Shown here one piece after another: positions 1 to 64,000 of a stretch of 64,000 nt of DNA. Positions within the stretch are counted from its first letter, which is position 1; the number at the start of each line of letters is the position of its first letter. The DNA lies in IMG/VR virus record IMGVR_UViG_3300020045_008999, positions 384,001 to 448,000 of that record, one strand, 5' to 3'. The notes under the pieces were generated by a model that was not told the origin of the DNA, did not search any database, and saw only the letters and a program-made list of their open reading frames with translations. This DNA comes from a virus (lineage: Duplodnaviria; Heunggongvirae; Uroviricota; Caudoviricetes). The translations under genes were made by a program, and so were the position numbers.

Positions 1-121
1 AAATTATCATTTCCCATTTTTGGATAACCACTCGCATAACATCATCTTCGATAAGTTTACTATCTGTGTATTTTGGATGTCCGGGATATTGGATGTAAAA
101 ATCATTATAATCTACCATTCA

Positions 122-1093
122 CTATATATTAAAAACTTTTCTCACCTCACCAATGAAAGATACACCAATTACGATTGGGTCAGTTTGGCTTTCTAATAAC
201 TTGGTGTATTTACAAACTATTGGAAATACTTCAAACAATTTTTCAACATCTAACTTATTTTGTATGGCATAATCCATTAGTGATGAGCCAAATTGTGAAA
301 TCATCGAATCAATTTTAGTTGGACCAAACGTGTCCATTACGAAATGATATGTGTCGTTAAAATTGGTACCATTGAAAGTAATATTGAATAGTTGATTCCT
401 TGCTTGTGAATTTATATTACCCGACGAATTTATGACCCCATTTAGTTTGAAATCGTCCAATGCTATGAGTGATGCGCGCATATCTGGTGCATTTTTAAGA
501 ACAATTTTCTTGATATCATCAATATGAATTGTGATATTTTCAATTTCTGCAATTTTTACCATTTTTCTAACCAATGATATCATTACTTTATTTGACTCTT
601 CTTTTGATTCCGAATCAAAATTTACTTTAGTGAATCTCGACAAGATGCCAGGTGATATTTTCCCAATGTAGTTAGTGACCAATATAAAGCGAACATTTCT
701 CGCTGAATATTCTTCTACGAATACTTTCATTGCGTCTTGTGCAGCTTGACTCATTCGTTCATATTCATCCATGAATACATACTTGATGTCATTTTTATTG
801 TTCCCGACTAAGTCAAAGCCCATGGGGATGCTTGAACAGAATGATTCCACTTTTGTTCTGATTACATCAATCGATGTTTCCTTGGAGCTATTTAATTCCA
901 AAAAAGCTTTGTCTTTAGTGTACTTTCCGATTAAAATTCTAGCAAGAGAAGTTTTGCCGGTTCCGAAATGTCCGTATAAAATAATGTTACGGTCTAGTAT
1001 ACCATCTATGAATAAATTTCTTATTCTATCTGGTAACACTAAATCATCTATCGTTTTTGGTCGGTATTTCTCGCTTAATAGTAGTTCTTTCAT
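122..1093 (-). CDS. Clamp loader AAA+ subunit (T4 gp44/RFC small subunit-like)
   Basis: EKYRPKTIDDL N-terminal motif, Walker A GHFGTGKTS, Walker B FMDEYE, SRF arginine-finger region. Confidence 0.92.
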   Translation of the reverse strand: MKELLLSEKYRPKTIDDLVLPDRIRNLFIDGILDRNIILYGHFGTGKTSLARILIGKYTKDKAFLELNSSKETSIDVIRTKVESFCSSIPMGFDLVGNNKNDIKYVFMDEYERMSQAAQDAMKVFVEEYSARNVRFILVTNYIGKISPGILSRFTKVNFDSESKEESNKVMISLVRKMVKIAEIENITIHIDDIKKIVLKNAPDMRASLIALDDFKLNGVINSSGNINSQARNQLFNITFNGTNFNDTYHFVMDTFGPTKIDSMISQFGSSLMDYAIQNKLDVEKLFEVFPIVCKYTKLLESQTDPIVIGVSFIGEVRKVFNI

Positions 1094-1117
1094 TGGTATA
1101 ATGTTTATTTAATATAT

Positions 1118-1145
1118 ATGATACACAAAAAAAATAAAATAGTTT
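1118..1145 (-). promoter_or_regulatory. AAAC-N18-TATCAT promoter (putative middle class) for clamp loader
   Basis: Same exact spacing at nine sites in the window. Confidence 0.65.
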
Positions 1146-1850
1146 ATGGTTGGTGATAAATTTAATATGAAAGATACTTTTTTCAGGGACCTTACCGTGT
1201 CAGTTTTGGATAAGTTTGAATCACAAATTAGGTGGGTAAACCGCTTTTCATCTGGTGACGTTAGTGTAATTGTACCATTTTTCTATTCATTGACAGGTGA
1301 TGAACGATTTTTGATGGATGCATTTGTTGATGATGTGGTTTCATGTAATCGGTTTACTGAATTTAACACCGATCGAATTCCCAGAGGACATATTACAATG
1401 TCTGGTATCGATATACTCTCGGATGAATTTGCAAATCCAAATGTGTGGTTAAAAAATGTAATTGAGGAAGAATCGGAATTGCGTAGCGTATTAACTAAAA
1501 TAAGAGCAATCCCAATGAGTATAAGGTATAGTACTAAAATTATATTATCTAGTGAACAAGATGTGTTTAATGCACAGGCATCACTATTAGACACACTATG
1601 GTTATATAATTTTTTAAATTTTGAATTCAATGGTATGTATATTGATGCAGTTATTATGCTACCAGATAGTAATCAAATAAATATAAACCGCGAAATAAAC
1701 ATTGGCACTGATAATAGTATAAGTATTGACTTTGACTTTGAGGTACAAACTTATTATCCAGCATTTAGGAAAGACAACCTGGGTGATGCAAATAACCGAG
1801 GTAGTAGCAACGCAAAGCTACCTACGAGATGGAATAATATTATAGAATAA
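1146..1850 (+). CDS. Tail sheath terminator/completion protein (T4 gp15-like)
   Basis: VPFFYS...RIPRGHITMSGI pattern resembles gp15; size; structural context. Confidence 0.6.
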   Translation: MVGDKFNMKDTFFRDLTVSVLDKFESQIRWVNRFSSGDVSVIVPFFYSLTGDERFLMDAFVDDVVSCNRFTEFNTDRIPRGHITMSGIDILSDEFANPNVWLKNVIEEESELRSVLTKIRAIPMSIRYSTKIILSSEQDVFNAQASLLDTLWLYNFLNFEFNGMYIDAVIMLPDSNQININREINIGTDNSISIDFDFEVQTYYPAFRKDNLGDANNRGSSNAKLPTRWNNIIE

Positions 1851-1922
1851 AAGTGGAAAAAAATGGATTTTTAAACTTAATATATACACTATAAAACATA
1901 CAAAAAATAATTATTTGTTATT

Positions 1923-3206
1923 ATGAAGAATATCAAATTGGAGTTATTCAACTTTAAAAAAACCTTGACATTAGATCAAGAGGACATATCCAGAATTGTA
2001 GAAAGTCACATAGATATATGTAACGACTATTCCGAAAAGCAGATAATTGCCTCATTGGATGTTAGGTTAAAGCCTTATACATATGACCGAGATGTGAAAT
2101 CATTATTAGAATCATTGAATGATGATTTTAGTCAATATCAATTAGTATATGAATTGAAACACTTGTATAGTGTTTTAAATACTAAGAACCAAGGTGAGCT
2201 ATATAGACAACCTATTAATGTTCTTTTACAGACAATTAATGTTGAATCTGATGAAGACAGAATGTCAATGGTCCTTAACGAATTAGCTATATATGACTGG
2301 GTGCCTGAAATCAAACTTTTCGTGCACAATTTGACAAAATCACCAGAGCAAAAAAGTAATTTATTATCAGGTGGTAAATCTGAATCAATCTATACGATCG
2401 TTGAGAGTGTTGAGGGTGGTCATGTTGCATATGTTAATGACTCATGGTTTTTCCTAGGTGAGGATGTTATTGAGAAAACACAACTTTCAGTACATGTTAA
2501 GGATACTGATAAATTGAGAGTTCTTAATATGTTAGAAACTGCAATGAGTTACGCTACTGTTAGTGAAGAAAGAATCGATTTTAGAGTAAGTGAGGGTTTA
2601 ACTATTGGGATTTCAGTTGCCAAAGAGGGAACAATATTTATCAATGAAGATGAAATGAACCAAGAAACTACGCTAGAGAGTTTATTTAGTTCGCCGATTA
2701 TTCCGATCGTAAATAGAAATTTTTATCCATTATTATTGGAAACGATTAACAATGTTGATAAATTTATAGAATTGGATATTGTAAAGAGAATTACCAATTT
2801 AATTAATCCATATTTAGAAGCATATGCATTTAACTACAAAGAATCAATTTATTTATATCGTTGTGACGAAAGATGTGGTAAGAATTTTTACAAATACGAA
2901 GACTCAATGAGTTTAGTAAATGAAGTTAGAAATGAATTAAATTGTGACTTGACATTTTTTTATGAAGATAAAATTGATAAGGAAGTTATCACTAAAAGAC
3001 GATTGGAGGATAAAGAAAGAGAAATAACATTAAAATTGGAAGATGTTAATTTTAATATTTCTAAAGTAATTACCTCTCTTGATTATATTGGTGAATCAGC
3101 AGTTTTGGAAACAGCATTATCAAATTTGAACAGTAGAAAAAACGCATTGGAAGATGAGTTGCAACAAACTGTTGAAGCAAAATATTCTGAACGAATTCGT
3201 AAATAA
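1923..3206 (+). CDS. Hypothetical late/structural protein with C-terminal coiled coil
   Basis: 427-aa ORF; TAATATATA at 1878-1886; hairpin after stop. Confidence 0.7.
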   Translation: MKNIKLELFNFKKTLTLDQEDISRIVESHIDICNDYSEKQIIASLDVRLKPYTYDRDVKSLLESLNDDFSQYQLVYELKHLYSVLNTKNQGELYRQPINVLLQTINVESDEDRMSMVLNELAIYDWVPEIKLFVHNLTKSPEQKSNLLSGGKSESIYTIVESVEGGHVAYVNDSWFFLGEDVIEKTQLSVHVKDTDKLRVLNMLETAMSYATVSEERIDFRVSEGLTIGISVAKEGTIFINEDEMNQETTLESLFSSPIIPIVNRNFYPLLLETINNVDKFIELDIVKRITNLINPYLEAYAFNYKESIYLYRCDERCGKNFYKYEDSMSLVNEVRNELNCDLTFFYEDKIDKEVITKRRLEDKEREITLKLEDVNFNISKVITSLDYIGESAVLETALSNLNSRKNALEDELQQTVEAKYSERIRK

Positions 3207-3265
3207 AAAAACATTAAAAAACAACAAAAACTTCGATTAATATTGGAGTTTTTGTTGTTTATATC

Positions 3266-3293
3266 AAACTTTTTTATGATTGTTTACTATAAG
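3266..3293 (+). promoter_or_regulatory. AAAC-N18-TATAAG promoter for late sigma gene
   Basis: Exact motif and spacing. Confidence 0.65.
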
Positions 3294-3333
3294 TATTATA
3301 CCAATTAAATTTGGAAAAAACTAATTAACTTTA

Positions 3334-3699
3334 ATGTATTTACAAAACAAAGATTTATACTATGAAATAATCGTTTCAAAGGCTCAGGGCAAATTAACAA
3401 GAAATGCAAAATTGATGCTAGAATTATTAGCAAAGCGTACTATTAAGAAAATGCGTTACTGGAGTAATGATGATCGAATGGATTGTTTCCAATCCGGCAT
3501 CCTTGATTTATTCGCAAATTGGCATAATTATAATGATGAAAAATCAGATAATCCATTTGCTTATTTTACTGAAATTTTTAAAAGGGGTGCAGCTAAGGAA
3601 TTTAATTCGTTGTATAAGAAAAAGGGTGATGCTGAACATAGAATTAAACTAATAAGTATTGAATCATCAAATGATGGTCAGGGCTTACATTCTATATAA
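3334..3699 (+). CDS. Late transcription sigma factor (T4 gp55-like)
   Basis: YLQNKDL start, DDRMDC..SG, and NPFAYFTEI, matching the gp55 NPFAYFTQI motif. Confidence 0.8.
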   Translation: MYLQNKDLYYEIIVSKAQGKLTRNAKLMLELLAKRTIKKMRYWSNDDRMDCFQSGILDLFANWHNYNDEKSDNPFAYFTEIFKRGAAKEFNSLYKKKGDAEHRIKLISIESSNDGQGLHSI

Positions 3700-3725
3700 A
3701 AGGCCGGGATTTCCCGGCCTTTTTT
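3698..3725. terminator. Bidirectional intrinsic terminator
   Basis: aggccggga-tt-tcccggcct flanked by A/T tracts between convergent genes. Confidence 0.85.
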
Positions 3726-3727
3726 GT

Positions 3728-5962
3728 CTATAATTCATTTACTTGGTCCATGTTATGTAATACACGTTCATTGAAGTAATCATCGTCATAACTGGTGTAA
3801 TTATCATCACTTGGATATCTAAGTGATCCATGTTCATTTATGTACGTGTTTATAATATCGCTTGAATCGAAATCTATACCAGCATAATCAATTACTTCGA
3901 CTAAGCCAACTTTTTCAAGCATGTAAAATGCATCAAACAGCAATACTATATTACCTTCGATCCATTTTGTGACATTTTTTCCATCCTTGTGGTACTGGAA
4001 AATATCAGATAATTTATCATCTAAATTTTTATAAAATTCATCAGATGACTTAGACTCAGTTGCGTCCATTGCTGATCGCCCAAGTACTCTCTTTACCCCA
4101 TCGTAAGAATCGTCTTCCGCTTCTATTGCATCTTCTACCGATTGTTTCAGATATTTCAATGCAACATGTGCTTCATCACGGTAAATTTTATTAGATTCGT
4201 ATAAATTCATTTTTAAAAATTCATCAACATTATATAAGTTATAATTTTCTTCTTGTATTTCAATCAAATCATTATCAGCATAGTATTTATAAATTTTTAA
4301 AATTGAGGATATATTTAAGTCGGTCATGCAATATTCCCAGTCATTATCAGTACCTTCATGGTAGAAATGATCCCCAATATCCTCTAAATCTAAGTCCCCG
4401 TCGAAATACTGTCCCAGGTCGCCATATCCGGATAATTTAATCTCGGATACCATATCCTCATTTAAATCTAACTTCTTTTTGATTAGATCCTTGTAGTGGT
4501 TATTTATATCGGTACCGGGTGGTGTATTGGTGTATGCAACAAATTCAAAAGCAGTATTATCCCATCCTTTGCGCACATTTAGTAGTTCGATAATTCTACC
4601 ATATGATGCAAATTTATCTGGGAAATTATAAAAAGAATTATCATCAACATCATCTTCACCTGGTATGAATTTTTCTAAATCGTCTACTTTAATGTTGCTG
4701 TCCATTACTACTTCTTTCAGCACATTTAACATATCGGTATCTTCTTTGGGTATGGCATCCATGACACATATTAATATAAGTATTGCCAGTGATTGATTGT
4801 CTATATAAAACGAATCACCTAATGGTTCAAAGAAAACTGAACTATCAAACCCATCACTAAATAAATTCGCGGTTTTTTCGAGTTCGACTGCTATCGATTT
4901 AGATGCCAGTGTTGTAAATTCTTCATTTGACAATAACGCTTCAAGTGTTTCGGTGCTATGAATTGATGATATTTCAATTACTTTATGAAATATATTTTCA
5001 CTTGAACTAATCTCTTTAATTATATCCATAAAAATATTGTCAAACATTTCTTTTTGAATTCCAGTAGTTTTATAAATATGATCCAGATTGAAATATGAAT
5101 TTTCTCGATCTTGACAACCACCATACATTGGCTCATCATTAATATCTATACTGATGCCCAATAAACTATAACGATGTGATTGTGGCAAATTGAAATTAAA
5201 TAATAAATACTGTGTGCCTAAGTTTTCACCCCCCACATATTCATCAAAGTAACTATCTGGTGCGTATACAATACACCATCTCTGTGACCCTAGTTTGATA
5301 ATCAATTCTCTGTTGTTGGATTGGATTAATAATACGTTTTCCGAATCATATACTATTTTAGCATCAGTGGTTTTTTCAACTACACTTAGCACCCCGGCCC
5401 TGGATGAATTAACGCTGCCGTTTTTTACAAAATTAGTAATTGCATTGATGAAGTCCCCAATACTAAGACTATTAGCTTCAAAATATTTAAGTGGTGGAAA
5501 TTGTTTGCGAATATCATCTGGTAATAACATGAATTCGATTACTGTTGCGTCTAATTCATTCTTAACATTGGTACTAAGTCGTTCAATTTTATCTTTCATT
5601 GATCTATATAAAGATCCATAAAATTTATCACAAAGATGTGCTGTTTCAACTCTCTTAATATCGTCTTGAAGTTCCTCAATTGACGTATAATCGTGTATTC
5701 CCTTTGGTAGCTTATTGGCCAAATGTGCTTTATTCAACATCCAATCCGCAACATCATTAAATTGTGCTTCGGTTCCATGTATTTTACCATCATCACTTAC
5801 CATCATTTTGGTAAATATGTATATAAAATTTGGTTTTTTCACAAATTTATCTTTTATGAATGACAGCTTACTTTCCATATTAGATAATCCATTTGCTGCT
5901 AAATACTCACGCATTTGTTTAATATTCTCTGTTATTAGAAATTCTTTTAATTTAATTATCAT
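3728..5962 (-). CDS. Large acidic hypothetical protein, paralog of 7967-10180, putative capsid-internal protein
   Basis: Shared blocks such as GSxRWCIVYAPDSYFD and GGCQDREN; N-terminus MIIKLKEFLITE. Confidence 0.75.
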   Translation of the reverse strand: MIIKLKEFLITENIKQMREYLAANGLSNMESKLSFIKDKFVKKPNFIYIFTKMMVSDDGKIHGTEAQFNDVADWMLNKAHLANKLPKGIHDYTSIEELQDDIKRVETAHLCDKFYGSLYRSMKDKIERLSTNVKNELDATVIEFMLLPDDIRKQFPPLKYFEANSLSIGDFINAITNFVKNGSVNSSRAGVLSVVEKTTDAKIVYDSENVLLIQSNNRELIIKLGSQRWCIVYAPDSYFDEYVGGENLGTQYLLFNFNLPQSHRYSLLGISIDINDEPMYGGCQDRENSYFNLDHIYKTTGIQKEMFDNIFMDIIKEISSSENIFHKVIEISSIHSTETLEALLSNEEFTTLASKSIAVELEKTANLFSDGFDSSVFFEPLGDSFYIDNQSLAILILICVMDAIPKEDTDMLNVLKEVVMDSNIKVDDLEKFIPGEDDVDDNSFYNFPDKFASYGRIIELLNVRKGWDNTAFEFVAYTNTPPGTDINNHYKDLIKKKLDLNEDMVSEIKLSGYGDLGQYFDGDLDLEDIGDHFYHEGTDNDWEYCMTDLNISSILKIYKYYADNDLIEIQEENYNLYNVDEFLKMNLYESNKIYRDEAHVALKYLKQSVEDAIEAEDDSYDGVKRVLGRSAMDATESKSSDEFYKNLDDKLSDIFQYHKDGKNVTKWIEGNIVLLFDAFYMLEKVGLVEVIDYAGIDFDSSDIINTYINEHGSLRYPSDDNYTSYDDDYFNERVLHNMDQVNEL

Positions 5963-5968
5963 GGGTAT

Positions 5969-6646
5969 CTAGTCTTTTTGGAAATCGTATATTGATAGTG
6001 CATTTTCATTATCAAGTATGTAGCTAAATAATCGTTCTGTATCTGATAGTATTTTTTTAAGTTTAAAATTAATTACTATCGTGAATATTTTCCACATGTT
6101 AACATAGTCTGTTTCTGATAAAACTTCTATTACAGCACCACTATCAGATGGCATGAAGCTCACGAAGCCAGACCTTGACGAATATTCCGTTTTTAGATAG
6201 TCCATGAAATCTTGTGAATCTAACAATTTTAGAACCAATTTGGTAAAATATTCAACATCAATATTTATAATAAAATCAACTTCGTCATTTACACTCATGG
6301 TAGTTCGTACTCTACTAACCCCGGATGCTTTTATCGAATTTATCCCAGGGAACTCATTTTTTAATTCAGAGAATAATTCAGTATCAATCCACCGTTGTAT
6401 ATAATTTATAATCATCTTATTGTATTTTTCTGAATCAAATTTTTCTATCATTTCTTCGTGGTGTGACTCGTAATCTTCATCATCATCATCCATATCATCT
6501 TGGTATCCATAATCATATAATAATGCTTCTGGTTCTATTATAGACGCATCGATTATTTCAAATAAATTAGACGAAACCTCAATATCAATAGTTTTCTTAT
6601 CATAATCTGGTGTATTAAATTCCTCGAATATTTTTATGTGTGCCAT
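5969..6646 (-). CDS. Hypothetical protein with capsid-targeting-like N-terminus
   Basis: MAHIKIFEEF; late motif at 6668-6676. Confidence 0.7.
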   Translation of the reverse strand: MAHIKIFEEFNTPDYDKKTIDIEVSSNLFEIIDASIIEPEALLYDYGYQDDMDDDDEDYESHHEEMIEKFDSEKYNKMIINYIQRWIDTELFSELKNEFPGINSIKASGVSRVRTTMSVNDEVDFIINIDVEYFTKLVLKLLDSQDFMDYLKTEYSSRSGFVSFMPSDSGAVIEVLSETDYVNMWKIFTIVINFKLKKILSDTERLFSYILDNENALSIYDFQKD

Positions 6647-6711
6647 TTTATGTATTATTTTATCTTGTATATATTAAAAAATATCATTAGGTTTGTATAA
6701 AAAATAAGAAT

Positions 6712-7014
6712 TTGGAAGATGTTAATTTTGCAATAATGCAATATTGGGAGATAAGTGATGTAGAATTTGGCAATATGTCAAATGGATGTAGTTTACACAT
6801 TGATATGATAAGCCATGCTAAGTATGTTGGGGAGATTTATAAATACCGAAGTAGTACCGTAGTTGACTCTGAATATAATAGAATAGTTGGCCTACCGATT
6901 GTAGTTACCATAAATGATGAAATATTTTCGAGATTAGTAGATAGTCGAGATTTGACATTGGAAGAAGTTGAAATGAATAACTTGATAGAATTTGAAGATT
7001 TGATATTAACATAA
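6712..7014 (+). CDS. Hypothetical protein
   Basis: 100-aa ORF, TTG start, fills the gap. Confidence 0.6.
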   Translation: MEDVNFAIMQYWEISDVEFGNMSNGCSLHIDMISHAKYVGEIYKYRSSTVVDSEYNRIVGLPIVVTINDEIFSRLVDSRDLTLEEVEMNNLIEFEDLILT

Positions 7015-7021
7015 TTTAAAT

Positions 7022-7417
7022 ATGGTTAAATCTAGTTTATTGCGTAAATTACAAATTGAAATTTTATTAAATAACCAAAGCGAAGTGGTTGATGGTTTCC
7101 GATCAATTATTACTGGTTGTGATGTGGTTACATTAGAAATATTCGACAACGGTGGTGATGAAATTGTGTATTATAAAACTGTTGGTGATAAAAAGAAATT
7201 TGTGATATATCTTAATGTTGAATTTAATCTATTGTTTTTAAGTTATGAGAACTATTATGAAATAGCGCGGGACCTATTAGGACAATGTGACTATGAAGAT
7301 GTATGTGCGATTTCAGCGTTTCTTTTGTCAATTGAACTAAATCATAGTTTATTACCCGCACAAGGAGCATTATCTCACATCGAAAATGATATAAATCGAA
7401 GACTAAATTTGTTGTGA
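7022..7417 (+). CDS. Hypothetical protein, LLRxLxI paralog family
   Basis: Similar to 45127-45567 and 45596-45991. Confidence 0.7.
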   Translation: MVKSSLLRKLQIEILLNNQSEVVDGFRSIITGCDVVTLEIFDNGGDEIVYYKTVGDKKKFVIYLNVEFNLLFLSYENYYEIARDLLGQCDYEDVCAISAFLLSIELNHSLLPAQGALSHIENDINRRLNLL

Positions 7418-7927
7418 TTATTTTCGATTTATGTGCTTCTCGGTTAATATAATAAATTCAAACCCTTTTCGCTCGCAGTATTCGATCATATATTTCCACT
7501 TTGACATATTCGCATTGTACATTTTTAAAGAATATTCTAAATTTTTCAATTGTTTCGCATTCATATTTTCTTTGATGATGGGTGGTCTAGTTTCTGAATC
7601 TGGTTTCACTTCGGCAACTACTTTTCGGGTGGTATTGTCTTTCAGTAATATTTCGTAGTAGAAATCTGGGTAATACGTATGTGATGTTTCGATAAATGAT
7701 TGTAATTGAGCGTTCCAAGTTTTTTTAAGATATGGGATTTGTATCCACTCGGCGGACCATCGTATGATAGCTGGATTTTGGTCCAAATAAGTCATCATTT
7801 TTTCCTCTAGTCCACTGCGGTAGTAAAGTCCCCCTTTTCCATTTAGTTTAATTACTTTCATTTTATTCTTTGGTGTGAATAATCCTTGTTTGTATTTTCC
7901 TCCGGATCTAGGCGCGCTATTTATCAT
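7418..7927 (-). CDS. Head completion nuclease (T4 gp4-like, TnsA-type PD-(D/E)xK)
   Basis: YKQGLFTPKN, YRSGLE, WSAE..IPY, YYPDF, EVKP, GFEFIILTE. Confidence 0.88.
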   Translation of the reverse strand: MINSAPRSGGKYKQGLFTPKNKMKVIKLNGKGGLYYRSGLEEKMMTYLDQNPAIIRWSAEWIQIPYLKKTWNAQLQSFIETSHTYYPDFYYEILLKDNTTRKVVAEVKPDSETRPPIIKENMNAKQLKNLEYSLKMYNANMSKWKYMIEYCERKGFEFIILTEKHINRK

Positions 7928-7966
7928 AATTTCTATTTTTTATTTAGTTATATATTAAAAAACACA

Positions 7967-10180
7967 TTATTCAGTATCGATACCATTACCTTCCAGTTCT
8001 TCATTTATCCGTTCATTTAAATAGTCCTCGTCTATTGAACCATGTACATCTTCCGGAATTGAAAGCTTCCTGTTCATATCAAGGTAATTGAGTACTAATT
8101 CATTTGCACCAAACACTTCCCCATAATCGGCAATGAGATTATCCATGTCATCATCGGTCAATAGATTGAATGCATTTACTTTTAATATCAATTTATCCCC
8201 CACGTACGTTGCATGTGAACCATTTTCATATGCTATAAAAATATTACCTAGTTGGTTTTCAATTTTTTTGTGAAATTCCTCGCCCTGGCCACTCGCATAT
8301 GCGAATGAATATGCCTGATTTAATGAATCTTTGATATCATCGGACTCATCTTCATCTATTACTTCGCGTAAGATGTCATATAACTCGCGTAGTGCGATAT
8401 GGTCATTGTTCTGATATATTAAATTCCTAGAATTTGAATAATTCAAACTTCGATATTCTTTGGTGTCATATTTCAATACCGTATTGTGGTCAAAGTCATC
8501 ATTCCCTTCTGATATGTAATATTTCGCTATTGAAATTAATGTATTAATTGTTAAATCATCAACTGCGGTTTGCCAATCATCCGTTGAATAATTATCAATC
8601 CATGCTTCATCTGGATTTTGGAAATCCATATTTGTATCCTCGAAGTATACTTTAAGGTCATCCCAATCGTTGTGGTGTATAGTAGAAATCATTTCGGAAT
8701 CCGCGTCTAATGCTTTTACCAATCGTTGTTTGTAATAGGAATGTATCTCACTTTCTTCAGGGGTATTTTTATATGCAATAAAATCAATCATTGTATTGTC
8801 AGTACTATGTTTGTAGCCGAATGCCACGATTCTATTACCATATGTCTCGAATTTGTCTGGATAATTATAATATTCCTCATTATGCTCAAATATAAAATCA
8901 TATGCGTCCAAACCATCAATATTTTCCAAATCGGAAAATATTTTCTGGAAGTCTAAAATCATATCAGTATTGCTAATATCAATCGAATCGAATATGTACA
9001 TTAACATGGTATCCAGTACACCACGGTGTCTCATGTAGAAATCATCATCTAAAATGGATAGCGCACTTTCCAAATCGTTAAAGTTTGAAGATATATCACT
9101 AAAATATTTGATTGTGTTATCTTTGAATTTTTCCAAATCCACTGTTTTCTCTAACTCTTGTTCAGTCAGTTTCTCACCCCATTCAATTACAGCTGATAAT
9201 GGATTTTCGTCGATCAGTATATTATCAATAAGGTCAGTGAAAATATTGGTGAAAATACTTTGTGACAATTCCGTTATTCCAGTTACTGCTGTGATTTTAG
9301 CAATGGACATACCATTATTTTCCCGGTCCTGGCAACCACCATGTATGGACTTACCATCTGTATTGATACTTATCCCGAACAGACTAAACTTACTAGATTG
9401 TGGTAAGTTGAAATTAAAAACCAAATATTGCGTTCCTAGTGAATAACCACCTACGTATGTATCAAAATATGAATCGGGTGCGTATACAATGCACCATCGA
9501 TTCGATCCAAGTGTGGTGACTAAGTCGCGATCATTTGATTGTATGACTAGTACATTATTTTTATCATATACTATTTTCGCATTATCTGTATCGGAGACAA
9601 CTGATAGCACACCATCTCTCGAAGAATTCACCATCCCATTAGTGATAAAACTTTCCATTGCCTTTGACAAATCATTTATTGATAAGTGGTTTGCCTCAAA
9701 ATATTTTAGTGGTGGGAATGTTTTTCTAATATCATTTGGTAGCAGCATAAACGATGCTACAATAGTATCTAGTTCTTGTTTTTGTGTTGATGATAAATTA
9801 TCGATTGTTATTTTCATAGATCGGTATAATGAATTATAGAATTTATCACAAATATGTGCAATATCTACCTTTCTAATATCATCCTGAAGTTCCTCTATTG
9901 AAATATAGTTTGTAACATTCTGTGGTAGTTTATTGACCAAATGAGATTTATTGATAATCCAATCAGCCACTAAGTTAAATTGTTCAATTGTTCCTTGTAG
10001 ATTTCCATCTGTATCCACCATCATTTTGGTAAACGGGTAAATTAAGTTTGGTTTTTTTGAAAACTTATCTTTGATGAACGATAAATCATCTTCCATTTCT
10101 GATATACCATTACTTGATAAGTAGGCTCTCATTTGTTTGATGTTTTCGTTAATTAGGAATTCATTTATTTTCTTTATCAT
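7967..10180 (-). CDS. Large acidic hypothetical protein, paralog of 3728-5962 (ATG start at 10180 preferred)
   Basis: Paralogy; MIKKINEFLINE; late motif 10204-10212. Confidence 0.75.
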   Translation of the reverse strand: MIKKINEFLINENIKQMRAYLSSNGISEMEDDLSFIKDKFSKKPNLIYPFTKMMVDTDGNLQGTIEQFNLVADWIINKSHLVNKLPQNVTNYISIEELQDDIRKVDIAHICDKFYNSLYRSMKITIDNLSSTQKQELDTIVASFMLLPNDIRKTFPPLKYFEANHLSINDLSKAMESFITNGMVNSSRDGVLSVVSDTDNAKIVYDKNNVLVIQSNDRDLVTTLGSNRWCIVYAPDSYFDTYVGGYSLGTQYLVFNFNLPQSSKFSLFGISINTDGKSIHGGCQDRENNGMSIAKITAVTGITELSQSIFTNIFTDLIDNILIDENPLSAVIEWGEKLTEQELEKTVDLEKFKDNTIKYFSDISSNFNDLESALSILDDDFYMRHRGVLDTMLMYIFDSIDISNTDMILDFQKIFSDLENIDGLDAYDFIFEHNEEYYNYPDKFETYGNRIVAFGYKHSTDNTMIDFIAYKNTPEESEIHSYYKQRLVKALDADSEMISTIHHNDWDDLKVYFEDTNMDFQNPDEAWIDNYSTDDWQTAVDDLTINTLISIAKYYISEGNDDFDHNTVLKYDTKEYRSLNYSNSRNLIYQNNDHIALRELYDILREVIDEDESDDIKDSLNQAYSFAYASGQGEEFHKKIENQLGNIFIAYENGSHATYVGDKLILKVNAFNLLTDDDMDNLIADYGEVFGANELVLNYLDMNRKLSIPEDVHGSIDEDYLNERINEELEGNGIDTE

Positions 10181-10245
10181 TATTGTCAATATATTGATTT
10201 ACCTATATATTAACTTTTTTATATATAGGTAAATGAATATAAATT

Positions 10246-11160
10246 ATGGGTAGATTGACTGATAGTGAATTTATATTGAGATCAATTAAAAAACATGGGG
10301 ATGTGTATGATTATTCTAACGTGAAATATATAAACTGTATGTCTAAAGTTGTGATAATATGTGATAGTCACGGTGTATTTGAACAAACCCCACTCAATCA
10401 TATGAATGGGCATGGTTGTCGGAAATGTGCAAATGAAACAACCAGTTCGAACCAACGGAAACATCTAGAATTTATACAAAATGCAAATATCATATATGGT
10501 GGGGTGTATGATTATAGTAAAGTTGAATACAAAAATAGAGTAACTAAAGTAAAGATAATATGCAGTCAGCATGGGGTCTTTTTGATGACACCGGTTAATC
10601 ACATAACTAAAAATGGATGTCCTAAATGTAGTATTGAAACTAGACAAAATATTAATTGTATAAAATTTATAGAAAACTCTAGACAAGTGCATAAAAATTC
10701 ATACTGTTATGATATGGTTGAATATAAAACTGATAAATTAAAGGTACAGATCATTTGTAATAAACATGGCTCATTCATACAGCAACCAAGGGTACATTTA
10801 AGTGGTAGTGGCTGCCCAACATGTTCTTCTAGTAAGGGGGAATTATCAATTTCTGAATATTTAAATGAAAACAATATTTATTATATCAGTGAGTACAAAT
10901 TTGAGGATTGTGTTCATGTAAATAATTTGGTTTTTGATTTTTATATACCTGGTAAACATATATGTATAGAGTTTGATGGTAAGCAACATTTCCAACCGAT
11001 AGCTTTTTTTGGAGGTGATAAAGGATTTGAACTGACTAAAAAAAGGGATACTCTAAAGAATTCGTATTGTACTGATAATAATATAAAATTGATAAGAATC
11101 CCTTATACTAAATATCAAGAAATATCAAAAATATTAAAAGAAGAGTTATGGGTGAATTAA
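10246..11160 (+). CDS. Putative homing endonuclease: three Zn-binding repeats (DUF723-like) plus Vsr-like/PD-(D/E)xK nuclease
   Basis: Three YDY..V.Y...KV.IIC..HG.F...P..H....GCxxC repeats; FDFYIP...IEFDGKQH. Confidence 0.85.
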   Translation: MGRLTDSEFILRSIKKHGDVYDYSNVKYINCMSKVVIICDSHGVFEQTPLNHMNGHGCRKCANETTSSNQRKHLEFIQNANIIYGGVYDYSKVEYKNRVTKVKIICSQHGVFLMTPVNHITKNGCPKCSIETRQNINCIKFIENSRQVHKNSYCYDMVEYKTDKLKVQIICNKHGSFIQQPRVHLSGSGCPTCSSSKGELSISEYLNENNIYYISEYKFEDCVHVNNLVFDFYIPGKHICIEFDGKQHFQPIAFFGGDKGFELTKKRDTLKNSYCTDNNIKLIRIPYTKYQEISKILKEELWVN

Positions 11161-11837
11161 TAGAACGAATAAAACTAAGTAACTTAGTTAATGGTAATGG
11201 ACTTGTTGATAATTTTAAAAAAAATTCTTTATATTTTTTCGATAAATACAAACAATCTGATAAAGAAGTAACCAACATACCAGTTGGTAAGATGTCAGTC
11301 GGTGGTTTTTATTTTCTGCATTATCGTGACGATTCAAATTTTATGAAATATTCACCAATATTTGTATGTGATTTTCGCAAATTCGGGAACATGATTGTAG
11401 TATTTGGCGTGAATTTTAATTTTATTCCGATAGAAATTAGGGCTAGTATATTTGACAAGTTTATTAGTGAGAAAGATTTCGAAAATGATCGGGACATTGC
11501 GGTTAAATATCAGGGTATGTATGATGAGCTTCGTAAATATGGATTCGAATATGCGATAAATGAGTACAATGTGTCCCAAATAGTGAGTGTCCATCGCATA
11601 ACAATGTCAATTGTACCCCGGTTCCTTTACAGTCAACATCCTATTAATAAATATGATCCCAAAAAACTTTATAGTATAATGTTGGCTAAGATTGAGGGTC
11701 GTGACGCTCGTCATAAAGAAATGACCAATTCATTCATTAAAGATTTCTTTCAGGCTTCTGATGACATATTAGAGAATTATGATCAATTGAATGCGCACAT
11801 CAAGCGACTTCAAACGTCCCTACGAAAATATGGGTAA
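11148..11837 (+). CDS. DNA end protector (T4 gp2-like)
   Basis: GGFYFLHY...YSPIF...GVNFNFIP..IR pattern; near gp4 and portal. Confidence 0.6.
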   Translation: MGELIERIKLSNLVNGNGLVDNFKKNSLYFFDKYKQSDKEVTNIPVGKMSVGGFYFLHYRDDSNFMKYSPIFVCDFRKFGNMIVVFGVNFNFIPIEIRASIFDKFISEKDFENDRDIAVKYQGMYDELRKYGFEYAINEYNVSQIVSVHRITMSIVPRFLYSQHPINKYDPKKLYSIMLAKIEGRDARHKEMTNSFIKDFFQASDDILENYDQLNAHIKRLQTSLRKYG

Positions 11838-11876
11838 TATGTGTCAGGGGGAAGACATAATTATATATATAGGTAT

Positions 11877-12023
11877 ATGAAAGCAAAAGAAGTTATGACA
11901 AAGTATGGTATTACGAGAAATACACTTTGTAATTGGGTAAAGAAAGGTCTCATTGGATATGAGTTAACACCTAGTGGTAGATATATTTACATCTTGCCAG
12001 AAGTTAAAAAAGAGATGGAATAA
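11877..12023 (+). CDS. Small MerR/excisionase-type HTH protein
   Basis: MKAKEV...GITRNTLCNWVKKG....TPSGRYIY; TTATATATA at 11861-11869; abuts portal ATG. Confidence 0.7.
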   Translation: MKAKEVMTKYGITRNTLCNWVKKGLIGYELTPSGRYIYILPEVKKEME

Positions 12024-13718
12024 ATGGCGGCATACAATCAAGGATTCGGTAATAATGATAATTTAGGGGTTATTAATAATGGTGGCGGTACTAATAGGGG
12101 CATATTTGATAAAATGTTGCGATCATTATCCAATCTTGGTATGGAGTATGATGACATGATTTTAAAAAATCAAGTTGGTGTTGGTATTAACGAAGACCCA
12201 TATGCCATGCGTAATAGTATGTACGACTTTTTTTCACAAAAAGCTGTTGCCCGAGTCTTATCTTCAAAATCAATTCCGTATTTGGATAAGGCTTATGGTG
12301 ATAAGCGTAGGATATTGAGAGAATATTCTATTAAGGATGAAATTCGAGATTTCGTATCCACATTAGCAGATGATTGTATTATCTATAATGAAAAAGATTT
12401 TTGTTATCCCAAGCCAATGAGTAATGACTACAGTCAGGATATGCGTGATAAATATCAAGAAATATTTGAGAAAGTGTACAATCGTTATGGTTTTTCCGAT
12501 AGTATTTCCGCTTGGAATATGATGAAAGATTTTCTGATCGACGGATTTGTGGTAAACGAAATTGTATGGGATGATAAAAAGAAAAATATAATCCACTTCA
12601 ATCGTCTATTACCTGAAACATTAGTACCTGGATACGAGCCTGGAATTGGTAATCTTTGGATTCAATATCCGGAAGATCCACAGTTACGAAGAATTTTTCT
12701 AGATTCCCAAATTGTATTTGTATCTTATTCAACCCAAAATGATTATGGTGAAATATCATATTTAGAGGGGTTAATCAAACCTTATAATCAATTAAAGATA
12801 ATTGAACAAACAAGAATAATGTTCAATTTGATAAATGCGACGGTTTATCAAAAATTCATTATACCTGTACGAGGATTACCACGTGCTAAGGCAGAAGAGC
12901 AAATTGGTCAATTGATTGCAGATTATTCGGAAGAAGTTGAATGGGATGACGCATTGGGTACTGTTAGTATAAATGGATCAAAGCATTTGCCGTTCCATAA
13001 GCAAGTATGGTTCCCTGATGGTGAAGCTGGTACACCAACAATGGAATTGGTATCACCCGAAGGCCACAATCTAAATGAATCCGATATGCTTACATGGTTT
13101 TATAACATTCTAAAAAGAGCGTCTAAAATTCCATTTCAGCGTTTTGATCGTGAAAATGGTGGTGGTAATATTTTTTCAGATTCTTCTGAAATGACCCGTG
13201 ATGAAATTAAATTTGGAAACTTCGTCAATAGAATTCGTGCAATATTTAAGGAACTTATAGTTAAGCCAATAAAATTGCAAATGTGTGTTGAATTCCCAGA
13301 ATTAATAAATGATGAAATTTTCCTGAACGAATGTGATATCGTATTCAATAGTAGTCAAATTTTCGAAACTTGGAAGCGTTTGAATAACATGGACAAACGT
13401 GCCGAAATAGTATCAAATTTACTTGCAATTGAAAAAAGTGAGGGTCGGCCATATTTCCACATCGAATACTTGATGGACACTGTTTTTGAACTAAGTCAAG
13501 AAGATAAAGATAGTAATGAATCATACTGGATCAAATATCCAAATGGTGGAATGTCTGGTGATGCAGAATTTGGTGGTGGTGATCCTGGTATGGGGCCAGA
13601 TCCTGGAATGGGTGATGAGACCGGAATGGGTGATGAGACCGGAATGGGTGATGAGACCGGGGACGATGGTGGGAGTGATGCTGGTGGGAGTGAGGATAGT
13701 AAAGATTTCGATTTCTAA
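12024..13718 (+). CDS. Portal protein (T4 gp20-like)
   Basis: ISYLEGLIKPYNQLKIIE, LP..KAE, ASKIPFQRF, EMTRDEIKFGNFV.R.R. Confidence 0.93.
   Translation: MAAYNQGFGNNDNLGVINNGGGTNRGIFDKMLRSLSNLGMEYDDMILKNQVGVGINEDPYAMRNSMYDFFSQKAVARVLSSKSIPYLDKAYGDKRRILREYSIKDEIRDFVSTLADDCIIYNEKDFCYPKPMSNDYSQDMRDKYQEIFEKVYNRYGFSDSISAWNMMKDFLIDGFVVNEIVWDDKKKNIIHFNRLLPETLVPGYEPGIGNLWIQYPEDPQLRRIFLDSQIVFVSYSTQNDYGEISYLEGLIKPYNQLKIIEQTRIMFNLINATVYQKFIIPVRGLPRAKAEEQIGQLIADYSEEVEWDDALGTVSINGSKHLPFHKQVWFPDGEAGTPTMELVSPEGHNLNESDMLTWFYNILKRASKIPFQRFDRENGGGNIFSDSSEMTRDEIKFGNFVNRIRAIFKELIVKPIKLQMCVEFPELINDEIFLNECDIVFNSSQIFETWKRLNNMDKRAEIVSNLLAIEKSEGRPYFHIEYLMDTVFELSQEDKDSNESYWIKYPNGGMSGDAEFGGGDPGMGPDPGMGDETGMGDETGMGDETGDDGGSDAGGSEDSKDFDF
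13605..13658 (+). repeat. 3 x 18-bp in-frame tandem repeat (GMGDET) in portal C-terminal tail
   Basis: ggaatgggtgatgagacc x3. Confidence 0.9.
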
Positions 13719-13751
13719 GCAAATAAAAAGATGTGAATTTTCACATCTTTT

Positions 13752-14096
13752 TTATTTATCTAATTTTTTATTAATAGAACTTCGAATTAGTGAATTTTGT
13801 AATGGGTAATCTACCCCATGTGATTTATTCAATGTTTCTTTGCGTTTAAATTCCGAATGTTTCCGACAATAGTATTCGCCCCAAGTATTATCATATTTAA
13901 TATAATTTTTATAGATCACTTCCTTTTCAACTCCACAAACATCGCATTTGCACAGAATTTTATATTGGCTGCCATTTTTCAACAGACCAACCGGTATGCT
14001 TAAATCAGAACCGATTTCGGTATTATAACCTAGGCTTTCGTAATACTCTAAATTACTTTCATTTATTTTAATTAAAATATCGGTTGTTATTATCAT
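13752..14096 (-). CDS. Hypothetical Zn-ribbon protein (homing-endonuclease-associated type, no nuclease domain seen)
   Basis: CKCDVC, YYC..H, HGVDYPLQN. Confidence 0.55.
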   Translation of the reverse strand: MIITTDILIKINESNLEYYESLGYNTEIGSDLSIPVGLLKNGSQYKILCKCDVCGVEKEVIYKNYIKYDNTWGEYYCRKHSEFKRKETLNKSHGVDYPLQNSLIRSSINKKLDK

Positions 14097-14154
14097 TATA
14101 TTTTTGTATTTTTGTATTATATACTTTATATATACGATAAATCAGATTTAGTTT

Positions 14155-14541
14155 ATGAAATGGATACGAACATTTGAATCATTTATAGACCCGAATATTT
14201 TATCACAGTTAAATATTCGGGCGATTGTGCATAGTGACTATTTTTTTACGGATAAGACAGTTGGTAACTTCTATACTAATAACATATTTGACATAACAGT
14301 CAATAGTATGTCATCTGACCATGAAGTAATTTATTTATATACTACTGTTAAATTCCAAATGGTGGAATATACTATAAGAATTTCATTTGACAATGAACGT
14401 AATGTAGATTACGGTGGTGAATATTTTGATCTCAAACACAGAAATCGTTATGATCTGGATGGATTTAACAAATTGACTAATGAGATTTTAGACGATTTAG
14501 TTCCGAACGATATTTGGGATGTGCGATTTGAAAATAATTAA
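14155..14541 (+). CDS. Hypothetical protein with capsid-targeting-like N-terminus
   Basis: MKWIRTFESF; TTATATATA 14126-14134. Confidence 0.7.
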   Translation: MKWIRTFESFIDPNILSQLNIRAIVHSDYFFTDKTVGNFYTNNIFDITVNSMSSDHEVIYLYTTVKFQMVEYTIRISFDNERNVDYGGEYFDLKHRNRYDLDGFNKLTNEILDDLVPNDIWDVRFENN

Positions 14542-14567
14542 ACTTTATGAGTATATTTCCATATAAT
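14540..14567 (+). promoter_or_regulatory. AAAC-N18-TATAAT promoter
   Basis: Exact motif 4 nt upstream of the ATG, implying a leaderless or near-leaderless mRNA. Confidence 0.65.
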
Positions 14568-14571
14568 CAAC

Positions 14572-15345
14572 ATGGAAGATATATATAATAAAATTACCAA
14601 AGATATTATTTTTTTCGATTTAGAAACTACCGGTGTCGATATAAAATATGATCAAATCATAGAAATATATGCGGTGCGATATACTACTGGTCGAATGAAA
14701 AAAATACTACATAAATACATCAAGCCTACTATACCGATTTCACCCGGTGCAATCGAAACACATGGTATTACTGCAGAAATGCTGGCTATTTACCCAACAA
14801 TGTCCGAGTGTGTAGATGAAATTTTTGATTTTTTCATAGATGCTGATCTGGGTGGATATAATTGTTTGAAATTTGATATTCCATTTCTTTTCGAAGAATT
14901 ATCTCGATTTGGTAAGACCCTTACTATGAACGTCAGTGTCATTGATTCTTATAATTTAATAAATAAATTAGAACCAAGAACACTTGGTGATGTGTATAGG
15001 GAATATTTTGGACAAGATATTATTAATGCACATTCTTCTAAAAATGATACAGAAGCAACTATTCAGGTTTTCATCAAACAAATTGAAAAGTATGGATTGG
15101 GTAGTTCGACAATTGACGAAATATCAAATATTGTTCGCAGTGATAAAGATGGTAATAGGATTATTGATTTGTCTGGTTGGTTTATAAAAATAGGGTCCGA
15201 ATATTTTTATAATAGAGGGACCAATAAAGAAACTAAAGTATTTGATAACTTAGATTATCTGAAATGGATGATTGGTAGTAATCGTGTTGAAAATAATTCT
15301 AGATTAGTTGCTAAAAAATTATTAATGTTACATGCAAAATTATAA
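14572..15345 (+). CDS. DEDDh 3'-5' exonuclease (DNA Pol III epsilon-like)
   Basis: FFDLETTG, HGIT, GYN..FD, AHSSKND. Confidence 0.9.
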   Translation: MEDIYNKITKDIIFFDLETTGVDIKYDQIIEIYAVRYTTGRMKKILHKYIKPTIPISPGAIETHGITAEMLAIYPTMSECVDEIFDFFIDADLGGYNCLKFDIPFLFEELSRFGKTLTMNVSVIDSYNLINKLEPRTLGDVYREYFGQDIINAHSSKNDTEATIQVFIKQIEKYGLGSSTIDEISNIVRSDKDGNRIIDLSGWFIKIGSEYFYNRGTNKETKVFDNLDYLKWMIGSNRVENNSRLVAKKLLMLHAKL

Positions 15346-15640
15346 AATAAAAACATCGACATTAGAAGAAGTTGCACAAGTGAGAGATATCATCAAAGGG
15401 ATCCAGTTGCCAAATATTCTTTTTGTTGAGGGGAGTGATGAAGTCGGTTTTTGTTTATATTACTATAGTCCAGTGACGAATCGTGTAATTTTTATGGTAC
15501 GCAAAGAACGTGATAATGATTCGTTACTCATGCACATGGAGCACTGTTGGAATGTTTTACCCTTGGAAGAAATTAGTTTTTCTAAATTTCGCTCAATGAG
15601 TCGTGTGGAAAATATACAAAAAATATTAAATAATGATTAA
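15332..15640 (+). CDS. Hypothetical protein
   Basis: Overlaps both neighbours in an operon. Confidence 0.65.
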   Translation: MQNYKIKTSTLEEVAQVRDIIKGIQLPNILFVEGSDEVGFCLYYYSPVTNRVIFMVRKERDNDSLLMHMEHCWNVLPLEEISFSKFRSMSRVENIQKILNND

Positions 15641-15941
15641 TAATATTATATTGGAGTTATACGCAGAGAGGCGCGAACTAATGTCTAAACTATTATTCTC
15701 TTTACAAGACATTGATCCTGATTATGACGAAGTTCCTGGTTTCACCAATAACATAGATGATTTGATAGTTGATCGACCCGATAACATTAATAGCATGGCT
15801 GCAATAACAGAACGATTATATGTGTTGTGTGATGGTGATTACTTATTATTAGATATGTATCGCAGATTGTCTCTGGCACTCAGTAAGGAAAATTATGAAG
15901 AGGCTACGGGAATAAAAAATGAAATATTGAACCATAAGTAA
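15633..15941 (+). CDS. Small protein with C-terminal UVR (UvrB/UvrC)-like motif
   Basis: ALSKENYEEATGIKNEI. Confidence 0.6.
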   Translation: MINNIILELYAERRELMSKLLFSLQDIDPDYDEVPGFTNNIDDLIVDRPDNINSMAAITERLYVLCDGDYLLLDMYRRLSLALSKENYEEATGIKNEILNHK

Positions 15942-15985
15942 TTGTATTGTAAATATTATTTTTATATATTTGTAAATAAAAAATA

Positions 15986-16273
15986 TTGATATTAATGTTA
16001 GATGAAAAATTAATTAAGGCGGCATTTGAGTATAATGCAATTATCAAGAGTGTAGATGTGCTAGACGATGATGCTGATGTGTTCACTCGTATTAATAAAT
16101 GTAGTGATTTGCTGACCGGATATATGTTTTTTTTAGCACTATACAACGAGGACTATATCTTATTCAATCTGTATACTGGCCTAGCGGAAGCTATAACGAA
16201 TGAAAATTATGAATGTGCAAATGAATACAGAACCAACATATTGATTTATGAAAACAAACATACGAACGTTTAA
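15986..16273 (+). CDS. Small protein with UVR-like motif, paralog of preceding gene
   Basis: DYILFNLY..L..AI..ENYECANEYR; TATATTTG at 15965-15972. Confidence 0.6.
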   Translation: MILMLDEKLIKAAFEYNAIIKSVDVLDDDADVFTRINKCSDLLTGYMFFLALYNEDYILFNLYTGLAEAITNENYECANEYRTNILIYENKHTNV

Positions 16274-16673
16274 AGTGTCATTGGACATACATGGTGTCAT
16301 TGATGAATTGCCCGTTTTTTTCTCAGCATTCAGTAAATCATTGGTTGATAGTGGTATGGAATTACATATTGTGACCGGTGGTTCAATCGAACGAGCAAAG
16401 CGTGAATTGAAATTGCACAACATTACATATACTCATTTATTTTCAATATTGGATTATCATGTTGAAAATGGTACCCCAACATTTGGAAATCATCCCAAAT
16501 ATGGCTTCCCAATGATTGATGATGCCATATGGGATCAAACTAAAAGTAAGTATTGTGAAGATCATGACATTGACTTACATATTGATGATACTGTTGCTTA
16601 CGGGGATTCATTCACAACCCCGTTTTCTAAATTGTGGACAAAAACTAAAGGGATTAAACCTAAAAACAAATAA
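16248..16673 (+). CDS. HAD-superfamily phosphatase-like protein
   Basis: SLDIHGVID, IVTG, K, IDLHIDD. Confidence 0.65.
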   Translation: MKTNIRTFKVSLDIHGVIDELPVFFSAFSKSLVDSGMELHIVTGGSIERAKRELKLHNITYTHLFSILDYHVENGTPTFGNHPKYGFPMIDDAIWDQTKSKYCEDHDIDLHIDDTVAYGDSFTTPFSKLWTKTKGIKPKNK

Positions 16674-16676
16674 AAA

Positions 16677-17096
16677 ATGGATAAGATGAACATTGAAGCT
16701 AAAATAAATGCAGATTTCACTGCAGCATTCAAGGCAAAGGATTTCGATCGCAAAAATATTTTAGCGGTTGTTAGAGGTGAAATGCAAAATTTGAAAAAGA
16801 TTTTAATTATTGACGAATTGGATGATGAAAATAGTACCATCATTTTAACTAAATTTGTTAAAGGAATTCGGATGAACATAAAACAATCCGCAATACCAAA
16901 ATCGAGTGATTTATATGAGTTAGAGGTATTGGAAGGGTATTTGCCTAAGGAAATTTCAGAAGATGATATACGTGATCAAATAAAAGAATTGATCGAATCA
17001 GGGGTAACTAATATAGGTCAGGTTATGCGAGCATTCGCTAATAAACCGGTAAACCGACAACTAGTTTCCGAAATATATACACAATTAGATAAATAA
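16677..17096 (+). CDS. GatB/YqeY domain protein
   Basis: A.KAKD..R..IL, ELEVLEGYLPKEISEDDI, NIGQVM. Confidence 0.85.
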   Translation: MDKMNIEAKINADFTAAFKAKDFDRKNILAVVRGEMQNLKKILIIDELDDENSTIILTKFVKGIRMNIKQSAIPKSSDLYELEVLEGYLPKEISEDDIRDQIKELIESGVTNIGQVMRAFANKPVNRQLVSEIYTQLDK

Positions 17097-17126
17097 AAAA
17101 AACCCCTATAGATATAGGGGTTTTTT
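17097..17126. terminator. Bidirectional intrinsic terminator
   Basis: A-tract-cccctata-ga-tatagggg-T-tract between convergent genes. Confidence 0.85.
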
Positions 17127-17136
17127 GTGGGTTGGA

Positions 17137-17625
17137 TTAATGTGCATAAAAATCATTCACAGATAATTTAGTAAATTTCACCTCTTTCAATTCATCTGAT
17201 ACAAATTTGTTACACATATCTACAAATTTCTTTGCATCTTTTCTGGTTTTGAATTTAATATCGCTTTTTGAAAACTTCTCGCCGGTATTTGATAAATCAA
17301 TTTTGAAAGTATCAGCTGGTTTTTTAAACGAAACCACTAAAATATATTCATATTTTTTTTCCTTATCAGTTTTTTTAGATACATCATTTTTAGTTACGTT
17401 CATCTCACTGATTACATTCTCGAAATAGATTGGATTAGTGACTTTAGTGTTGTGTGGTGCTGAGTAATAAACAAATGATGCATCTTTAATTTCAATTGAT
17501 GCTGCATGTTTATTTAAATTGTCCGCTCTTTTAGCGTGGCCTTTCGTTGCCAACATTTTAGCGGCATTAACGTAAGTTGATTTTTGTAATTCTTCGTATA
17601 CTTTAAACGTATTTAAATGTTTCAT
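17137..17625 (-). CDS. Basic hypothetical protein with capsid-targeting-like N-terminus
   Basis: MKHLNTFKVYEE; late motif 17649-17657. Confidence 0.7.
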   Translation of the reverse strand: MKHLNTFKVYEELQKSTYVNAAKMLATKGHAKRADNLNKHAASIEIKDASFVYYSAPHNTKVTNPIYFENVISEMNVTKNDVSKKTDKEKKYEYILVVSFKKPADTFKIDLSNTGEKFSKSDIKFKTRKDAKKFVDMCNKFVSDELKEVKFTKLSVNDFYAH

Positions 17626-17696
17626 TATAGAATATAGTATTTTTTATTTATATATTAATTTATAAAACTAAAAAAAAGCGATTGCTCGCTTTTTTT

Positions 17697-17933
17697 TTAT
17701 ATCATTTCGAAAGTACTTTCTATAAAATGGTCGATGTTGGTGTCGTGGTATATGTATTCGTAATTTTCATGAAGAAATATTAAAGATTTACGACCGATGT
17801 TTAGAACCTCTATTTCCTTGTGTATGGTTATGTTTACTTTGGACTGCTTCCCAATTAATAAATATGGCTCGCATATTATATTAATTGGCTTAGTTGTCTT
17901 AAACTTATTGCCATTTAAATATTTGTCAATCAT
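17697..17933 (-). CDS. Hypothetical protein
   Basis: Last ORF of the greA operon, followed by a hairpin. Confidence 0.6.
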   Translation of the reverse strand: MIDKYLNGNKFKTTKPINIICEPYLLIGKQSKVNITIHKEIEVLNIGRKSLIFLHENYEYIYHDTNIDHFIESTFEMI

Positions 17934-18318
17934 ATATAAATTCCTCTCTCCAATTCGGGTTTCCTATATTAATCACTTTGCAAATTTGATGATATATTGA
18001 GAGTTCATATTGATCATCATCGAAATGAATATCTATATTATTCCGTCTCAATTCTGCAATTTTAAGTTCTCGATTAGTGAAGCGAATTCGATCACGTCCT
18101 AAGCCTAACTGTTCGGCTACCTCAAAAACCTTAGATGCTTCATCGATATTTTTTATATAATTTTCGGCATATCGTTTTGTTATAATGTATATGGTATTGT
18201 CTTTTGACAAATCTAACAATAATTTACGAACATTATCTTTTTCAGAATTGATAGATCCGTCAAAATGATCATCCAATGTTCCGTCAAAGTCGAAAGATAT
18301 TCTTTTATTTATTATCAT
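17926..18318 (-). CDS. HAD-superfamily phosphatase-like protein
   Basis: SFDFDGTLD, IITKR, K, IDIHFDDD. Confidence 0.75.
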   Translation of the reverse strand: MIINKRISFDFDGTLDDHFDGSINSEKDNVRKLLLDLSKDNTIYIITKRYAENYIKNIDEASKVFEVAEQLGLGRDRIRFTNRELKIAELRRNNIDIHFDDDQYELSIYHQICKVINIGNPNWREEFIYD

Positions 18319-18527
18319 GTTTTATTTTTGATTAAAGTTTTTTTGATTAATATCCATTTATAGTATCCTGGTTCTAACCCACAGCGTTCAGTGGCGCAGG
18401 TAGTATCACATTGAATAATGTCTATGCTTCGGTACACATACTCTTCCATATATCTACATAACCATATAATTTTGGAATTAATTTTGACTGGTAGATATGC
18501 AAATTTATATATGGTTTTTGTAATCAT
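18315..18527 (-). CDS. Hypothetical protein
   Basis: ATGA overlaps at both ends. Confidence 0.6.
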   Translation of the reverse strand: MITKTIYKFAYLPVKINSKIIWLCRYMEEYVYRSIDIIQCDTTCATERCGLEPGYYKWILIKKTLIKNKT

Positions 18528-18718
18528 ATTTTTTCGAATAAAAATTTTACAATACTAGATTTAGGGAATAATATTTTCATCAATAAAAATGGTAATAATA
18601 AAACCCACCAAAAATTCAAAACATCAGTTGTGATGTTAATTTCTAGAAATACAATACTCAATAATAGTATCATTGTACCACACATAATGCCGAATAATAT
18701 TACCTCGAAGCGGGACAC
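18524..18718 (-). CDS. Small membrane protein (two hydrophobic segments)
   Basis: Hydrophobic composition; coupled to greA. Confidence 0.6.
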   Translation of the reverse strand: MSRFEVILFGIMCGTMILLLSIVFLEINITTDVLNFWWVLLLPFLLMKILFPKSSIVKFLFEKI

Positions 18719-19188
18719 TATAAAGTAATTTCTAGAATTTCCATTTCTATAATTCCAACAGGTACTTCGATGGTTGCAATTTCATTCAACTTCTTACCAT
18801 TTAAGCCTTTTGCAATCGGACTATTCATTGAAATTTTGCTATTTTTGACATCGATGTCGGTTTCTGGTACAATATGAAATGTTTGTTCACAATTCATTTT
18901 GCGATTAAATACTTTTACCGTTGTGAATACTTGTACACTGTCGGTTGATATGGCAGTATCATCTAATATAATCACGGTTTTTATCTTTTCGGACAGGACT
19001 GATATTTTACGTTGCAAATTATCATAGTTTTCTTTGGCTATATCATATTCCGCATTTTCGGAAATATCCCCTTTGTCTCTAGCATCACTGAGACTATTTA
19101 GTACTTCGCGAAGTTGTACACCTTTGAGTTCATTTAACTCATTTTCCATTTTTCTTAAACCCTTTAGGTTTGTCTTTACATTTTCCAT
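18718..19188 (-). CDS. greA: Transcription elongation factor GreA
   Basis: ARDKGDISENAEYDIAKE, ISMNSPIAKGL. Confidence 0.95.
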   Translation of the reverse strand: MENVKTNLKGLRKMENELNELKGVQLREVLNSLSDARDKGDISENAEYDIAKENYDNLQRKISVLSEKIKTVIILDDTAISTDSVQVFTTVKVFNRKMNCEQTFHIVPETDIDVKNSKISMNSPIAKGLNGKKLNEIATIEVPVGIIEMEILEITL

Positions 19189-19212
19189 ATTACTTATCTT
19201 TAATATTGGAGT

Positions 19213-19240
19213 ATTATACCAACAAATGTTTGGAAAGTTT
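19213..19240 (-). promoter_or_regulatory. AAAC-N18-TATAAT promoter for greA operon
   Basis: Exact motif and spacing. Confidence 0.65.
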
Positions 19241-19288
19241 AAAAGCGGATCATAAAAATAATATATAGTATGTGAAAAAAAAATATTT

Positions 19289-20002
19289 ATGAAAAAAATT
19301 AAAACATTCGAAAATTTTTTAGATACCCGACCTGATACTGTAATGAATCCGGAAATGGACCAAAGTATGCAACTTGACGTACGAAATTATGTTGATGATA
19401 TATTAAATGGTGATAAATTTAAACAGTTGTTCGACTTACTCGGTAGAGAAATTCCTGGTGAATCTGATAAAGTTGCGTTTGATGCAGCATTCGACGAGGT
19501 ACGCGATTTAGCGATATCGCACTTTATTAAAAATCCAGAAGAAATGGTGGATCGAGATGTTGATATTACTAATATGGTTGTTGATGGTGGTGATGGCATT
19601 CCGAGACTTAATAATGTGGGTGGTGTAATAAATGAGGATAAGTATGATGACGATTTCAAATTTGATCGAGCAGAAGATGATGCTGATGAGGTTGATATTA
19701 CTCTTTCAGACGCGATTAGTGCCATGATCGAAGAAACAGTGAATACTGGTGATATAAAAACAAAAGAAGGCTTCATACAGGCTTATTTGAAAGATGATAC
19801 CGAGGATACTGAAATAATTGGACTTATCAATGATTCGGATGTTTATGAATTTTATCTTAAATATAGAATCGAGGTTGATGAAGTGTTGAATAAGATAGAC
19901 TTTTTCGATGAAGCACCTAGTTCTGATAATATTTTCGGGGTGTATGATTACATTGTATATGCAACTAAGTTTGCGGTCAAAAATGTAGTCACTAATTTAT
20001 AA
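19289..20002 (+). CDS. Acidic hypothetical protein with capsid-targeting-like N-terminus
   Basis: MKKIKTFENF; late motif 19259-19267. Confidence 0.7.
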   Translation: MKKIKTFENFLDTRPDTVMNPEMDQSMQLDVRNYVDDILNGDKFKQLFDLLGREIPGESDKVAFDAAFDEVRDLAISHFIKNPEEMVDRDVDITNMVVDGGDGIPRLNNVGGVINEDKYDDDFKFDRAEDDADEVDITLSDAISAMIEETVNTGDIKTKEGFIQAYLKDDTEDTEIIGLINDSDVYEFYLKYRIEVDEVLNKIDFFDEAPSSDNIFGVYDYIVYATKFAVKNVVTNL

Positions 20003-20003
20003 T

Positions 20004-20041
20004 AAAAACCCCCTCTGTATAAAATTTATAGAGGGGGTTTT
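20004..20041. terminator. Bidirectional intrinsic terminator
   Basis: aaaaaccccctct...agagggggtttt between convergent genes. Confidence 0.8.
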
Positions 20042-20069
20042 AAGCATGATATATTATTTCACTGATAGC

Positions 20070-20465
20070 TTATAGCAAATTTAATCCATTCATTACCTCT
20101 TTAGATTTACTAAGAGACCATTGATAATTTTTTTCTTCTAAATCACCTAAATCTTTGCGTTTTAAATTTTGATTTGCATCGGCAAAATAACACTGAAGTG
20201 CTTTTTCTAATACATTAATAGTTGGTTTATCGATTAATGTGAATGTAGTCAATTCACACATACCTAAATTGCTAATATAGTCATCACTAACAATGTATCC
20301 ACCAGACATGTCTTTAATTGTTTTCGCTTTTTCGATGAGTGTATCTATCGATTCACCATGATTGTATATAAAAGGAGTATCTGATTCGTAAACACCTTTT
20401 TGCAACAAGTTCGCATCTATGAATTTACCGAAGTAAGTTAATGCTTTTAATTTTAGTTGTACCAT
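20070..20465 (-). CDS. Hypothetical protein
   Basis: 131-aa ORF. Confidence 0.65.
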   Translation of the reverse strand: MVQLKLKALTYFGKFIDANLLQKGVYESDTPFIYNHGESIDTLIEKAKTIKDMSGGYIVSDDYISNLGMCELTTFTLIDKPTINVLEKALQCYFADANQNLKRKDLGDLEEKNYQWSLSKSKEVMNGLNLL

Positions 20466-20529
20466 GATTATTTAATTTAGTATTTATAATGATTTTGTCC
20501 GTATTACAGTGATATTATATTTATATATG

Positions 20530-20967
20530 TTAAATTCTGTCCAGCAAAAACTCACCAGATTCTAGTATTGTGTGTTTGGTGTACAGTTGCTCCTTAAGTT
20601 CGTTTATCCATCTGTCCCAATTATCATCTATCATCGCAATGAATTCTGGTGAACTATTTCGATTTTTATAACGACGTAAATATTCGAGTTTTAATTCATT
20701 TTTTGGGTAAATTAATCTAACATCAATCCCTAAATCATGCAATTTGTTTAATACAATAGGGTCTGTTGATATAAATAAATATTTTACATCACCGGTGACT
20801 GACATTATATTCGCTATATAATTTTCCGGGAAGTCCGAATCTCTATATTCCCAACACTCTAGTTCTTTGTAGGTATCTGGGAATTTTGAACATAAATAAC
20901 TTTTACCAGTGCCACAAAATGCAGCACATATTTCGGTATTTTTATTGGTGTATTTATTTGATTTCAA
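20530..20967 (-). CDS. Small P-loop NTPase/kinase-like protein
   Basis: AAFCGTGKS Walker A; EYLRRYKNR lid-like motif. Confidence 0.7.
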   Translation of the reverse strand: MKSNKYTNKNTEICAAFCGTGKSYLCSKFPDTYKELECWEYRDSDFPENYIANIMSVTGDVKYLFISTDPIVLNKLHDLGIDVRLIYPKNELKLEYLRRYKNRNSSPEFIAMIDDNWDRWINELKEQLYTKHTILESGEFLLDRI

Positions 20968-21144
20968 AAATATAATATCTAATCATGGAAAATATACACA
21001 AATATAATGAAATAATATGGAACAATCCACTAAAATTTATATTCTTTATTAAACTTGTAAAAATATTAATGGGAATGTGAGGATGTAACTTATGATAACT
21101 ATGTAACATGCATTTTTTTATATATAATAAAAACAAAACATTAT

Positions 21145-23799
21145 ATGGCCTCGACCCCCCTTTACCGCCCGATGAAAAATAGAGGAACTTCGTTCTATGC
21201 ATTCCCTGGTGCTGGTGATGATATTGCCATTGCATATCAAAATCAAAATCAGAAAATGTATTTTAGTAAATATGCACTTATTAATATACCTATCGATAAT
21301 TCGAGTACTAATGATATCACACCAAAATATTTTAACTTTGATGCGGCATTTAATCGTTCGGAAAGTTCAACTTCTTCCTCATCATTTAATGACCGTCTAG
21401 TAGAGTCACTTCGAAATTATGTTGCCAACCATGAGATCACTATGAAGGAATCGCGTATTAATAATACTGAATACTTCTATAACCAAAATGTATTATCAAC
21501 ACCGACCGAACGAATTTTTTGGAAATGGGCTAAGAAATTAAATCTGATTGAATTTGAACCAGCAAACGTAGGTGATGAATACTTTGGAAATTTGATTGAT
21601 TTTGAGCGACGTGATGCTACTGATGATTCATACTTTCCAGAAATTTTGTGGCGTGAGAGGGCAGTTGTGGACTATCGAATAGTTGATTTTTATGAGACTG
21701 ATAATTTAGTTTATATCAACAAGATGGAAATAGAATTTACCGGATCAGTTAATTATAAAGTTGGTGATATTATAAAACTAAATATTCCAAATTATTTAGA
21801 CTTTAATGTCGTAGTGTTGTACGTAATACCAATTAGTGGGGTTAGGGGACAACGTGTAATTATTGATCTGTATTCTACTGATAACTCAAACCCAACTCTT
21901 AATGTGGGTACCTCGACACTTGTCTATAATAAATTAATACAATATGTTGGTGAAGTTAATGGGGTAAATAATGTACAAGAGGCAAATCGCTCATATACCG
22001 AGGTGTATGCACATATACCAGATCATACCGGCCAAACACCTGACGTTTTATTTAGAACTACATATGATGAAAATTATTCACCGAATTTACAATTTCCAAT
22101 TCAGCCCGGTCAAATTCAGCCGGAGATAGTGGGTGCCGAGATATATGCTAACCCAATTGTTGCCTCACCACAAAATTACCCAGGTGATTACTATGGGCAA
22201 TTCGATACTGAATTCTATACATACGAGACAGCAAGTGGTGATCAATTAAGAAGAAGTGGTGACTATTATGGTGTACGCGGAACCGTTGATAACCCTTTAT
22301 TTGATGGTAGTGGGATTGATGGTATTAGTATGGATTTTGATATATCACATTATGTTAAAATGAATGTCATCGGTGAGGAAATTACGAACTTTGACCAATT
22401 CAATGCATTGATGGTGAACAATCAGGTTCCTAAAGATTTCGAATATAATGCAATTCTGTGGTATTATACTGTTGAGGATGAACTTGGTAATAAAGTAAGT
22501 AATTTATATGGTGTTTCGTTTGTGGATAATCCGGTTAATAATGAAATCGCATCCGAAGCTAATTTGAAAATACAATCTGTGAAAAAATTTGTTTCTACAG
22601 ATTTACAAGATGGTACTGCTTATATGCATTCGTTAAACTTGAACTATAATATCATTAATGAAAATACACAAGATACGTATAATCCAGAGGCAATAAACTC
22701 TCTTTATAGTTTTAATTTATACAATGAAGCAATGCGTAAATTGTCTATAGCGAATGATTCTTTTATGAAAATATTAGTGTCTCATAGTAATTTACAAACT
22801 GATGTTTTGAATTTAAAGCAATTGATATATACACAATCTGATCTATCTACGATTAATTCAAAAATTAATAATTTGGATAAATTACTCAATTTATACCAAA
22901 CAAACCAGATAACATCAACAAACAGTATAGAGGTTATTTTAGACAATGTTACCAGTCCGCCAAGTATAAAACTTAACTCAAAAGATACTTTATATGAGCG
23001 ATGTGATACCATATATACCAGTGATATGTATAATACGAGTGGTATAATCGCGGTCAATACGATGGTACCGAATCACAAAAACTTACTAATACGCGTTAAT
23101 AACGATGATACTGTCAAATCTGATATAGGTGATGGGAATCTGAGTATTGTACTATCTAAAGATTTGAAGCCATTACAATCGGTGACCATAATAGTGGCCG
23201 GGATTGATAAATCACTTGAAAATAAAAAGTTAGACATATTTATAAATAGAGATACTAATACCAATAATGGTGCTACGTATACCATACAAAATAAATTAAT
23301 TGGTGATGTGAATTTGCCAGTATTAGGTAAAACGGTTGGGGATGGTGTGAATGCTGCTAAATGGATGCAAGCGTTTGATTATTCTATCAAAATGGATGGG
23401 TATAATATGGTTGTTGATTCAAATGCTCACATGAAAATACTGTTAGATGTAAGTGATTGGGATGTTTCGCTTACAAAAGGGGATACCTTATTATTGACTA
23501 ATTTTATTATAGATAATGGGGGTGTTAAACAAGATTTATCCGATCAATTTAATATTTATGATGTTGGTTTTGAGGGTGTTGATGGGAAGTTTTACTATAA
23601 AATAATACTAGATGTTGGTACAAGTGAATTATTCCAAAACATCAATAGTATCTTTAATGATCGCACTTCAACTACCAATAGGTTATTGTCAAAACCATCT
23701 ATTAAATTAAATATAGGATCTAAAATAACGATTACCAAGATTGGTGATGATTCTATTTTTAGCGATGATGATTATTTGATTGAGGTACAGTCACTTTAA
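21145..23799 (+). CDS. Large putative virion structural protein
   Basis: 884 aa, beta-rich with central coiled coil; TTATATATA 21118-21126. Confidence 0.65.
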   Translation: MASTPLYRPMKNRGTSFYAFPGAGDDIAIAYQNQNQKMYFSKYALINIPIDNSSTNDITPKYFNFDAAFNRSESSTSSSSFNDRLVESLRNYVANHEITMKESRINNTEYFYNQNVLSTPTERIFWKWAKKLNLIEFEPANVGDEYFGNLIDFERRDATDDSYFPEILWRERAVVDYRIVDFYETDNLVYINKMEIEFTGSVNYKVGDIIKLNIPNYLDFNVVVLYVIPISGVRGQRVIIDLYSTDNSNPTLNVGTSTLVYNKLIQYVGEVNGVNNVQEANRSYTEVYAHIPDHTGQTPDVLFRTTYDENYSPNLQFPIQPGQIQPEIVGAEIYANPIVASPQNYPGDYYGQFDTEFYTYETASGDQLRRSGDYYGVRGTVDNPLFDGSGIDGISMDFDISHYVKMNVIGEEITNFDQFNALMVNNQVPKDFEYNAILWYYTVEDELGNKVSNLYGVSFVDNPVNNEIASEANLKIQSVKKFVSTDLQDGTAYMHSLNLNYNIINENTQDTYNPEAINSLYSFNLYNEAMRKLSIANDSFMKILVSHSNLQTDVLNLKQLIYTQSDLSTINSKINNLDKLLNLYQTNQITSTNSIEVILDNVTSPPSIKLNSKDTLYERCDTIYTSDMYNTSGIIAVNTMVPNHKNLLIRVNNDDTVKSDIGDGNLSIVLSKDLKPLQSVTIIVAGIDKSLENKKLDIFINRDTNTNNGATYTIQNKLIGDVNLPVLGKTVGDGVNAAKWMQAFDYSIKMDGYNMVVDSNAHMKILLDVSDWDVSLTKGDTLLLTNFIIDNGGVKQDLSDQFNIYDVGFEGVDGKFYYKIILDVGTSELFQNINSIFNDRTSTTNRLLSKPSIKLNIGSKITITKIGDDSIFSDDDYLIEVQSL

Positions 23800-23833
23800 A
23801 TTTTTAATATATAGTATAAACTAATATTAAACA

Positions 23834-24619
23834 ATGGGATGTGGAAATAAATCTTTATTTGGAGAGACCTCTGGTGGTAACATAAAGTATCAGGGTAATG
23901 ATTTGGTCTCTATTGAGGGTGCTAATATATTAGAGCGACTTTTATTGGGTGGTATTTCAATTCCATATCAACAAATACTTAAAAGTCGAATAATTCTTAA
24001 AGCTGGTCAAACTAACTATCTAATGAATCATCTAGGGCTTGGACACAACGTTACATTTGTTGCGATTGTTGCTAAATATGCAGTTAAATCTAAGTTGGAG
24101 ATAGATAATTATATTACATACTCGTATGTCGATAATCCAACTATTACATTTCCAATGTCCCAGATATTGACTCTTAGTGGAAATAGTACTCATAGAATAT
24201 CTCAACTATATTTGAATAATCCAAATCCTAATTATCAAGTCATATTGGATGTGATGGTAGCGACCATTGATGAGGTGGTTGAATTTTCACAAAATGGTCC
24301 TGTTATAACATTTTCAAACAATGTATTTATTGGTAGTTCACTTGGTTTAACACAATCTGGTATTCCAAGTACAGAAACCGCCACTGAATTTTATACAACG
24401 ATTGACACTGTGGTTGCAAGTACGTTAGATATATATGACTTAGTTCTGACTGTTTTGGATGATATTGATACAATTTCAAAATCGGATATTCGTATAGAAT
24501 TTAATGGTGCGCCTTATGTAGGAATTGGAATCACACAAAGTGGTGTTTATTCATTTAGTGTTGTGGACACTAGTTACAATTTAACCGAAGCGAATTTATA
24601 CATCAACTTAATAAATTAA
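23834..24619 (+). CDS. Putative virion structural protein
   Basis: Late motif 23805-23813; beta-rich composition. Confidence 0.6.
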   Translation: MGCGNKSLFGETSGGNIKYQGNDLVSIEGANILERLLLGGISIPYQQILKSRIILKAGQTNYLMNHLGLGHNVTFVAIVAKYAVKSKLEIDNYITYSYVDNPTITFPMSQILTLSGNSTHRISQLYLNNPNPNYQVILDVMVATIDEVVEFSQNGPVITFSNNVFIGSSLGLTQSGIPSTETATEFYTTIDTVVASTLDIYDLVLTVLDDIDTISKSDIRIEFNGAPYVGIGITQSGVYSFSVVDTSYNLTEANLYINLIN

Positions 24620-24624
24620 CAATT

Positions 24625-25566
24625 ATGAAATCAATATTAAAATTTAACGAGTACATAACCGAAGATTTCTCTCAGAAATTTAGAGGATTTCCATCTGTCG
24701 GGGATTTTGTAGAAAGTCATATTGATGATGAATACATACTATCTATGGTTAATTTCTACATAAAAGATATGGATCACACTGTAAAAGTTGCTAACGCTGT
24801 AAATACGTTAGATTTATCTACACTTGATTATTTGTATAAAAAAATATGTAGTTATTTAGATCATGGTGATGCGGATGATGCGGGTATAAATGAAGCGATC
24901 GGGATTGTTGCTGGTAAAAATATATTCAAATCATTTCTTCGTATGTTGGCAGCATTGGGATTAAAAGAAAATAAACCGGATTGGGAATCTACACCATCTG
25001 ATTTCTTATTGTACTATCAATTTGATAGTTTGCGATTTGACGACATTCGAACAATGATGGGCCGATTTAAATCTTTAGTGCCTTTCATAGAGCGTCTGGA
25101 GCAAAATGATAATCAGAAATTGTATTTTGGAATCAATAGTAATATGGAATTTGAATATGGTATATTTGTGAAAAATCACAATTATATAGGCAAATTCAAA
25201 ATGAATAAATCAAATTATAATTGGTTAATTACACAAGAAACTGCCGCATCTAGTTCGTTAAAACGTGAATTGGTGGATTTATCTATTGATAAAATTGCAT
25301 TATTTAGCAAGATAAAAAAAGATATACAATCGTTTGTACCAGGTAAATATAAATCTAAAACAGTACCTACTATTGTTGGTGATGTAATGACCTTCTCGTA
25401 TCATGGTATTGGGAGGTGGGCAGATGGTGAAATAGATCAATCGGATATGATAACACTGAAAGAAAATTTTAAATTATGGGCATCTAAGTTTAAGTGGTCA
25501 TATAAATGTAGAATTAATGTATCGGCGAATGACTTCTGGATAAAATACCAAATTAAAATAAGTTAA
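24625..25566 (+). CDS. Hypothetical protein with capsid-targeting-like N-terminus
   Basis: MKSILKFNEYITE. Confidence 0.7.
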   Translation: MKSILKFNEYITEDFSQKFRGFPSVGDFVESHIDDEYILSMVNFYIKDMDHTVKVANAVNTLDLSTLDYLYKKICSYLDHGDADDAGINEAIGIVAGKNIFKSFLRMLAALGLKENKPDWESTPSDFLLYYQFDSLRFDDIRTMMGRFKSLVPFIERLEQNDNQKLYFGINSNMEFEYGIFVKNHNYIGKFKMNKSNYNWLITQETAASSSLKRELVDLSIDKIALFSKIKKDIQSFVPGKYKSKTVPTIVGDVMTFSYHGIGRWADGEIDQSDMITLKENFKLWASKFKWSYKCRINVSANDFWIKYQIKIS

Positions 25567-25605
25567 TATCTGATTTTTTGACATGTCATGATAAATTTTT
25601 ATTCT

Positions 25606-25720
25606 TATTCAGGTGAACTGAATGAGTGAACCCCAAGAGTAGCGAATTCTTGGGGTTCTTTTTATAGCTTAAACTATAACCGGTCCTAAAGTGTGGGAGT
25701 GTTTCACCCACCCGGTTGAG
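25606..25720 (-). ncRNA. Candidate structured non-coding RNA
   Basis: GC-enriched intergenic tract with four hairpins directly downstream of a late motif (25724-25732); no substantial ORF. Confidence 0.4.
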
Positions 25721-25798
25721 TATTATATATTAACTTTTTGTTCTCAAAAAGACAACTTTACGGCTTTTTTATTATAAAAGAATAAATGAAAATAACAT

Positions 25799-26566
25799 AT
25801 GAGTATAATGAACGTTATTAAAAGTTTGTGCACCCGTAACAAACAGATAAATATTAATGAATTACCATCAATGGGATTATTTTATCCATCTGATATGAAG
25901 CTATATATAGGTAAATGTACCAAAGAAGACATAAATACATATAGTAAATCATGTGATCCCACTAACATACTTTCAATTGTACACTGTATGAAAACAATTG
26001 TTGAAAAATGTGTAACTCTTAATAAAGAATATTGTAAAAATTCAATAAAGAGTATTGATATGCTTTATATTTTCTTAGAAATTGTCAAGTATACTACAAA
26101 TAAACCTATATTGGTATCTTTTTATGATGATGAAATTGGCGCAACTAGTGAAATTGAAATGTCCTCAGAAACATTTGAATATATGGACACCACCGATTTA
26201 ATGCAATATTATCGATCGGATACCCGTGAATTTGAAATCAATGGTTATCGCCTATCACTACCTTCTAAAGGTGTTGAAAATTCATTGACCGAGTATCTTT
26301 CTAGAAATGTTTCGGACGAAAGTGCAATGCTATTGTCCAGTTACAGTTATGATTTTATTTATTTTCTAGGCAATCGTAATATAATAACCTTTGATGAAAT
26401 TGACAATCTGATTGAAATATTCAACGATGATATGAATGATGCTAATAAAGCAATCGTATCTGATATAGTTATGTTATTTTCGAAAATGATTAGTTATAAT
26501 TTAATCAAAAATGGTCGTCAAATTGAACTTCGTTCTAAAATAAAAATGTCTACAATCTGGAAATAA
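25799..26566 (+). CDS. Baseplate hub assembly protein-like (T4 gp26 family)
   Basis: ELPSMGLFYP N-terminal motif; IDMLYIFLEI. Confidence 0.5.
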   Translation: MSIMNVIKSLCTRNKQININELPSMGLFYPSDMKLYIGKCTKEDINTYSKSCDPTNILSIVHCMKTIVEKCVTLNKEYCKNSIKSIDMLYIFLEIVKYTTNKPILVSFYDDEIGATSEIEMSSETFEYMDTTDLMQYYRSDTREFEINGYRLSLPSKGVENSLTEYLSRNVSDESAMLLSSYSYDFIYFLGNRNIITFDEIDNLIEIFNDDMNDANKAIVSDIVMLFSKMISYNLIKNGRQIELRSKIKMSTIWK

Positions 26567-26594
26567 ATGGAATTTTGTTTTTTATATATAATTC

Positions 26595-27293
26595 ATGAAT
26601 TGTGTGAAAAATGAAGACTGTTTAATAGGAATAAAAAAAATATCAAAAAATATGGTAGATCTGATTTTGACGGATCCACCATATTTCATTTCAAAACCAT
26701 CCAATTTCCATATTGGCGGGTCGGTAGATGGAAGATTTGAGTCTATGACTCATGAATTTGGCAAATGGGATACCGAAGAGACATCGCTTCCACTTGGGGA
26801 ATTATTTCTGGAATATTATCGTGTTCTCAGAATGGGTGGAACCCTTATCATTTTTTTTGATATTTGGAAATGTAATGAGATAAAAAAGGCAGCAGAACTT
26901 GCTGGATTTAAACAATCAAGAGTATGTCAGTGGGTTAAAACAAATCCAACACCGGTCAATTCAAAGTACAACTATTTATCAAATGGTATAGAGTACTTCT
27001 TCACTTTTGTGAAATATCGAAAGGGTACATTCAATTCTAAATATGATCATGGTATATATCATTATCCTATATGTCATGGACATGAGAGAACTTCCCATCC
27101 TACTCAAAAACCATTGAAATTATTTATGGACTTAATTGAGAAACATAGTAGTGAGGGAGATTTAGTATTGGATACATTTGCTGGGAGTGGGACAACAGCA
27201 ATTGCCTGTATTAATTTGAATCGAAAATATATGCTATTTGAATCAAACCCAGAATATTATGAAATTTCGTTAAAAAGAATTGTAAATAAGTAA
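26595..27293 (+). CDS. DNA N6-adenine/N4-cytosine methyltransferase (beta class), orphan
   Basis: LTDPPY, HPTQKP, VLDTFAGSGTT. Confidence 0.93.
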   Translation: MNCVKNEDCLIGIKKISKNMVDLILTDPPYFISKPSNFHIGGSVDGRFESMTHEFGKWDTEETSLPLGELFLEYYRVLRMGGTLIIFFDIWKCNEIKKAAELAGFKQSRVCQWVKTNPTPVNSKYNYLSNGIEYFFTFVKYRKGTFNSKYDHGIYHYPICHGHERTSHPTQKPLKLFMDLIEKHSSEGDLVLDTFAGSGTTAIACINLNRKYMLFESNPEYYEISLKRIVNK

Positions 27294-27349
27294 AACTTTA
27301 GTTTGTAATATTAATATATAGTGTGTACCTTTGTGGTATAATAAAATAA

Positions 27350-27711
27350 GGGGGTGCCTGGTTTTGATTCTCTTTGTGCTTATATGATGCAAGTAACGGT
27401 AGTATTACCCGTTTAATAAATAGATATAAAACGCTTTAAATGGCAAAACAAATGAATTAGGGACTAGTGAAGATTTAGTAGCTGCCCTTGCAAACATCCT
27501 ACCTGTTAAAGAGGTTGCTTTCGCTTAATCGCAAAACGCATAAAAGATTAACAAAAAGTCCGTACGACTTAAAAGTGCCGATGCTAGGTTTCTAATTCGT
27601 ATCGTTAAGAAGTATTAGATATTCACCACTATAGAAATTGTGGTTATAAACTTGTGAACGAATTGTGTTTGTATGAATTGTAAGACGGGGGTTCGATTCC
27701 CCCCACTTCCA
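27350..27711 (+). ncRNA. ssrA: tmRNA
   Basis: 5' GGGGGTG pairs with 3' CACTTCC-A including G3:U70; T-arm GGGGG-TTCGATT-CCCCC; tag frame 27442-27528 ending VAFA-stop. Confidence 0.92.
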
Positions 27712-27799
27712 CAAAAAAGATGATCTAAAAATAGATCATCTTTTTTTAATATATAGTATTTTACTAGGATAAATATATAAATAACACTAAATTTACCAA

Positions 27800-28498
27800 A
27801 TGGATATACGCGATACTTTCTTAAAATTGACCTCGAAAACTTACCCACACGGTACCGAGCACGAATTACTTTCATTATTAGAAATTGAACTTCAAGAAGA
27901 TTCATATGGTAATTATTTTATAGAAGTAGGCGATTCTGCGACTTTATTCACTAGTCATTTAGATACGGTTACCGATATCCAAGAAGAGGTAACACACGTG
28001 TTTGACGATGATTTTATAAAGACTGATGGTAGTACCATACTAGGGGCAGATGATAAGGCAGGGGTCGTTGCAATGCTATACATGATACGCAATAATGTAC
28101 CAGGGTTATACTACTTCTTCATAGGTGAAGAAAGTGGCGCATTGGGATCTAGCGCAGTATGTGGTGATTATAAATTTAGAAAAATGAAACGGGTCGTATC
28201 GTTGGATCGGCGAGGAATTAGTTCCATAATAACTCACCAACAAATGATCCCATGTTGTTCTATTGACTTTGCATTAGATCTGTCTAATGAATTTGTAAAA
28301 AATGAGCTACCATTATATTTAGATAACAGTGGATATTTTTCAGACTCTTTTGCGTTTAATGATATTGTTAAAAATTGTACAAACATATCGGTTGGATATT
28401 ATAATGAACATACAACAGATGAGTGTTTGAATATTAAATATTTAGAAAAACTTTGTGAAGTTTTGTGTAAAATAAATTGGGAAAAATTAACCGAATAA
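27800..28498 (+). CDS. Zn metallopeptidase (M20/M28 family)
   Basis: SHLDTV, LGADDKAG, GEESG, NEHT. Confidence 0.88.
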   Translation: MDIRDTFLKLTSKTYPHGTEHELLSLLEIELQEDSYGNYFIEVGDSATLFTSHLDTVTDIQEEVTHVFDDDFIKTDGSTILGADDKAGVVAMLYMIRNNVPGLYYFFIGEESGALGSSAVCGDYKFRKMKRVVSLDRRGISSIITHQQMIPCCSIDFALDLSNEFVKNELPLYLDNSGYFSDSFAFNDIVKNCTNISVGYYNEHTTDECLNIKYLEKLCEVLCKINWEKLTE

Positions 28499-28499
28499 T

Positions 28500-28829
28500 A
28501 TGTTTCGAAAAATTTTCATTTTTTTAGGTATTTTAAAATCTAAGCATAAAGTCCCTTTAGTAGATGTTGATCCACTATCTAATGATTGTATAATATCGGT
28601 TGATGTGTTCAATAATTGGTTTAATGATCCATTGAATAATGCGGTATATGCTCATTCCGGTATATTTATGAGATTAGATAAATTATCATTTTCGCATGTG
28701 GAAGATTATTTGGATAAGAAGCATGATATAAATCGCCAGCACCCATTATATGCGGATCCGCTTTTTTATTTATTATTGTGTGATTTCCATGAAGATATAC
28801 GAAAGGATTGGATACGAAAAAGCAAGTAG
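28500..28829 (+). CDS. Hypothetical protein
   Basis: Coupled to peptidase gene. Confidence 0.6.
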   Translation: MFRKIFIFLGILKSKHKVPLVDVDPLSNDCIISVDVFNNWFNDPLNNAVYAHSGIFMRLDKLSFSHVEDYLDKKHDINRQHPLYADPLFYLLLCDFHEDIRKDWIRKSK

Positions 28830-29057
28830 TTATTTACTTGCTTTTTTTGGCCTATAATGATCAATTATATCAGCGGCGGTGATTATTTCATCCGGTGCAT
28901 TTTTTATAATAGATTCTGGGATGTTGTGTGTTATTTTATATTTTCTACCAATCAGTTCTGTGATTTCACATACGCAAATCATATCATTGTACCAGTATTC
29001 CAAAATTATTTTATCGCCAACATTATAATAAGATTTGTATTCAAATATATATTTCAT
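28830..29057 (-). CDS. Small SH3/Tudor-like hypothetical protein
   Basis: MKYIFEYKSY; YNVGDKI; late motif 29062-29070. Confidence 0.6.
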   Translation of the reverse strand: MKYIFEYKSYYNVGDKIILEYWYNDMICVCEITELIGRKYKITHNIPESIIKNAPDEIITAADIIDHYRPKKASK

Positions 29058-29084
29058 TCTCTATATATTAAAAATTTCCATTGC

Positions 29085-29831
29085 TTATTTTTTATTTTTT
29101 TCTTCCCATTTGTCAAATTCGTCTTCGATCATCATGATTATTTTGTTTCTAACAATATCTGCAATCGTGAATGACATTGTTCCGATATTAGGCTTATTCT
29201 CAAACATTTTAACCACCGTGTCTAGTGATGACAATGATCGGTCCTTTAGATCTATTTGTTTGGAATCCCCAGTAATTATCATTTTTGAATTTTCACCAAT
29301 TCTAGTTAATGTCGACCTCATGTTTTTCAATGAAATGTTCTGACCCTCATCAACTATTATAATGGAGTTGTCAATGCTACGTCCTCTTATAAAGGCTAGG
29401 GGCAATACTATGATCATGCCCATTTCCATCATTCGTTTAGTATTATCTTCACCAATTATTTTGTGAAAATTATCTAAAAAACTCGCCATGGGCATTTCCA
29501 TCTTGGAGTCTTTGTCACCAGGAACAAACCCAATTCCCTCACCTTCTAATTCAGTCACACTTTTGACCAAAATTATTTTTGTATACCCCACATCTTTTTT
29601 TAATAATTTCAATGCTTGACCACACGCCAAAAAAGTTTTTCCAGTTCCTGCTGGTCCGGCACATATCGTAATGTCATTATCATTAATCATGTTTACAAAC
29701 TTTTTTTGAGATTCATTTTTACATTTTAAATCAAATGTTATTTTTTGAATGTTGAATGTTGGTACGCGTCCGGTTGTAGGCCTGTCTTCATCAACTTTAA
29801 TAAATTCTTTTCTAGTAGTTGGTTTTCGCAT
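29085..29831 (-). CDS. phoH: PhoH-like ATPase
   Basis: GPAGTGKT, LAFIRGRS, IVDEGQN, TRIGENSK, GDSKQID, DIVRN. Confidence 0.95.
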   Translation of the reverse strand: MRKPTTRKEFIKVDEDRPTTGRVPTFNIQKITFDLKCKNESQKKFVNMINDNDITICAGPAGTGKTFLACGQALKLLKKDVGYTKIILVKSVTELEGEGIGFVPGDKDSKMEMPMASFLDNFHKIIGEDNTKRMMEMGMIIVLPLAFIRGRSIDNSIIIVDEGQNISLKNMRSTLTRIGENSKMIITGDSKQIDLKDRSLSSLDTVVKMFENKPNIGTMSFTIADIVRNKIIMMIEDEFDKWEEKNKK

Positions 29832-30033
29832 AGAGTTATTATTTTTGTTTTTCTTATATATTATATTTCTCCCACTGGAAGCGACCAGAATGCCATAATA
29901 ATGTTTTTTATTTTCGAGTTCTTAAAAATATACAATATCTACACAACGCGAATTATTGCTGATACAAAGATATATTTTGTTTAAAATCACATTATTCAGT
30001 AATCTACCGGATGATATTTTTTATATATAGGTT

Positions 30034-30270
30034 ATGAAAAATGCGACATTATTACGCGAAAAAGTAGATGATTTAATATATGATTTGATTTTCTCTAAGA
30101 AAGAAGAATATGAAATTATTGTAAGCGACTACATATTAGATATATACACATATGATAAATTTATCATTAATATCAAACGGGTTTTGAAAAAATCCAAAGT
30201 GAAAATAATTAATGAAAAATTAACAACAACACCCACCGAAGTTTTGTGGAAAATTAATATAAAAAAATAA
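30034..30270 (+). CDS. Hypothetical protein
   Basis: Late motif 30021-30029; TAATG coupling to next gene. Confidence 0.65.
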   Translation: MKNATLLREKVDDLIYDLIFSKKEEYEIIVSDYILDIYTYDKFIINIKRVLKKSKVKIINEKLTTTPTEVLWKINIKK

Positions 30271-33200
30271 TGTGGAATAAGGATAAAGATTCAGGTAAGT
30301 GGTTAAGTGTTAACCAAAGTATTAATAAGGATATTTATGATGGGTACAAACAAGACCAGATAAAAGTTAGAATGTATTCCAAATGTCTTAGTGGTGCTGT
30401 TTATTTTCCGGCAAATGACATTAATAATTTATATACGATGAGCAAGTATCGCAATAAGTATAGTTGGTATTATGGGACCAATTCACCATATGCAATTCAA
30501 CAATTGCCCGCTCGCGAATTATCACTAATTGATCAGGGTACAATCAGTAATTATAAGTCATATACCCGAGATTATGGTATGACCGTTAAAAATTTATTCA
30601 CCCCGGGTAAATTAATTGATAGTAGCTTTTTAAACTTCTATAATGTCGATGTAGCAACTACCGAATACTCTGACATGCTTGCCTCTATGATAATTGACAA
30701 ATTGCAAAATTTAAATTTATACATCGATGGTGTTAGAATAGTTGAAGGACATACCATATTAATAAAAGATTTATACAGTATTGTGGCATTACCAAATTCG
30801 GTGAACCCAGAAACCTTTTTTAAGGGTAATTACTATATGGAAAGTGATTTTAATCCAAGTAGTGTGGATTATAAATATTTCAATGAATATAATGGCATAT
30901 ATAAATATAAAGATGGTTTTTTAGTTAATACTGATATTTTTGCGAATTATGATACCTCATTTAATTTATCCGTAGTTCCTAAAATGGGTGAGGTAAATAT
31001 TGGTAAACAATTCCACTTATCACGACTTCTTAATGGTATATTCCCAATTGAAAATGATCCAATTGAGTTTCAAGAGTCTAAGAATTGGATCATTAGAAAC
31101 ATTCTAGATTATAATAATATTTTCGATGTAGTGTTAAATGATGTAATTAGCACAAACTCGCAGAGTATCCCGAACAATGACATTATATACACAATCGAGC
31201 CTCGGATTATTAGCATAGGTGAATTTGGCACAATAATAAATACAGAACTTGTAAATGGTACGTACCGTTCACATTTAATTCACACAAAGTATCGTGAAAC
31301 CCTTAATTCTATTTATGAAACGAATAGGTATTATTGGACATGTGGGAAAGTTGGTACTTTGATAAAAATTGATAAACTTACATTTGATATAGAAAGTATT
31401 GACCTTGGCATATCGACGGATCTCAACAAAGTACATTTTTATAATGCACTTAATGGTGTGGTGGTAGGCGATTTTGGAACAGTATTCATCACAAATGATG
31501 GTGGTGTGACTTGGTCTGGTATAAAATACGAGCAACTTGACGATTTTATGTTTCTAGATGTGGTTTTCCATAAATTAAATCAAATATTCATCACCGGTGC
31601 TGTTGGAACTTTCGTCGAACTTAATATATCGAATGGGATTTGGAAGCCTTGGGTTAAAAAACTAATAACAACTATAGATTATTATGATGAACATTTATTA
31701 TATGGTGATGTGACTTGTATAAAATATGTCAATTCACCAATTAATATCCACAGCCAAGAATCAAATACTACTTACACAATTTCTGAATATTTTTTAATGG
31801 GGACCAGTGATGGTCAGCTGATCATAAAGACCCTACTGGATGATAGTGAATTTATTTTCTTAAAATTAGAGAACGTAAAAAATATACGCGGATTAGCGGA
31901 TACACAAACACCGGTAAGCCTATTTATAATAACAGACACGGTTATATCTTTAGAATTAACTGATGTTGTATTAACGATTGGTGGAAATTATAGTGCATAT
32001 AAATTACAATCTGATTTAACATTAGTATTAGATAAGTATATTAATGCAATCACCATAGATTCCAACTACGTGATTAGTTGTGGCAATGTTTCCGGTATTT
32101 ATCGAAATTTGAACAATGGTACGGACACTACGGCCCTATTAATTGATGGAAGTTATGGACAATATGATAAATCGAAGCTACTTTTTCTAGACTATGGCAT
32201 ATCATCTAAACTTAATTTCTTTACTGATAGTGGTGAGTATGTTTTGCCTACTAATGTGGTAGTGCAAGGGCCAATCGAAAAGATGCGCTTGGTGAACATT
32301 GACGGTGAACAATCTTGGTTTAACTACCATAGTGATGTTGAAAAGGACGTTAAGTTTTATTCACCAATAAGTGATTCTAATATCGTTAAATACTCATCGT
32401 TGTTTGATAAGGTCATTGGTACTTATCCGTTAGATACAATAATATCATATACAAATGATGCAAATGTTGGTAATAATACGACTTGCTTAATTACTAATGA
32501 TATTTCTAAATTTTCTCAATTATTACCTAATTTGGAATCATCTGATAGCGGATTCAGTATATCAAATCCTAAATTAACACGCAACGCATCTGGTGTCTTC
32601 CCGGCTAGTGCACATGACTTGTTTAATGCGCATACATTTTGTATAATGCTTTATAAATATATTATGGTAGTTAAAATACCATCTGGTCCAAATAGTGTGG
32701 TTGGTGATGTATTTTACTTCGATAACCAGTATGTTTCCACGACACTGATATTAAATCGAATCCATACCCATAGCGGGTATGATTATTTATATTTCAATAC
32801 AAACTTCAACGAAAGTATGATCAATAGTATTGTAGTGAGTTATGACACAACATCGTTTACCAATTTAAATAAATTTTACACTAACATAGATTTGGTTGAT
32901 CGAATTTCGAAACATCCATTATCAATAGGTTACAATTTTATTATTCAAAGTGGTGGAATTAATATAGGTGCGCGTTTTAATAATAAAACCGCATACTATA
33001 ATATGCAGACTAAAATCGATTATATTAATGATCAGGGATCAGGTTCAATTGAGATATTATATTCCGATGCGTTTATTAAATTTGGATATTCACCTACTTA
33101 TAATGTATTAAACTATTTAAATAATATTGATAGTTCGGTATTTATTCCTGAGAAAATATTCACAGCAATGCCTTTGTATGAGTACATCCCACTCAATGCT

Positions 33201-35591
33201 AGTAATAGTTCGGATGCTGATAATATTTTTATTGATTTTGGGCGAGTGAAAACTAATACAATTTCATTTGGGCATAATTTAGAATTTGAATGGGATACAT
33301 TGTGGCTGCACACCTTTGTTGATATTGAATTGGTGTACACAAATTCCGTTAAATCAATTAGCGAGCGCATGTTAATTGTTAAAAAATATGAATTAGATGG
33401 TCGGTTTATCATAGAATTGGATAAAGCTTTGGTATATACCAATGGATCTTCTGATTTTGTTTCCGTCTCTATAAAAAGTAGAAATACACTGGAAATGATT
33501 AGTGATGACTTGCAGTTAATGAATAACATTCAGCGTTCATCGATGGTTAAACATATTGGAAGTTCGTATGTTACAAATATGGAAAATGATCTAAGTAGTA
33601 AATTCCCAACTGATTCATATGCGAAGATATTACTATCTGATTATGATATTAAAGATAGAGTAAGTGGGTTGATCTATGTAGATTATAACAGTAATTTGGC
33701 GTTCAATGTGATTAACGTTGAGCACAATACGGTATTGAAGATTAATAATGCCTATAACGTGGGGATCAATGTTGCATTTACCACTACTAAAAAACATGGT
33801 ATTAAGGTGGGGGATTATGTCATTATTTCTAAAAATAATGGATTTGTTGATGATTCTTGGTTGGGATTCGTCTCAATCACAGCAATTATTGACGAACACA
33901 CATTTGTTACTAATAAACAATGGGGAAGTCCAATTGGTTCTGGGTGTACGGCTGATGTTTACTTTGTTGAAAGTGATCCATTTTTGAATTATCAACCGGT
34001 TGATATTATGGAACTTGGCTTAGATGTTGCGCCTAAACAGGCAGTTGAATTGAAACCAAGAAATATGAAAATCACTGGGGATATTGTATCACTAGTTGGT
34101 GTTGATTATACGAAATTTAGATATACGTGTGTTGATGGGTTGAGTCTTGCTAAAATTGCTTCGGATTTTTCATGGATTCTCAATGCTGACATATCAAATG
34201 CTGTAATTGGACAAAATAGTTCTGGATTGGTTTGGTATTCTGGTAGGTGGAATGATGGTAGGTGGTTTGGTAGTGAGTGGATATCCGGCGAGTGGATATC
34301 CGGCGACTGGTATCAGGGTACGTGGAATTCACAACAAGTTCTAAATGATAACGTGAGTATTAATATTACCAAAATCCAAGACGTATTATCTTCTAAATGG
34401 TATTCGGGTCGATGGTTTGATGGAACGTGGAATGGTGGGTCGTGGTTTGGTGGTCGCCGTTATGGTGGGATATGGAATGGTGGGATATGGAATGGTGGGA
34501 TATGGAATGAGGGTACGTGGAATTCTGGATTATTTTCTGGTGGTATTTGGGTGGCAGGTATTTGGAATGGTGGTAGGTTTAATATGGATAGAAAACCGTC
34601 ATATTGGCTTAATGGTAAATGGCAGGGTGGTGATTTTGAAAGTGGTAGATGGTTTAATGGTGAATTTTCAGAAAAATCATCGAAATCGAGATTTGGAACA
34701 CTATCAACCAATACTAAGCAATCCTTATGGGATTCCGGAAGCTGGATTGGTGGTGAATTTCATTCGAATTTAACTACAACAGATGATGGGGTAACAATCC
34801 AATCAGATATACATCGCTTCAGTTATTGGAAAACTGGGACCTGGGGTGGTGGGAAATTTTATGGTGGAACGGCATATAATATTCGATTTAAATCTGGTGA
34901 TTGGTATGGCGGTGTTAGTGACGATCTAGAAATAGTAAACGCATCAGTGTTGATGGACAACATAAATGAAGTGATACCCAAAATACGAATAAATGGGGTA
35001 ATGCGATTTAATAGGGGTGATGAATTGTGTATAATGGGGAATTCAGTATCTTCGATTGGTACCACAGAAAATCCGCTAACATATACTGTGATTAGTTCGG
35101 AAACTGATGGCATTTCATATACAGATGTGTACGTAGTCTCAATGAATCTTATTTCTGAAAAATTCAAATCGAGTTTGTTACTTAAAATGATGGATTATAT
35201 TTTGCGTAAAGGTGGTAGCATCAATCCTTTAATAATGAGCGTTGTTATCCATAATAATGTAACACATGTTAATGAAACTGTTAATATGTCAATATATGAG
35301 TATTTAGAATTGTGTGTGGCCGAAGACATTGATATGGCAATAGATAACGATCCAGATTATATAAGTATTATTAATCCATTAATATTGGAATCTATTCGAT
35401 TACTATTAACATCCTCAGTGGGGGATATTGATATGGATAAAATGGACACCGGTATGAGGTTGGTAAGTAAATTCACTAACTCCAATTGGCATAGTGGTGT
35501 GTGGTACAATGGTGTATTTGAATCCGGTAGTTTTGATGGGGGTATTTGGTATGATGGTAAATTTACCGGCGAATGGGGAAAACAAATTTAA
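30270..35591 (+). CDS. Very large virion protein (BNR/YCF48-like propeller plus GxWxx pentapeptide repeats)
   Basis: VVGDFGTVFITNDGGVTW Asp-box; many G-x-W-x-x repeats. Confidence 0.7.
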   Translation: MWNKDKDSGKWLSVNQSINKDIYDGYKQDQIKVRMYSKCLSGAVYFPANDINNLYTMSKYRNKYSWYYGTNSPYAIQQLPARELSLIDQGTISNYKSYTRDYGMTVKNLFTPGKLIDSSFLNFYNVDVATTEYSDMLASMIIDKLQNLNLYIDGVRIVEGHTILIKDLYSIVALPNSVNPETFFKGNYYMESDFNPSSVDYKYFNEYNGIYKYKDGFLVNTDIFANYDTSFNLSVVPKMGEVNIGKQFHLSRLLNGIFPIENDPIEFQESKNWIIRNILDYNNIFDVVLNDVISTNSQSIPNNDIIYTIEPRIISIGEFGTIINTELVNGTYRSHLIHTKYRETLNSIYETNRYYWTCGKVGTLIKIDKLTFDIESIDLGISTDLNKVHFYNALNGVVVGDFGTVFITNDGGVTWSGIKYEQLDDFMFLDVVFHKLNQIFITGAVGTFVELNISNGIWKPWVKKLITTIDYYDEHLLYGDVTCIKYVNSPINIHSQESNTTYTISEYFLMGTSDGQLIIKTLLDDSEFIFLKLENVKNIRGLADTQTPVSLFIITDTVISLELTDVVLTIGGNYSAYKLQSDLTLVLDKYINAITIDSNYVISCGNVSGIYRNLNNGTDTTALLIDGSYGQYDKSKLLFLDYGISSKLNFFTDSGEYVLPTNVVVQGPIEKMRLVNIDGEQSWFNYHSDVEKDVKFYSPISDSNIVKYSSLFDKVIGTYPLDTIISYTNDANVGNNTTCLITNDISKFSQLLPNLESSDSGFSISNPKLTRNASGVFPASAHDLFNAHTFCIMLYKYIMVVKIPSGPNSVVGDVFYFDNQYVSTTLILNRIHTHSGYDYLYFNTNFNESMINSIVVSYDTTSFTNLNKFYTNIDLVDRISKHPLSIGYNFIIQSGGINIGARFNNKTAYYNMQTKIDYINDQGSGSIEILYSDAFIKFGYSPTYNVLNYLNNIDSSVFIPEKIFTAMPLYEYIPLNASNSSDADNIFIDFGRVKTNTISFGHNLEFEWDTLWLHTFVDIELVYTNSVKSISERMLIVKKYELDGRFIIELDKALVYTNGSSDFVSVSIKSRNTLEMISDDLQLMNNIQRSSMVKHIGSSYVTNMENDLSSKFPTDSYAKILLSDYDIKDRVSGLIYVDYNSNLAFNVINVEHNTVLKINNAYNVGINVAFTTTKKHGIKVGDYVIISKNNGFVDDSWLGFVSITAIIDEHTFVTNKQWGSPIGSGCTADVYFVESDPFLNYQPVDIMELGLDVAPKQAVELKPRNMKITGDIVSLVGVDYTKFRYTCVDGLSLAKIASDFSWILNADISNAVIGQNSSGLVWYSGRWNDGRWFGSEWISGEWISGDWYQGTWNSQQVLNDNVSINITKIQDVLSSKWYSGRWFDGTWNGGSWFGGRRYGGIWNGGIWNGGIWNEGTWNSGLFSGGIWVAGIWNGGRFNMDRKPSYWLNGKWQGGDFESGRWFNGEFSEKSSKSRFGTLSTNTKQSLWDSGSWIGGEFHSNLTTTDDGVTIQSDIHRFSYWKTGTWGGGKFYGGTAYNIRFKSGDWYGGVSDDLEIVNASVLMDNINEVIPKIRINGVMRFNRGDELCIMGNSVSSIGTTENPLTYTVISSETDGISYTDVYVVSMNLISEKFKSSLLLKMMDYILRKGGSINPLIMSVVIHNNVTHVNETVNMSIYEYLELCVAEDIDMAIDNDPDYISIINPLILESIRLLLTSSVGDIDMDKMDTGMRLVSKFTNSNWHSGVWYNGVFESGSFDGGIWYDGKFTGEWGKQI
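34230..34915 (+). repeat. In-frame GxWxx pentapeptide repeat region (15-bp period)
   Basis: ggtgggatatggaat tandem copies; GIWNG/GRWFD/GEWIS. Confidence 0.85.
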
Positions 35592-35594
35592 AAA

Positions 35595-37808
35595 ATGTAT
35601 ATAATAAATAAAGATTATTCAACTGGCGATATAAAAATCAGGGAAGACTTTGTCATTAATAAAATAGTTTCTGATTATTTGGTATTGCGATTTGGTAGAA
35701 GTGAGGAAATATTTGATATAGCTAAATTTAAATCATTTACTGCAATGTTTATTGGTATTCAGTCCAATATGGATGTGGTAGTCGAATATAGAATATCTCG
35801 CAATGGTGACACTTATGGCATATGGTTACCCATGATCAATGATACAATAGCAGAAGCCCCAAACCATTTGTTGTTTAGGATTGAAAATTTTCCATTGGTG
35901 AATGAAATAGATCGTTTTTATATTGATGTCAAAATTACGAAAAATCTTATAGATAAACCAATTGAATTAGTTAGCTATTCACTTAATGGGAAGATTGAAC
36001 GAAACTTACAATCCGGTGCCGATGAATTTTTAGTTATGCCGGGTGGTACCGCAGTTATAAAGCCGCCATATATATTTAAAATATTTAAATTGAGTGATGT
36101 TGAAATATTAGTAAATGGAAATCCTATAATCAAATATCGTTTTTCAAATGATAACGGTAGAACAGTTAGTGAATGGGAAATACTATCTAAAGAAAACATA
36201 AGTACTAAGAGAATAAATCCAATTAGGTTTTTTCAAATTGAATATCTTATAGAGAATGATACCAACTCACCGGTTCAAATTAATGATATTAATCTAATCG
36301 GTGATTTACAAAATGTAACATTAGATATCAAAACAAACCTTTATGGTATTCGAGAAGATTGTAATAGTTTAATGTTAAATATTGCGAATGGTATAAGTAT
36401 TGGTACTACGCAATCATCTGGGGATATGTCAGGGACTGTCCCTGGTAGTTCGGGTTTTTGTGCAAATGGTAGTGGCTTGGTTGCAATGAGTGCTGCTGAA
36501 CGGGCTAATTTATTCAACCCGTATCAACAAACACAAACTATTGATTTCCTAAACACAATAAGCAATGATGCGAATGCAATTTTCGGTCATGAAGTATTGT
36601 ATTTCATAACGGATGCCGATAGTAATGGGATTGACTATACATTTCATGAATACCAATTACTTAACTACGTTTGTAGCGAAACTATTAAAGTTTCAGTTGA
36701 TGGTAATAATTTCCCAGATAATCAAATATCTATAAATCAATTTGATTTATCATTATTTGAGTCATTTGAAATACACATCACTAAAGATGACTTCAAGGCT
36801 ATATTCGGTGTTGATAAGAGACCATCTAAAGAAGATTTCTTATGGTTCTGTACATTGAATAGAATGTTCCAAGTTGAACATGCACAAGCATTTCGCCAAT
36901 TTAATAATGCATCTATATATTATAAAGTGTTACTTAAAAAATATACACAAAAAGCAAATGTTGGTGCTGGGAACAAAAATATCGAAGATCGCGTACGAGA
37001 GCTTACTAGAAATTCGACAATTGATGAATTATTTGGTATGGAAATGGAAGATGATAAAGCAGCGGTGGCAAACAAAGAACAGTTTAATACTTTAACTAAA
37101 GATACACTAAGGTTAGAAACATCCGCTAGAATAATTAAAGAAATTGTGGAAAGTAGAACCAATGTGATTGCTAAAACATATTATGACTTGGCATATTCGA
37201 GACCGGGGGAAGAAGTAGTTAAATATCGTAATATGAAAAATGACTACCGAACATCTGATAATTTTGCTTTCTATTGCTGGTTTAACCTGGAAGAATATGC
37301 CATTAATGACGTACATAATTTGTTTAACTTTCATGATGGTTCATATGGATTTCGTGTTGATATTAAATCAAATGGTGTTGTGATTCAAATCAATTCGGAT
37401 GAATATAAACTGGACTTCGCAATACCTATCGGTACCTACACATATGACGATCTATCAGAGGATAAATGGGTTGCCTACTTGGTTAATGTGGATCAAAGGA
37501 ACCGCAATATTACGCAATATCTTTATAGAATGAGTGAAGTTAATAACCCATCATTGGAAATGGTGTATAGGGCCGCCAATGAGCTTATCGAGCAAGAATT
37601 TTACTTAGGTGATACTCAGGCAACTATTAGTGCATCTGATATAAAAATGACAAATATTACATTGTTCAATGATGTAATACCTGAAAGTATGCATATTAAA
37701 CTACTAAGTTCGCCAGTGATTAGAGACGATTCAAAGCACTTAGTTTTCACTGACAACGCGAATGCTACCTTAGTATTGCCAAATTATTCAATATCACAGG
37801 AAAAATAA
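35595..37808 (+). CDS. Neck/head-closure protein (central T4 gp14-like domain) with extra domains
   Basis: FGHEVLYF...FEIHITKDDF...RPSKEDFLWF...NRMFQV pattern. Confidence 0.55.
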   Translation: MYIINKDYSTGDIKIREDFVINKIVSDYLVLRFGRSEEIFDIAKFKSFTAMFIGIQSNMDVVVEYRISRNGDTYGIWLPMINDTIAEAPNHLLFRIENFPLVNEIDRFYIDVKITKNLIDKPIELVSYSLNGKIERNLQSGADEFLVMPGGTAVIKPPYIFKIFKLSDVEILVNGNPIIKYRFSNDNGRTVSEWEILSKENISTKRINPIRFFQIEYLIENDTNSPVQINDINLIGDLQNVTLDIKTNLYGIREDCNSLMLNIANGISIGTTQSSGDMSGTVPGSSGFCANGSGLVAMSAAERANLFNPYQQTQTIDFLNTISNDANAIFGHEVLYFITDADSNGIDYTFHEYQLLNYVCSETIKVSVDGNNFPDNQISINQFDLSLFESFEIHITKDDFKAIFGVDKRPSKEDFLWFCTLNRMFQVEHAQAFRQFNNASIYYKVLLKKYTQKANVGAGNKNIEDRVRELTRNSTIDELFGMEMEDDKAAVANKEQFNTLTKDTLRLETSARIIKEIVESRTNVIAKTYYDLAYSRPGEEVVKYRNMKNDYRTSDNFAFYCWFNLEEYAINDVHNLFNFHDGSYGFRVDIKSNGVVIQINSDEYKLDFAIPIGTYTYDDLSEDKWVAYLVNVDQRNRNITQYLYRMSEVNNPSLEMVYRAANELIEQEFYLGDTQATISASDIKMTNITLFNDVIPESMHIKLLSSPVIRDDSKHLVFTDNANATLVLPNYSISQEK
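37705..37777 (+). repeat. Direct repeat copy 1 (73 bp)
   Basis: 65/73 identical to 38267-38339. Confidence 0.9.
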
Positions 37809-38269
37809 TGAGTAAAGATATCAAAAAATTCGGAAAATTTATAAAAGAAACTGGTAGCGAAAAAATAAAAAGATCACTACTTAAAATATCCATGGTATAT
37901 TCAGCAAATTTCAATAAATCAACCACTGAATTAAACAATGGTTTGTGTGAAGATATTGCACATGATGTAATTGATGATATTGGTGGTGAATCTTACAACA
38001 CATTTATCATCGATGATGGATTTTTCTGGGATACTGATGTTGTTAGTGAATATACGACACGTAGTGGTGAATATTGGAATATTGATAATTTAAAAAAATA
38101 TGGTGATCCTCCTTTTGAATATCGGGATTTAGATAAGTTAGACTTGACTGGTCATGTTTGGATTTATCACAACGGTAAACACTATGATGTTGAAGCACTA
38201 GACGGGGTTGAAAATTTTTGGATGCTGCCTATCTATATCCGACAAATTGCGAAACTGAAATTATATTAA
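37808..38269 (+). CDS. Hypothetical protein with capsid-targeting-like N-terminus
   Basis: MSKDIKKFGKFIKE; NNGLCE...HVWI....HYD possible Cys-His-Asp triad. Confidence 0.7.
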   Translation: MSKDIKKFGKFIKETGSEKIKRSLLKISMVYSANFNKSTTELNNGLCEDIAHDVIDDIGGESYNTFIIDDGFFWDTDVVSEYTTRSGEYWNIDNLKKYGDPPFEYRDLDKLDLTGHVWIYHNGKHYDVEALDGVENFWMLPIYIRQIAKLKLY

Positions 38270-38339
38270 GTCCACCGGTGATTATAGACGATTCAAAGCA
38301 CTTAGTTTCCACAGACAACGCGAATGGGACCTTAGTATT
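38267..38339 (+). repeat. Direct repeat copy 2 (73 bp)
   Basis: Duplicate of neck-gene 3' region. Confidence 0.9.
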
Positions 38340-38540
38340 ACTTCTATATTTGATTTTAATCACCAAGAAGGAAAAATCAATGGTGGCGAAAGTGTCTGGT
38401 TAATTTCAGGATCGCCATCACCCAATAATATCGCGATACAGGGGTCATTGGTGCAGTTTGAAAACAATCCGGAAGAACAAGAATTGATGATATTAGATAC
38501 TACCAAAATACAAATATATAAAGTGACTAAATTAAAATAA
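38340..38540 (+). pseudogene. Start-less gene remnant (TSIFDFNHQEG...KVTKLK*)
   Basis: 66 open codons with protein-like composition beginning at the repeat boundary. Confidence 0.45.
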
Positions 38541-38647
38541 TATTCATTATTTTGTATATTACTTGACTAGTATCTGGTATTTTCATATATTTGTATTTTA
38601 TTATAGTTCAAATGGATTGAACGTCCTTAAAACTAAAAACAAATATT

Positions 38648-38905
38648 ATGAAAAACTTCTTTTACTTTATCGCCGGTGTGTGTTTTATCACACTAATTTC
38701 GGTAACTACCGTTTCAATTATGACAGTAAAACCTATGACCCCAAAGGTCACTATTGTTGAAGATTTTAGATCAATGTATGGATTGGAGAAAGAGATGAAG
38801 CACTTTATACAATCAAAAGTTAAAGAAGGATTCGTAGTAAAATCAATTGCTATTATGGATGATGAATCTACTAGCAAGGGAATTGTTGTTCTTGAAAAAT
38901 ACTAG
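38648..38905 (+). CDS. Small membrane-anchored protein
   Basis: N-terminal hydrophobic helix; TATATTTG at 38586-38593. Confidence 0.7.
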   Translation: MKNFFYFIAGVCFITLISVTTVSIMTVKPMTPKVTIVEDFRSMYGLEKEMKHFIQSKVKEGFVVKSIAIMDDESTSKGIVVLEKY

Positions 38906-38935
38906 ATACTATATTTACCATAAACGCATATTTCC

Positions 38936-38971
38936 AAAACCCCCAACATAATAATGTGTTGGGGGTTTTTT
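38936..38971. terminator. Bidirectional terminator closing the tRNA operon
   Basis: aaaacccccaacata...tgtgttgggggtttttt. Confidence 0.85.
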
Positions 38972-38972
38972 G

Positions 38973-39045
38973 AGCCAAATATCGGACTCGAGCCGATAAT
39001 CTTGTTGTTACAAATAACATGCTTCACCAATTAAGCTAATTCGGC
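38973..39045 (-). tRNA. tRNA-Thr(TGT)
   Basis: Cloverleaf; loop TT-TGT-AA; atypical T-loop CTCGAGT; A-C mismatch in anticodon stem. Confidence 0.8.
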
Positions 39046-39053
39046 AATTATTG

Positions 39054-39137
39054 AGCGCATAGACGGATTCGAACCGCCGTTGTACATATGTAACATCGTT
39101 TGCGGCGATGTGCCTTCGACCACTTAGCTATATGCGC
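39054..39137 (-). tRNA. tRNA-Cys(GCA), long variable arm
   Basis: GCGCATA/TATGCGC acceptor, U73, loop CC-GCA-AA, 15-nt variable region. Confidence 0.8.
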
Positions 39138-39146
39138 TTATTTTAG

Positions 39147-39219
39147 CGGGGACACTTGGCTACGATCCAAGTACCTACGGATTAACAGTCCGTTGCTCTA
39201 CCAATTGAGCTATATCCCC
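39147..39219 (-). tRNA. tRNA-Asn(GTT)
   Basis: ACGGA-CTGTTAA-TCCGT; G73; atypical T-loop ATCGTAG. Confidence 0.88.
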
Positions 39220-39225
39220 ATTTTG

Positions 39226-39298
39226 ATTCCCGACCTAGATTCGAACTAGGACTCAACACTTTAGAAAAATGTGGCTTTTCCAATTAAGCTACCGGGAA
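39226..39298 (-). tRNA. tRNA-Arg(TCT)
   Basis: ACATT-TTTCTAA-AGTGT; TTCGAAT T-loop. Confidence 0.88.
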
Positions 39299-39308
39299 AT
39301 CTTATTTG

Positions 39309-39389
39309 TACCGAGGGTGGGGATCGAACCCACACGCCTTTCGGCACCAGATCCTAAGTCTGGCGTGGCTACCATTACACCACCTCGGC
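39309..39389 (-). tRNA. tRNA-Leu(TAG)
   Basis: CCAGA-CTTAGGA-TCTGG; variable arm GCC-GAAA-GGC. Confidence 0.93.
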
Positions 39390-39395
39390 ATTTTG

Positions 39396-39469
39396 TTGTT
39401 TATGATGGACTCGAACCATCGACCACCGCAGTATCAGTGCGAGACTCTAACCAACTGAGCTAATAAACA
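39396..39469 (-). tRNA. tRNA-Ile(GAT)
   Basis: TCGCA-CTGATAC-TGCGG; TTCGAGT T-loop. Confidence 0.9.
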
Positions 39470-39479
39470 ATTTATTTTG

Positions 39480-39564
39480 TACCGAGAAAGGGGATTGAAC
39501 CCTCACGAGCATTACTGCTCACTGGATTTTAAGTCCAGCGTGTCTACCATTTCACCACCTCGGC
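39480..39564 (-). tRNA. tRNA-Leu(TAA)
   Basis: CTGGA-CTTAAAA-TCCAG; variable arm GAGCA-GTAA-TGCTC. Confidence 0.93.
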
Positions 39565-39569
39565 ATTTG

Positions 39570-39644
39570 TTGTCCATGCTGGATTCAAACCAGCGACCTA
39601 ATCGGTGTAAACGAATTGCTCTAAATCAACTGAGCTAATGGACA
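39570..39644 (-). tRNA. tRNA-Val(TAC)
   Basis: TGTCCAT/ATGGACA acceptor; loop TT-TAC-AC; T-loop TTTGAAT. Confidence 0.85.
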
Positions 39645-39646
39645 AT

Positions 39647-39675
39647 AAAAAAACCCCTAAACTTTCGATTAGGGG
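39647..39675 (-). terminator. Attenuator terminator directly upstream of first tRNA
   Basis: CCCCTAA-tcgaaagt-TTAGGGG-TTTTTTT ending 2 nt before tRNA-Val. Confidence 0.85.
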
Positions 39676-39735
39676 ATTTTGGTTATTATTTAATTTATGA
39701 TTTCAACTCACGAACTATACAACAATGCCTCCCCC
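39671..39735 (-). promoter_or_regulatory. Putative antiterminator hairpin
   Basis: Nested pairs GGGGGA/UCCCCU, AUUGUU/AAUAAU, UAGUU/AAUUA, GUGA/UCAU; sequesters the terminator 5' arm. Confidence 0.65.
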
Positions 39736-39822
39736 ATAACAAGTCAGTCTAATACATAAAGTATTATTCACGACAGTTAGTGTGTTAAGGTTATTAATTG
39801 TATTTAAGTTCATTGTTTTCAT
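39715..39822 (-). CDS. tRNA-operon leader peptide MKTMNLNTINNLNTLTVVNNTLCIRLTCYGGGIVV
   Basis: Hand translation; 28/35 codons specify amino acids of the downstream tRNAs; ATG 7 nt from promoter motif. Confidence 0.8.
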   Translation of the reverse strand: MKTMNLNTINNLNTLTVVNNTLCIRLTCYGGGIVV

Positions 39823-39829
39823 CTTATAG

Positions 39830-39838
39830 TATATATTA
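39830..39838 (-). promoter_or_regulatory. Late promoter motif TAATATATA for leader-tRNA operon
   Basis: Same motif precedes capsid, tmRNA and about 20 other genes. Confidence 0.7.
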
Positions 39839-39863
39839 ACTTTTTATTCTTCCTTTTGGGTTA

Positions 39864-40604
39864 TTATTCAATTATATCTACTTTTGTAGAAAAAGTTTCT
39901 CTTATTTTAGTTGTTTTGTCCAAAGTTTCTAAAAATGAATTGACTTTGGTCCTAATATTAATATCTTTCTTAATTTCTACTATTTCTAAGTTAATTTCCC
40001 GTGCTTTATCATTATCATTTTTTTGCTTATACAAACCCAATAATTCTGACATTATTCTCAATAGTTCGGTGTCTTTGACAAGTCTTTCAGCAGACTTCTC
40101 TAACGATTCTTCTACTGTGATGTTATTGATATACCAATCTTTTTGGGCGACCCAATTAATTTCACTTTCATCTAGTTTTAATTCATAAAATGGGTCTATT
40201 GATAACATAACTTCCAAGTCTAATTTATTCCTGTTTAACCACGTTAAATATTTATTTAAAATGGTAGGATCAGTGACAAACATTTTCTCAGACATTTCCC
40301 ATTTATTTCTGGGTTCATAATGCAGAAGTCCCAAATAGAATCTGACAAATTCAAGTGCCATTGGTGTATTTTTATCATCCCATACACAATAGCCTTTAGT
40401 TGGTACATAAAATATATTTGACCCAGCACTACCTATGGTAGTACCAGTGTGGCAAGCTTTAACTAGGCCTTCGTCAATTAACTCATCAATGTATCGTGAA
40501 AATTCTATTCGATTTGGGGCTACCTCGGCCACGATTCCGGATGTTCCCTGACCTGTGAGTTTTTGAGTCTCTACTATTGCGGTGTAAATTTCAGATTTAT
40601 TCAT
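39864..40604 (-). CDS. Hypothetical protein with C-terminal coiled coil
   Basis: 246-aa ORF. Confidence 0.7.
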   Translation of the reverse strand: MNKSEIYTAIVETQKLTGQGTSGIVAEVAPNRIEFSRYIDELIDEGLVKACHTGTTIGSAGSNIFYVPTKGYCVWDDKNTPMALEFVRFYLGLLHYEPRNKWEMSEKMFVTDPTILNKYLTWLNRNKLDLEVMLSIDPFYELKLDESEINWVAQKDWYINNITVEESLEKSAERLVKDTELLRIMSELLGLYKQKNDNDKAREINLEIVEIKKDINIRTKVNSFLETLDKTTKIRETFSTKVDIIE

Positions 40605-40636
40605 TTTCTATATTATATTTGTGTAAATAATTTAAA

Positions 40637-41155
40637 CTATTCTATAACTTTCATTAGTGAATAACACAATACATATTTGAAATCCTCTGTGAAATCTTCA
40701 TCATCCAAATATTCACACTGTGGTTGTAGGGTGCCTATATACTCCCCCCACTTGTGCCAACGCCATCCACCACCTTTGCCTCGATTAGATTTATCTTGGA
40801 ATACCGGGGTTAGTGTAATTATATATCGTTTATCTGGATCCATTATCTGTGGTGCGTATAGATTTATAATTTGGTCTATATTATCAGCAACACCATATGA
40901 GCTAATAAATATTCCATCAAAATCATCCACGAAAAAACCAGTATCTGGATCACATATGTGCGCATTCAAATCCGGTCTCTCAATTTTTTCATGAAACTCT
41001 TCTGCTGCAAAGTTATAATCAAAACTACAGCGGTATATTCCCTTATCAACCTTCCATTTGGCATCAAATTGTGGCACATATTCGAAATTTGCCTCTTTTG
41101 CGATTTTAGTCCTACGTTTACTTTCTTGTATATTTGGTGTTAAATCTACTAGCAT
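40637..41155 (-). CDS. Hypothetical phage protein
   Basis: YGVADN...GGWRWHKWGEYIG. Confidence 0.75.
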   Translation of the reverse strand: MLVDLTPNIQESKRRTKIAKEANFEYVPQFDAKWKVDKGIYRCSFDYNFAAEEFHEKIERPDLNAHICDPDTGFFVDDFDGIFISSYGVADNIDQIINLYAPQIMDPDKRYIITLTPVFQDKSNRGKGGGWRWHKWGEYIGTLQPQCEYLDDEDFTEDFKYVLCYSLMKVIE

Positions 41156-41218
41156 ATTTTTATTTTAATTTTTTAGATGATATTTGGAACACAATCGATC
41201 GTTTTGTATTTGGATAAC

Positions 41219-41524
41219 TTATTGGACCATCGGTTCTAGATCGTATGCAATTAAATCACAAGGTGGTTCTTGTAGTACAAGAAAAATGTCAAGTGCCATT
41301 ATTTTATGAGCTTTGAAAATTTGATAACACATATTCCATTCAGCAGTGTTAATTGTAATTCCATGTTCAGTTCGGACCCCCTGGCAAATGCCCCATTTTC
41401 GCATTACACCATAGAATTTATTCAAAGAAGATTTGAAACTATCATCTTCTGAAATTTTTATATTATTCAGATCGTTGTAAATTTTTTCCAAATCGTTGAC
41501 AAAATTACTGTTTCGCTTATTCAT
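41219..41524 (-). CDS. Hypothetical protein
   Basis: 101-aa ORF. Confidence 0.6.
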   Translation of the reverse strand: MNKRNSNFVNDLEKIYNDLNNIKISEDDSFKSSLNKFYGVMRKWGICQGVRTEHGITINTAEWNMCYQIFKAHKIMALDIFLVLQEPPCDLIAYDLEPMVQ

Positions 41525-41567
41525 GTTATAGTGTTTAATAGTTTGCTTTTATACCCAAAATGTCATG

Positions 41568-41837
41568 TTAGTGTTCATTGCAAACCAACACTCCGCAAAC
41601 ACCAGAATAATTTACAAGCATAGAACTTCCATCCTCCTCGTTATATTCAGTGAACGTTTTTGCGCCATAACCTGCATCAGAATGAAAAGTATGTATTTCA
41701 AATTTTCCAGTCATTCCACTTTTCCATAAAAACACATCACCTGTTTTCAATTCGTCAACGCTTTTCAACGTGATAGGCAACGAAACACTAACATCGTGTA
41801 TAAGAGATTGCTTATTTGGTTTTGTATCTTTCGACAT
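41568..41837 (-). CDS. Hypothetical protein in integron-cassette-like unit
   Basis: Stop lies inside CACTAAC core site; start lies inside an attC-like palindrome. Confidence 0.65.
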   Translation of the reverse strand: MSKDTKPNKQSLIHDVSVSLPITLKSVDELKTGDVFLWKSGMTGKFEIHTFHSDAGYGAKTFTEYNEEDGSSMLVNYSGVCGVLVCNEH

Positions 41838-41917
41838 ATTTTTTGAATTTAATGATTAGTAATTTTTGGAGGTTTAGTCTTGAATCAGCAACCTCCCATA
41901 CACGCCGTCCGTTATAT
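41786..41917 (-). mobile_element. attC-like recombination site
   Basis: ATATAAC...18-nt arm...arm...GTTAGTG; arms 41887-41904 and 41795-41812 pair fully with three G-T pairs. Confidence 0.5.
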
Positions 41918-42181
41918 GTGATGGAATTACATCAATAAATAATTAGTCGTTTGATGATTTTTGCTGATCATATACATTATTTGCAATTTTTTCCAAATCC
42001 TTCGATATATAATTTAAAAATGCCAACATCTGCTAAATGTCGGGTTTCAGTTTTTCTCTAGAACTCCATCAATTCGATGTTTTATCGCATTTAAATCACT
42101 GATTATTTCCGGGTTATTTTTCAAACAAGTGTGTAGTAGTTTCATAATACTTTTTTTAATTATCAGGCAATCAGCGTGGTT

Positions 42182-42913
42182 TTATAACATTTTAAATTCA
42201 TTAATATTCAACAAATGGTGCACACATCCATTGTGAATTGTTTTGATCGGTTTATGGAAGTGTCCATAAACATGTAATTTAATATTATTGAGTGGGTTCG
42301 CGTTTAATATATTGAACATTTCGCTAATATCATTACGTTCTTGTATTACGTCATCCCGTAATACTGGATCGGAAACAATCATTTCTTCGACGAATGGAGT
42401 AAACATTTCCACTGTTATCGGCTCGCACCAATTGGGAGCATTATGTGTAACCACTACATCAATACCGGATAAATTTTGTAATATATCTCGATCTAAAACA
42501 AACCCCTCATCTTTCCAATATGAAAGACGTTTATGTGTTTTGTTTCGCTCAATTCGCGGAATCCTATCTACGCTAATTGCACCACCAACAAAGAGAAATT
42601 TACGGTCCTCTATGTCTAAAACTGTATAATCTGGTAGCAAAGATAAATTACTAAAGGTGTGTTGGTACGCGCCACTGAAGAATCTGGGATCATCGTGATT
42701 TCCTCGCATTGCATACATAATACAATTAAATTCACACAATTTTTTATTCAGATAAGACAGTGTCTCCAAATCATATTCAAGTGATGTAAAACCTACACCA
42801 AAGTCTCCCACTTGTACTAATATCGAATCGGTTATTTGAAACCTTTTCAATAAAAAAATCAATGTTTTAAACTCTCCATGGATGTCCCCGATGAATATTA
42901 CTGGCTTTGTCAT
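42182..42913 (-). CDS. Calcineurin-like metallophosphoesterase
   Basis: GDIHG, GDFG, RGNHD, THNAP, GHFH. Confidence 0.92.
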   Translation of the reverse strand: MTKPVIFIGDIHGEFKTLIFLLKRFQITDSILVQVGDFGVGFTSLEYDLETLSYLNKKLCEFNCIMYAMRGNHDDPRFFSGAYQHTFSNLSLLPDYTVLDIEDRKFLFVGGAISVDRIPRIERNKTHKRLSYWKDEGFVLDRDILQNLSGIDVVVTHNAPNWCEPITVEMFTPFVEEMIVSDPVLRDDVIQERNDISEMFNILNANPLNNIKLHVYGHFHKPIKTIHNGCVHHLLNINEFKML

Positions 42914-42965
42914 ATTGCAAATATATAATTTTTATTTAATATATACAATAAATACAATAAGAATT

Positions 42966-43631
42966 ATGAATTATCTTAAACTTTATGAAAATTTTGACGT
43001 ACACGAATGGGTAGATACTCAGGAACAATACACAGTTGATTCATTAAAATTTCAAAAAATTGTAGATTTAATCAAACAAGAATTAGGACCAGATGTGAGT
43101 GATATAGATCACATAAGTCAATCTCGCACAAGTTATGGACAATCGTGGTATATTATTTTTAAGAATGGTAAGGAAATTAGATTATCGGACCATTCAGTAA
43201 CATCAACAAACCGAACACAGTCTAAGAATTCGCTCGCAATGGTAAATATACATCTAGATTTTAGTGAGAAATATGCTAAGAGGATAGTTGATTATTACCG
43301 ACGCATAAAACAATCAATGGGTGGAAATCCGGTAAGTGTACATAAATTATTTACAGATACAGCGCAAAAGTTACAATATGTCGACGGGCATTCTGACAAA
43401 TTCATTGACAATTTAAAACAATCTAATAAAACAATAATCGAAATTGAACGGACCTACATGGATATGGCTACGTTAAAATCCAAATATCCATCAGCCGAGC
43501 ATATTTTTCAACAAGATATTGGTGGGCGCGCATCCAGCTTTACGTTTGTTAATCAGTCGAACGGTGACAATAATTATGTATTATCAATAGATTATTTTGA
43601 TTTCCTTAATAAATCGGGAATTCTATCTTAA
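42966..43631 (+). CDS. Hypothetical protein with capsid-targeting-like N-terminus (start revised)
   Basis: MNYLKLYENF after late motif 42937-42945; IRLSDH motif. Confidence 0.7.
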   Translation: MNYLKLYENFDVHEWVDTQEQYTVDSLKFQKIVDLIKQELGPDVSDIDHISQSRTSYGQSWYIIFKNGKEIRLSDHSVTSTNRTQSKNSLAMVNIHLDFSEKYAKRIVDYYRRIKQSMGGNPVSVHKLFTDTAQKLQYVDGHSDKFIDNLKQSNKTIIEIERTYMDMATLKSKYPSAEHIFQQDIGGRASSFTFVNQSNGDNNYVLSIDYFDFLNKSGILS

Positions 43632-43656
43632 TATATACATAAAACAAATATCATAT

Positions 43657-43923
43657 ATGGCACATATTAAGAAATTCACTGAGTCATTTATAATTGGGTC
43701 AATTCCATTGGAAAGTTCCGCTAAAATGAGGAATAAGCTTTCTAAATTGACTTCGCTGTTAACCCGTTATGAGGAAATTGTAATATCTAATATAGATACA
43801 AATTCGGATGATTATCCAACTGATGTTAATGTGATTAATGTGAAAATTTCTAATCTTTTAAATTCAATGGACTTAGATGATTTAGAAATAGCATTGGAAG
43901 ACTGTAGTCATAAATATAAATAA
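43657..43923 (+). CDS. Hypothetical protein with capsid-targeting-like N-terminus (start revised)
   Basis: MAHIKKFTESF after late motif 43629-43637. Confidence 0.7.
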   Translation: MAHIKKFTESFIIGSIPLESSAKMRNKLSKLTSLLTRYEEIVISNIDTNSDDYPTDVNVINVKISNLLNSMDLDDLEIALEDCSHKYK

Positions 43924-43950
43924 AAAGAGGTGATATTATCACCTCTTTTT

Positions 43951-45036
43951 TTAAAAATCATCTAATAAATCATTCATATCACCGACATTTGCATCGAGTG
44001 AGTTTGTCAAATATGAAGTGATTTCAGTTTCTTGGGCGGCACTCTGCACAGATCCTGAATCTACATATTTATTAATCCATGTGATCGGATTTTTAGTTTT
44101 TGGAAAAATTTGTCGCAATCCCATATTTTTCATACGTAGATTAACTAAATATTTCATATAATTTGATAAAATATCTGCGTTCAACCCGATTAAATCACCG
44201 TCTTTGAACAAGTATTTTGCCCATTCAATTTCTTCATTTGCGGCATCTTCCCACATTTTATATACCGTTTCTTCACAATCTTTAGCGACTTCGGAAAATC
44301 CTTCACTCTCAACACTTTCTAGTGTTTTTAATATAAATCGAGTAAAACCACCATGCAGGTTTTCATCACGATTAATCAACTTGATAATTTGGGCATTACC
44401 AATCATTTTATTCTGTTCATGGAAATAATAAGAACAAGCAAATGATACATAAAATCTAACGAATTCTAAGATCTGAATTGAAACTAAGGTCAAGTATAAT
44501 TTCTTCTTTTTATTATACAATGTATCTCCGGGTATGCTGTTGATCAAGTCATCATAATAATGTGTAACGCTAGATGCTCGTTTTATGATTTCAGGATCCC
44601 TTGAAATTTCATCAAAAATTTCAGATGGGTTCGGGTAAACGTTTTTAATAATATGGGTATATGATCTAGAATGAATTTGTTCGAAAAAAGCCCAAGTTTC
44701 ACAAAATGACTCCACTTCAAGGTTTGTGCAATCTTCCAATAGGTGTAAAATTCCACGAGATTGTATACTATCTAAAAGTATTTGATATCCTAAATTTTTG
44801 GTAAATATGAATTTTTCTTGCTCAGATAATGTTTTAAAATCCCCTCGGTCTTTAGTAACATCAATTTCATTAGGCCGCCAAAACAAAAGCATTTGTTTTT
44901 CATAGAAATCCTCGATTTGTTTGTATTTTGGATTATCATAACGCTGAAATCCTAAGGATTCCTCCCCAAAGAACATAGGGATCGTAGATGGATCAATACT
45001 ATTTACATTGATAATTTTTTTAACTCGTTCGTCCAT
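43951..45036 (-). CDS. nrdB: Ribonucleotide reductase class Ia beta subunit
   Basis: FWRPNEID, LLDSIQ, EQIHSRSY, RFYVSFA, RDENLH, QETEITSY. Confidence 0.96.
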   Translation of the reverse strand: MDERVKKIINVNSIDPSTIPMFFGEESLGFQRYDNPKYKQIEDFYEKQMLLFWRPNEIDVTKDRGDFKTLSEQEKFIFTKNLGYQILLDSIQSRGILHLLEDCTNLEVESFCETWAFFEQIHSRSYTHIIKNVYPNPSEIFDEISRDPEIIKRASSVTHYYDDLINSIPGDTLYNKKKKLYLTLVSIQILEFVRFYVSFACSYYFHEQNKMIGNAQIIKLINRDENLHGGFTRFILKTLESVESEGFSEVAKDCEETVYKMWEDAANEEIEWAKYLFKDGDLIGLNADILSNYMKYLVNLRMKNMGLRQIFPKTKNPITWINKYVDSGSVQSAAQETEITSYLTNSLDANVGDMNDLLDDF

Positions 45037-45065
45037 TTTTATTTTTTTATAATTTTGTTATAATG

Positions 45066-45093
45066 ATTATATGCTGATTATATACTTTTGTTT
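45066..45093 (-). promoter_or_regulatory. AAAC-N18-TATAAT promoter for nrdB
   Basis: Exact motif and spacing. Confidence 0.65.
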
Positions 45094-45126
45094 AAAAAAA
45101 TAGTACATTTGTTGTAAATAATAAAA

Positions 45127-45567
45127 ATGAATATACAAGACATGCAAAAAAGTGCTTTACTTAGACAACTTCAAATTGACATGATATCGGATGATCCAAA
45201 TCCAATTACAATCTGGTTCGGTGAATTATGGAATTCCTTATCTAAAATGGAAATTAATGTTTTTCAAGACAATGGTAATGAAACTATTTATTTCTTAGAC
45301 AATGAAACATGGCCTTGGGTATTTTACCATGATAAAACTAATGGGCAGTTGGTCTGTAACTATGATCACTACTGGTCCAGATTTGCTAATAATAAAACTA
45401 TCAAATCTGCCGATATTAAACCAATTACAGAATTCCTAGTGCAAGAAGCCCTTAATGGGGAAGTAGTATGGGCAATTGGTGATAGTTTTATAAGTTTTGA
45501 CCCAATTCAAGATGCACTTAATGGGAATATGCTGGAGTGGAATGATAAAAAATATGAAAAAACGTAA
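45127..45567 (+). CDS. Hypothetical protein, LLRxLxI paralog family
   Basis: LLRQLQID...CNYDHYW; TACATTTG at 45104-45111. Confidence 0.72.
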   Translation: MNIQDMQKSALLRQLQIDMISDDPNPITIWFGELWNSLSKMEINVFQDNGNETIYFLDNETWPWVFYHDKTNGQLVCNYDHYWSRFANNKTIKSADIKPITEFLVQEALNGEVVWAIGDSFISFDPIQDALNGNMLEWNDKKYEKT

Positions 45568-45595
45568 TATATTCTCATTCATTTAAACTATAAAT

Positions 45596-45991
45596 ATGGC
45601 AGACTGTACCTTATTAAGAGAGCTTAAAATTGATTTATTATTAGACAAACCTAATATTATCCAGGAATGGTTTATTAAACTTTGTAGTAGCCTGATAGTG
45701 ATGGAATGTGATATTTACGGAAGTGGTAATGTTTATTACACTAACGATGAATCACCACGCTGGATATTTTATCATCTAAAAAATGATCATCAATTTTTTT
45801 GTAATTATGATCATTATTGGTGTATTTTTTGTATTGACGTCAATACCAGCGGCGATGATTATTTTAGAGTAGTAGGAACAATTACTAAATTCTTGGTCGA
45901 GAAAATGCTGGGTCATGAAATTTCAAACCCGGTAGCACTTGAATCCAGAATGAGTAATTCAATACAAAACTATGTAATTATAAATATTTAA
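45596..45991 (+). CDS. Hypothetical protein, LLRxLxI paralog family
   Basis: LLRELKID...CNYDHYW. Confidence 0.72.
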   Translation: MADCTLLRELKIDLLLDKPNIIQEWFIKLCSSLIVMECDIYGSGNVYYTNDESPRWIFYHLKNDHQFFCNYDHYWCIFCIDVNTSGDDYFRVVGTITKFLVEKMLGHEISNPVALESRMSNSIQNYVIINI

Positions 45992-45999
45992 GAAATAAT

Positions 46000-46443
46000 A
46001 TGAAATTAACTATTGAATTAGTTCCAAAAACTTGTTGGTATTCGAATGTCCGTTCTAATGTAACTACATCCGAATGGAATAAAATTAGAAAAAAAGTATA
46101 CCTTGACGCAAACCATGTTTGTGAAATATGTGGAAGTAATGGTAAATTACAAGGTCGTCGTCACGCAGTTGAATGCCATGAAGTATGGGAATATAATGAT
46201 ATTACTCATGAGCAGCGGCTAGTTAGAATGATTGCACTTTGTCCGAATTGTCACCAAACTAAACATGCTGGACTGGCAAATATCAACGGTAAAACTGAAC
46301 AAGTTATTAGACATCTTATGCATGTAAATCAAATAAATCGAACAGAGGCTGTTATGTATTTCAATGCATCCCTTGGCAGATGGTTAAATCGTAGTAAATT
46401 TAAATGGACACTAGATATTAGTGCATTGGGTTCTTATTTATAA
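46000..46443 (+). CDS. HNH endonuclease
   Basis: CEICG...ECHEVW...LCPNCHQTKH. Confidence 0.88.
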   Translation: MKLTIELVPKTCWYSNVRSNVTTSEWNKIRKKVYLDANHVCEICGSNGKLQGRRHAVECHEVWEYNDITHEQRLVRMIALCPNCHQTKHAGLANINGKTEQVIRHLMHVNQINRTEAVMYFNASLGRWLNRSKFKWTLDISALGSYL

Positions 46444-46475
46444 AAATTAATATATAATAAAAATAACTAAAACAT

Positions 46476-46697
46476 TTGAAGACGATTAAAACATTCGAAG
46501 CGTTTGTGGCCCGAGAGGAAATTGATTATGATGTAATTTTGTATAAAATCAAAGATCATGGGTGGGGAGATTTAGATGATAACCGAATTCAAAGCTTTGA
46601 GAATTCAAAGTATTATTCGGGTACCTCTGATGTTGATCAATATACCGAGGAATTACATAAGTATATGTACGCATTGTCAGTCAGGGACATAAAATAA
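46476..46697 (+). CDS. Small protein with capsid-targeting-like N-terminus
   Basis: MKTIKTFEAFVARE (TTG start); late motif 46448-46456. Confidence 0.7.
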   Translation: MKTIKTFEAFVAREEIDYDVILYKIKDHGWGDLDDNRIQSFENSKYYSGTSDVDQYTEELHKYMYALSVRDIK

Positions 46698-46723
46698 AAA
46701 AAGCTCTCAATATTGAGAGCTTT

Positions 46724-47443
46724 TTAGTTTGTAAATTTAGTAATGGTATTAATCAGCGTTAAATTCACAGGTGGTATATTACTTAGTGTATAAAACCCTT
46801 TATCTATAAAATTAGGATCATTGTATAAGTTAATTTCCAAACCAGTAGTATCAATTTCGTAAATATTATAATTGTTTATGTGTTTGATTGAATAATTGAA
46901 TAACTTCATCTTTATAATTACTTCATCACTTGCTGATTTAGTTTTACAAACGTATATTCTATTATCATGTAATGCTAATTTCTGTTTACGCTTAGGTATC
47001 AATCCAAATTTCATTATTTTATCGTGATAAATAGAAGGGGATACATGATATAATCGCTTAGGAATAGCGGATACTTTGTCGAACTTAGCTTCGTATATTA
47101 TTTTAACTTCGGAAAGGTCCTTGCATGATGCTAATAAATAACTCTCATCATATTTGGTATTATGTTCCATACCATTAGTTTTGATAATATACATATAAGA
47201 TGGGAACCATCCCAATTGGTTAATAATTGTTGAACATAAGTATCCAAATAGTAGCTCTATGTATACCTTATTAAATTCATACAAAGTTAATGACATTGAT
47301 ACATTTTTAAAATTTTCAATATCGAACGGTATGTTTAAAATACTCAACTTTCGTTTAATAGCCAGAATGCTGAAATTAATTTCAGTGGTAGTTATTAACC
47401 CTTCATTTAAAGAATGTATAAATGTTTTAAAATCTTGTATCAT
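46724..47443 (-). CDS. Putative ADP-ribosyltransferase-fold protein with capsid-targeting-like N-terminus
   Basis: LYHVSP....KIMKFGLIP...RIYV...YEID...NIPP; MIQDFKTF...LNE. Confidence 0.55.
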   Translation of the reverse strand: MIQDFKTFIHSLNEGLITTTEINFSILAIKRKLSILNIPFDIENFKNVSMSLTLYEFNKVYIELLFGYLCSTIINQLGWFPSYMYIIKTNGMEHNTKYDESYLLASCKDLSEVKIIYEAKFDKVSAIPKRLYHVSPSIYHDKIMKFGLIPKRKQKLALHDNRIYVCKTKSASDEVIIKMKLFNYSIKHINNYNIYEIDTTGLEINLYNDPNFIDKGFYTLSNIPPVNLTLINTITKFTN

Positions 47444-47507
47444 GTTATTTTATTTTATTATATTATCAAAAAGGGCACTCAATGTGGAGGGCCCTTTTTT
47501 AAATTTG

Positions 47508-48557
47508 CTATAAAACACAAGCATCACCACATCCAGATTCCAATTGTGAATCTGCCGTCGCATCGGCTTGAATAGTATCTAGTGTATTGGCATAGTACAA
47601 CTGTTTCCCACCATATTTGTAAAATTCTAGCATGTCTTTAATAACGACTTTAGCTGGCACTTTATTCCCTTCGTATTGGGCCGGGTTATAATAATGATTG
47701 ACTGATATTCCTTGATCTATCCATTTTTGCATTACACATACTACTTTGTTGATAACACTGTTATCAGTAATATCCCATGCCAATGTGTATTTATTTCCCA
47801 AAGTTTTCACACTAGGAACCACAATTTTAATACCACCATTTTTATTTAATTTAGTAGTGATTAATGACCTAGGTGGTTCAATACCATTTGTTGAGTTGGT
47901 AACAACTGAGGATGACTCCGACGGCATTAATGCACTTAAAACGGAATTTCTCATTCCATATTTGGCAATTTCACCGCGCAACCATTCCCAGTCACACGTC
48001 AATTCTCTTTTTACCAGCTCATCAACACGTTTATTATATAAATCAATTGGTAAAAGTCCCTCGGAATACTTAGTTCTGTTGAAATATTCACAAGGCCCAA
48101 GTTCTTTGGCAAGTTCCATGGATGCTTTCATCAAATAAAACTGAATATGTTCGAATAATTCATCGGTCATATCTAATATTTCTTGTGTACCGTATTTAAG
48201 ATTGTTTTTGGCCAAGAAGTACGCGTAATTGGTAACACCAACCCCGATTGACCTACGCTTAATCTGTTTATTTGATGCAGCAACCGGATAGTCTTGTAAA
48301 TCAATTATTTTGTCTAGTGCCTTAACCATATAGTACAGGGGCTTTTCCATTTTGGAAAAGGTATCTCTACCACCTAAATTGCCTAGGTTAATTCCTCCAA
48401 GCATGCACAAAGCTATCTCCGATGGTACATTCCCATACATCAATTCGAATTCTTGATCTAAATATACATACTCATCGTCGTTTTCTACTTCATTTTTATT
48501 ACAAAATTCAACCAAGTTCTCGTATTGGTTTTCTGCGTAAATTATTTCTTCTATCAT
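47508..48557 (-). CDS. nrdA: Ribonucleotide reductase alpha, C-terminal fragment
   Basis: EIALCMLGGINLG, RRSIGVG, MPSESSS, NGIEP, DQGIS, KQLYY, CGDACVL. Confidence 0.93.
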   Translation of the reverse strand: MIEEIIYAENQYENLVEFCNKNEVENDDEYVYLDQEFELMYGNVPSEIALCMLGGINLGNLGGRDTFSKMEKPLYYMVKALDKIIDLQDYPVAASNKQIKRRSIGVGVTNYAYFLAKNNLKYGTQEILDMTDELFEHIQFYLMKASMELAKELGPCEYFNRTKYSEGLLPIDLYNKRVDELVKRELTCDWEWLRGEIAKYGMRNSVLSALMPSESSSVVTNSTNGIEPPRSLITTKLNKNGGIKIVVPSVKTLGNKYTLAWDITDNSVINKVVCVMQKWIDQGISVNHYYNPAQYEGNKVPAKVVIKDMLEFYKYGGKQLYYANTLDTIQADATADSQLESGCGDACVL

Positions 48558-48561
48558 TTTA

Positions 48562-49986
48562 TTAATTATTTGGTTTTATTTTAATATTGTCCCCTTTTTT
48601 CAGTTCTTCGAATTTTGCGTAATCACTTTTTTTAATTTTGACCCGCCTAGTAAATGTCTGCCCATCTTTTATATCATATACCGGATTTGTGGGAAGTGTA
48701 ATTTCTTGGCATAAGTTAGACATACTCACTTTATCTTTAAATATACCTTGTGTATTCACATTGTCTATATTTTGAATATAAATACGTCCGGTATTCATAC
48801 GCTCTACTGATAATGTTAGTAACAAATCTTTACCATTTACTTTTTTACATGGAATAGTTTTATCAGATTCGTATTTCAGATAAAGTTCGTTGAATTCTGG
48901 TAATCCAAATGCTTCGTATAATCCAGGCACATCAGATGTCGAAAATAATGTGATATCTTCCCCACGAACCATTCGTTCCCAAAACATTTTAGACATTTGA
49001 ATAGAATAGTCTAATCTACGTACGCGATTATCATCGGTACCTTTATTATTTTTCAATACTAAAATTTCCTCAATTTCTTTATTCCATATTGGAAAGTGAA
49101 CCGTTGTTGATCCATCTCGCAATCCTCCTTGTGAACAACTTTTAGTAGCAGCTTCTGCTAATTTCAAAAAAGGAATTATCCCAGTATGCGTAGCTTCACC
49201 TCTTCTAATTTCCGACCCATGTGAGCGCAATTTACCCATTCCTAAGCCGATACCTGCTCGTCTTGATACAAATCTACCAACAGCATGATTTGAAGCGTAT
49301 ATGGAGTCTAAATCGTCTCCTAACTCAATTAAAGTACAACTAGCAAATTGTCTAGTCCCAGTTCTCACACCAGCCATAATTGGTGTTGGTATGTTGAGCC
49401 ATTTGGCAGTTAGCTCTTTATAAAATTCCTTAATATCTTTTAGGTTATCAAATAAAGTTGCAGCAATTATGATAAATGCGAATTGTGGGGTCTCGTAAAC
49501 ATATCCAGTATTTCGATTTCTAACTAAATAAGTAGCATGCATTTTTTGATATGATGCATAAGGTAATTTTGTATCATTTGAATGGTCAACCACCTCGTTA
49601 ATCTTGTTCCACATCTCATCATCGTATTTACCAAGTAACGTAGGATCATATAACCCAATTTCAATGTTTTTTTCAACAACTGACTTAACACTTGGCATAT
49701 CTTCATCTTTAAAAACCCCAAATATTTGCTTTCTAGTGTAGAAGCTAAATAATCTACTAGCAACATATTGATAATCCGGATTTTGTAGTGAAATCAATTC
49801 TACTGATGAATTGACAAGCACTTCGTGTATTTTTGTGGTTTTTATACCATCAAAAAATTGTATATTTGCGTTCATCAGAACATCTGATGGATTTGCATCG
49901 TATCCCTCACATGCCCAAGATACAACACTATTTAATTTATCAACTATGAGTTTTTCACTCACCCCATTTCGTTTTATTACATTCAT
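48562..49986 (-). CDS. nrdA: Ribonucleotide reductase alpha, N-terminal fragment (with ATP cone)
   Basis: VIKRNG ATP cone, PTPIMAG, QFASC, SQGGLR, SNLCQEI. Confidence 0.93.
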   Translation of the reverse strand: MNVIKRNGVSEKLIVDKLNSVVSWACEGYDANPSDVLMNANIQFFDGIKTTKIHEVLVNSSVELISLQNPDYQYVASRLFSFYTRKQIFGVFKDEDMPSVKSVVEKNIEIGLYDPTLLGKYDDEMWNKINEVVDHSNDTKLPYASYQKMHATYLVRNRNTGYVYETPQFAFIIIAATLFDNLKDIKEFYKELTAKWLNIPTPIMAGVRTGTRQFASCTLIELGDDLDSIYASNHAVGRFVSRRAGIGLGMGKLRSHGSEIRRGEATHTGIIPFLKLAEAATKSCSQGGLRDGSTTVHFPIWNKEIEEILVLKNNKGTDDNRVRRLDYSIQMSKMFWERMVRGEDITLFSTSDVPGLYEAFGLPEFNELYLKYESDKTIPCKKVNGKDLLLTLSVERMNTGRIYIQNIDNVNTQGIFKDKVSMSNLCQEITLPTNPVYDIKDGQTFTRRVKIKKSDYAKFEELKKGDNIKIKPNN

Positions 49987-50031
49987 TTTTTAATCTTGTT
50001 TTTGTTTTTGTTTTTAGTTATTATATATTTA

Positions 50032-50895
50032 CTACAAAAAGTCAATATTATTCAATTTATCTAAATTTGTTTTAAATTTTGTATTATTTAATATCTTAGT
50101 GATACATTCTAAAGTAACATTATAAATATTTTCATATGAATCTACTGTATATTCAGATACATCATAATGTACATCAATTACAACCCCGGTAATGTGTTTC
50201 ACCGCACCATTTTCATCGATGGTTACAAATTCAATTTCGGTGTCTATGTATATGTTCCGGTTGACAACATCTTTAGAATATGTCTGCTTACCAATATGTT
50301 CTTCCAATTCATTTATTACTAAATTCCGCCATTTATTATCCAATAGTTTAAACATATTAAATAAATTGTCTGAAAAATATACGGAAAGTTCATTGAACAG
50401 TTCTATATTAGTAAAACTTTCATCTCTTAATGACGACTTAATCAAGTAGAAGTAATTGTTAAAATCTGCACGGGATGGTTTTCTTCGGTTGTTTGAGAAG
50501 TTTAAATCGGTTTGGGTTTCCAATACCTCATATACTTTCTCTCTAACTAATTTAGTCCTCACATAATTTTCATTATCAATTGACTCGGTCCAATATGTTG
50601 ATGCCTTGTCTACTTCGAAAGTGTCATTGAAATACATGTGCATACCATCAATATAATCTTCGTCTAATGGCTTTTCCTTTTTACCCTTGAAAATGCTATC
50701 ATGTGATAAACTATGTTTATCATTAATTGTGTGTTTTGACAATTCTAAACTATCATCAGATATAGCATCATCTAAATTAATATCACCCATGTCAATATCT
50801 AGGTCATCTACCAAATCTATATCCGAATCATCAATCATGTCATTTTCGTCGTATTCAGTATCATCGTATTCATCATTATCAAAATCTTTATCCAT
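50032..50895 (-). CDS. Hypothetical protein with highly acidic N-terminus
   Basis: 287-aa ORF between rnr and nrdA. Confidence 0.7.
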   Translation of the reverse strand: MDKDFDNDEYDDTEYDENDMIDDSDIDLVDDLDIDMGDINLDDAISDDSLELSKHTINDKHSLSHDSIFKGKKEKPLDEDYIDGMHMYFNDTFEVDKASTYWTESIDNENYVRTKLVREKVYEVLETQTDLNFSNNRRKPSRADFNNYFYLIKSSLRDESFTNIELFNELSVYFSDNLFNMFKLLDNKWRNLVINELEEHIGKQTYSKDVVNRNIYIDTEIEFVTIDENGAVKHITGVVIDVHYDVSEYTVDSYENIYNVTLECITKILNNTKFKTNLDKLNNIDFL

Positions 50896-50920
50896 TTTTA
50901 ATTATATTTTTATATACTAC

Positions 50921-53026
50921 TTATACTGGAATTAAATCGATTTGTTTTTTAAGTAAATCAGTTTTTGTCACTTTTACCATGATTTTATCACCAAGTCGAT
51001 ATGATATACCGGCCGACTCATTAATTAGAGAATACGTCTTACTATCAAAATGGAAATGCCCATTAAGTGACTTTGTGCTAATTGAGCCCTCACACTTACT
51101 TTCTACTAACTCAACATATAAGTTATATTCAGATATTCCTGATATAACAGCATCGAATATTTGATCTTTTCTAGCTTCCAAATACTTTATTTGCATGTAT
51201 TTTATGGAATCTCTTTCCGCAGAGGTGGCCAATTTTTCCTGACGATTTATATGTTCGCATATTTCATCAGATTTTAACATTATTTCATTTGTCTTGGTAC
51301 GCTCTTGGTTTAAAATTACGCTCAATAATTGGTGATTTTTTATATCGGAAAACCTTCGAATCGGGCTTGTAAAATGCGAATAATGACCGAAGCTATCCCC
51401 GAGACCCCAGTGGCCTTTATCAGTGGCTGAATAAACCGCCTTTTGCATGGTCCTAATTGCTAAAGTATTTAGTAAATTTTCTTCTGGGGTATCCTTGATT
51501 TCTTCCATTAGTGCATTGATGGATTCCTTTACATTGTTTTCATCAAATTTATATCCAAACTGCTTACATAAGTTAGCTAGTTCATTCACTTTTTCTAAAG
51601 TTGGTGCCGGATGATGCCTAAATAGTCCTCGCTTAATACTTTTGTATATGTGCTGACCTACTGATTCATTGGCAAGTAACATGAATTCTTCAATTAAGTA
51701 ATTTGCTACATTTTGTTTTTTCTCATAAACACTAATTGGTAAATCATTTTCGTCTAATTTAAATTTGATCTCACTTTTATTGAAAATCAATGTATTATTT
51801 TGCATTCTACGTTCTCTCAAAATTTTAGCCTGAGCATCCACTGCTTTAATTGCTACTTCTATTTCATCATTTGTTACATCAGAAATTAATACCTCATATG
51901 CAGCCTCATATGAATAATCTCTATCAATGTGAATAATTGTTTTACCAAACCACTTATCTATGATTCCGCCATTTTTATCAAACTTGAAAAGAACACTAAA
52001 TGCTAATTTATCTTCATTTGGGTGAAGACTACATATGTTGTTAGATAATACTTCCGGAAACATTGGAACACACCGATCAACTAGATACACTGAGGTTGCT
52101 CTATTAAAAGCTTCTTCGTATAACTTCGTATCTTCATTCACATAATGTGTAATATCTGCAATATGTACCCCGATTTCAACTACTCCGTTACCCAAATCTT
52201 CAAATGATATAGCATCATCTTTGTCTCTGGCACCAATTGGGTCAATGACAAATGAAATGGTATTTCGTAGGTCCCTACGTTTGTCAATTTCTGATTGGTG
52301 GATAATTGGATCGATTAATGCTGCTTCATCTAAAACATCTTGCGGGAAAGTATATGGAAATCCATATTCCGATAGAATTGCATGTAGTTCAGTTTCATGC
52401 TTACCGGATTCGCCAATTACATTAGTCACTTTTCCATGTGGTTTTGCATATGCGTCATCCCATTTGGTAAATTCTACCACTACTACATCATTTGTCTTAG
52501 AATCCATTAAGAAATTTTTTGGTATGTAAATATCTGTATACATTTTTGCATTTTTAGATACAACATATCCGAATTTCTCTCGACGATCCATCGTTCCTAT
52601 AAATGCTACTTTATTACGTTTAGTAATATTTACAATTTCCCCAATTCTCCTCAAACCTTTCATGGTCGCCACAACAGTGACTGCATCACCATCGAACGCA
52701 CGATTGAGTCTATCCGCATAGATGAATATATCATCGGAATCACCACAATTTACATAACCATTACCATTTGAAGTAATCGATATAATACCAGTATGAACTT
52801 TATCTGGATCGATTGTATAAACTTCATTACCATCTTTATTGATGGTATGAATAACATACTCTGATGATTGAAGTCTTTTGATTTCGCGATCTACATCATT
52901 TTTATCAATTGAAAACGCATTTGATATAGCTTCTGCGGTATCTTTATTAGATACTAAATGGTTTAATATGTTATGAAACTGTTTAGTAAGCGTTTTCCCC
53001 TTATTTTTTTTCTTTTCTTTTTTCAT
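50921..53026 (-). CDS. rnr: Ribonuclease R (RNB family)
   Basis: IDPIGARDKDDA, VHIAD, IEEFMLLAN, HFTSPIRRFSD, S1 domain. Confidence 0.95.
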   Translation of the reverse strand: MKKEKKKNKGKTLTKQFHNILNHLVSNKDTAEAISNAFSIDKNDVDREIKRLQSSEYVIHTINKDGNEVYTIDPDKVHTGIISITSNGNGYVNCGDSDDIFIYADRLNRAFDGDAVTVVATMKGLRRIGEIVNITKRNKVAFIGTMDRREKFGYVVSKNAKMYTDIYIPKNFLMDSKTNDVVVVEFTKWDDAYAKPHGKVTNVIGESGKHETELHAILSEYGFPYTFPQDVLDEAALIDPIIHQSEIDKRRDLRNTISFVIDPIGARDKDDAISFEDLGNGVVEIGVHIADITHYVNEDTKLYEEAFNRATSVYLVDRCVPMFPEVLSNNICSLHPNEDKLAFSVLFKFDKNGGIIDKWFGKTIIHIDRDYSYEAAYEVLISDVTNDEIEVAIKAVDAQAKILRERRMQNNTLIFNKSEIKFKLDENDLPISVYEKKQNVANYLIEEFMLLANESVGQHIYKSIKRGLFRHHPAPTLEKVNELANLCKQFGYKFDENNVKESINALMEEIKDTPEENLLNTLAIRTMQKAVYSATDKGHWGLGDSFGHYSHFTSPIRRFSDIKNHQLLSVILNQERTKTNEIMLKSDEICEHINRQEKLATSAERDSIKYMQIKYLEARKDQIFDAVISGISEYNLYVELVESKCEGSISTKSLNGHFHFDSKTYSLINESAGISYRLGDKIMVKVTKTDLLKKQIDLIPV

Positions 53027-53115
53027 TTTTCATTTTTGTTTATAGTCCATTATTCATAATCAACTATTTAATCTGAGTTACTGATTTCTGACATTATCAC
53101 AAATCATTTACAATT

Positions 53116-53143
53116 CTTATATTATAAATGGCATATAAAGTTT
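53116..53143 (-). promoter_or_regulatory. AAAC-N18-TATAAG promoter for rnr-nrdA operon
   Basis: Exact motif and spacing. Confidence 0.6.
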
Positions 53144-53172
53144 GTTTCTACCTATAATCTATTTATTAGTAA

Positions 53173-54519
53173 TTATGATATCCCATCCAAAAAGCGATCG
53201 TCTTCAAGTGTTAAATATGTAGTATTCAAATTTAACATAATTTGAGTTTTTGAGAAATCACCATCTCTTTGCTTCAATAGCTTCAAACGGTATTTATTTT
53301 GAAGCCGCATTTCCTCACTTCTGATGATCGCTAACACACCATCTGCACACTCCGCATACGATTTAGATTCTGGTATCTTGTCCAGGGTTATATCCGTTGA
53401 ATTCCACGCATCTTTTGCCAATTGTACCGCAGTTATAACTGCAGCATTATACTTTGCCCCCAATGCTCGCAATCCCTCAGCAACGATTTTACCTTTTGTA
53501 TATAAACTATCACCACCCTGTGATTTAGGAACCGCTATTAAACTTATGTAGTCTACAACAATTAAATCAATTTTAATATTACGCTTGTCTTGCATTTTAG
53601 CAATATAATTATCAAAATCGGCCAATGTTGCTGTCCCGGCTGCCCAAAATTTGGTAATTATTTTACCACGAGTTTTTTTGAAAATACCACCACCCATATC
53701 TGGGGTGGTTGACTTCGACATGTTATTGATTTTATTTTTGATATATTCAATATCTTTTGACTTTTCATCGAATTCATTAATTGGGATTTTTAATCGCATT
53801 GATCCCAAACGCTTCATTACTTTTTTCTCGGTCATTTCTAATGTTATGTATAGAACATTATATCCAGCATCCGCACTTCTCACTGTTAAATTCTGCATCC
53901 ATAGCGATTTACCTTGGTTGGTCTCGCCCATCAATATGGTCATTGATGATCTATCCCATCCACCACCTAACATGTGATTCAATGTAACAAACCCACTATC
54001 AATTTTATTCATCGAATTATCTTGAAAATGTGATTCGGGATCATCAAAATCTGATCCTAAGTCATCATCATCTATAAAATTAGTATTAGACATATTATTG
54101 ACTATCTCTTTTATTTTATTCGCAGAAATGATTACTTCATCGAAATCAACTAAATTGTCAATGTCTCGGGTAACATCAACAACGTCGACAACACCCGCCT
54201 TTAACCGATTTGATAATATCCAGGCATTTATTCGAGGTAATAGAAAATTAATTTCATCATATTCTGTTAAATCTACCGATAGCATATTTTTTAAAATTTC
54301 CTTACTTATCATTGCATCGTGATCGACTAATTTTACCATTTCTAATATTTGATAATTTGATGGTAGGTCATTGTTTGTCCCGCTCAAAATATAATCTCTA
54401 ATTATTTTATATACAAATTCGATTTCCCGATTCTTAAAGAAATATTGTTCAACTACTGGTAAAAAACGCTTGTTATTAATTATATATGCGAAGAAGATCT
54501 TCTCTAATGATATTGTCAT
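53173..54519 (-). CDS. Replicative DnaB-like helicase (T4 gp41-like)
   Basis: GETNQGKS, YITLEM, IVVDYI, TAVQ, LKQRDG. Confidence 0.92.
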   Translation of the reverse strand: MTISLEKIFFAYIINNKRFLPVVEQYFFKNREIEFVYKIIRDYILSGTNNDLPSNYQILEMVKLVDHDAMISKEILKNMLSVDLTEYDEINFLLPRINAWILSNRLKAGVVDVVDVTRDIDNLVDFDEVIISANKIKEIVNNMSNTNFIDDDDLGSDFDDPESHFQDNSMNKIDSGFVTLNHMLGGGWDRSSMTILMGETNQGKSLWMQNLTVRSADAGYNVLYITLEMTEKKVMKRLGSMRLKIPINEFDEKSKDIEYIKNKINNMSKSTTPDMGGGIFKKTRGKIITKFWAAGTATLADFDNYIAKMQDKRNIKIDLIVVDYISLIAVPKSQGGDSLYTKGKIVAEGLRALGAKYNAAVITAVQLAKDAWNSTDITLDKIPESKSYAECADGVLAIIRSEEMRLQNKYRLKLLKQRDGDFSKTQIMLNLNTTYLTLEDDRFLDGIS

Positions 54520-54548
54520 ACTCGTGGGTTATTGTTTTTAAAGTGCTA

Positions 54549-54576
54549 GTTATACACATAAATAATATTTTTGTTT
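54549..54576 (-). promoter_or_regulatory. AAAC-N18-TATAAC promoter for helicase
   Basis: Exact motif and spacing. Confidence 0.6.
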
Positions 54577-54607
54577 ATTTAATTATCTAACAACTTTTTT
54601 ATGGATA

Positions 54608-56278
54608 ATGCGTATGAGTGACATGAGAAGTATTAAAAAAGATTTAAATAGATATACATCTAGAACAGAACAGGAAAATGCAATCAATTATATCAAGCGT
54701 GTACATGAGGCAAAACCTGATAATAAATTTTTCCTAATGAATTTACCAACGGGTAGTGGTAAATCACATTTAGCGATGATGATAAGTGACTATTACCTAA
54801 GCACAGTAGATAAATTAGCTAAAATTGATATAGTTACCCCTGGTAAATTACTACAAGACCAATATAGTAATGAATATGAATCAATATCGAACTTGAAAGG
54901 TGTTGGAAATTACCAATGTAAACAATATGAATGTTCTTGTGCTAGTGGTAAAGAATTTAATAAATTAAATAAAACAGAATGTGATGGGTGTCCATATGAT
55001 ATGGCAAAAATATCATATACCGTTGGGACTCTATCGATGACAAATTTTCACTTATATCTCATATATGCGATATATGGTAAGGATTTCATGAAACGAGAGT
55101 GTCGTCTATTAATAGTTGACGAGTGTCACGAATTTGATTCGGTAATGTCCGATTTTATTTCGATGAAAGTCACCGAAGCAAGTATTAAAAAATTAAAATA
55201 TACCAATGACGATCGAATCATTAAAGAATTGCGTAAGGTTTCTGACATATCAAATTATGTCAATTTTTTAAAGTTTTTACGAGCTGAGACTGATCAAACT
55301 ATATTAGATATAGAAACTGGTATGGGCATGAATCGCGATATAAAAAAAGACAAACGTAGTTTATCAATACACACGATCACCGGTGGTGAAAACGGAGATG
55401 TTAAATTAATGAAAATCATAAAAGACTTAAAACAACAGTTGATGAAAATTGATATTTTCACCACTGAGTATGAAATAAATCCGAATAATTGGGTACTAGA
55501 GTCAAATTATAATGAACATACTAAGCAAAAGGATTTATCACTAGAACCAATATGGGCTAACGATTATTTGGAAAAGTATGTTTGGTCAAAATATGATATG
55601 GTGGTTTTAATGTCTGGGACCATATTAAATAAAGATTTATTTTGCGGTCTGAATGGAATTGATCCAGATAAAGCTGTATATTACTCTATACCATCACCAT
55701 TCCCAGTAAAAAATCGGCCAGTTTATTACATCCCGATTGGAAAAATGAGTTATAATAAAAAAGAGGAAACATTTGAAAAGTATGTCCCTTTTATCAATAA
55801 CCTATTGATAAAATATGAGAATAAAAAGGGAATTATCCACACTAATTCCTTCGAGTTAGCAAAATGGATTGAACGGGATATTAAAAATCCTAGACTGGTA
55901 TACCACGATAGTTCTACAAAAGAAGAAGTACTACGGAATCATTTCAATACCGAGCAGAATACCGTGATTGTCTCGCCATCAGTAGGTACTGGGGTATCAT
56001 TTGATCATGACCGGGCCCGTTTTCAAATAATCGCTAAAATTCCCTATCCAAGTTTAGGATCTCAGAAAAATAAAATGAGACAGCGGGTGAACCCAGAGTG
56101 GTATTCATACATAACCGTAGCTACTTTAATGCAATCAATCGGTAGGATCGTGCGATCCAAAACAGATTATGGTGATACCATAATAATAGATGAATCGTTT
56201 GGTGATATCATGAAATATAGTAGCCATTTCTTACCAGACTGGATACAGCAGTCAATCATAATACCAAAGCGAAAATAA
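54608..56278 (+). CDS. DinG/XPD-family SF2 helicase with Cys cluster
   Basis: PTGSGKS, DECH, MSGT, SPF, KIPYP, QSIGRIVRS..DYG. Confidence 0.9.
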   Translation: MRMSDMRSIKKDLNRYTSRTEQENAINYIKRVHEAKPDNKFFLMNLPTGSGKSHLAMMISDYYLSTVDKLAKIDIVTPGKLLQDQYSNEYESISNLKGVGNYQCKQYECSCASGKEFNKLNKTECDGCPYDMAKISYTVGTLSMTNFHLYLIYAIYGKDFMKRECRLLIVDECHEFDSVMSDFISMKVTEASIKKLKYTNDDRIIKELRKVSDISNYVNFLKFLRAETDQTILDIETGMGMNRDIKKDKRSLSIHTITGGENGDVKLMKIIKDLKQQLMKIDIFTTEYEINPNNWVLESNYNEHTKQKDLSLEPIWANDYLEKYVWSKYDMVVLMSGTILNKDLFCGLNGIDPDKAVYYSIPSPFPVKNRPVYYIPIGKMSYNKKEETFEKYVPFINNLLIKYENKKGIIHTNSFELAKWIERDIKNPRLVYHDSSTKEEVLRNHFNTEQNTVIVSPSVGTGVSFDHDRARFQIIAKIPYPSLGSQKNKMRQRVNPEWYSYITVATLMQSIGRIVRSKTDYGDTIIIDESFGDIMKYSSHFLPDWIQQSIIIPKRK

Positions 56279-56322
56279 ACAAAAAAACCTAAGTATTACT
56301 TAGGTTTTTTTATATATAGATT

Positions 56323-57075
56323 ATGAGAATATTAAACTATGAAAGCTATAAATTATCAAATGATTTAATGGATGAATTCATTGATCACCTATCAGAATCT
56401 AATAACAATGGGAATTTAGATAGCATTAAATCCACAGTAACTAATTTAAATCTAAATACCGGTTTAGTAGATATGATTGGTGATTACACATTGGCATTAT
56501 ACCCAATTTTCAATCAACTGTTGGTTAATTCAAAGCTAAATATTGAATTAAGCGAAACGGTCATTACACTAGTCACATTAACTACAGTTTGTGTATTTTA
56601 TTTAGAAGAGTATAAAGGGGGTAAGGTCGATATGATGTTAACATATAGTGACGCAGATGCTTTTCGAAATGACATTCGGTTTTTATTAGAAGAATTAAAA
56701 ATGTCTGGTATTGGGAATGGTATTGTTAAAAAACTATCTGAATGTGTAAATGCAGTATCTAAAATAGTCAAACTATTATTTGATGGTGGTGGATTATTCG
56801 ACCAGAAAACCAAAATACAATTTGGAAAAATATGCAATTCCATCAATTTCATGATAAATAATCATAAAATGAATATGGATACACTAATCGATAATTTCAC
56901 CATTGTATCCGATGGAATTTCCTCACCAATTGCCAAAAAAGGCATGAGCGATATTATGAAAAAATTAAATATTAAAATTGATCAAGTACAAGATGCTGAG
57001 AATACCATTATCGATATTGACAACATGGTAGATCCGAATATTGGTGATGTTATATTAGAAAATGACGATTTATAA
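56323..57075 (+). CDS. Hypothetical late protein
   Basis: MRILNYESY; TTATATATA 56310-56318. Confidence 0.7.
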   Translation: MRILNYESYKLSNDLMDEFIDHLSESNNNGNLDSIKSTVTNLNLNTGLVDMIGDYTLALYPIFNQLLVNSKLNIELSETVITLVTLTTVCVFYLEEYKGGKVDMMLTYSDADAFRNDIRFLLEELKMSGIGNGIVKKLSECVNAVSKIVKLLFDGGGLFDQKTKIQFGKICNSINFMINNHKMNMDTLIDNFTIVSDGISSPIAKKGMSDIMKKLNIKIDQVQDAENTIIDIDNMVDPNIGDVILENDDL

Positions 57076-57159
57076 AATACAATTGGACGATTGTGTGTCA
57101 AATATGTTTTACACATAATTCATTAATTATAAATTTTAGTCATTACCGTTTCAGCCATT

Positions 57160-58080
57160 TTAAAAATGTATATACTTTAAATTATTCGCATCATTTTCAT
57201 ACGCTAATAATTTCATATAATTAGATGGCGATCGTATCAACGATATATTTGAACTATTCATTTTTATGAATTCAATACACATTAACTCATCTTGTGTTTT
57301 ACACATGGTCAGCACCTCTAACCCATCGCCAAGTTCCATCGCCATCTTAACAACCGCTGGAGTTTTGTTTTTTATAAGAGGGTAACTGAAATTATATTTC
57401 ATGAGAGCATGAAGACACATTTTTTCGGTTTGGTATTTTGATAAAAGAAGTGTGAATTTTTCAATAGTTTCGTCATTACGGCGGATACCATTATTAATCT
57501 TCCAGAAACTATCAGTAAGAATATCAAGATTATCCATAATACTTATTGAATTTACCTTTTGTTCATAGATTGCGTGTACTATCAAACGATCTTCTTCTGA
57601 AATACGCATATCCATCAATAGATCAATCAATTGAAATTTATTCACATACTTGGTTATAACTTTATCATTATCCAATAAATACTTACATATCTTAGGAGTT
57701 ATTTGCTTAACGTATCGCAACGAATTAGCATCTGCACGAATGGCACATAAACAAATTGTCTCAGTTTGATTCAATACAAATTGAAACATATCCGGATTAT
57801 TCATGATTGCTGCGGTGCAAAGATTTGGGGTTTGCTTTGGTACATAAAATAAATTAAATGGATCTGCCAACACTGCATAACGCGAGATCACATGTTCTTT
57901 ATTCGCGACTAAATGATATGCCACTGGATCAATATCAATCGCTAGTTTACAAATTTCAATAGTTTGGTGTTTAACATATTGTAAATTTCTATAATCTTCT
58001 TGGACGGCAGCAATTGAGTCCCCGTCATCAAAATATTTGAAACTTGCGTTTTTTATATTCTCTAAATCGGCAATAGTCAT
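57160..58080 (-). CDS. Helical repeat protein (DUF4116-like)
   Basis: Repeated L.YV..QT..IC..AI. Confidence 0.7.
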   Translation of the reverse strand: MTIADLENIKNASFKYFDDGDSIAAVQEDYRNLQYVKHQTIEICKLAIDIDPVAYHLVANKEHVISRYAVLADPFNLFYVPKQTPNLCTAAIMNNPDMFQFVLNQTETICLCAIRADANSLRYVKQITPKICKYLLDNDKVITKYVNKFQLIDLLMDMRISEEDRLIVHAIYEQKVNSISIMDNLDILTDSFWKINNGIRRNDETIEKFTLLLSKYQTEKMCLHALMKYNFSYPLIKNKTPAVVKMAMELGDGLEVLTMCKTQDELMCIEFIKMNSSNISLIRSPSNYMKLLAYENDANNLKYIHF

Positions 58081-58191
58081 ATTATACCAAATATTAAGTT
58101 TTATATCAATGAAAATGACATATTTTTATTAAAAACAGTATTACTTAATGTTTTTAATAAAATATGCCACATCATTTTTCAATTGATATTT

Positions 58192-58644
58192 TTACACATC
58201 GGTTGGGATGGTCTGAGTTAAAATATCCTCACGTCTTTTTTTCTCATCACGGATAGACTTTCCAATACGTTTAAACATATCTGCACTTCTAATTTGCAAT
58301 CGCTCGAACTTTTTTTCCATCCGAATATGTTTTTCACCAGTAATTGCATCAATAACTGCTTGTATGAAATCTTCCCTGAATTTCTTATCAACGTTATCAT
58401 TTGTATTCACAAATTGAATCACGTTTGACGTTTCATTTACGCACAACGTCAAATGTATTTTTTGATTCTCTACATAATATTTATTTACTACTATATCATT
58501 ATCTATGGTAGTATCTTCAAATGATAATGCGTCGGTAATCGCATTTATAATTTCTAGTTCCTCTGATGTGAATACAATTTCTTTAATTCCCCAAACTTTA
58601 TTCCAAATTTTTCGTGGGATAGACATTTCATGACCTTTTTTCAT
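58192..58644 (-). CDS. Hypothetical protein
   Basis: 150-aa ORF; TATATTTG at 58664-58671. Confidence 0.7.
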   Translation of the reverse strand: MKKGHEMSIPRKIWNKVWGIKEIVFTSEELEIINAITDALSFEDTTIDNDIVVNKYYVENQKIHLTLCVNETSNVIQFVNTNDNVDKKFREDFIQAVIDAITGEKHIRMEKKFERLQIRSADMFKRIGKSIRDEKKRREDILTQTIPTDV

Positions 58645-58721
58645 AATTTATGTATTTTTATTGCAAATATATACAAAATAAACATATAATTTAGTACTAG
58701 GGGCACTAATATTCGAAATTT

Positions 58722-60257
58722 TTATAATTCAGATTCTAACTGCTTAATTTCGTTTAATATATCAGTAAGCTCGTCTTTCTTGGCCATCATTATCTTTTTA
58801 TTTTTCTTACGATCGGCAAATACATCCTTTAACATATTTATAGTTGGTGAACATCGCTTATTAAACACTGTATTGTTCACACAGCGAACGTGATTAACAT
58901 CATCGATAACACTACCATTGGTACAGAAACCCGGATTTTTTTTATCAATCAATCCTATAAAATTTTCAGGAGCTATAAAGAACTGGGTTTGGACAGATGG
59001 ATAAAGTGATGCAAAGTCATATGTCACACACCATCTATTCATTCCGACTACCGGATCTTTTACCCAACCCCCCTCAATACCTTTAGCTTCTGGTTTATCA
59101 CCACTATCTTTGAAAAGTACTACATTGTCTTGTGCTCTAAAACGGTTACGCAAAACCCCCTCAGTGATAGCGAGAGATGCTAATGACGAGTTGACTTGGT
59201 TAATAACATCGGTCACTTTTATCTTAGCCAATGATGAAATACCATATACAATCGATATGTAGTTACGAGCTTGATGAATTTTTTGCACCAAAACTGAATC
59301 GACAGCATTATAATACATAAATGTTTCGAAATCATCTTCGTACAAAGTATGCAATTGACCATTAAATTTAATCTTATCAACACCAACAAGTTTACTACTT
59401 ACAAAATCGAGAGATGACGATTCTTTAACCTTGATGGATGTGTCACTAATGTCATACAGTTGCATATAATCAAATATCATTCGATGTTCGGGAAGTTCAA
59501 GCCCATCCTTCATCCATACTTTATTAAGTTTTTCCGTTGGTGACGATACTTCTGGTTTGATGGTATACAATTTGCCACTTATGGTCTTCGTTACTTTCCT
59601 CGAACGATTAACAAGATATGTCCAGTCATAGTCAATAAAATTCCAACCAGTGATTACTGTCATTTTTGGTACCATTTTATAGAAAAAAGAATACAGCATA
59701 TCAAATTCATCATCATATTTAATATATTTGAAATCATAGACTACGTTATCTTTTTTGAAATACTCATTAGTATTATTGTGTATTCGTTTTTGTTGCTCTT
59801 TACTAAGGTCCTTCAATCCCATTAGAATGATTTTATCCTCATATACTACTGAAATTGATAGAATTCGAGTACTAGCACCTTCTTTACTAAGATTTCCCAA
59901 AACATCAAACTCATCTGCTGGTGGCGCATACCCATCATCACCCTTTTCGGTTTCAATATCCACAAAGTAAATTTCCGGTAAATTGTATTCAAATATTTCA
60001 TCCTGAACTTCGATTGGTAAAGCATCTAAAAATTCATATATAGCATAACGATCTGGGTGATTCACGCGTTCTTTTTTCACCGGAAACCCATCCCACGATT
60101 TAAATACCGGTTCTTGTTCCGGATCACCATAATCGCATTTTACATATTTAGTAGGATGCTCCCAGTGGAAGTATTTAATTTCAGTTTTACCAGACTTTCC
60201 AATAAAACTTACGATTAATCGTTTAGAGTAATAATCGTATTCCGTATCTATTAACAT
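58722..60257 (-). CDS. Family B DNA polymerase, N-terminal half (exonuclease plus motif A); start revised to 60257
   Basis: DIET, GWNFIDYD, YNAVD, YDFASLYPS; ends in fingers helix, motifs B and C absent. Confidence 0.9.
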   Translation of the reverse strand: MLIDTEYDYYSKRLIVSFIGKSGKTEIKYFHWEHPTKYVKCDYGDPEQEPVFKSWDGFPVKKERVNHPDRYAIYEFLDALPIEVQDEIFEYNLPEIYFVDIETEKGDDGYAPPADEFDVLGNLSKEGASTRILSISVVYEDKIILMGLKDLSKEQQKRIHNNTNEYFKKDNVVYDFKYIKYDDEFDMLYSFFYKMVPKMTVITGWNFIDYDWTYLVNRSRKVTKTISGKLYTIKPEVSSPTEKLNKVWMKDGLELPEHRMIFDYMQLYDISDTSIKVKESSSLDFVSSKLVGVDKIKFNGQLHTLYEDDFETFMYYNAVDSVLVQKIHQARNYISIVYGISSLAKIKVTDVINQVNSSLASLAITEGVLRNRFRAQDNVVLFKDSGDKPEAKGIEGGWVKDPVVGMNRWCVTYDFASLYPSVQTQFFIAPENFIGLIDKKNPGFCTNGSVIDDVNHVRCVNNTVFNKRCSPTINMLKDVFADRKKNKKIMMAKKDELTDILNEIKQLESEL

Positions 60258-60281
60258 ATGCTTGTTTATTTTTATGTACAT

Positions 60282-60309
60282 ATTATACCTAATAAATAAG
60301 CATTTGTTT
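60282..60309 (-). promoter_or_regulatory. AAAC-N18-TATAAT promoter for polymerase
   Basis: Exact motif; abuts the ATG at 60281, favouring 60257 as start. Confidence 0.65.
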
Positions 60310-60343
60310 AAAAACTTTTACTTCTATTTATATTATACTATAT

Positions 60344-60559
60344 ATGGAAAAATTCAACCCGGGTGATGTAGTAATTAACCATTATACTAATCGACAGTCT
60401 GCTACACGATGCATATTTCTTTCATATAACACTTATAGCGAAGCAATCGTAAATTTGGTTGATTCCAATGACCTAATCATTAGGACATATGTCAATGATA
60501 TTACATCAATATCATTGTATAGACAAATAATAATAAATGATATTTTAAATATTGATTAA
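60344..60559 (+). CDS. Small hypothetical protein
   Basis: AAAC-N18-TATACT at 60312-60339; terminator after stop. Confidence 0.65.
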   Translation: MEKFNPGDVVINHYTNRQSATRCIFLSYNTYSEAIVNLVDSNDLIIRTYVNDITSISLYRQIIINDILNID

Positions 60560-60561
60560 AC

Positions 60562-60596
60562 AAAAAAAGGGTTCCCAAATGGGAACCCTTTTTTTT
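60562..60596. terminator. Bidirectional terminator after major capsid gene
   Basis: A7-gggttccca-aa-tgggaaccc-T8. Confidence 0.9.
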
Positions 60597-60611
60597 CTAT
60601 TTACTATTTTA

Positions 60612-62285
60612 TTAGTTCAAGTAAGATGCAGCATCCTTAACAATAATAGTCATATATTGTTTTTGTGGATACCATCCCATTTCAGCTACTGCATAACGGG
60701 ATCTCAATAGTAATTTAGGAGCCATAGTAGCTTCTGAAATAATGTTTATTGATTGTGCCATTAAATACGGTACGAATAAGATACCTGGTTGGTCTGCATT
60801 GTTTTTTCTACCAACTAAAATTCTATTGTCATTGAATTTCATGTATGGATCTACGTAGATAGTAATATCTCCGATTGAACCTACTGGATACAATTGACCT
60901 GAACCGTTCATTTTAGATTTCAATGGATTAACAGTATATCCAGCAACATCCATAAGAGCTGCACCAATACCACCATTTGTTACTAAGAATTGTGCTGGTC
61001 CAACACGTCCTTCTGTAGCTAAGAAGTTAGAAGCATGAACAACTTTAGTGATCAATTTTCTTTGAACTGCGTGAGTTGTTTCACCACCTGGACCACCTAC
61101 TACATAATTAGTATCTAAATCAAAGATTGTTTGTCCAGCAATACCAGTCGCACCTGAAAGTGGAGCTGATTGTCTGTTTAAATCTCCCATTTCAAACAAT
61201 TTAGCAATAATTTGTTTTGAAATTGTTTGTGACAATTCGTTAACCAATACTGATTCCATTTTTTGAACAATATCTAAACCTGTATTAGCTTTAATATCTT
61301 CAATTTCAGTTCTTCTTAATGCAGAAGTAACTTCGATTGTTCCAACAGTTACTGTTTTAGAAGAAACTTTTGGTCCGATAACACCAGCATAGTGAGTATC
61401 ATCTTGGTATCTATCCATTGGGTAGTCACCAGCACTGTTCTTTCCAGTCCAGTTAGTAACAAAACCTGGGATGTGATCCTCTAATGCAGATACTAATGAT
61501 ACCGCAGTTTCTGATACACCTGTTACACCAGCGATACCAGTGATTGCAGATTGAATTGATACAGTTGGTCCAAATGTATTAGCGTTAGCATCAAAAACGT
61601 ATGATTGCATACCAGCAGTTCCTGAAAAGTTACCATTAGCGTTAGCTTGACGGTAAGCTCTAAAGATTGGCAAGTTGTCAATTCTAGAGAATCCTAAAAA
61701 TTCAATAGCATTTGTTTTTGAAGTTGGAGCAGTAAGTGTGAATGCACCACCAACGATAGTTCCGTAAACTCTTTTAGAGATACCACCTACAGTTTCAGTT
61801 ACTCCTAATGTAGCTAATGAAGCTCTAATAGCTGCACTAACCGCCGTGTTTTCAGCAACAGAAACTTTGAAAACTTGTGGTCTTCCTTCTGCTAAATCAA
61901 CATCATCGTATTGGAAGTCAATGAACAATAAATCGATTTTCGGACCTGGTGTTGGTTTAACCGCTACTAAATCCAAACCGATAGTTTGAGCAGCAATTTT
62001 CATAGCAACCGGTAATAGGTTTTGACCTAAATCACCTGAACCAATGTTTGAGTTTGCATAACCACTTGATGGTAATGTTCCACCTACGAAAGTACCTGGT
62101 TGTGCAGAAGTGATATTTCCCATACCAGCGATACTTGCGTTAGCGTAAGCATTTTCGTTGATAGAGTGAAATTCAGCATATTCAGACATCCAATCAAGTC
62201 TTGTTTCACCTTGAACACCCATGTTCTCCAAAACTGGAGTCCATTTTTTCAAAGCTTTTGATTTGTCTATTCTAATGTGTGACAT
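60612..62285 (-). CDS. Major capsid protein (T4 gp23-like)
   Basis: KKWTPVLE, IGLDLVAVKP, EDIKA..GLD, L.NELSQ.I, VYVDPY-like, FVPY, P.L..RSRYA. Confidence 0.93.
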   Translation of the reverse strand: MSHIRIDKSKALKKWTPVLENMGVQGETRLDWMSEYAEFHSINENAYANASIAGMGNITSAQPGTFVGGTLPSSGYANSNIGSGDLGQNLLPVAMKIAAQTIGLDLVAVKPTPGPKIDLLFIDFQYDDVDLAEGRPQVFKVSVAENTAVSAAIRASLATLGVTETVGGISKRVYGTIVGGAFTLTAPTSKTNAIEFLGFSRIDNLPIFRAYRQANANGNFSGTAGMQSYVFDANANTFGPTVSIQSAITGIAGVTGVSETAVSLVSALEDHIPGFVTNWTGKNSAGDYPMDRYQDDTHYAGVIGPKVSSKTVTVGTIEVTSALRRTEIEDIKANTGLDIVQKMESVLVNELSQTISKQIIAKLFEMGDLNRQSAPLSGATGIAGQTIFDLDTNYVVGGPGGETTHAVQRKLITKVVHASNFLATEGRVGPAQFLVTNGGIGAALMDVAGYTVNPLKSKMNGSGQLYPVGSIGDITIYVDPYMKFNDNRILVGRKNNADQPGILFVPYLMAQSINIISEATMAPKLLLRSRYAVAEMGWYPQKQYMTIIVKDAASYLN

Positions 62286-62316
62286 AATAATTTTTTATTT
62301 TTATTTTTCTTTTAAC

Positions 62317-62325
62317 TATATATTA
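62317..62325 (-). promoter_or_regulatory. Late promoter motif TAATATATA for capsid gene
   Basis: Recurrent motif upstream of structural genes. Confidence 0.7.
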
Positions 62326-62369
62326 CCATTTTAAACCCTTTTTTAGCAGGGGTGGATTTTTTATAGAAA

Positions 62370-64000
62370 TTAAACTTGTCTGAATCTTTCCATGATTGCA
62401 GTCATCTCATTATCAGATAATTTATCCTCTTTAATGATGCTGTCATGAGACACTAATATTTTATTAGTAGATTCATTGGTTTTGAATTGTCTTGTTGCCC
62501 AAAAATGTTCTACCTTTGTTTCGGTATCCAATGATGTGGCCAATCTACCTTGCGATATGATTGATTTTTTAGACGTTTCAGTTAACCCTTCCCAGATTGG
62601 CTTGATATCATCAGGCATTAATCTGATCAATTTGTCTTCTAAGGACTCGTTTGTAACCGAGATTGCTTCTTGTATTAATTTCAAAACATCTTGACTAGTG
62701 TAATAGCTTCTTTCGTTTATATGAAGTTTAACTTGTTCTTGCTCTTCGTTAGTTAATGTGTAATAACTATCGATTTGAGATTTGTTCAAAAATTTCAAAA
62801 AGTGTAAATCAGTTGTTTCAGAAACTTTACGTTTAGTAGTTTCTAAAATTAATTTATTTATTTGTAATGATAATTCAGATTCGGATTCGCATACTACTGC
62901 ACACTCATCACCAACGCAGTTTTCATCATCTACTACGTCAACTACATCGGCAGTTTCAACTTGGTCTTGTGCATCAACTTCATCAATAGCATCGTTGTCA
63001 TTAACGACAGCTGATTCAATTACTGATTCTGTAATAATAGTTTCTACCGGAGCTACAGTATGCGTAACAACAGTTATAGATTCAAATCCAGCTTCGGTTG
63101 GTGATGGAAATTTAATACCATTGTTTTCAAATACTTTACCACCATTCAGCCCCTCAGCAATCATTGCTGAATAGCTAATGTTTTTGTCTAAGCTTTCCGC
63201 AATATAATCAACATAAGAAATGTTGTTATCCAAATTTTCAGCGATGTATTCAGAATATGCAATGTTCCCCTCTAAGTTTTCAGCGATGTATTCAGAATAT
63301 GCAATATTGTTATCCAAATTTTCAGCGATGTATTCAGAATATGCAATGTTCTTATCAACACTCTCAGCGATATATTCAGAATATGAAATATTACGATCTA
63401 AGTTTTCTGCTAGATATTCAGAATAGGTAATGTTTTTATCTAAGTTTTCAGCGATGTATTCAGAATAAGTAATATTTTTATCTAAATTTTCTGCCAAATA
63501 CTCAGTATAATTAACGGTTTTTTCAATACTTTCCGCTAAATAATCATTGTGTTTGATCAACTTAGTAGTAGTCTCTTTTAATGATTTATTTTCATTAACC
63601 ATAATTTGAACACTTTCTGCTAAATAGTCTAAATATCCAACAATTTTGGTATTTGTGTTGTTTAGCTCTTCATAATATTCAAGTAATTTAATTACCTGAG
63701 CTGGGTCTTGTTTACCCTCGTTTACTGCTTTACTAACCATGTCTCTCGTTTTCATAATCTCACCATTGATGTACTCAGAATATTGAGAAAGCTGCTGTTT
63801 AGTAACGATGTCATTTTGATTCATATTAAATAATTCGTTAGTTTTTGACTCGTCGGATAGATCATATATCCTAAAGTTTGTTTGTTTTTCTTGGAATCCA
63901 AGAGATTCATTTATAGATGACATTCTTGCTGAACCAAAACCTGGATCCGCTACAATATCATATGTAAATAATTTTTTAAGAGATACTGATCCATCAGATT
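62370..64000 (-). CDS. Prohead protease (gp21-like) fused to scaffold/core protein; 5' end outside window
   Basis: Frame open upstream of 63923: SDGSVSLKKLFTYDIVADPGFGSARM (gp21-type D.VADP motif), then coiled-coil repeats. Confidence 0.8.
   Translation of the reverse strand, partial: SDGSVSLKKLFTYDIVADPGFGSARMSSINESLGFQEKQTNFRIYDLSDESKTNELFNMNQNDIVTKQQLSQYSEYINGEIMKTRDMVSKAVNEGKQDPAQVIKLLEYYEELNNTNTKIVGYLDYLAESVQIMVNENKSLKETTTKLIKHNDYLAESIEKTVNYTEYLAENLDKNITYSEYIAENLDKNITYSEYLAENLDRNISYSEYIAESVDKNIAYSEYIAENLDNNIAYSEYIAENLEGNIAYSEYIAENLDNNISYVDYIAESLDKNISYSAMIAEGLNGGKVFENNGIKFPSPTEAGFESITVVTHTVAPVETIITESVIESAVVNDNDAIDEVDAQDQVETADVVDVVDDENCVGDECAVVCESESELSLQINKLILETTKRKVSETTDLHFLKFLNKSQIDSYYTLTNEEQEQVKLHINERSYYTSQDVLKLIQEAISVTNESLEDKLIRLMPDDIKPIWEGLTETSKKSIISQGRLATSLDTETKVEHFWATRQFKTNESTNKILVSHDSIIKEDKLSDNEMTAIMERFRQV
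63153..63551 (-). repeat. About ten 42-bp/14-aa repeats (YSEYIAENLDKNIx)
   Basis: Visible in DNA and protein. Confidence 0.92.

Follow-up and report, generated by a model that had tools for sequence, protein, structure and literature searches.

A probable ribosome-mediated leader-peptide attenuator ahead of an eight-gene tRNA operon in a phage genome

Architecture of the tRNA locus

The DNA studied here is a window of 64,000 nucleotides, positions 384,001–448,000 of IMG/VR record IMGVR_UViG_3300020045_008999 (Caudoviricetes). Coordinates refer to this window unless the genome is named. The source record is a single sequence of 596,785 bp with a G+C content of 31.9%, estimated by CheckV to be ~98% complete. 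A preliminary description had placed a promoter-like motif, a 35-codon open reading frame (ORF), a terminator ending 2 nt before a tRNA-Val gene and eight tRNA genes in that order on the minus strand. Re-reading of the sequence, together with ARAGORN and Rfam, bore out this layout in every detail.

All elements of the locus (38936–39856) lie on the minus strand. The outermost is a purine box, AAAGGAAG (39849–39856), situated 10 nt upstream of a promoter-like and start-context motif, TTAATATATAC (39829–39839), whose core TAATATATA occupies 39838–39830. The leader ORF (39715–39822) has its ATG at 39822, 7 nt past TAATATATA, and runs for 35 codons to a TAG stop codon at 39717–39715; in an automated scan it was the sole candidate ORF ahead of the tRNA-Val terminator. 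Two segments within it were delineated by folding. Segment 1 (39787–39817) provides, in the full-length MFE structure, the 5′ strand of a long hairpin that sequesters segment 2 in the absence of a ribosome. Segment 2, with the core UGGGGGAGG (39728–39736), lies 10–19 nt before the stop codon and is the predicted upstream strand of an antiterminator. Segments 3 and 4 make up an intrinsic terminator (39647–39680) in which a 7-bp G+C-rich stem (39675–39654) is followed by a T7 run (39653–39647), ending 2 nt before tRNA-Val.

The block of eight tRNA genes extends from 39644 to 38972, and each gene was called by both ARAGORN and Rfam. In order of transcription, these are tRNA-Val (UAC; 39569–39644), tRNA-Leu (UAA; 39479–39564), tRNA-Ile (GAU; 39395–39469), tRNA-Leu (UAG; 39308–39389), tRNA-Arg (UCU; 39225–39298), tRNA-Asn (GUU; 39146–39219), tRNA-Cys (GCA; 39053–39137) and tRNA-Thr (UGU; 38972–39045). 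The tRNA-Cys gene, at 85 nt, has an extended variable region that is unusual for a Cys tRNA. The operon is closed by a second terminator (38936–38965), a G+C-rich stem followed by a T run, which lies between convergent genes. Most neighbouring genes could be assigned to no family; a metallophosphoesterase and the small chain of ribonucleotide reductase are encoded nearby.

The preliminary description had allowed that a separate promoter between the terminator and tRNA-Val would refute its reading of the locus. Such a promoter is excluded, since a gap of 2 nt leaves no room for one. A scan for sigma-70 promoters was uninformative, with no enrichment over shuffled sequences (41 against 38.4). 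Searching 36000–42000 with Rfam at E values up to 1 returned only the tRNAs and sub-threshold chance matches, with no T-box, leader or riboswitch. A sub-threshold match to Yfr10 (36.4 bits against a cut-off of 43 bits) was rejected as merely the terminator hairpin.

Codon content of the leader

The leader ORF has a restricted composition. Codons for N, L, T, I, V, C or R account for 28 of the 35 and for every position of an unbroken regulatory run at codons 5–28 (39739–39810). Judged by the amino-acid usage of the genome itself, the count of 28, as given in the preliminary description, has a binomial probability of 2.2e-6. Under strict wobble rules, 22 of 34 leader codons are cognate to the array, where 10.2 are expected (P = 2.9e-5), and all eight anticodons have at least one readable codon in the ORF, again as had been proposed. 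A caveat is that six of the 28 matching codons (CTT, ACT three times, GTC and GTT) require four-way wobble by U34 tRNAs.

Because the ORF ends in TAG, a codon that some megaphages recode, the possibility of an alternative genetic code was weighed. It was rejected: the genome has no suppressor tRNA according to ARAGORN, and long ORFs are normal in translation table 11.

Related cassettes in the same genome

The whole genome encodes 18 tRNAs in five loci and one tmRNA (ARAGORN). Reading of the region upstream of every tRNA locus revealed a cassette of the same kind at four of the five, the exception being a Tyr-Met array. The four share an architecture in which the purine box AAAGGAAG is followed 10 nt later by TT[AT]ATATATAC, an ATG 3–6 nt past this motif opens an ORF of 23–35 codons, and a strong terminator stands 2–24 nt ahead of the first tRNA. 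With gaps this short, the arrays are left without another route to expression. Nowhere else in the 597 kb do motif, short ORF and terminator come together. The composite AGGAAG-N7-13-T[AT]ATATATA likewise has exactly four sites in 597 kb, all at tRNA leaders.

The three further copies of the purine box AAAGGAAG fall outside the window, at genome positions 69760, 64177 and 509475, and relatives of this phage carry similar purine-rich boxes. An exact-pattern scan of IMG/VR for purine box plus motif was set aside, as its more than 116 scattered matches were evidently due to chance.

The motif is not confined to leaders. T[AT]ATATATA, followed by ATG after 4–5 nt, precedes 65 ORFs of at least 100 codons across the genome; the leader ATGs, having the same context, therefore sit where real genes start. 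This suggests that the T[AT]ATATATA context is a phage-specific promoter giving leaderless or near-leaderless mRNAs. Many of the 65 long ORFs belong to a multi-copy family of ~200 amino acids. The tmRNA (27350–27712) and the Tyr-Met array (genome 20977–21222) are directly preceded by a different sequence, TAnnTTTG ... TATAAT-like, which we take to resemble the Bacteroidota -7 promoter element. The likeness points, weakly, to a host among the Bacteroidota and to a tmRNA and a Tyr-Met array that are expressed constitutively.

The other three leaders also carry codons for the arrays that they precede. Ahead of the Trp-Phe-His-Lys array, the leader contains one Trp, two His, five Phe and four Lys codons; ahead of the Ser-Arg-Ser array, it contains a run of four Ser, two Arg and one Ser; and the leader of the tRNA-Gln locus has three spaced Gln codons. 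The binomial probabilities of these matches are 1.6e-3 (Lys/His/Phe/Trp), 1.5e-3 (Ser/Arg) and 2.4e-2 (Gln), compared with 2.2e-6 for the Val-to-Thr operon. When the four leaders and four arrays are set out as a 4 × 4 matrix, every leader scores highest with its own array, and the true pairing is the best of the 24 permutations.

Cassettes in related phages

The nearest relatives in GenBank are uncultured phages with genomes of about 630–735 kb. We compared the tRNA regions of three of these, LR756502.1, LR745206.1 and LR756501.1, scanning them automatically, under ATG-only and strict-terminator criteria, for short ORFs followed by a terminator and then a tRNA. The three genomes add 17 cassettes, giving a total of 21 from four genomes. 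In two of the 21, the ORF was picked among two or three candidates after viewing, and homologous cassettes of different genomes are not independent samples.

The relatives extend the range of leader-array combinations with amino-acid sets that are absent from the present genome. Glu/Tyr arrays lie behind leaders rich in Glu and Tyr codons; Ile(UAU)-Gly-Ala arrays lie behind leaders with ATA, GGN and GCN codons; and Pro/Asp arrays, with Gln arrays next to them, lie behind leaders with Pro, Asp and Gln codons. A five-gene Leu array with four different anticodons is preceded by a leader that uses all six Leu codons, and four tRNA-Gln genes stand behind seven consecutive Gln codons.

The preliminary description had suggested, as a check, that leader codon content should co-vary with the tRNA set in related phages. 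It does so across the 21 cassettes of the four genomes. For 18 of the 21 leaders, the array that follows is the best match within its genome, and the remaining three sample the next array downstream as well. Permuting leaders and arrays within genomes gave a summed score of 16.1 ± 7.0 with a maximum of 51.4; the observed score is 66.8, a value reached by none of 100,000 permutations. Scored at the level of codons, the observed value is 63.0 against 15.1 ± 6.4. On the strength of these within-genome permutations, we reject the idea that the codon match merely reflects compositional bias.

In LR756501.1 (735 kb), the scan detected no cassette at several arrays, among them Gly/Ala/Val/Thr/Arg and Ile/Cys/Asp/Asn/Tyr. 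Either these arrays are unregulated or their leaders were missed by the ATG-only and strict-terminator criteria. In LR756502.1, protein-coding ORFs occur inside or just before tRNA arrays (about 402960–403395 and 401250–401500). One inserted ORF, between Leu and Thr tRNAs, carries an HNH-type Cys/His motif, and a 66-codon ORF occupies a 232-nt gap between a leader terminator and the first tRNA.

A similar layout is found in the cultured phage phiCbK (NC_019405.1), in which terminators are annotated ahead of tRNA blocks. Short ORFs before two of the blocks are rich in the amino acids of the block concerned, Pro/Lys/Leu/Ser in one case and Phe/Val/Ile/Gln in the other. These ORFs are gp335, annotated as a hypothetical protein of 45 amino acids, and an unannotated ORF of 32 codons, at 49540–49677 and 51341–51439, respectively. 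Each precedes a terminator and a tRNA block, and the unannotated ORF lies behind a TTGACA-type promoter.

Codon choice and selection in the leaders

The correspondence of leaders and arrays extends to the choice among synonymous codons. Arg codons are CGN in six of seven cases with ACG/UCG arrays and AGA in all three cases with UCU arrays (Fisher, 0.033). Ile codons are ATA in six of eight cases with UAU-only arrays and ATT in all four cases with GAU-only arrays (Fisher, 0.06). As read from the sequences, leader codon choice is thus one that follows the anticodon within an amino acid.

This tracking bears on what an attenuator built on these leaders (see below) would sense. The signal might be amino-acid starvation, that is, tRNA charging rather than tRNA abundance, with tRNA output tied to the nutrient state. 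To a ribosome, a missing tRNA and an uncharged tRNA are indistinguishable, and classical attenuators do answer charging. Feedback of this kind would nevertheless be futile, because extra tRNA leaves amino-acid starvation unrelieved. Moreover, the preference for CGN or AGA at Arg and for ATA or ATT at Ile, and the use of all six Leu codons, are expected of an isoacceptor sensor and not of an amino-acid sensor. We therefore consider a starvation switch improbable and favour a circuit that reads the supply of individual tRNAs.

Comparison of the present leader with its homologue in LR756502.1 reveals 16 identical codons, eight synonymous changes and eight non-synonymous changes. Seven of the eight non-synonymous changes fall after codon 25, and insertions and deletions are multiples of three, from which we infer that the regulatory run is conserved as codons. 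On the evidence of such alignments, changes in the regulatory run of homologous leaders appear to be mostly synonymous. In the 3′ part of the ORF, the G-rich strand and the terminator 5′ arm vary among three homologues yet remain complementary.

RNA folding and the polarity of the proposed switch

The leader RNA folds more stably than shuffled sequences (z = −3.14; none of 200 shuffles equals it). The preliminary description had proposed a long imperfect hairpin in which GGGGGA pairs with UCCCCU of the terminator 5′ arm, and this pairing forms in folds from which the terminator 3′ arm is withheld. Under the same treatment, the 5′ arm pairs with the last 5–35 nt of the ORF, or across the stop codon, in about 16 of the 21 leaders. 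Taken by itself, this leader shows an antiterminator complementarity that falls short of significance in comparison with shuffles (z = −1.5, p = 0.09), since the shuffles preserve its G-rich composition. Over the whole set, the complementarity beats shuffles in 11 of the 21 leaders, with a combined p of 7e-11.

The effect of a translating ribosome was modelled by folding the nascent RNA with a 28-nt footprint shifted codon by codon. This check, also suggested beforehand, gave a clear outcome for the present leader: the antiterminator is intact with A-site codons 1–25 and is lost once the A site has reached codon 27, and thereafter up to the stop. The same switch, by which the 5′ arm is freed from the antiterminator as the ribosome nears the end of the ORF, is seen in the nascent folds of most other leaders.

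In the full-length MFE structure without a ribosome, the regulatory run pairs with the G-rich segment (1:2) and the terminator forms. In the nascent RNA of this leader, the 1:2 state is predicted to be less stable than the 2:3 state by 1.6 kcal/mol, and in nascent-RNA folds many homologues lack a clear 1:2 pairing. A trp-like scheme of four segments is therefore a plausible model that is not settled. When the full leader was folded at equilibrium with ribosome masks, the terminator won at nearly every ribosome position; the model must accordingly rest on co-transcriptional kinetics, as it does for trp. Equilibrium folding was rejected as a test because attenuation is kinetic, and the nascent-RNA folds were used in its place.

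The terminator stem begins 22–40 nt past the stop codon, so that a ribosome terminating there can cover the antiterminator and leaves the terminator free. This favours the classical polarity, in which slow decoding leads to read-through. The polarity is inferred, without measurement, and the reverse can be envisaged: efficient leader translation would give read-through and stalling would give termination, and production of the phage tRNAs would be self-reinforcing. Some support for this arrangement comes from a few homologues in which the strand that forms the antiterminator is 16–36 nt before the stop codon and is incompletely covered by a ribosome positioned there. In most leaders, however, a ribosome near the end of the ORF removes the antiterminator and not the terminator, from which it is in any case too distant to block it, and we regard reversed polarity as very unlikely.

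Hardly tenable at all is the notion that the short ORF is incidental, or encodes some other small protein, and that the hairpin is an ordinary terminator belonging to the upstream gene or serves RNA processing or stability. Short ORFs are common in A+T-rich DNA, and the upstream gene of 246 codons (39864–40604) has no other terminator. On this view, however, the arrays would be left without a promoter, and the restriction of the cassettes to tRNA loci, the 18 of 21 own-array best matches and the surplus of synonymous over other changes within the regulatory run would go unexplained. The leader matches no known RNA family in Rfam, and the permutation tests speak against this reading.

Proposed mechanism

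We think it highly probable, in the absence of experimental evidence, that a ribosome-mediated leader-peptide transcription attenuator gates this eight-gene phage tRNA operon and that it is one of four in the genome. The preliminary description had read the locus in this way, and its reading is supported in silico by the matching in 21 cassettes, the restriction to tRNA loci and the footprint-mask folds. The proposal is built on the observed anatomy, tRNA-locus restriction, leader-array matching by amino acid and by codon, pattern of selection and, in silico, alternative pairings.

In this scheme, transcription would start at or just before the leader ATG, and the leader would be translated while RNA polymerase moves ahead. 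Should the matching aminoacyl-tRNAs be scarce, the ribosome would be slowed on the N/L/T/I/V/C/R run, occupying segment 1. Segment 2 (GGGGGAGG, just before the stop codon) would then be free to pair with the terminator 5′ arm, the terminator would be blocked and the tRNA genes would be transcribed. Fast decoding would instead carry the ribosome to the end of the ORF, where it would cover segment 2; the terminator would form, and transcription would stop 2 nt before tRNA-Val. The net effect would be a negative feedback that keeps the supply of exactly these tRNAs at need. The phage would thus probably make its tRNA set only when ribosomes decode the matching codons slowly. Without transcript or ribosome data to draw on, the transcription start, translation of the ORF, switch polarity, physiological trigger and dependence of read-through on translation speed are all inferred.

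An Rnl1-family RNA ligase (PF09511, E = 1e-17) is encoded outside the window, at genome 246474–247046. Rnl1 is the enzyme family by which T4 mends tRNA cut by anticodon nuclease, and the presence of this ligase would suit a phage with a means of repairing damaged tRNA. A circuit tuned to anticodon-nuclease defence, as opposed to a general shortfall in decoding, remains speculative, the support from an Rnl1-type ligase being only circumstantial.

Phage tRNAs are usually viewed as constitutive helpers in codon usage or as spares against anticodon nucleases, and to our knowledge the control of their expression is largely unknown. We raise tentatively, as a possibility that we ourselves doubt, that several unrelated phage lineages run isoacceptor-resolved 'tRNA on demand' circuits whose leaders are sensors of damage in counter-defence as well as homeostats. 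The triggers would be host tRNAs that have been cleaved by anticodon nucleases, degraded during takeover or are ill matched to phage codons. If the attenuator model itself is right, phages gauge decoding capacity codon by codon and respond with the matching tRNAs, which would carry attenuation beyond metabolism and into the apparatus of decoding. The leaders would then be a readable record of the tRNAs that each operon was meant to back up, and the cassettes would offer a simple rule by which regulated tRNA operons can be found in metagenomes. The similar layout in phiCbK makes the idea directly testable.

Comparison with known systems

A full-text literature search, which excluded subscription-only papers, yielded no description of tRNA genes, whether of phages or of bacteria, under the control of a leader-peptide attenuator. 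This form of control is apparently undescribed, and its design recurs across phage lineages. The features of the trpL/hisL/leuL/thrL/ilvL class met by the cassette, on in silico evidence, are a short ORF with a credible start, cognate codons, an intervening terminator and an antiterminator that a ribosome could block. A feature of the class is not met, in that the regulated genes are eight tRNAs and not genes of amino-acid biosynthesis or a synthetase, which sets the cassette apart from the classical attenuators as a variant.

Among systems that act on the decoding machinery, the pheST attenuator, with its pheM leader, controls a synthetase, and T-boxes bind uncharged tRNA directly, without a ribosome. 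What pheST and the T-box share with the phage cassette, as proposed here, is a feedback loop in which the supply of a charged tRNA governs, by way of transcription termination, the expression of a gene for the decoding machinery. The phage leader differs from a T-box in having no match to the T-box covariance model in Rfam.

The hisL leader contains seven His codons. The Gln cassettes of the relatives are similar in kind, with seven consecutive Gln codons before the terminator, their output being tRNA-Gln genes; the Gln leader of the present genome is unlike hisL in having only three spaced Gln codons. A leader with a run of one codon is also exemplified by pheL (PMC3082878).

In mycobacteria, leaderless short ORFs encoding polycysteine are reported to act as Cys-responsive attenuators (bioRxiv 10.1101/834739). 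The phage leaders, with an ATG 4–7 nt past the promoter-like motif, may resemble these in starting at or next to the 5′ end of the transcript, a leaderlessness that has not been demonstrated. The downstream control mechanism and the targets are different.

Close parallels in design are the enterobacterial multivalent attenuators, of which the ilvGMEDA leader senses Ile, Val and Leu and the thr leader senses Thr and Ile. Like the phage leaders, these have a short translated leader, several kinds of regulatory codon and mutually exclusive hairpins, and the position of the ribosome decides between the outcomes. The phage cassette differs from them in regulating tRNAs and not biosynthetic enzymes, in spanning up to seven amino acids and eight anticodons, in a codon choice that follows the isoacceptor, and in being encoded by a phage.
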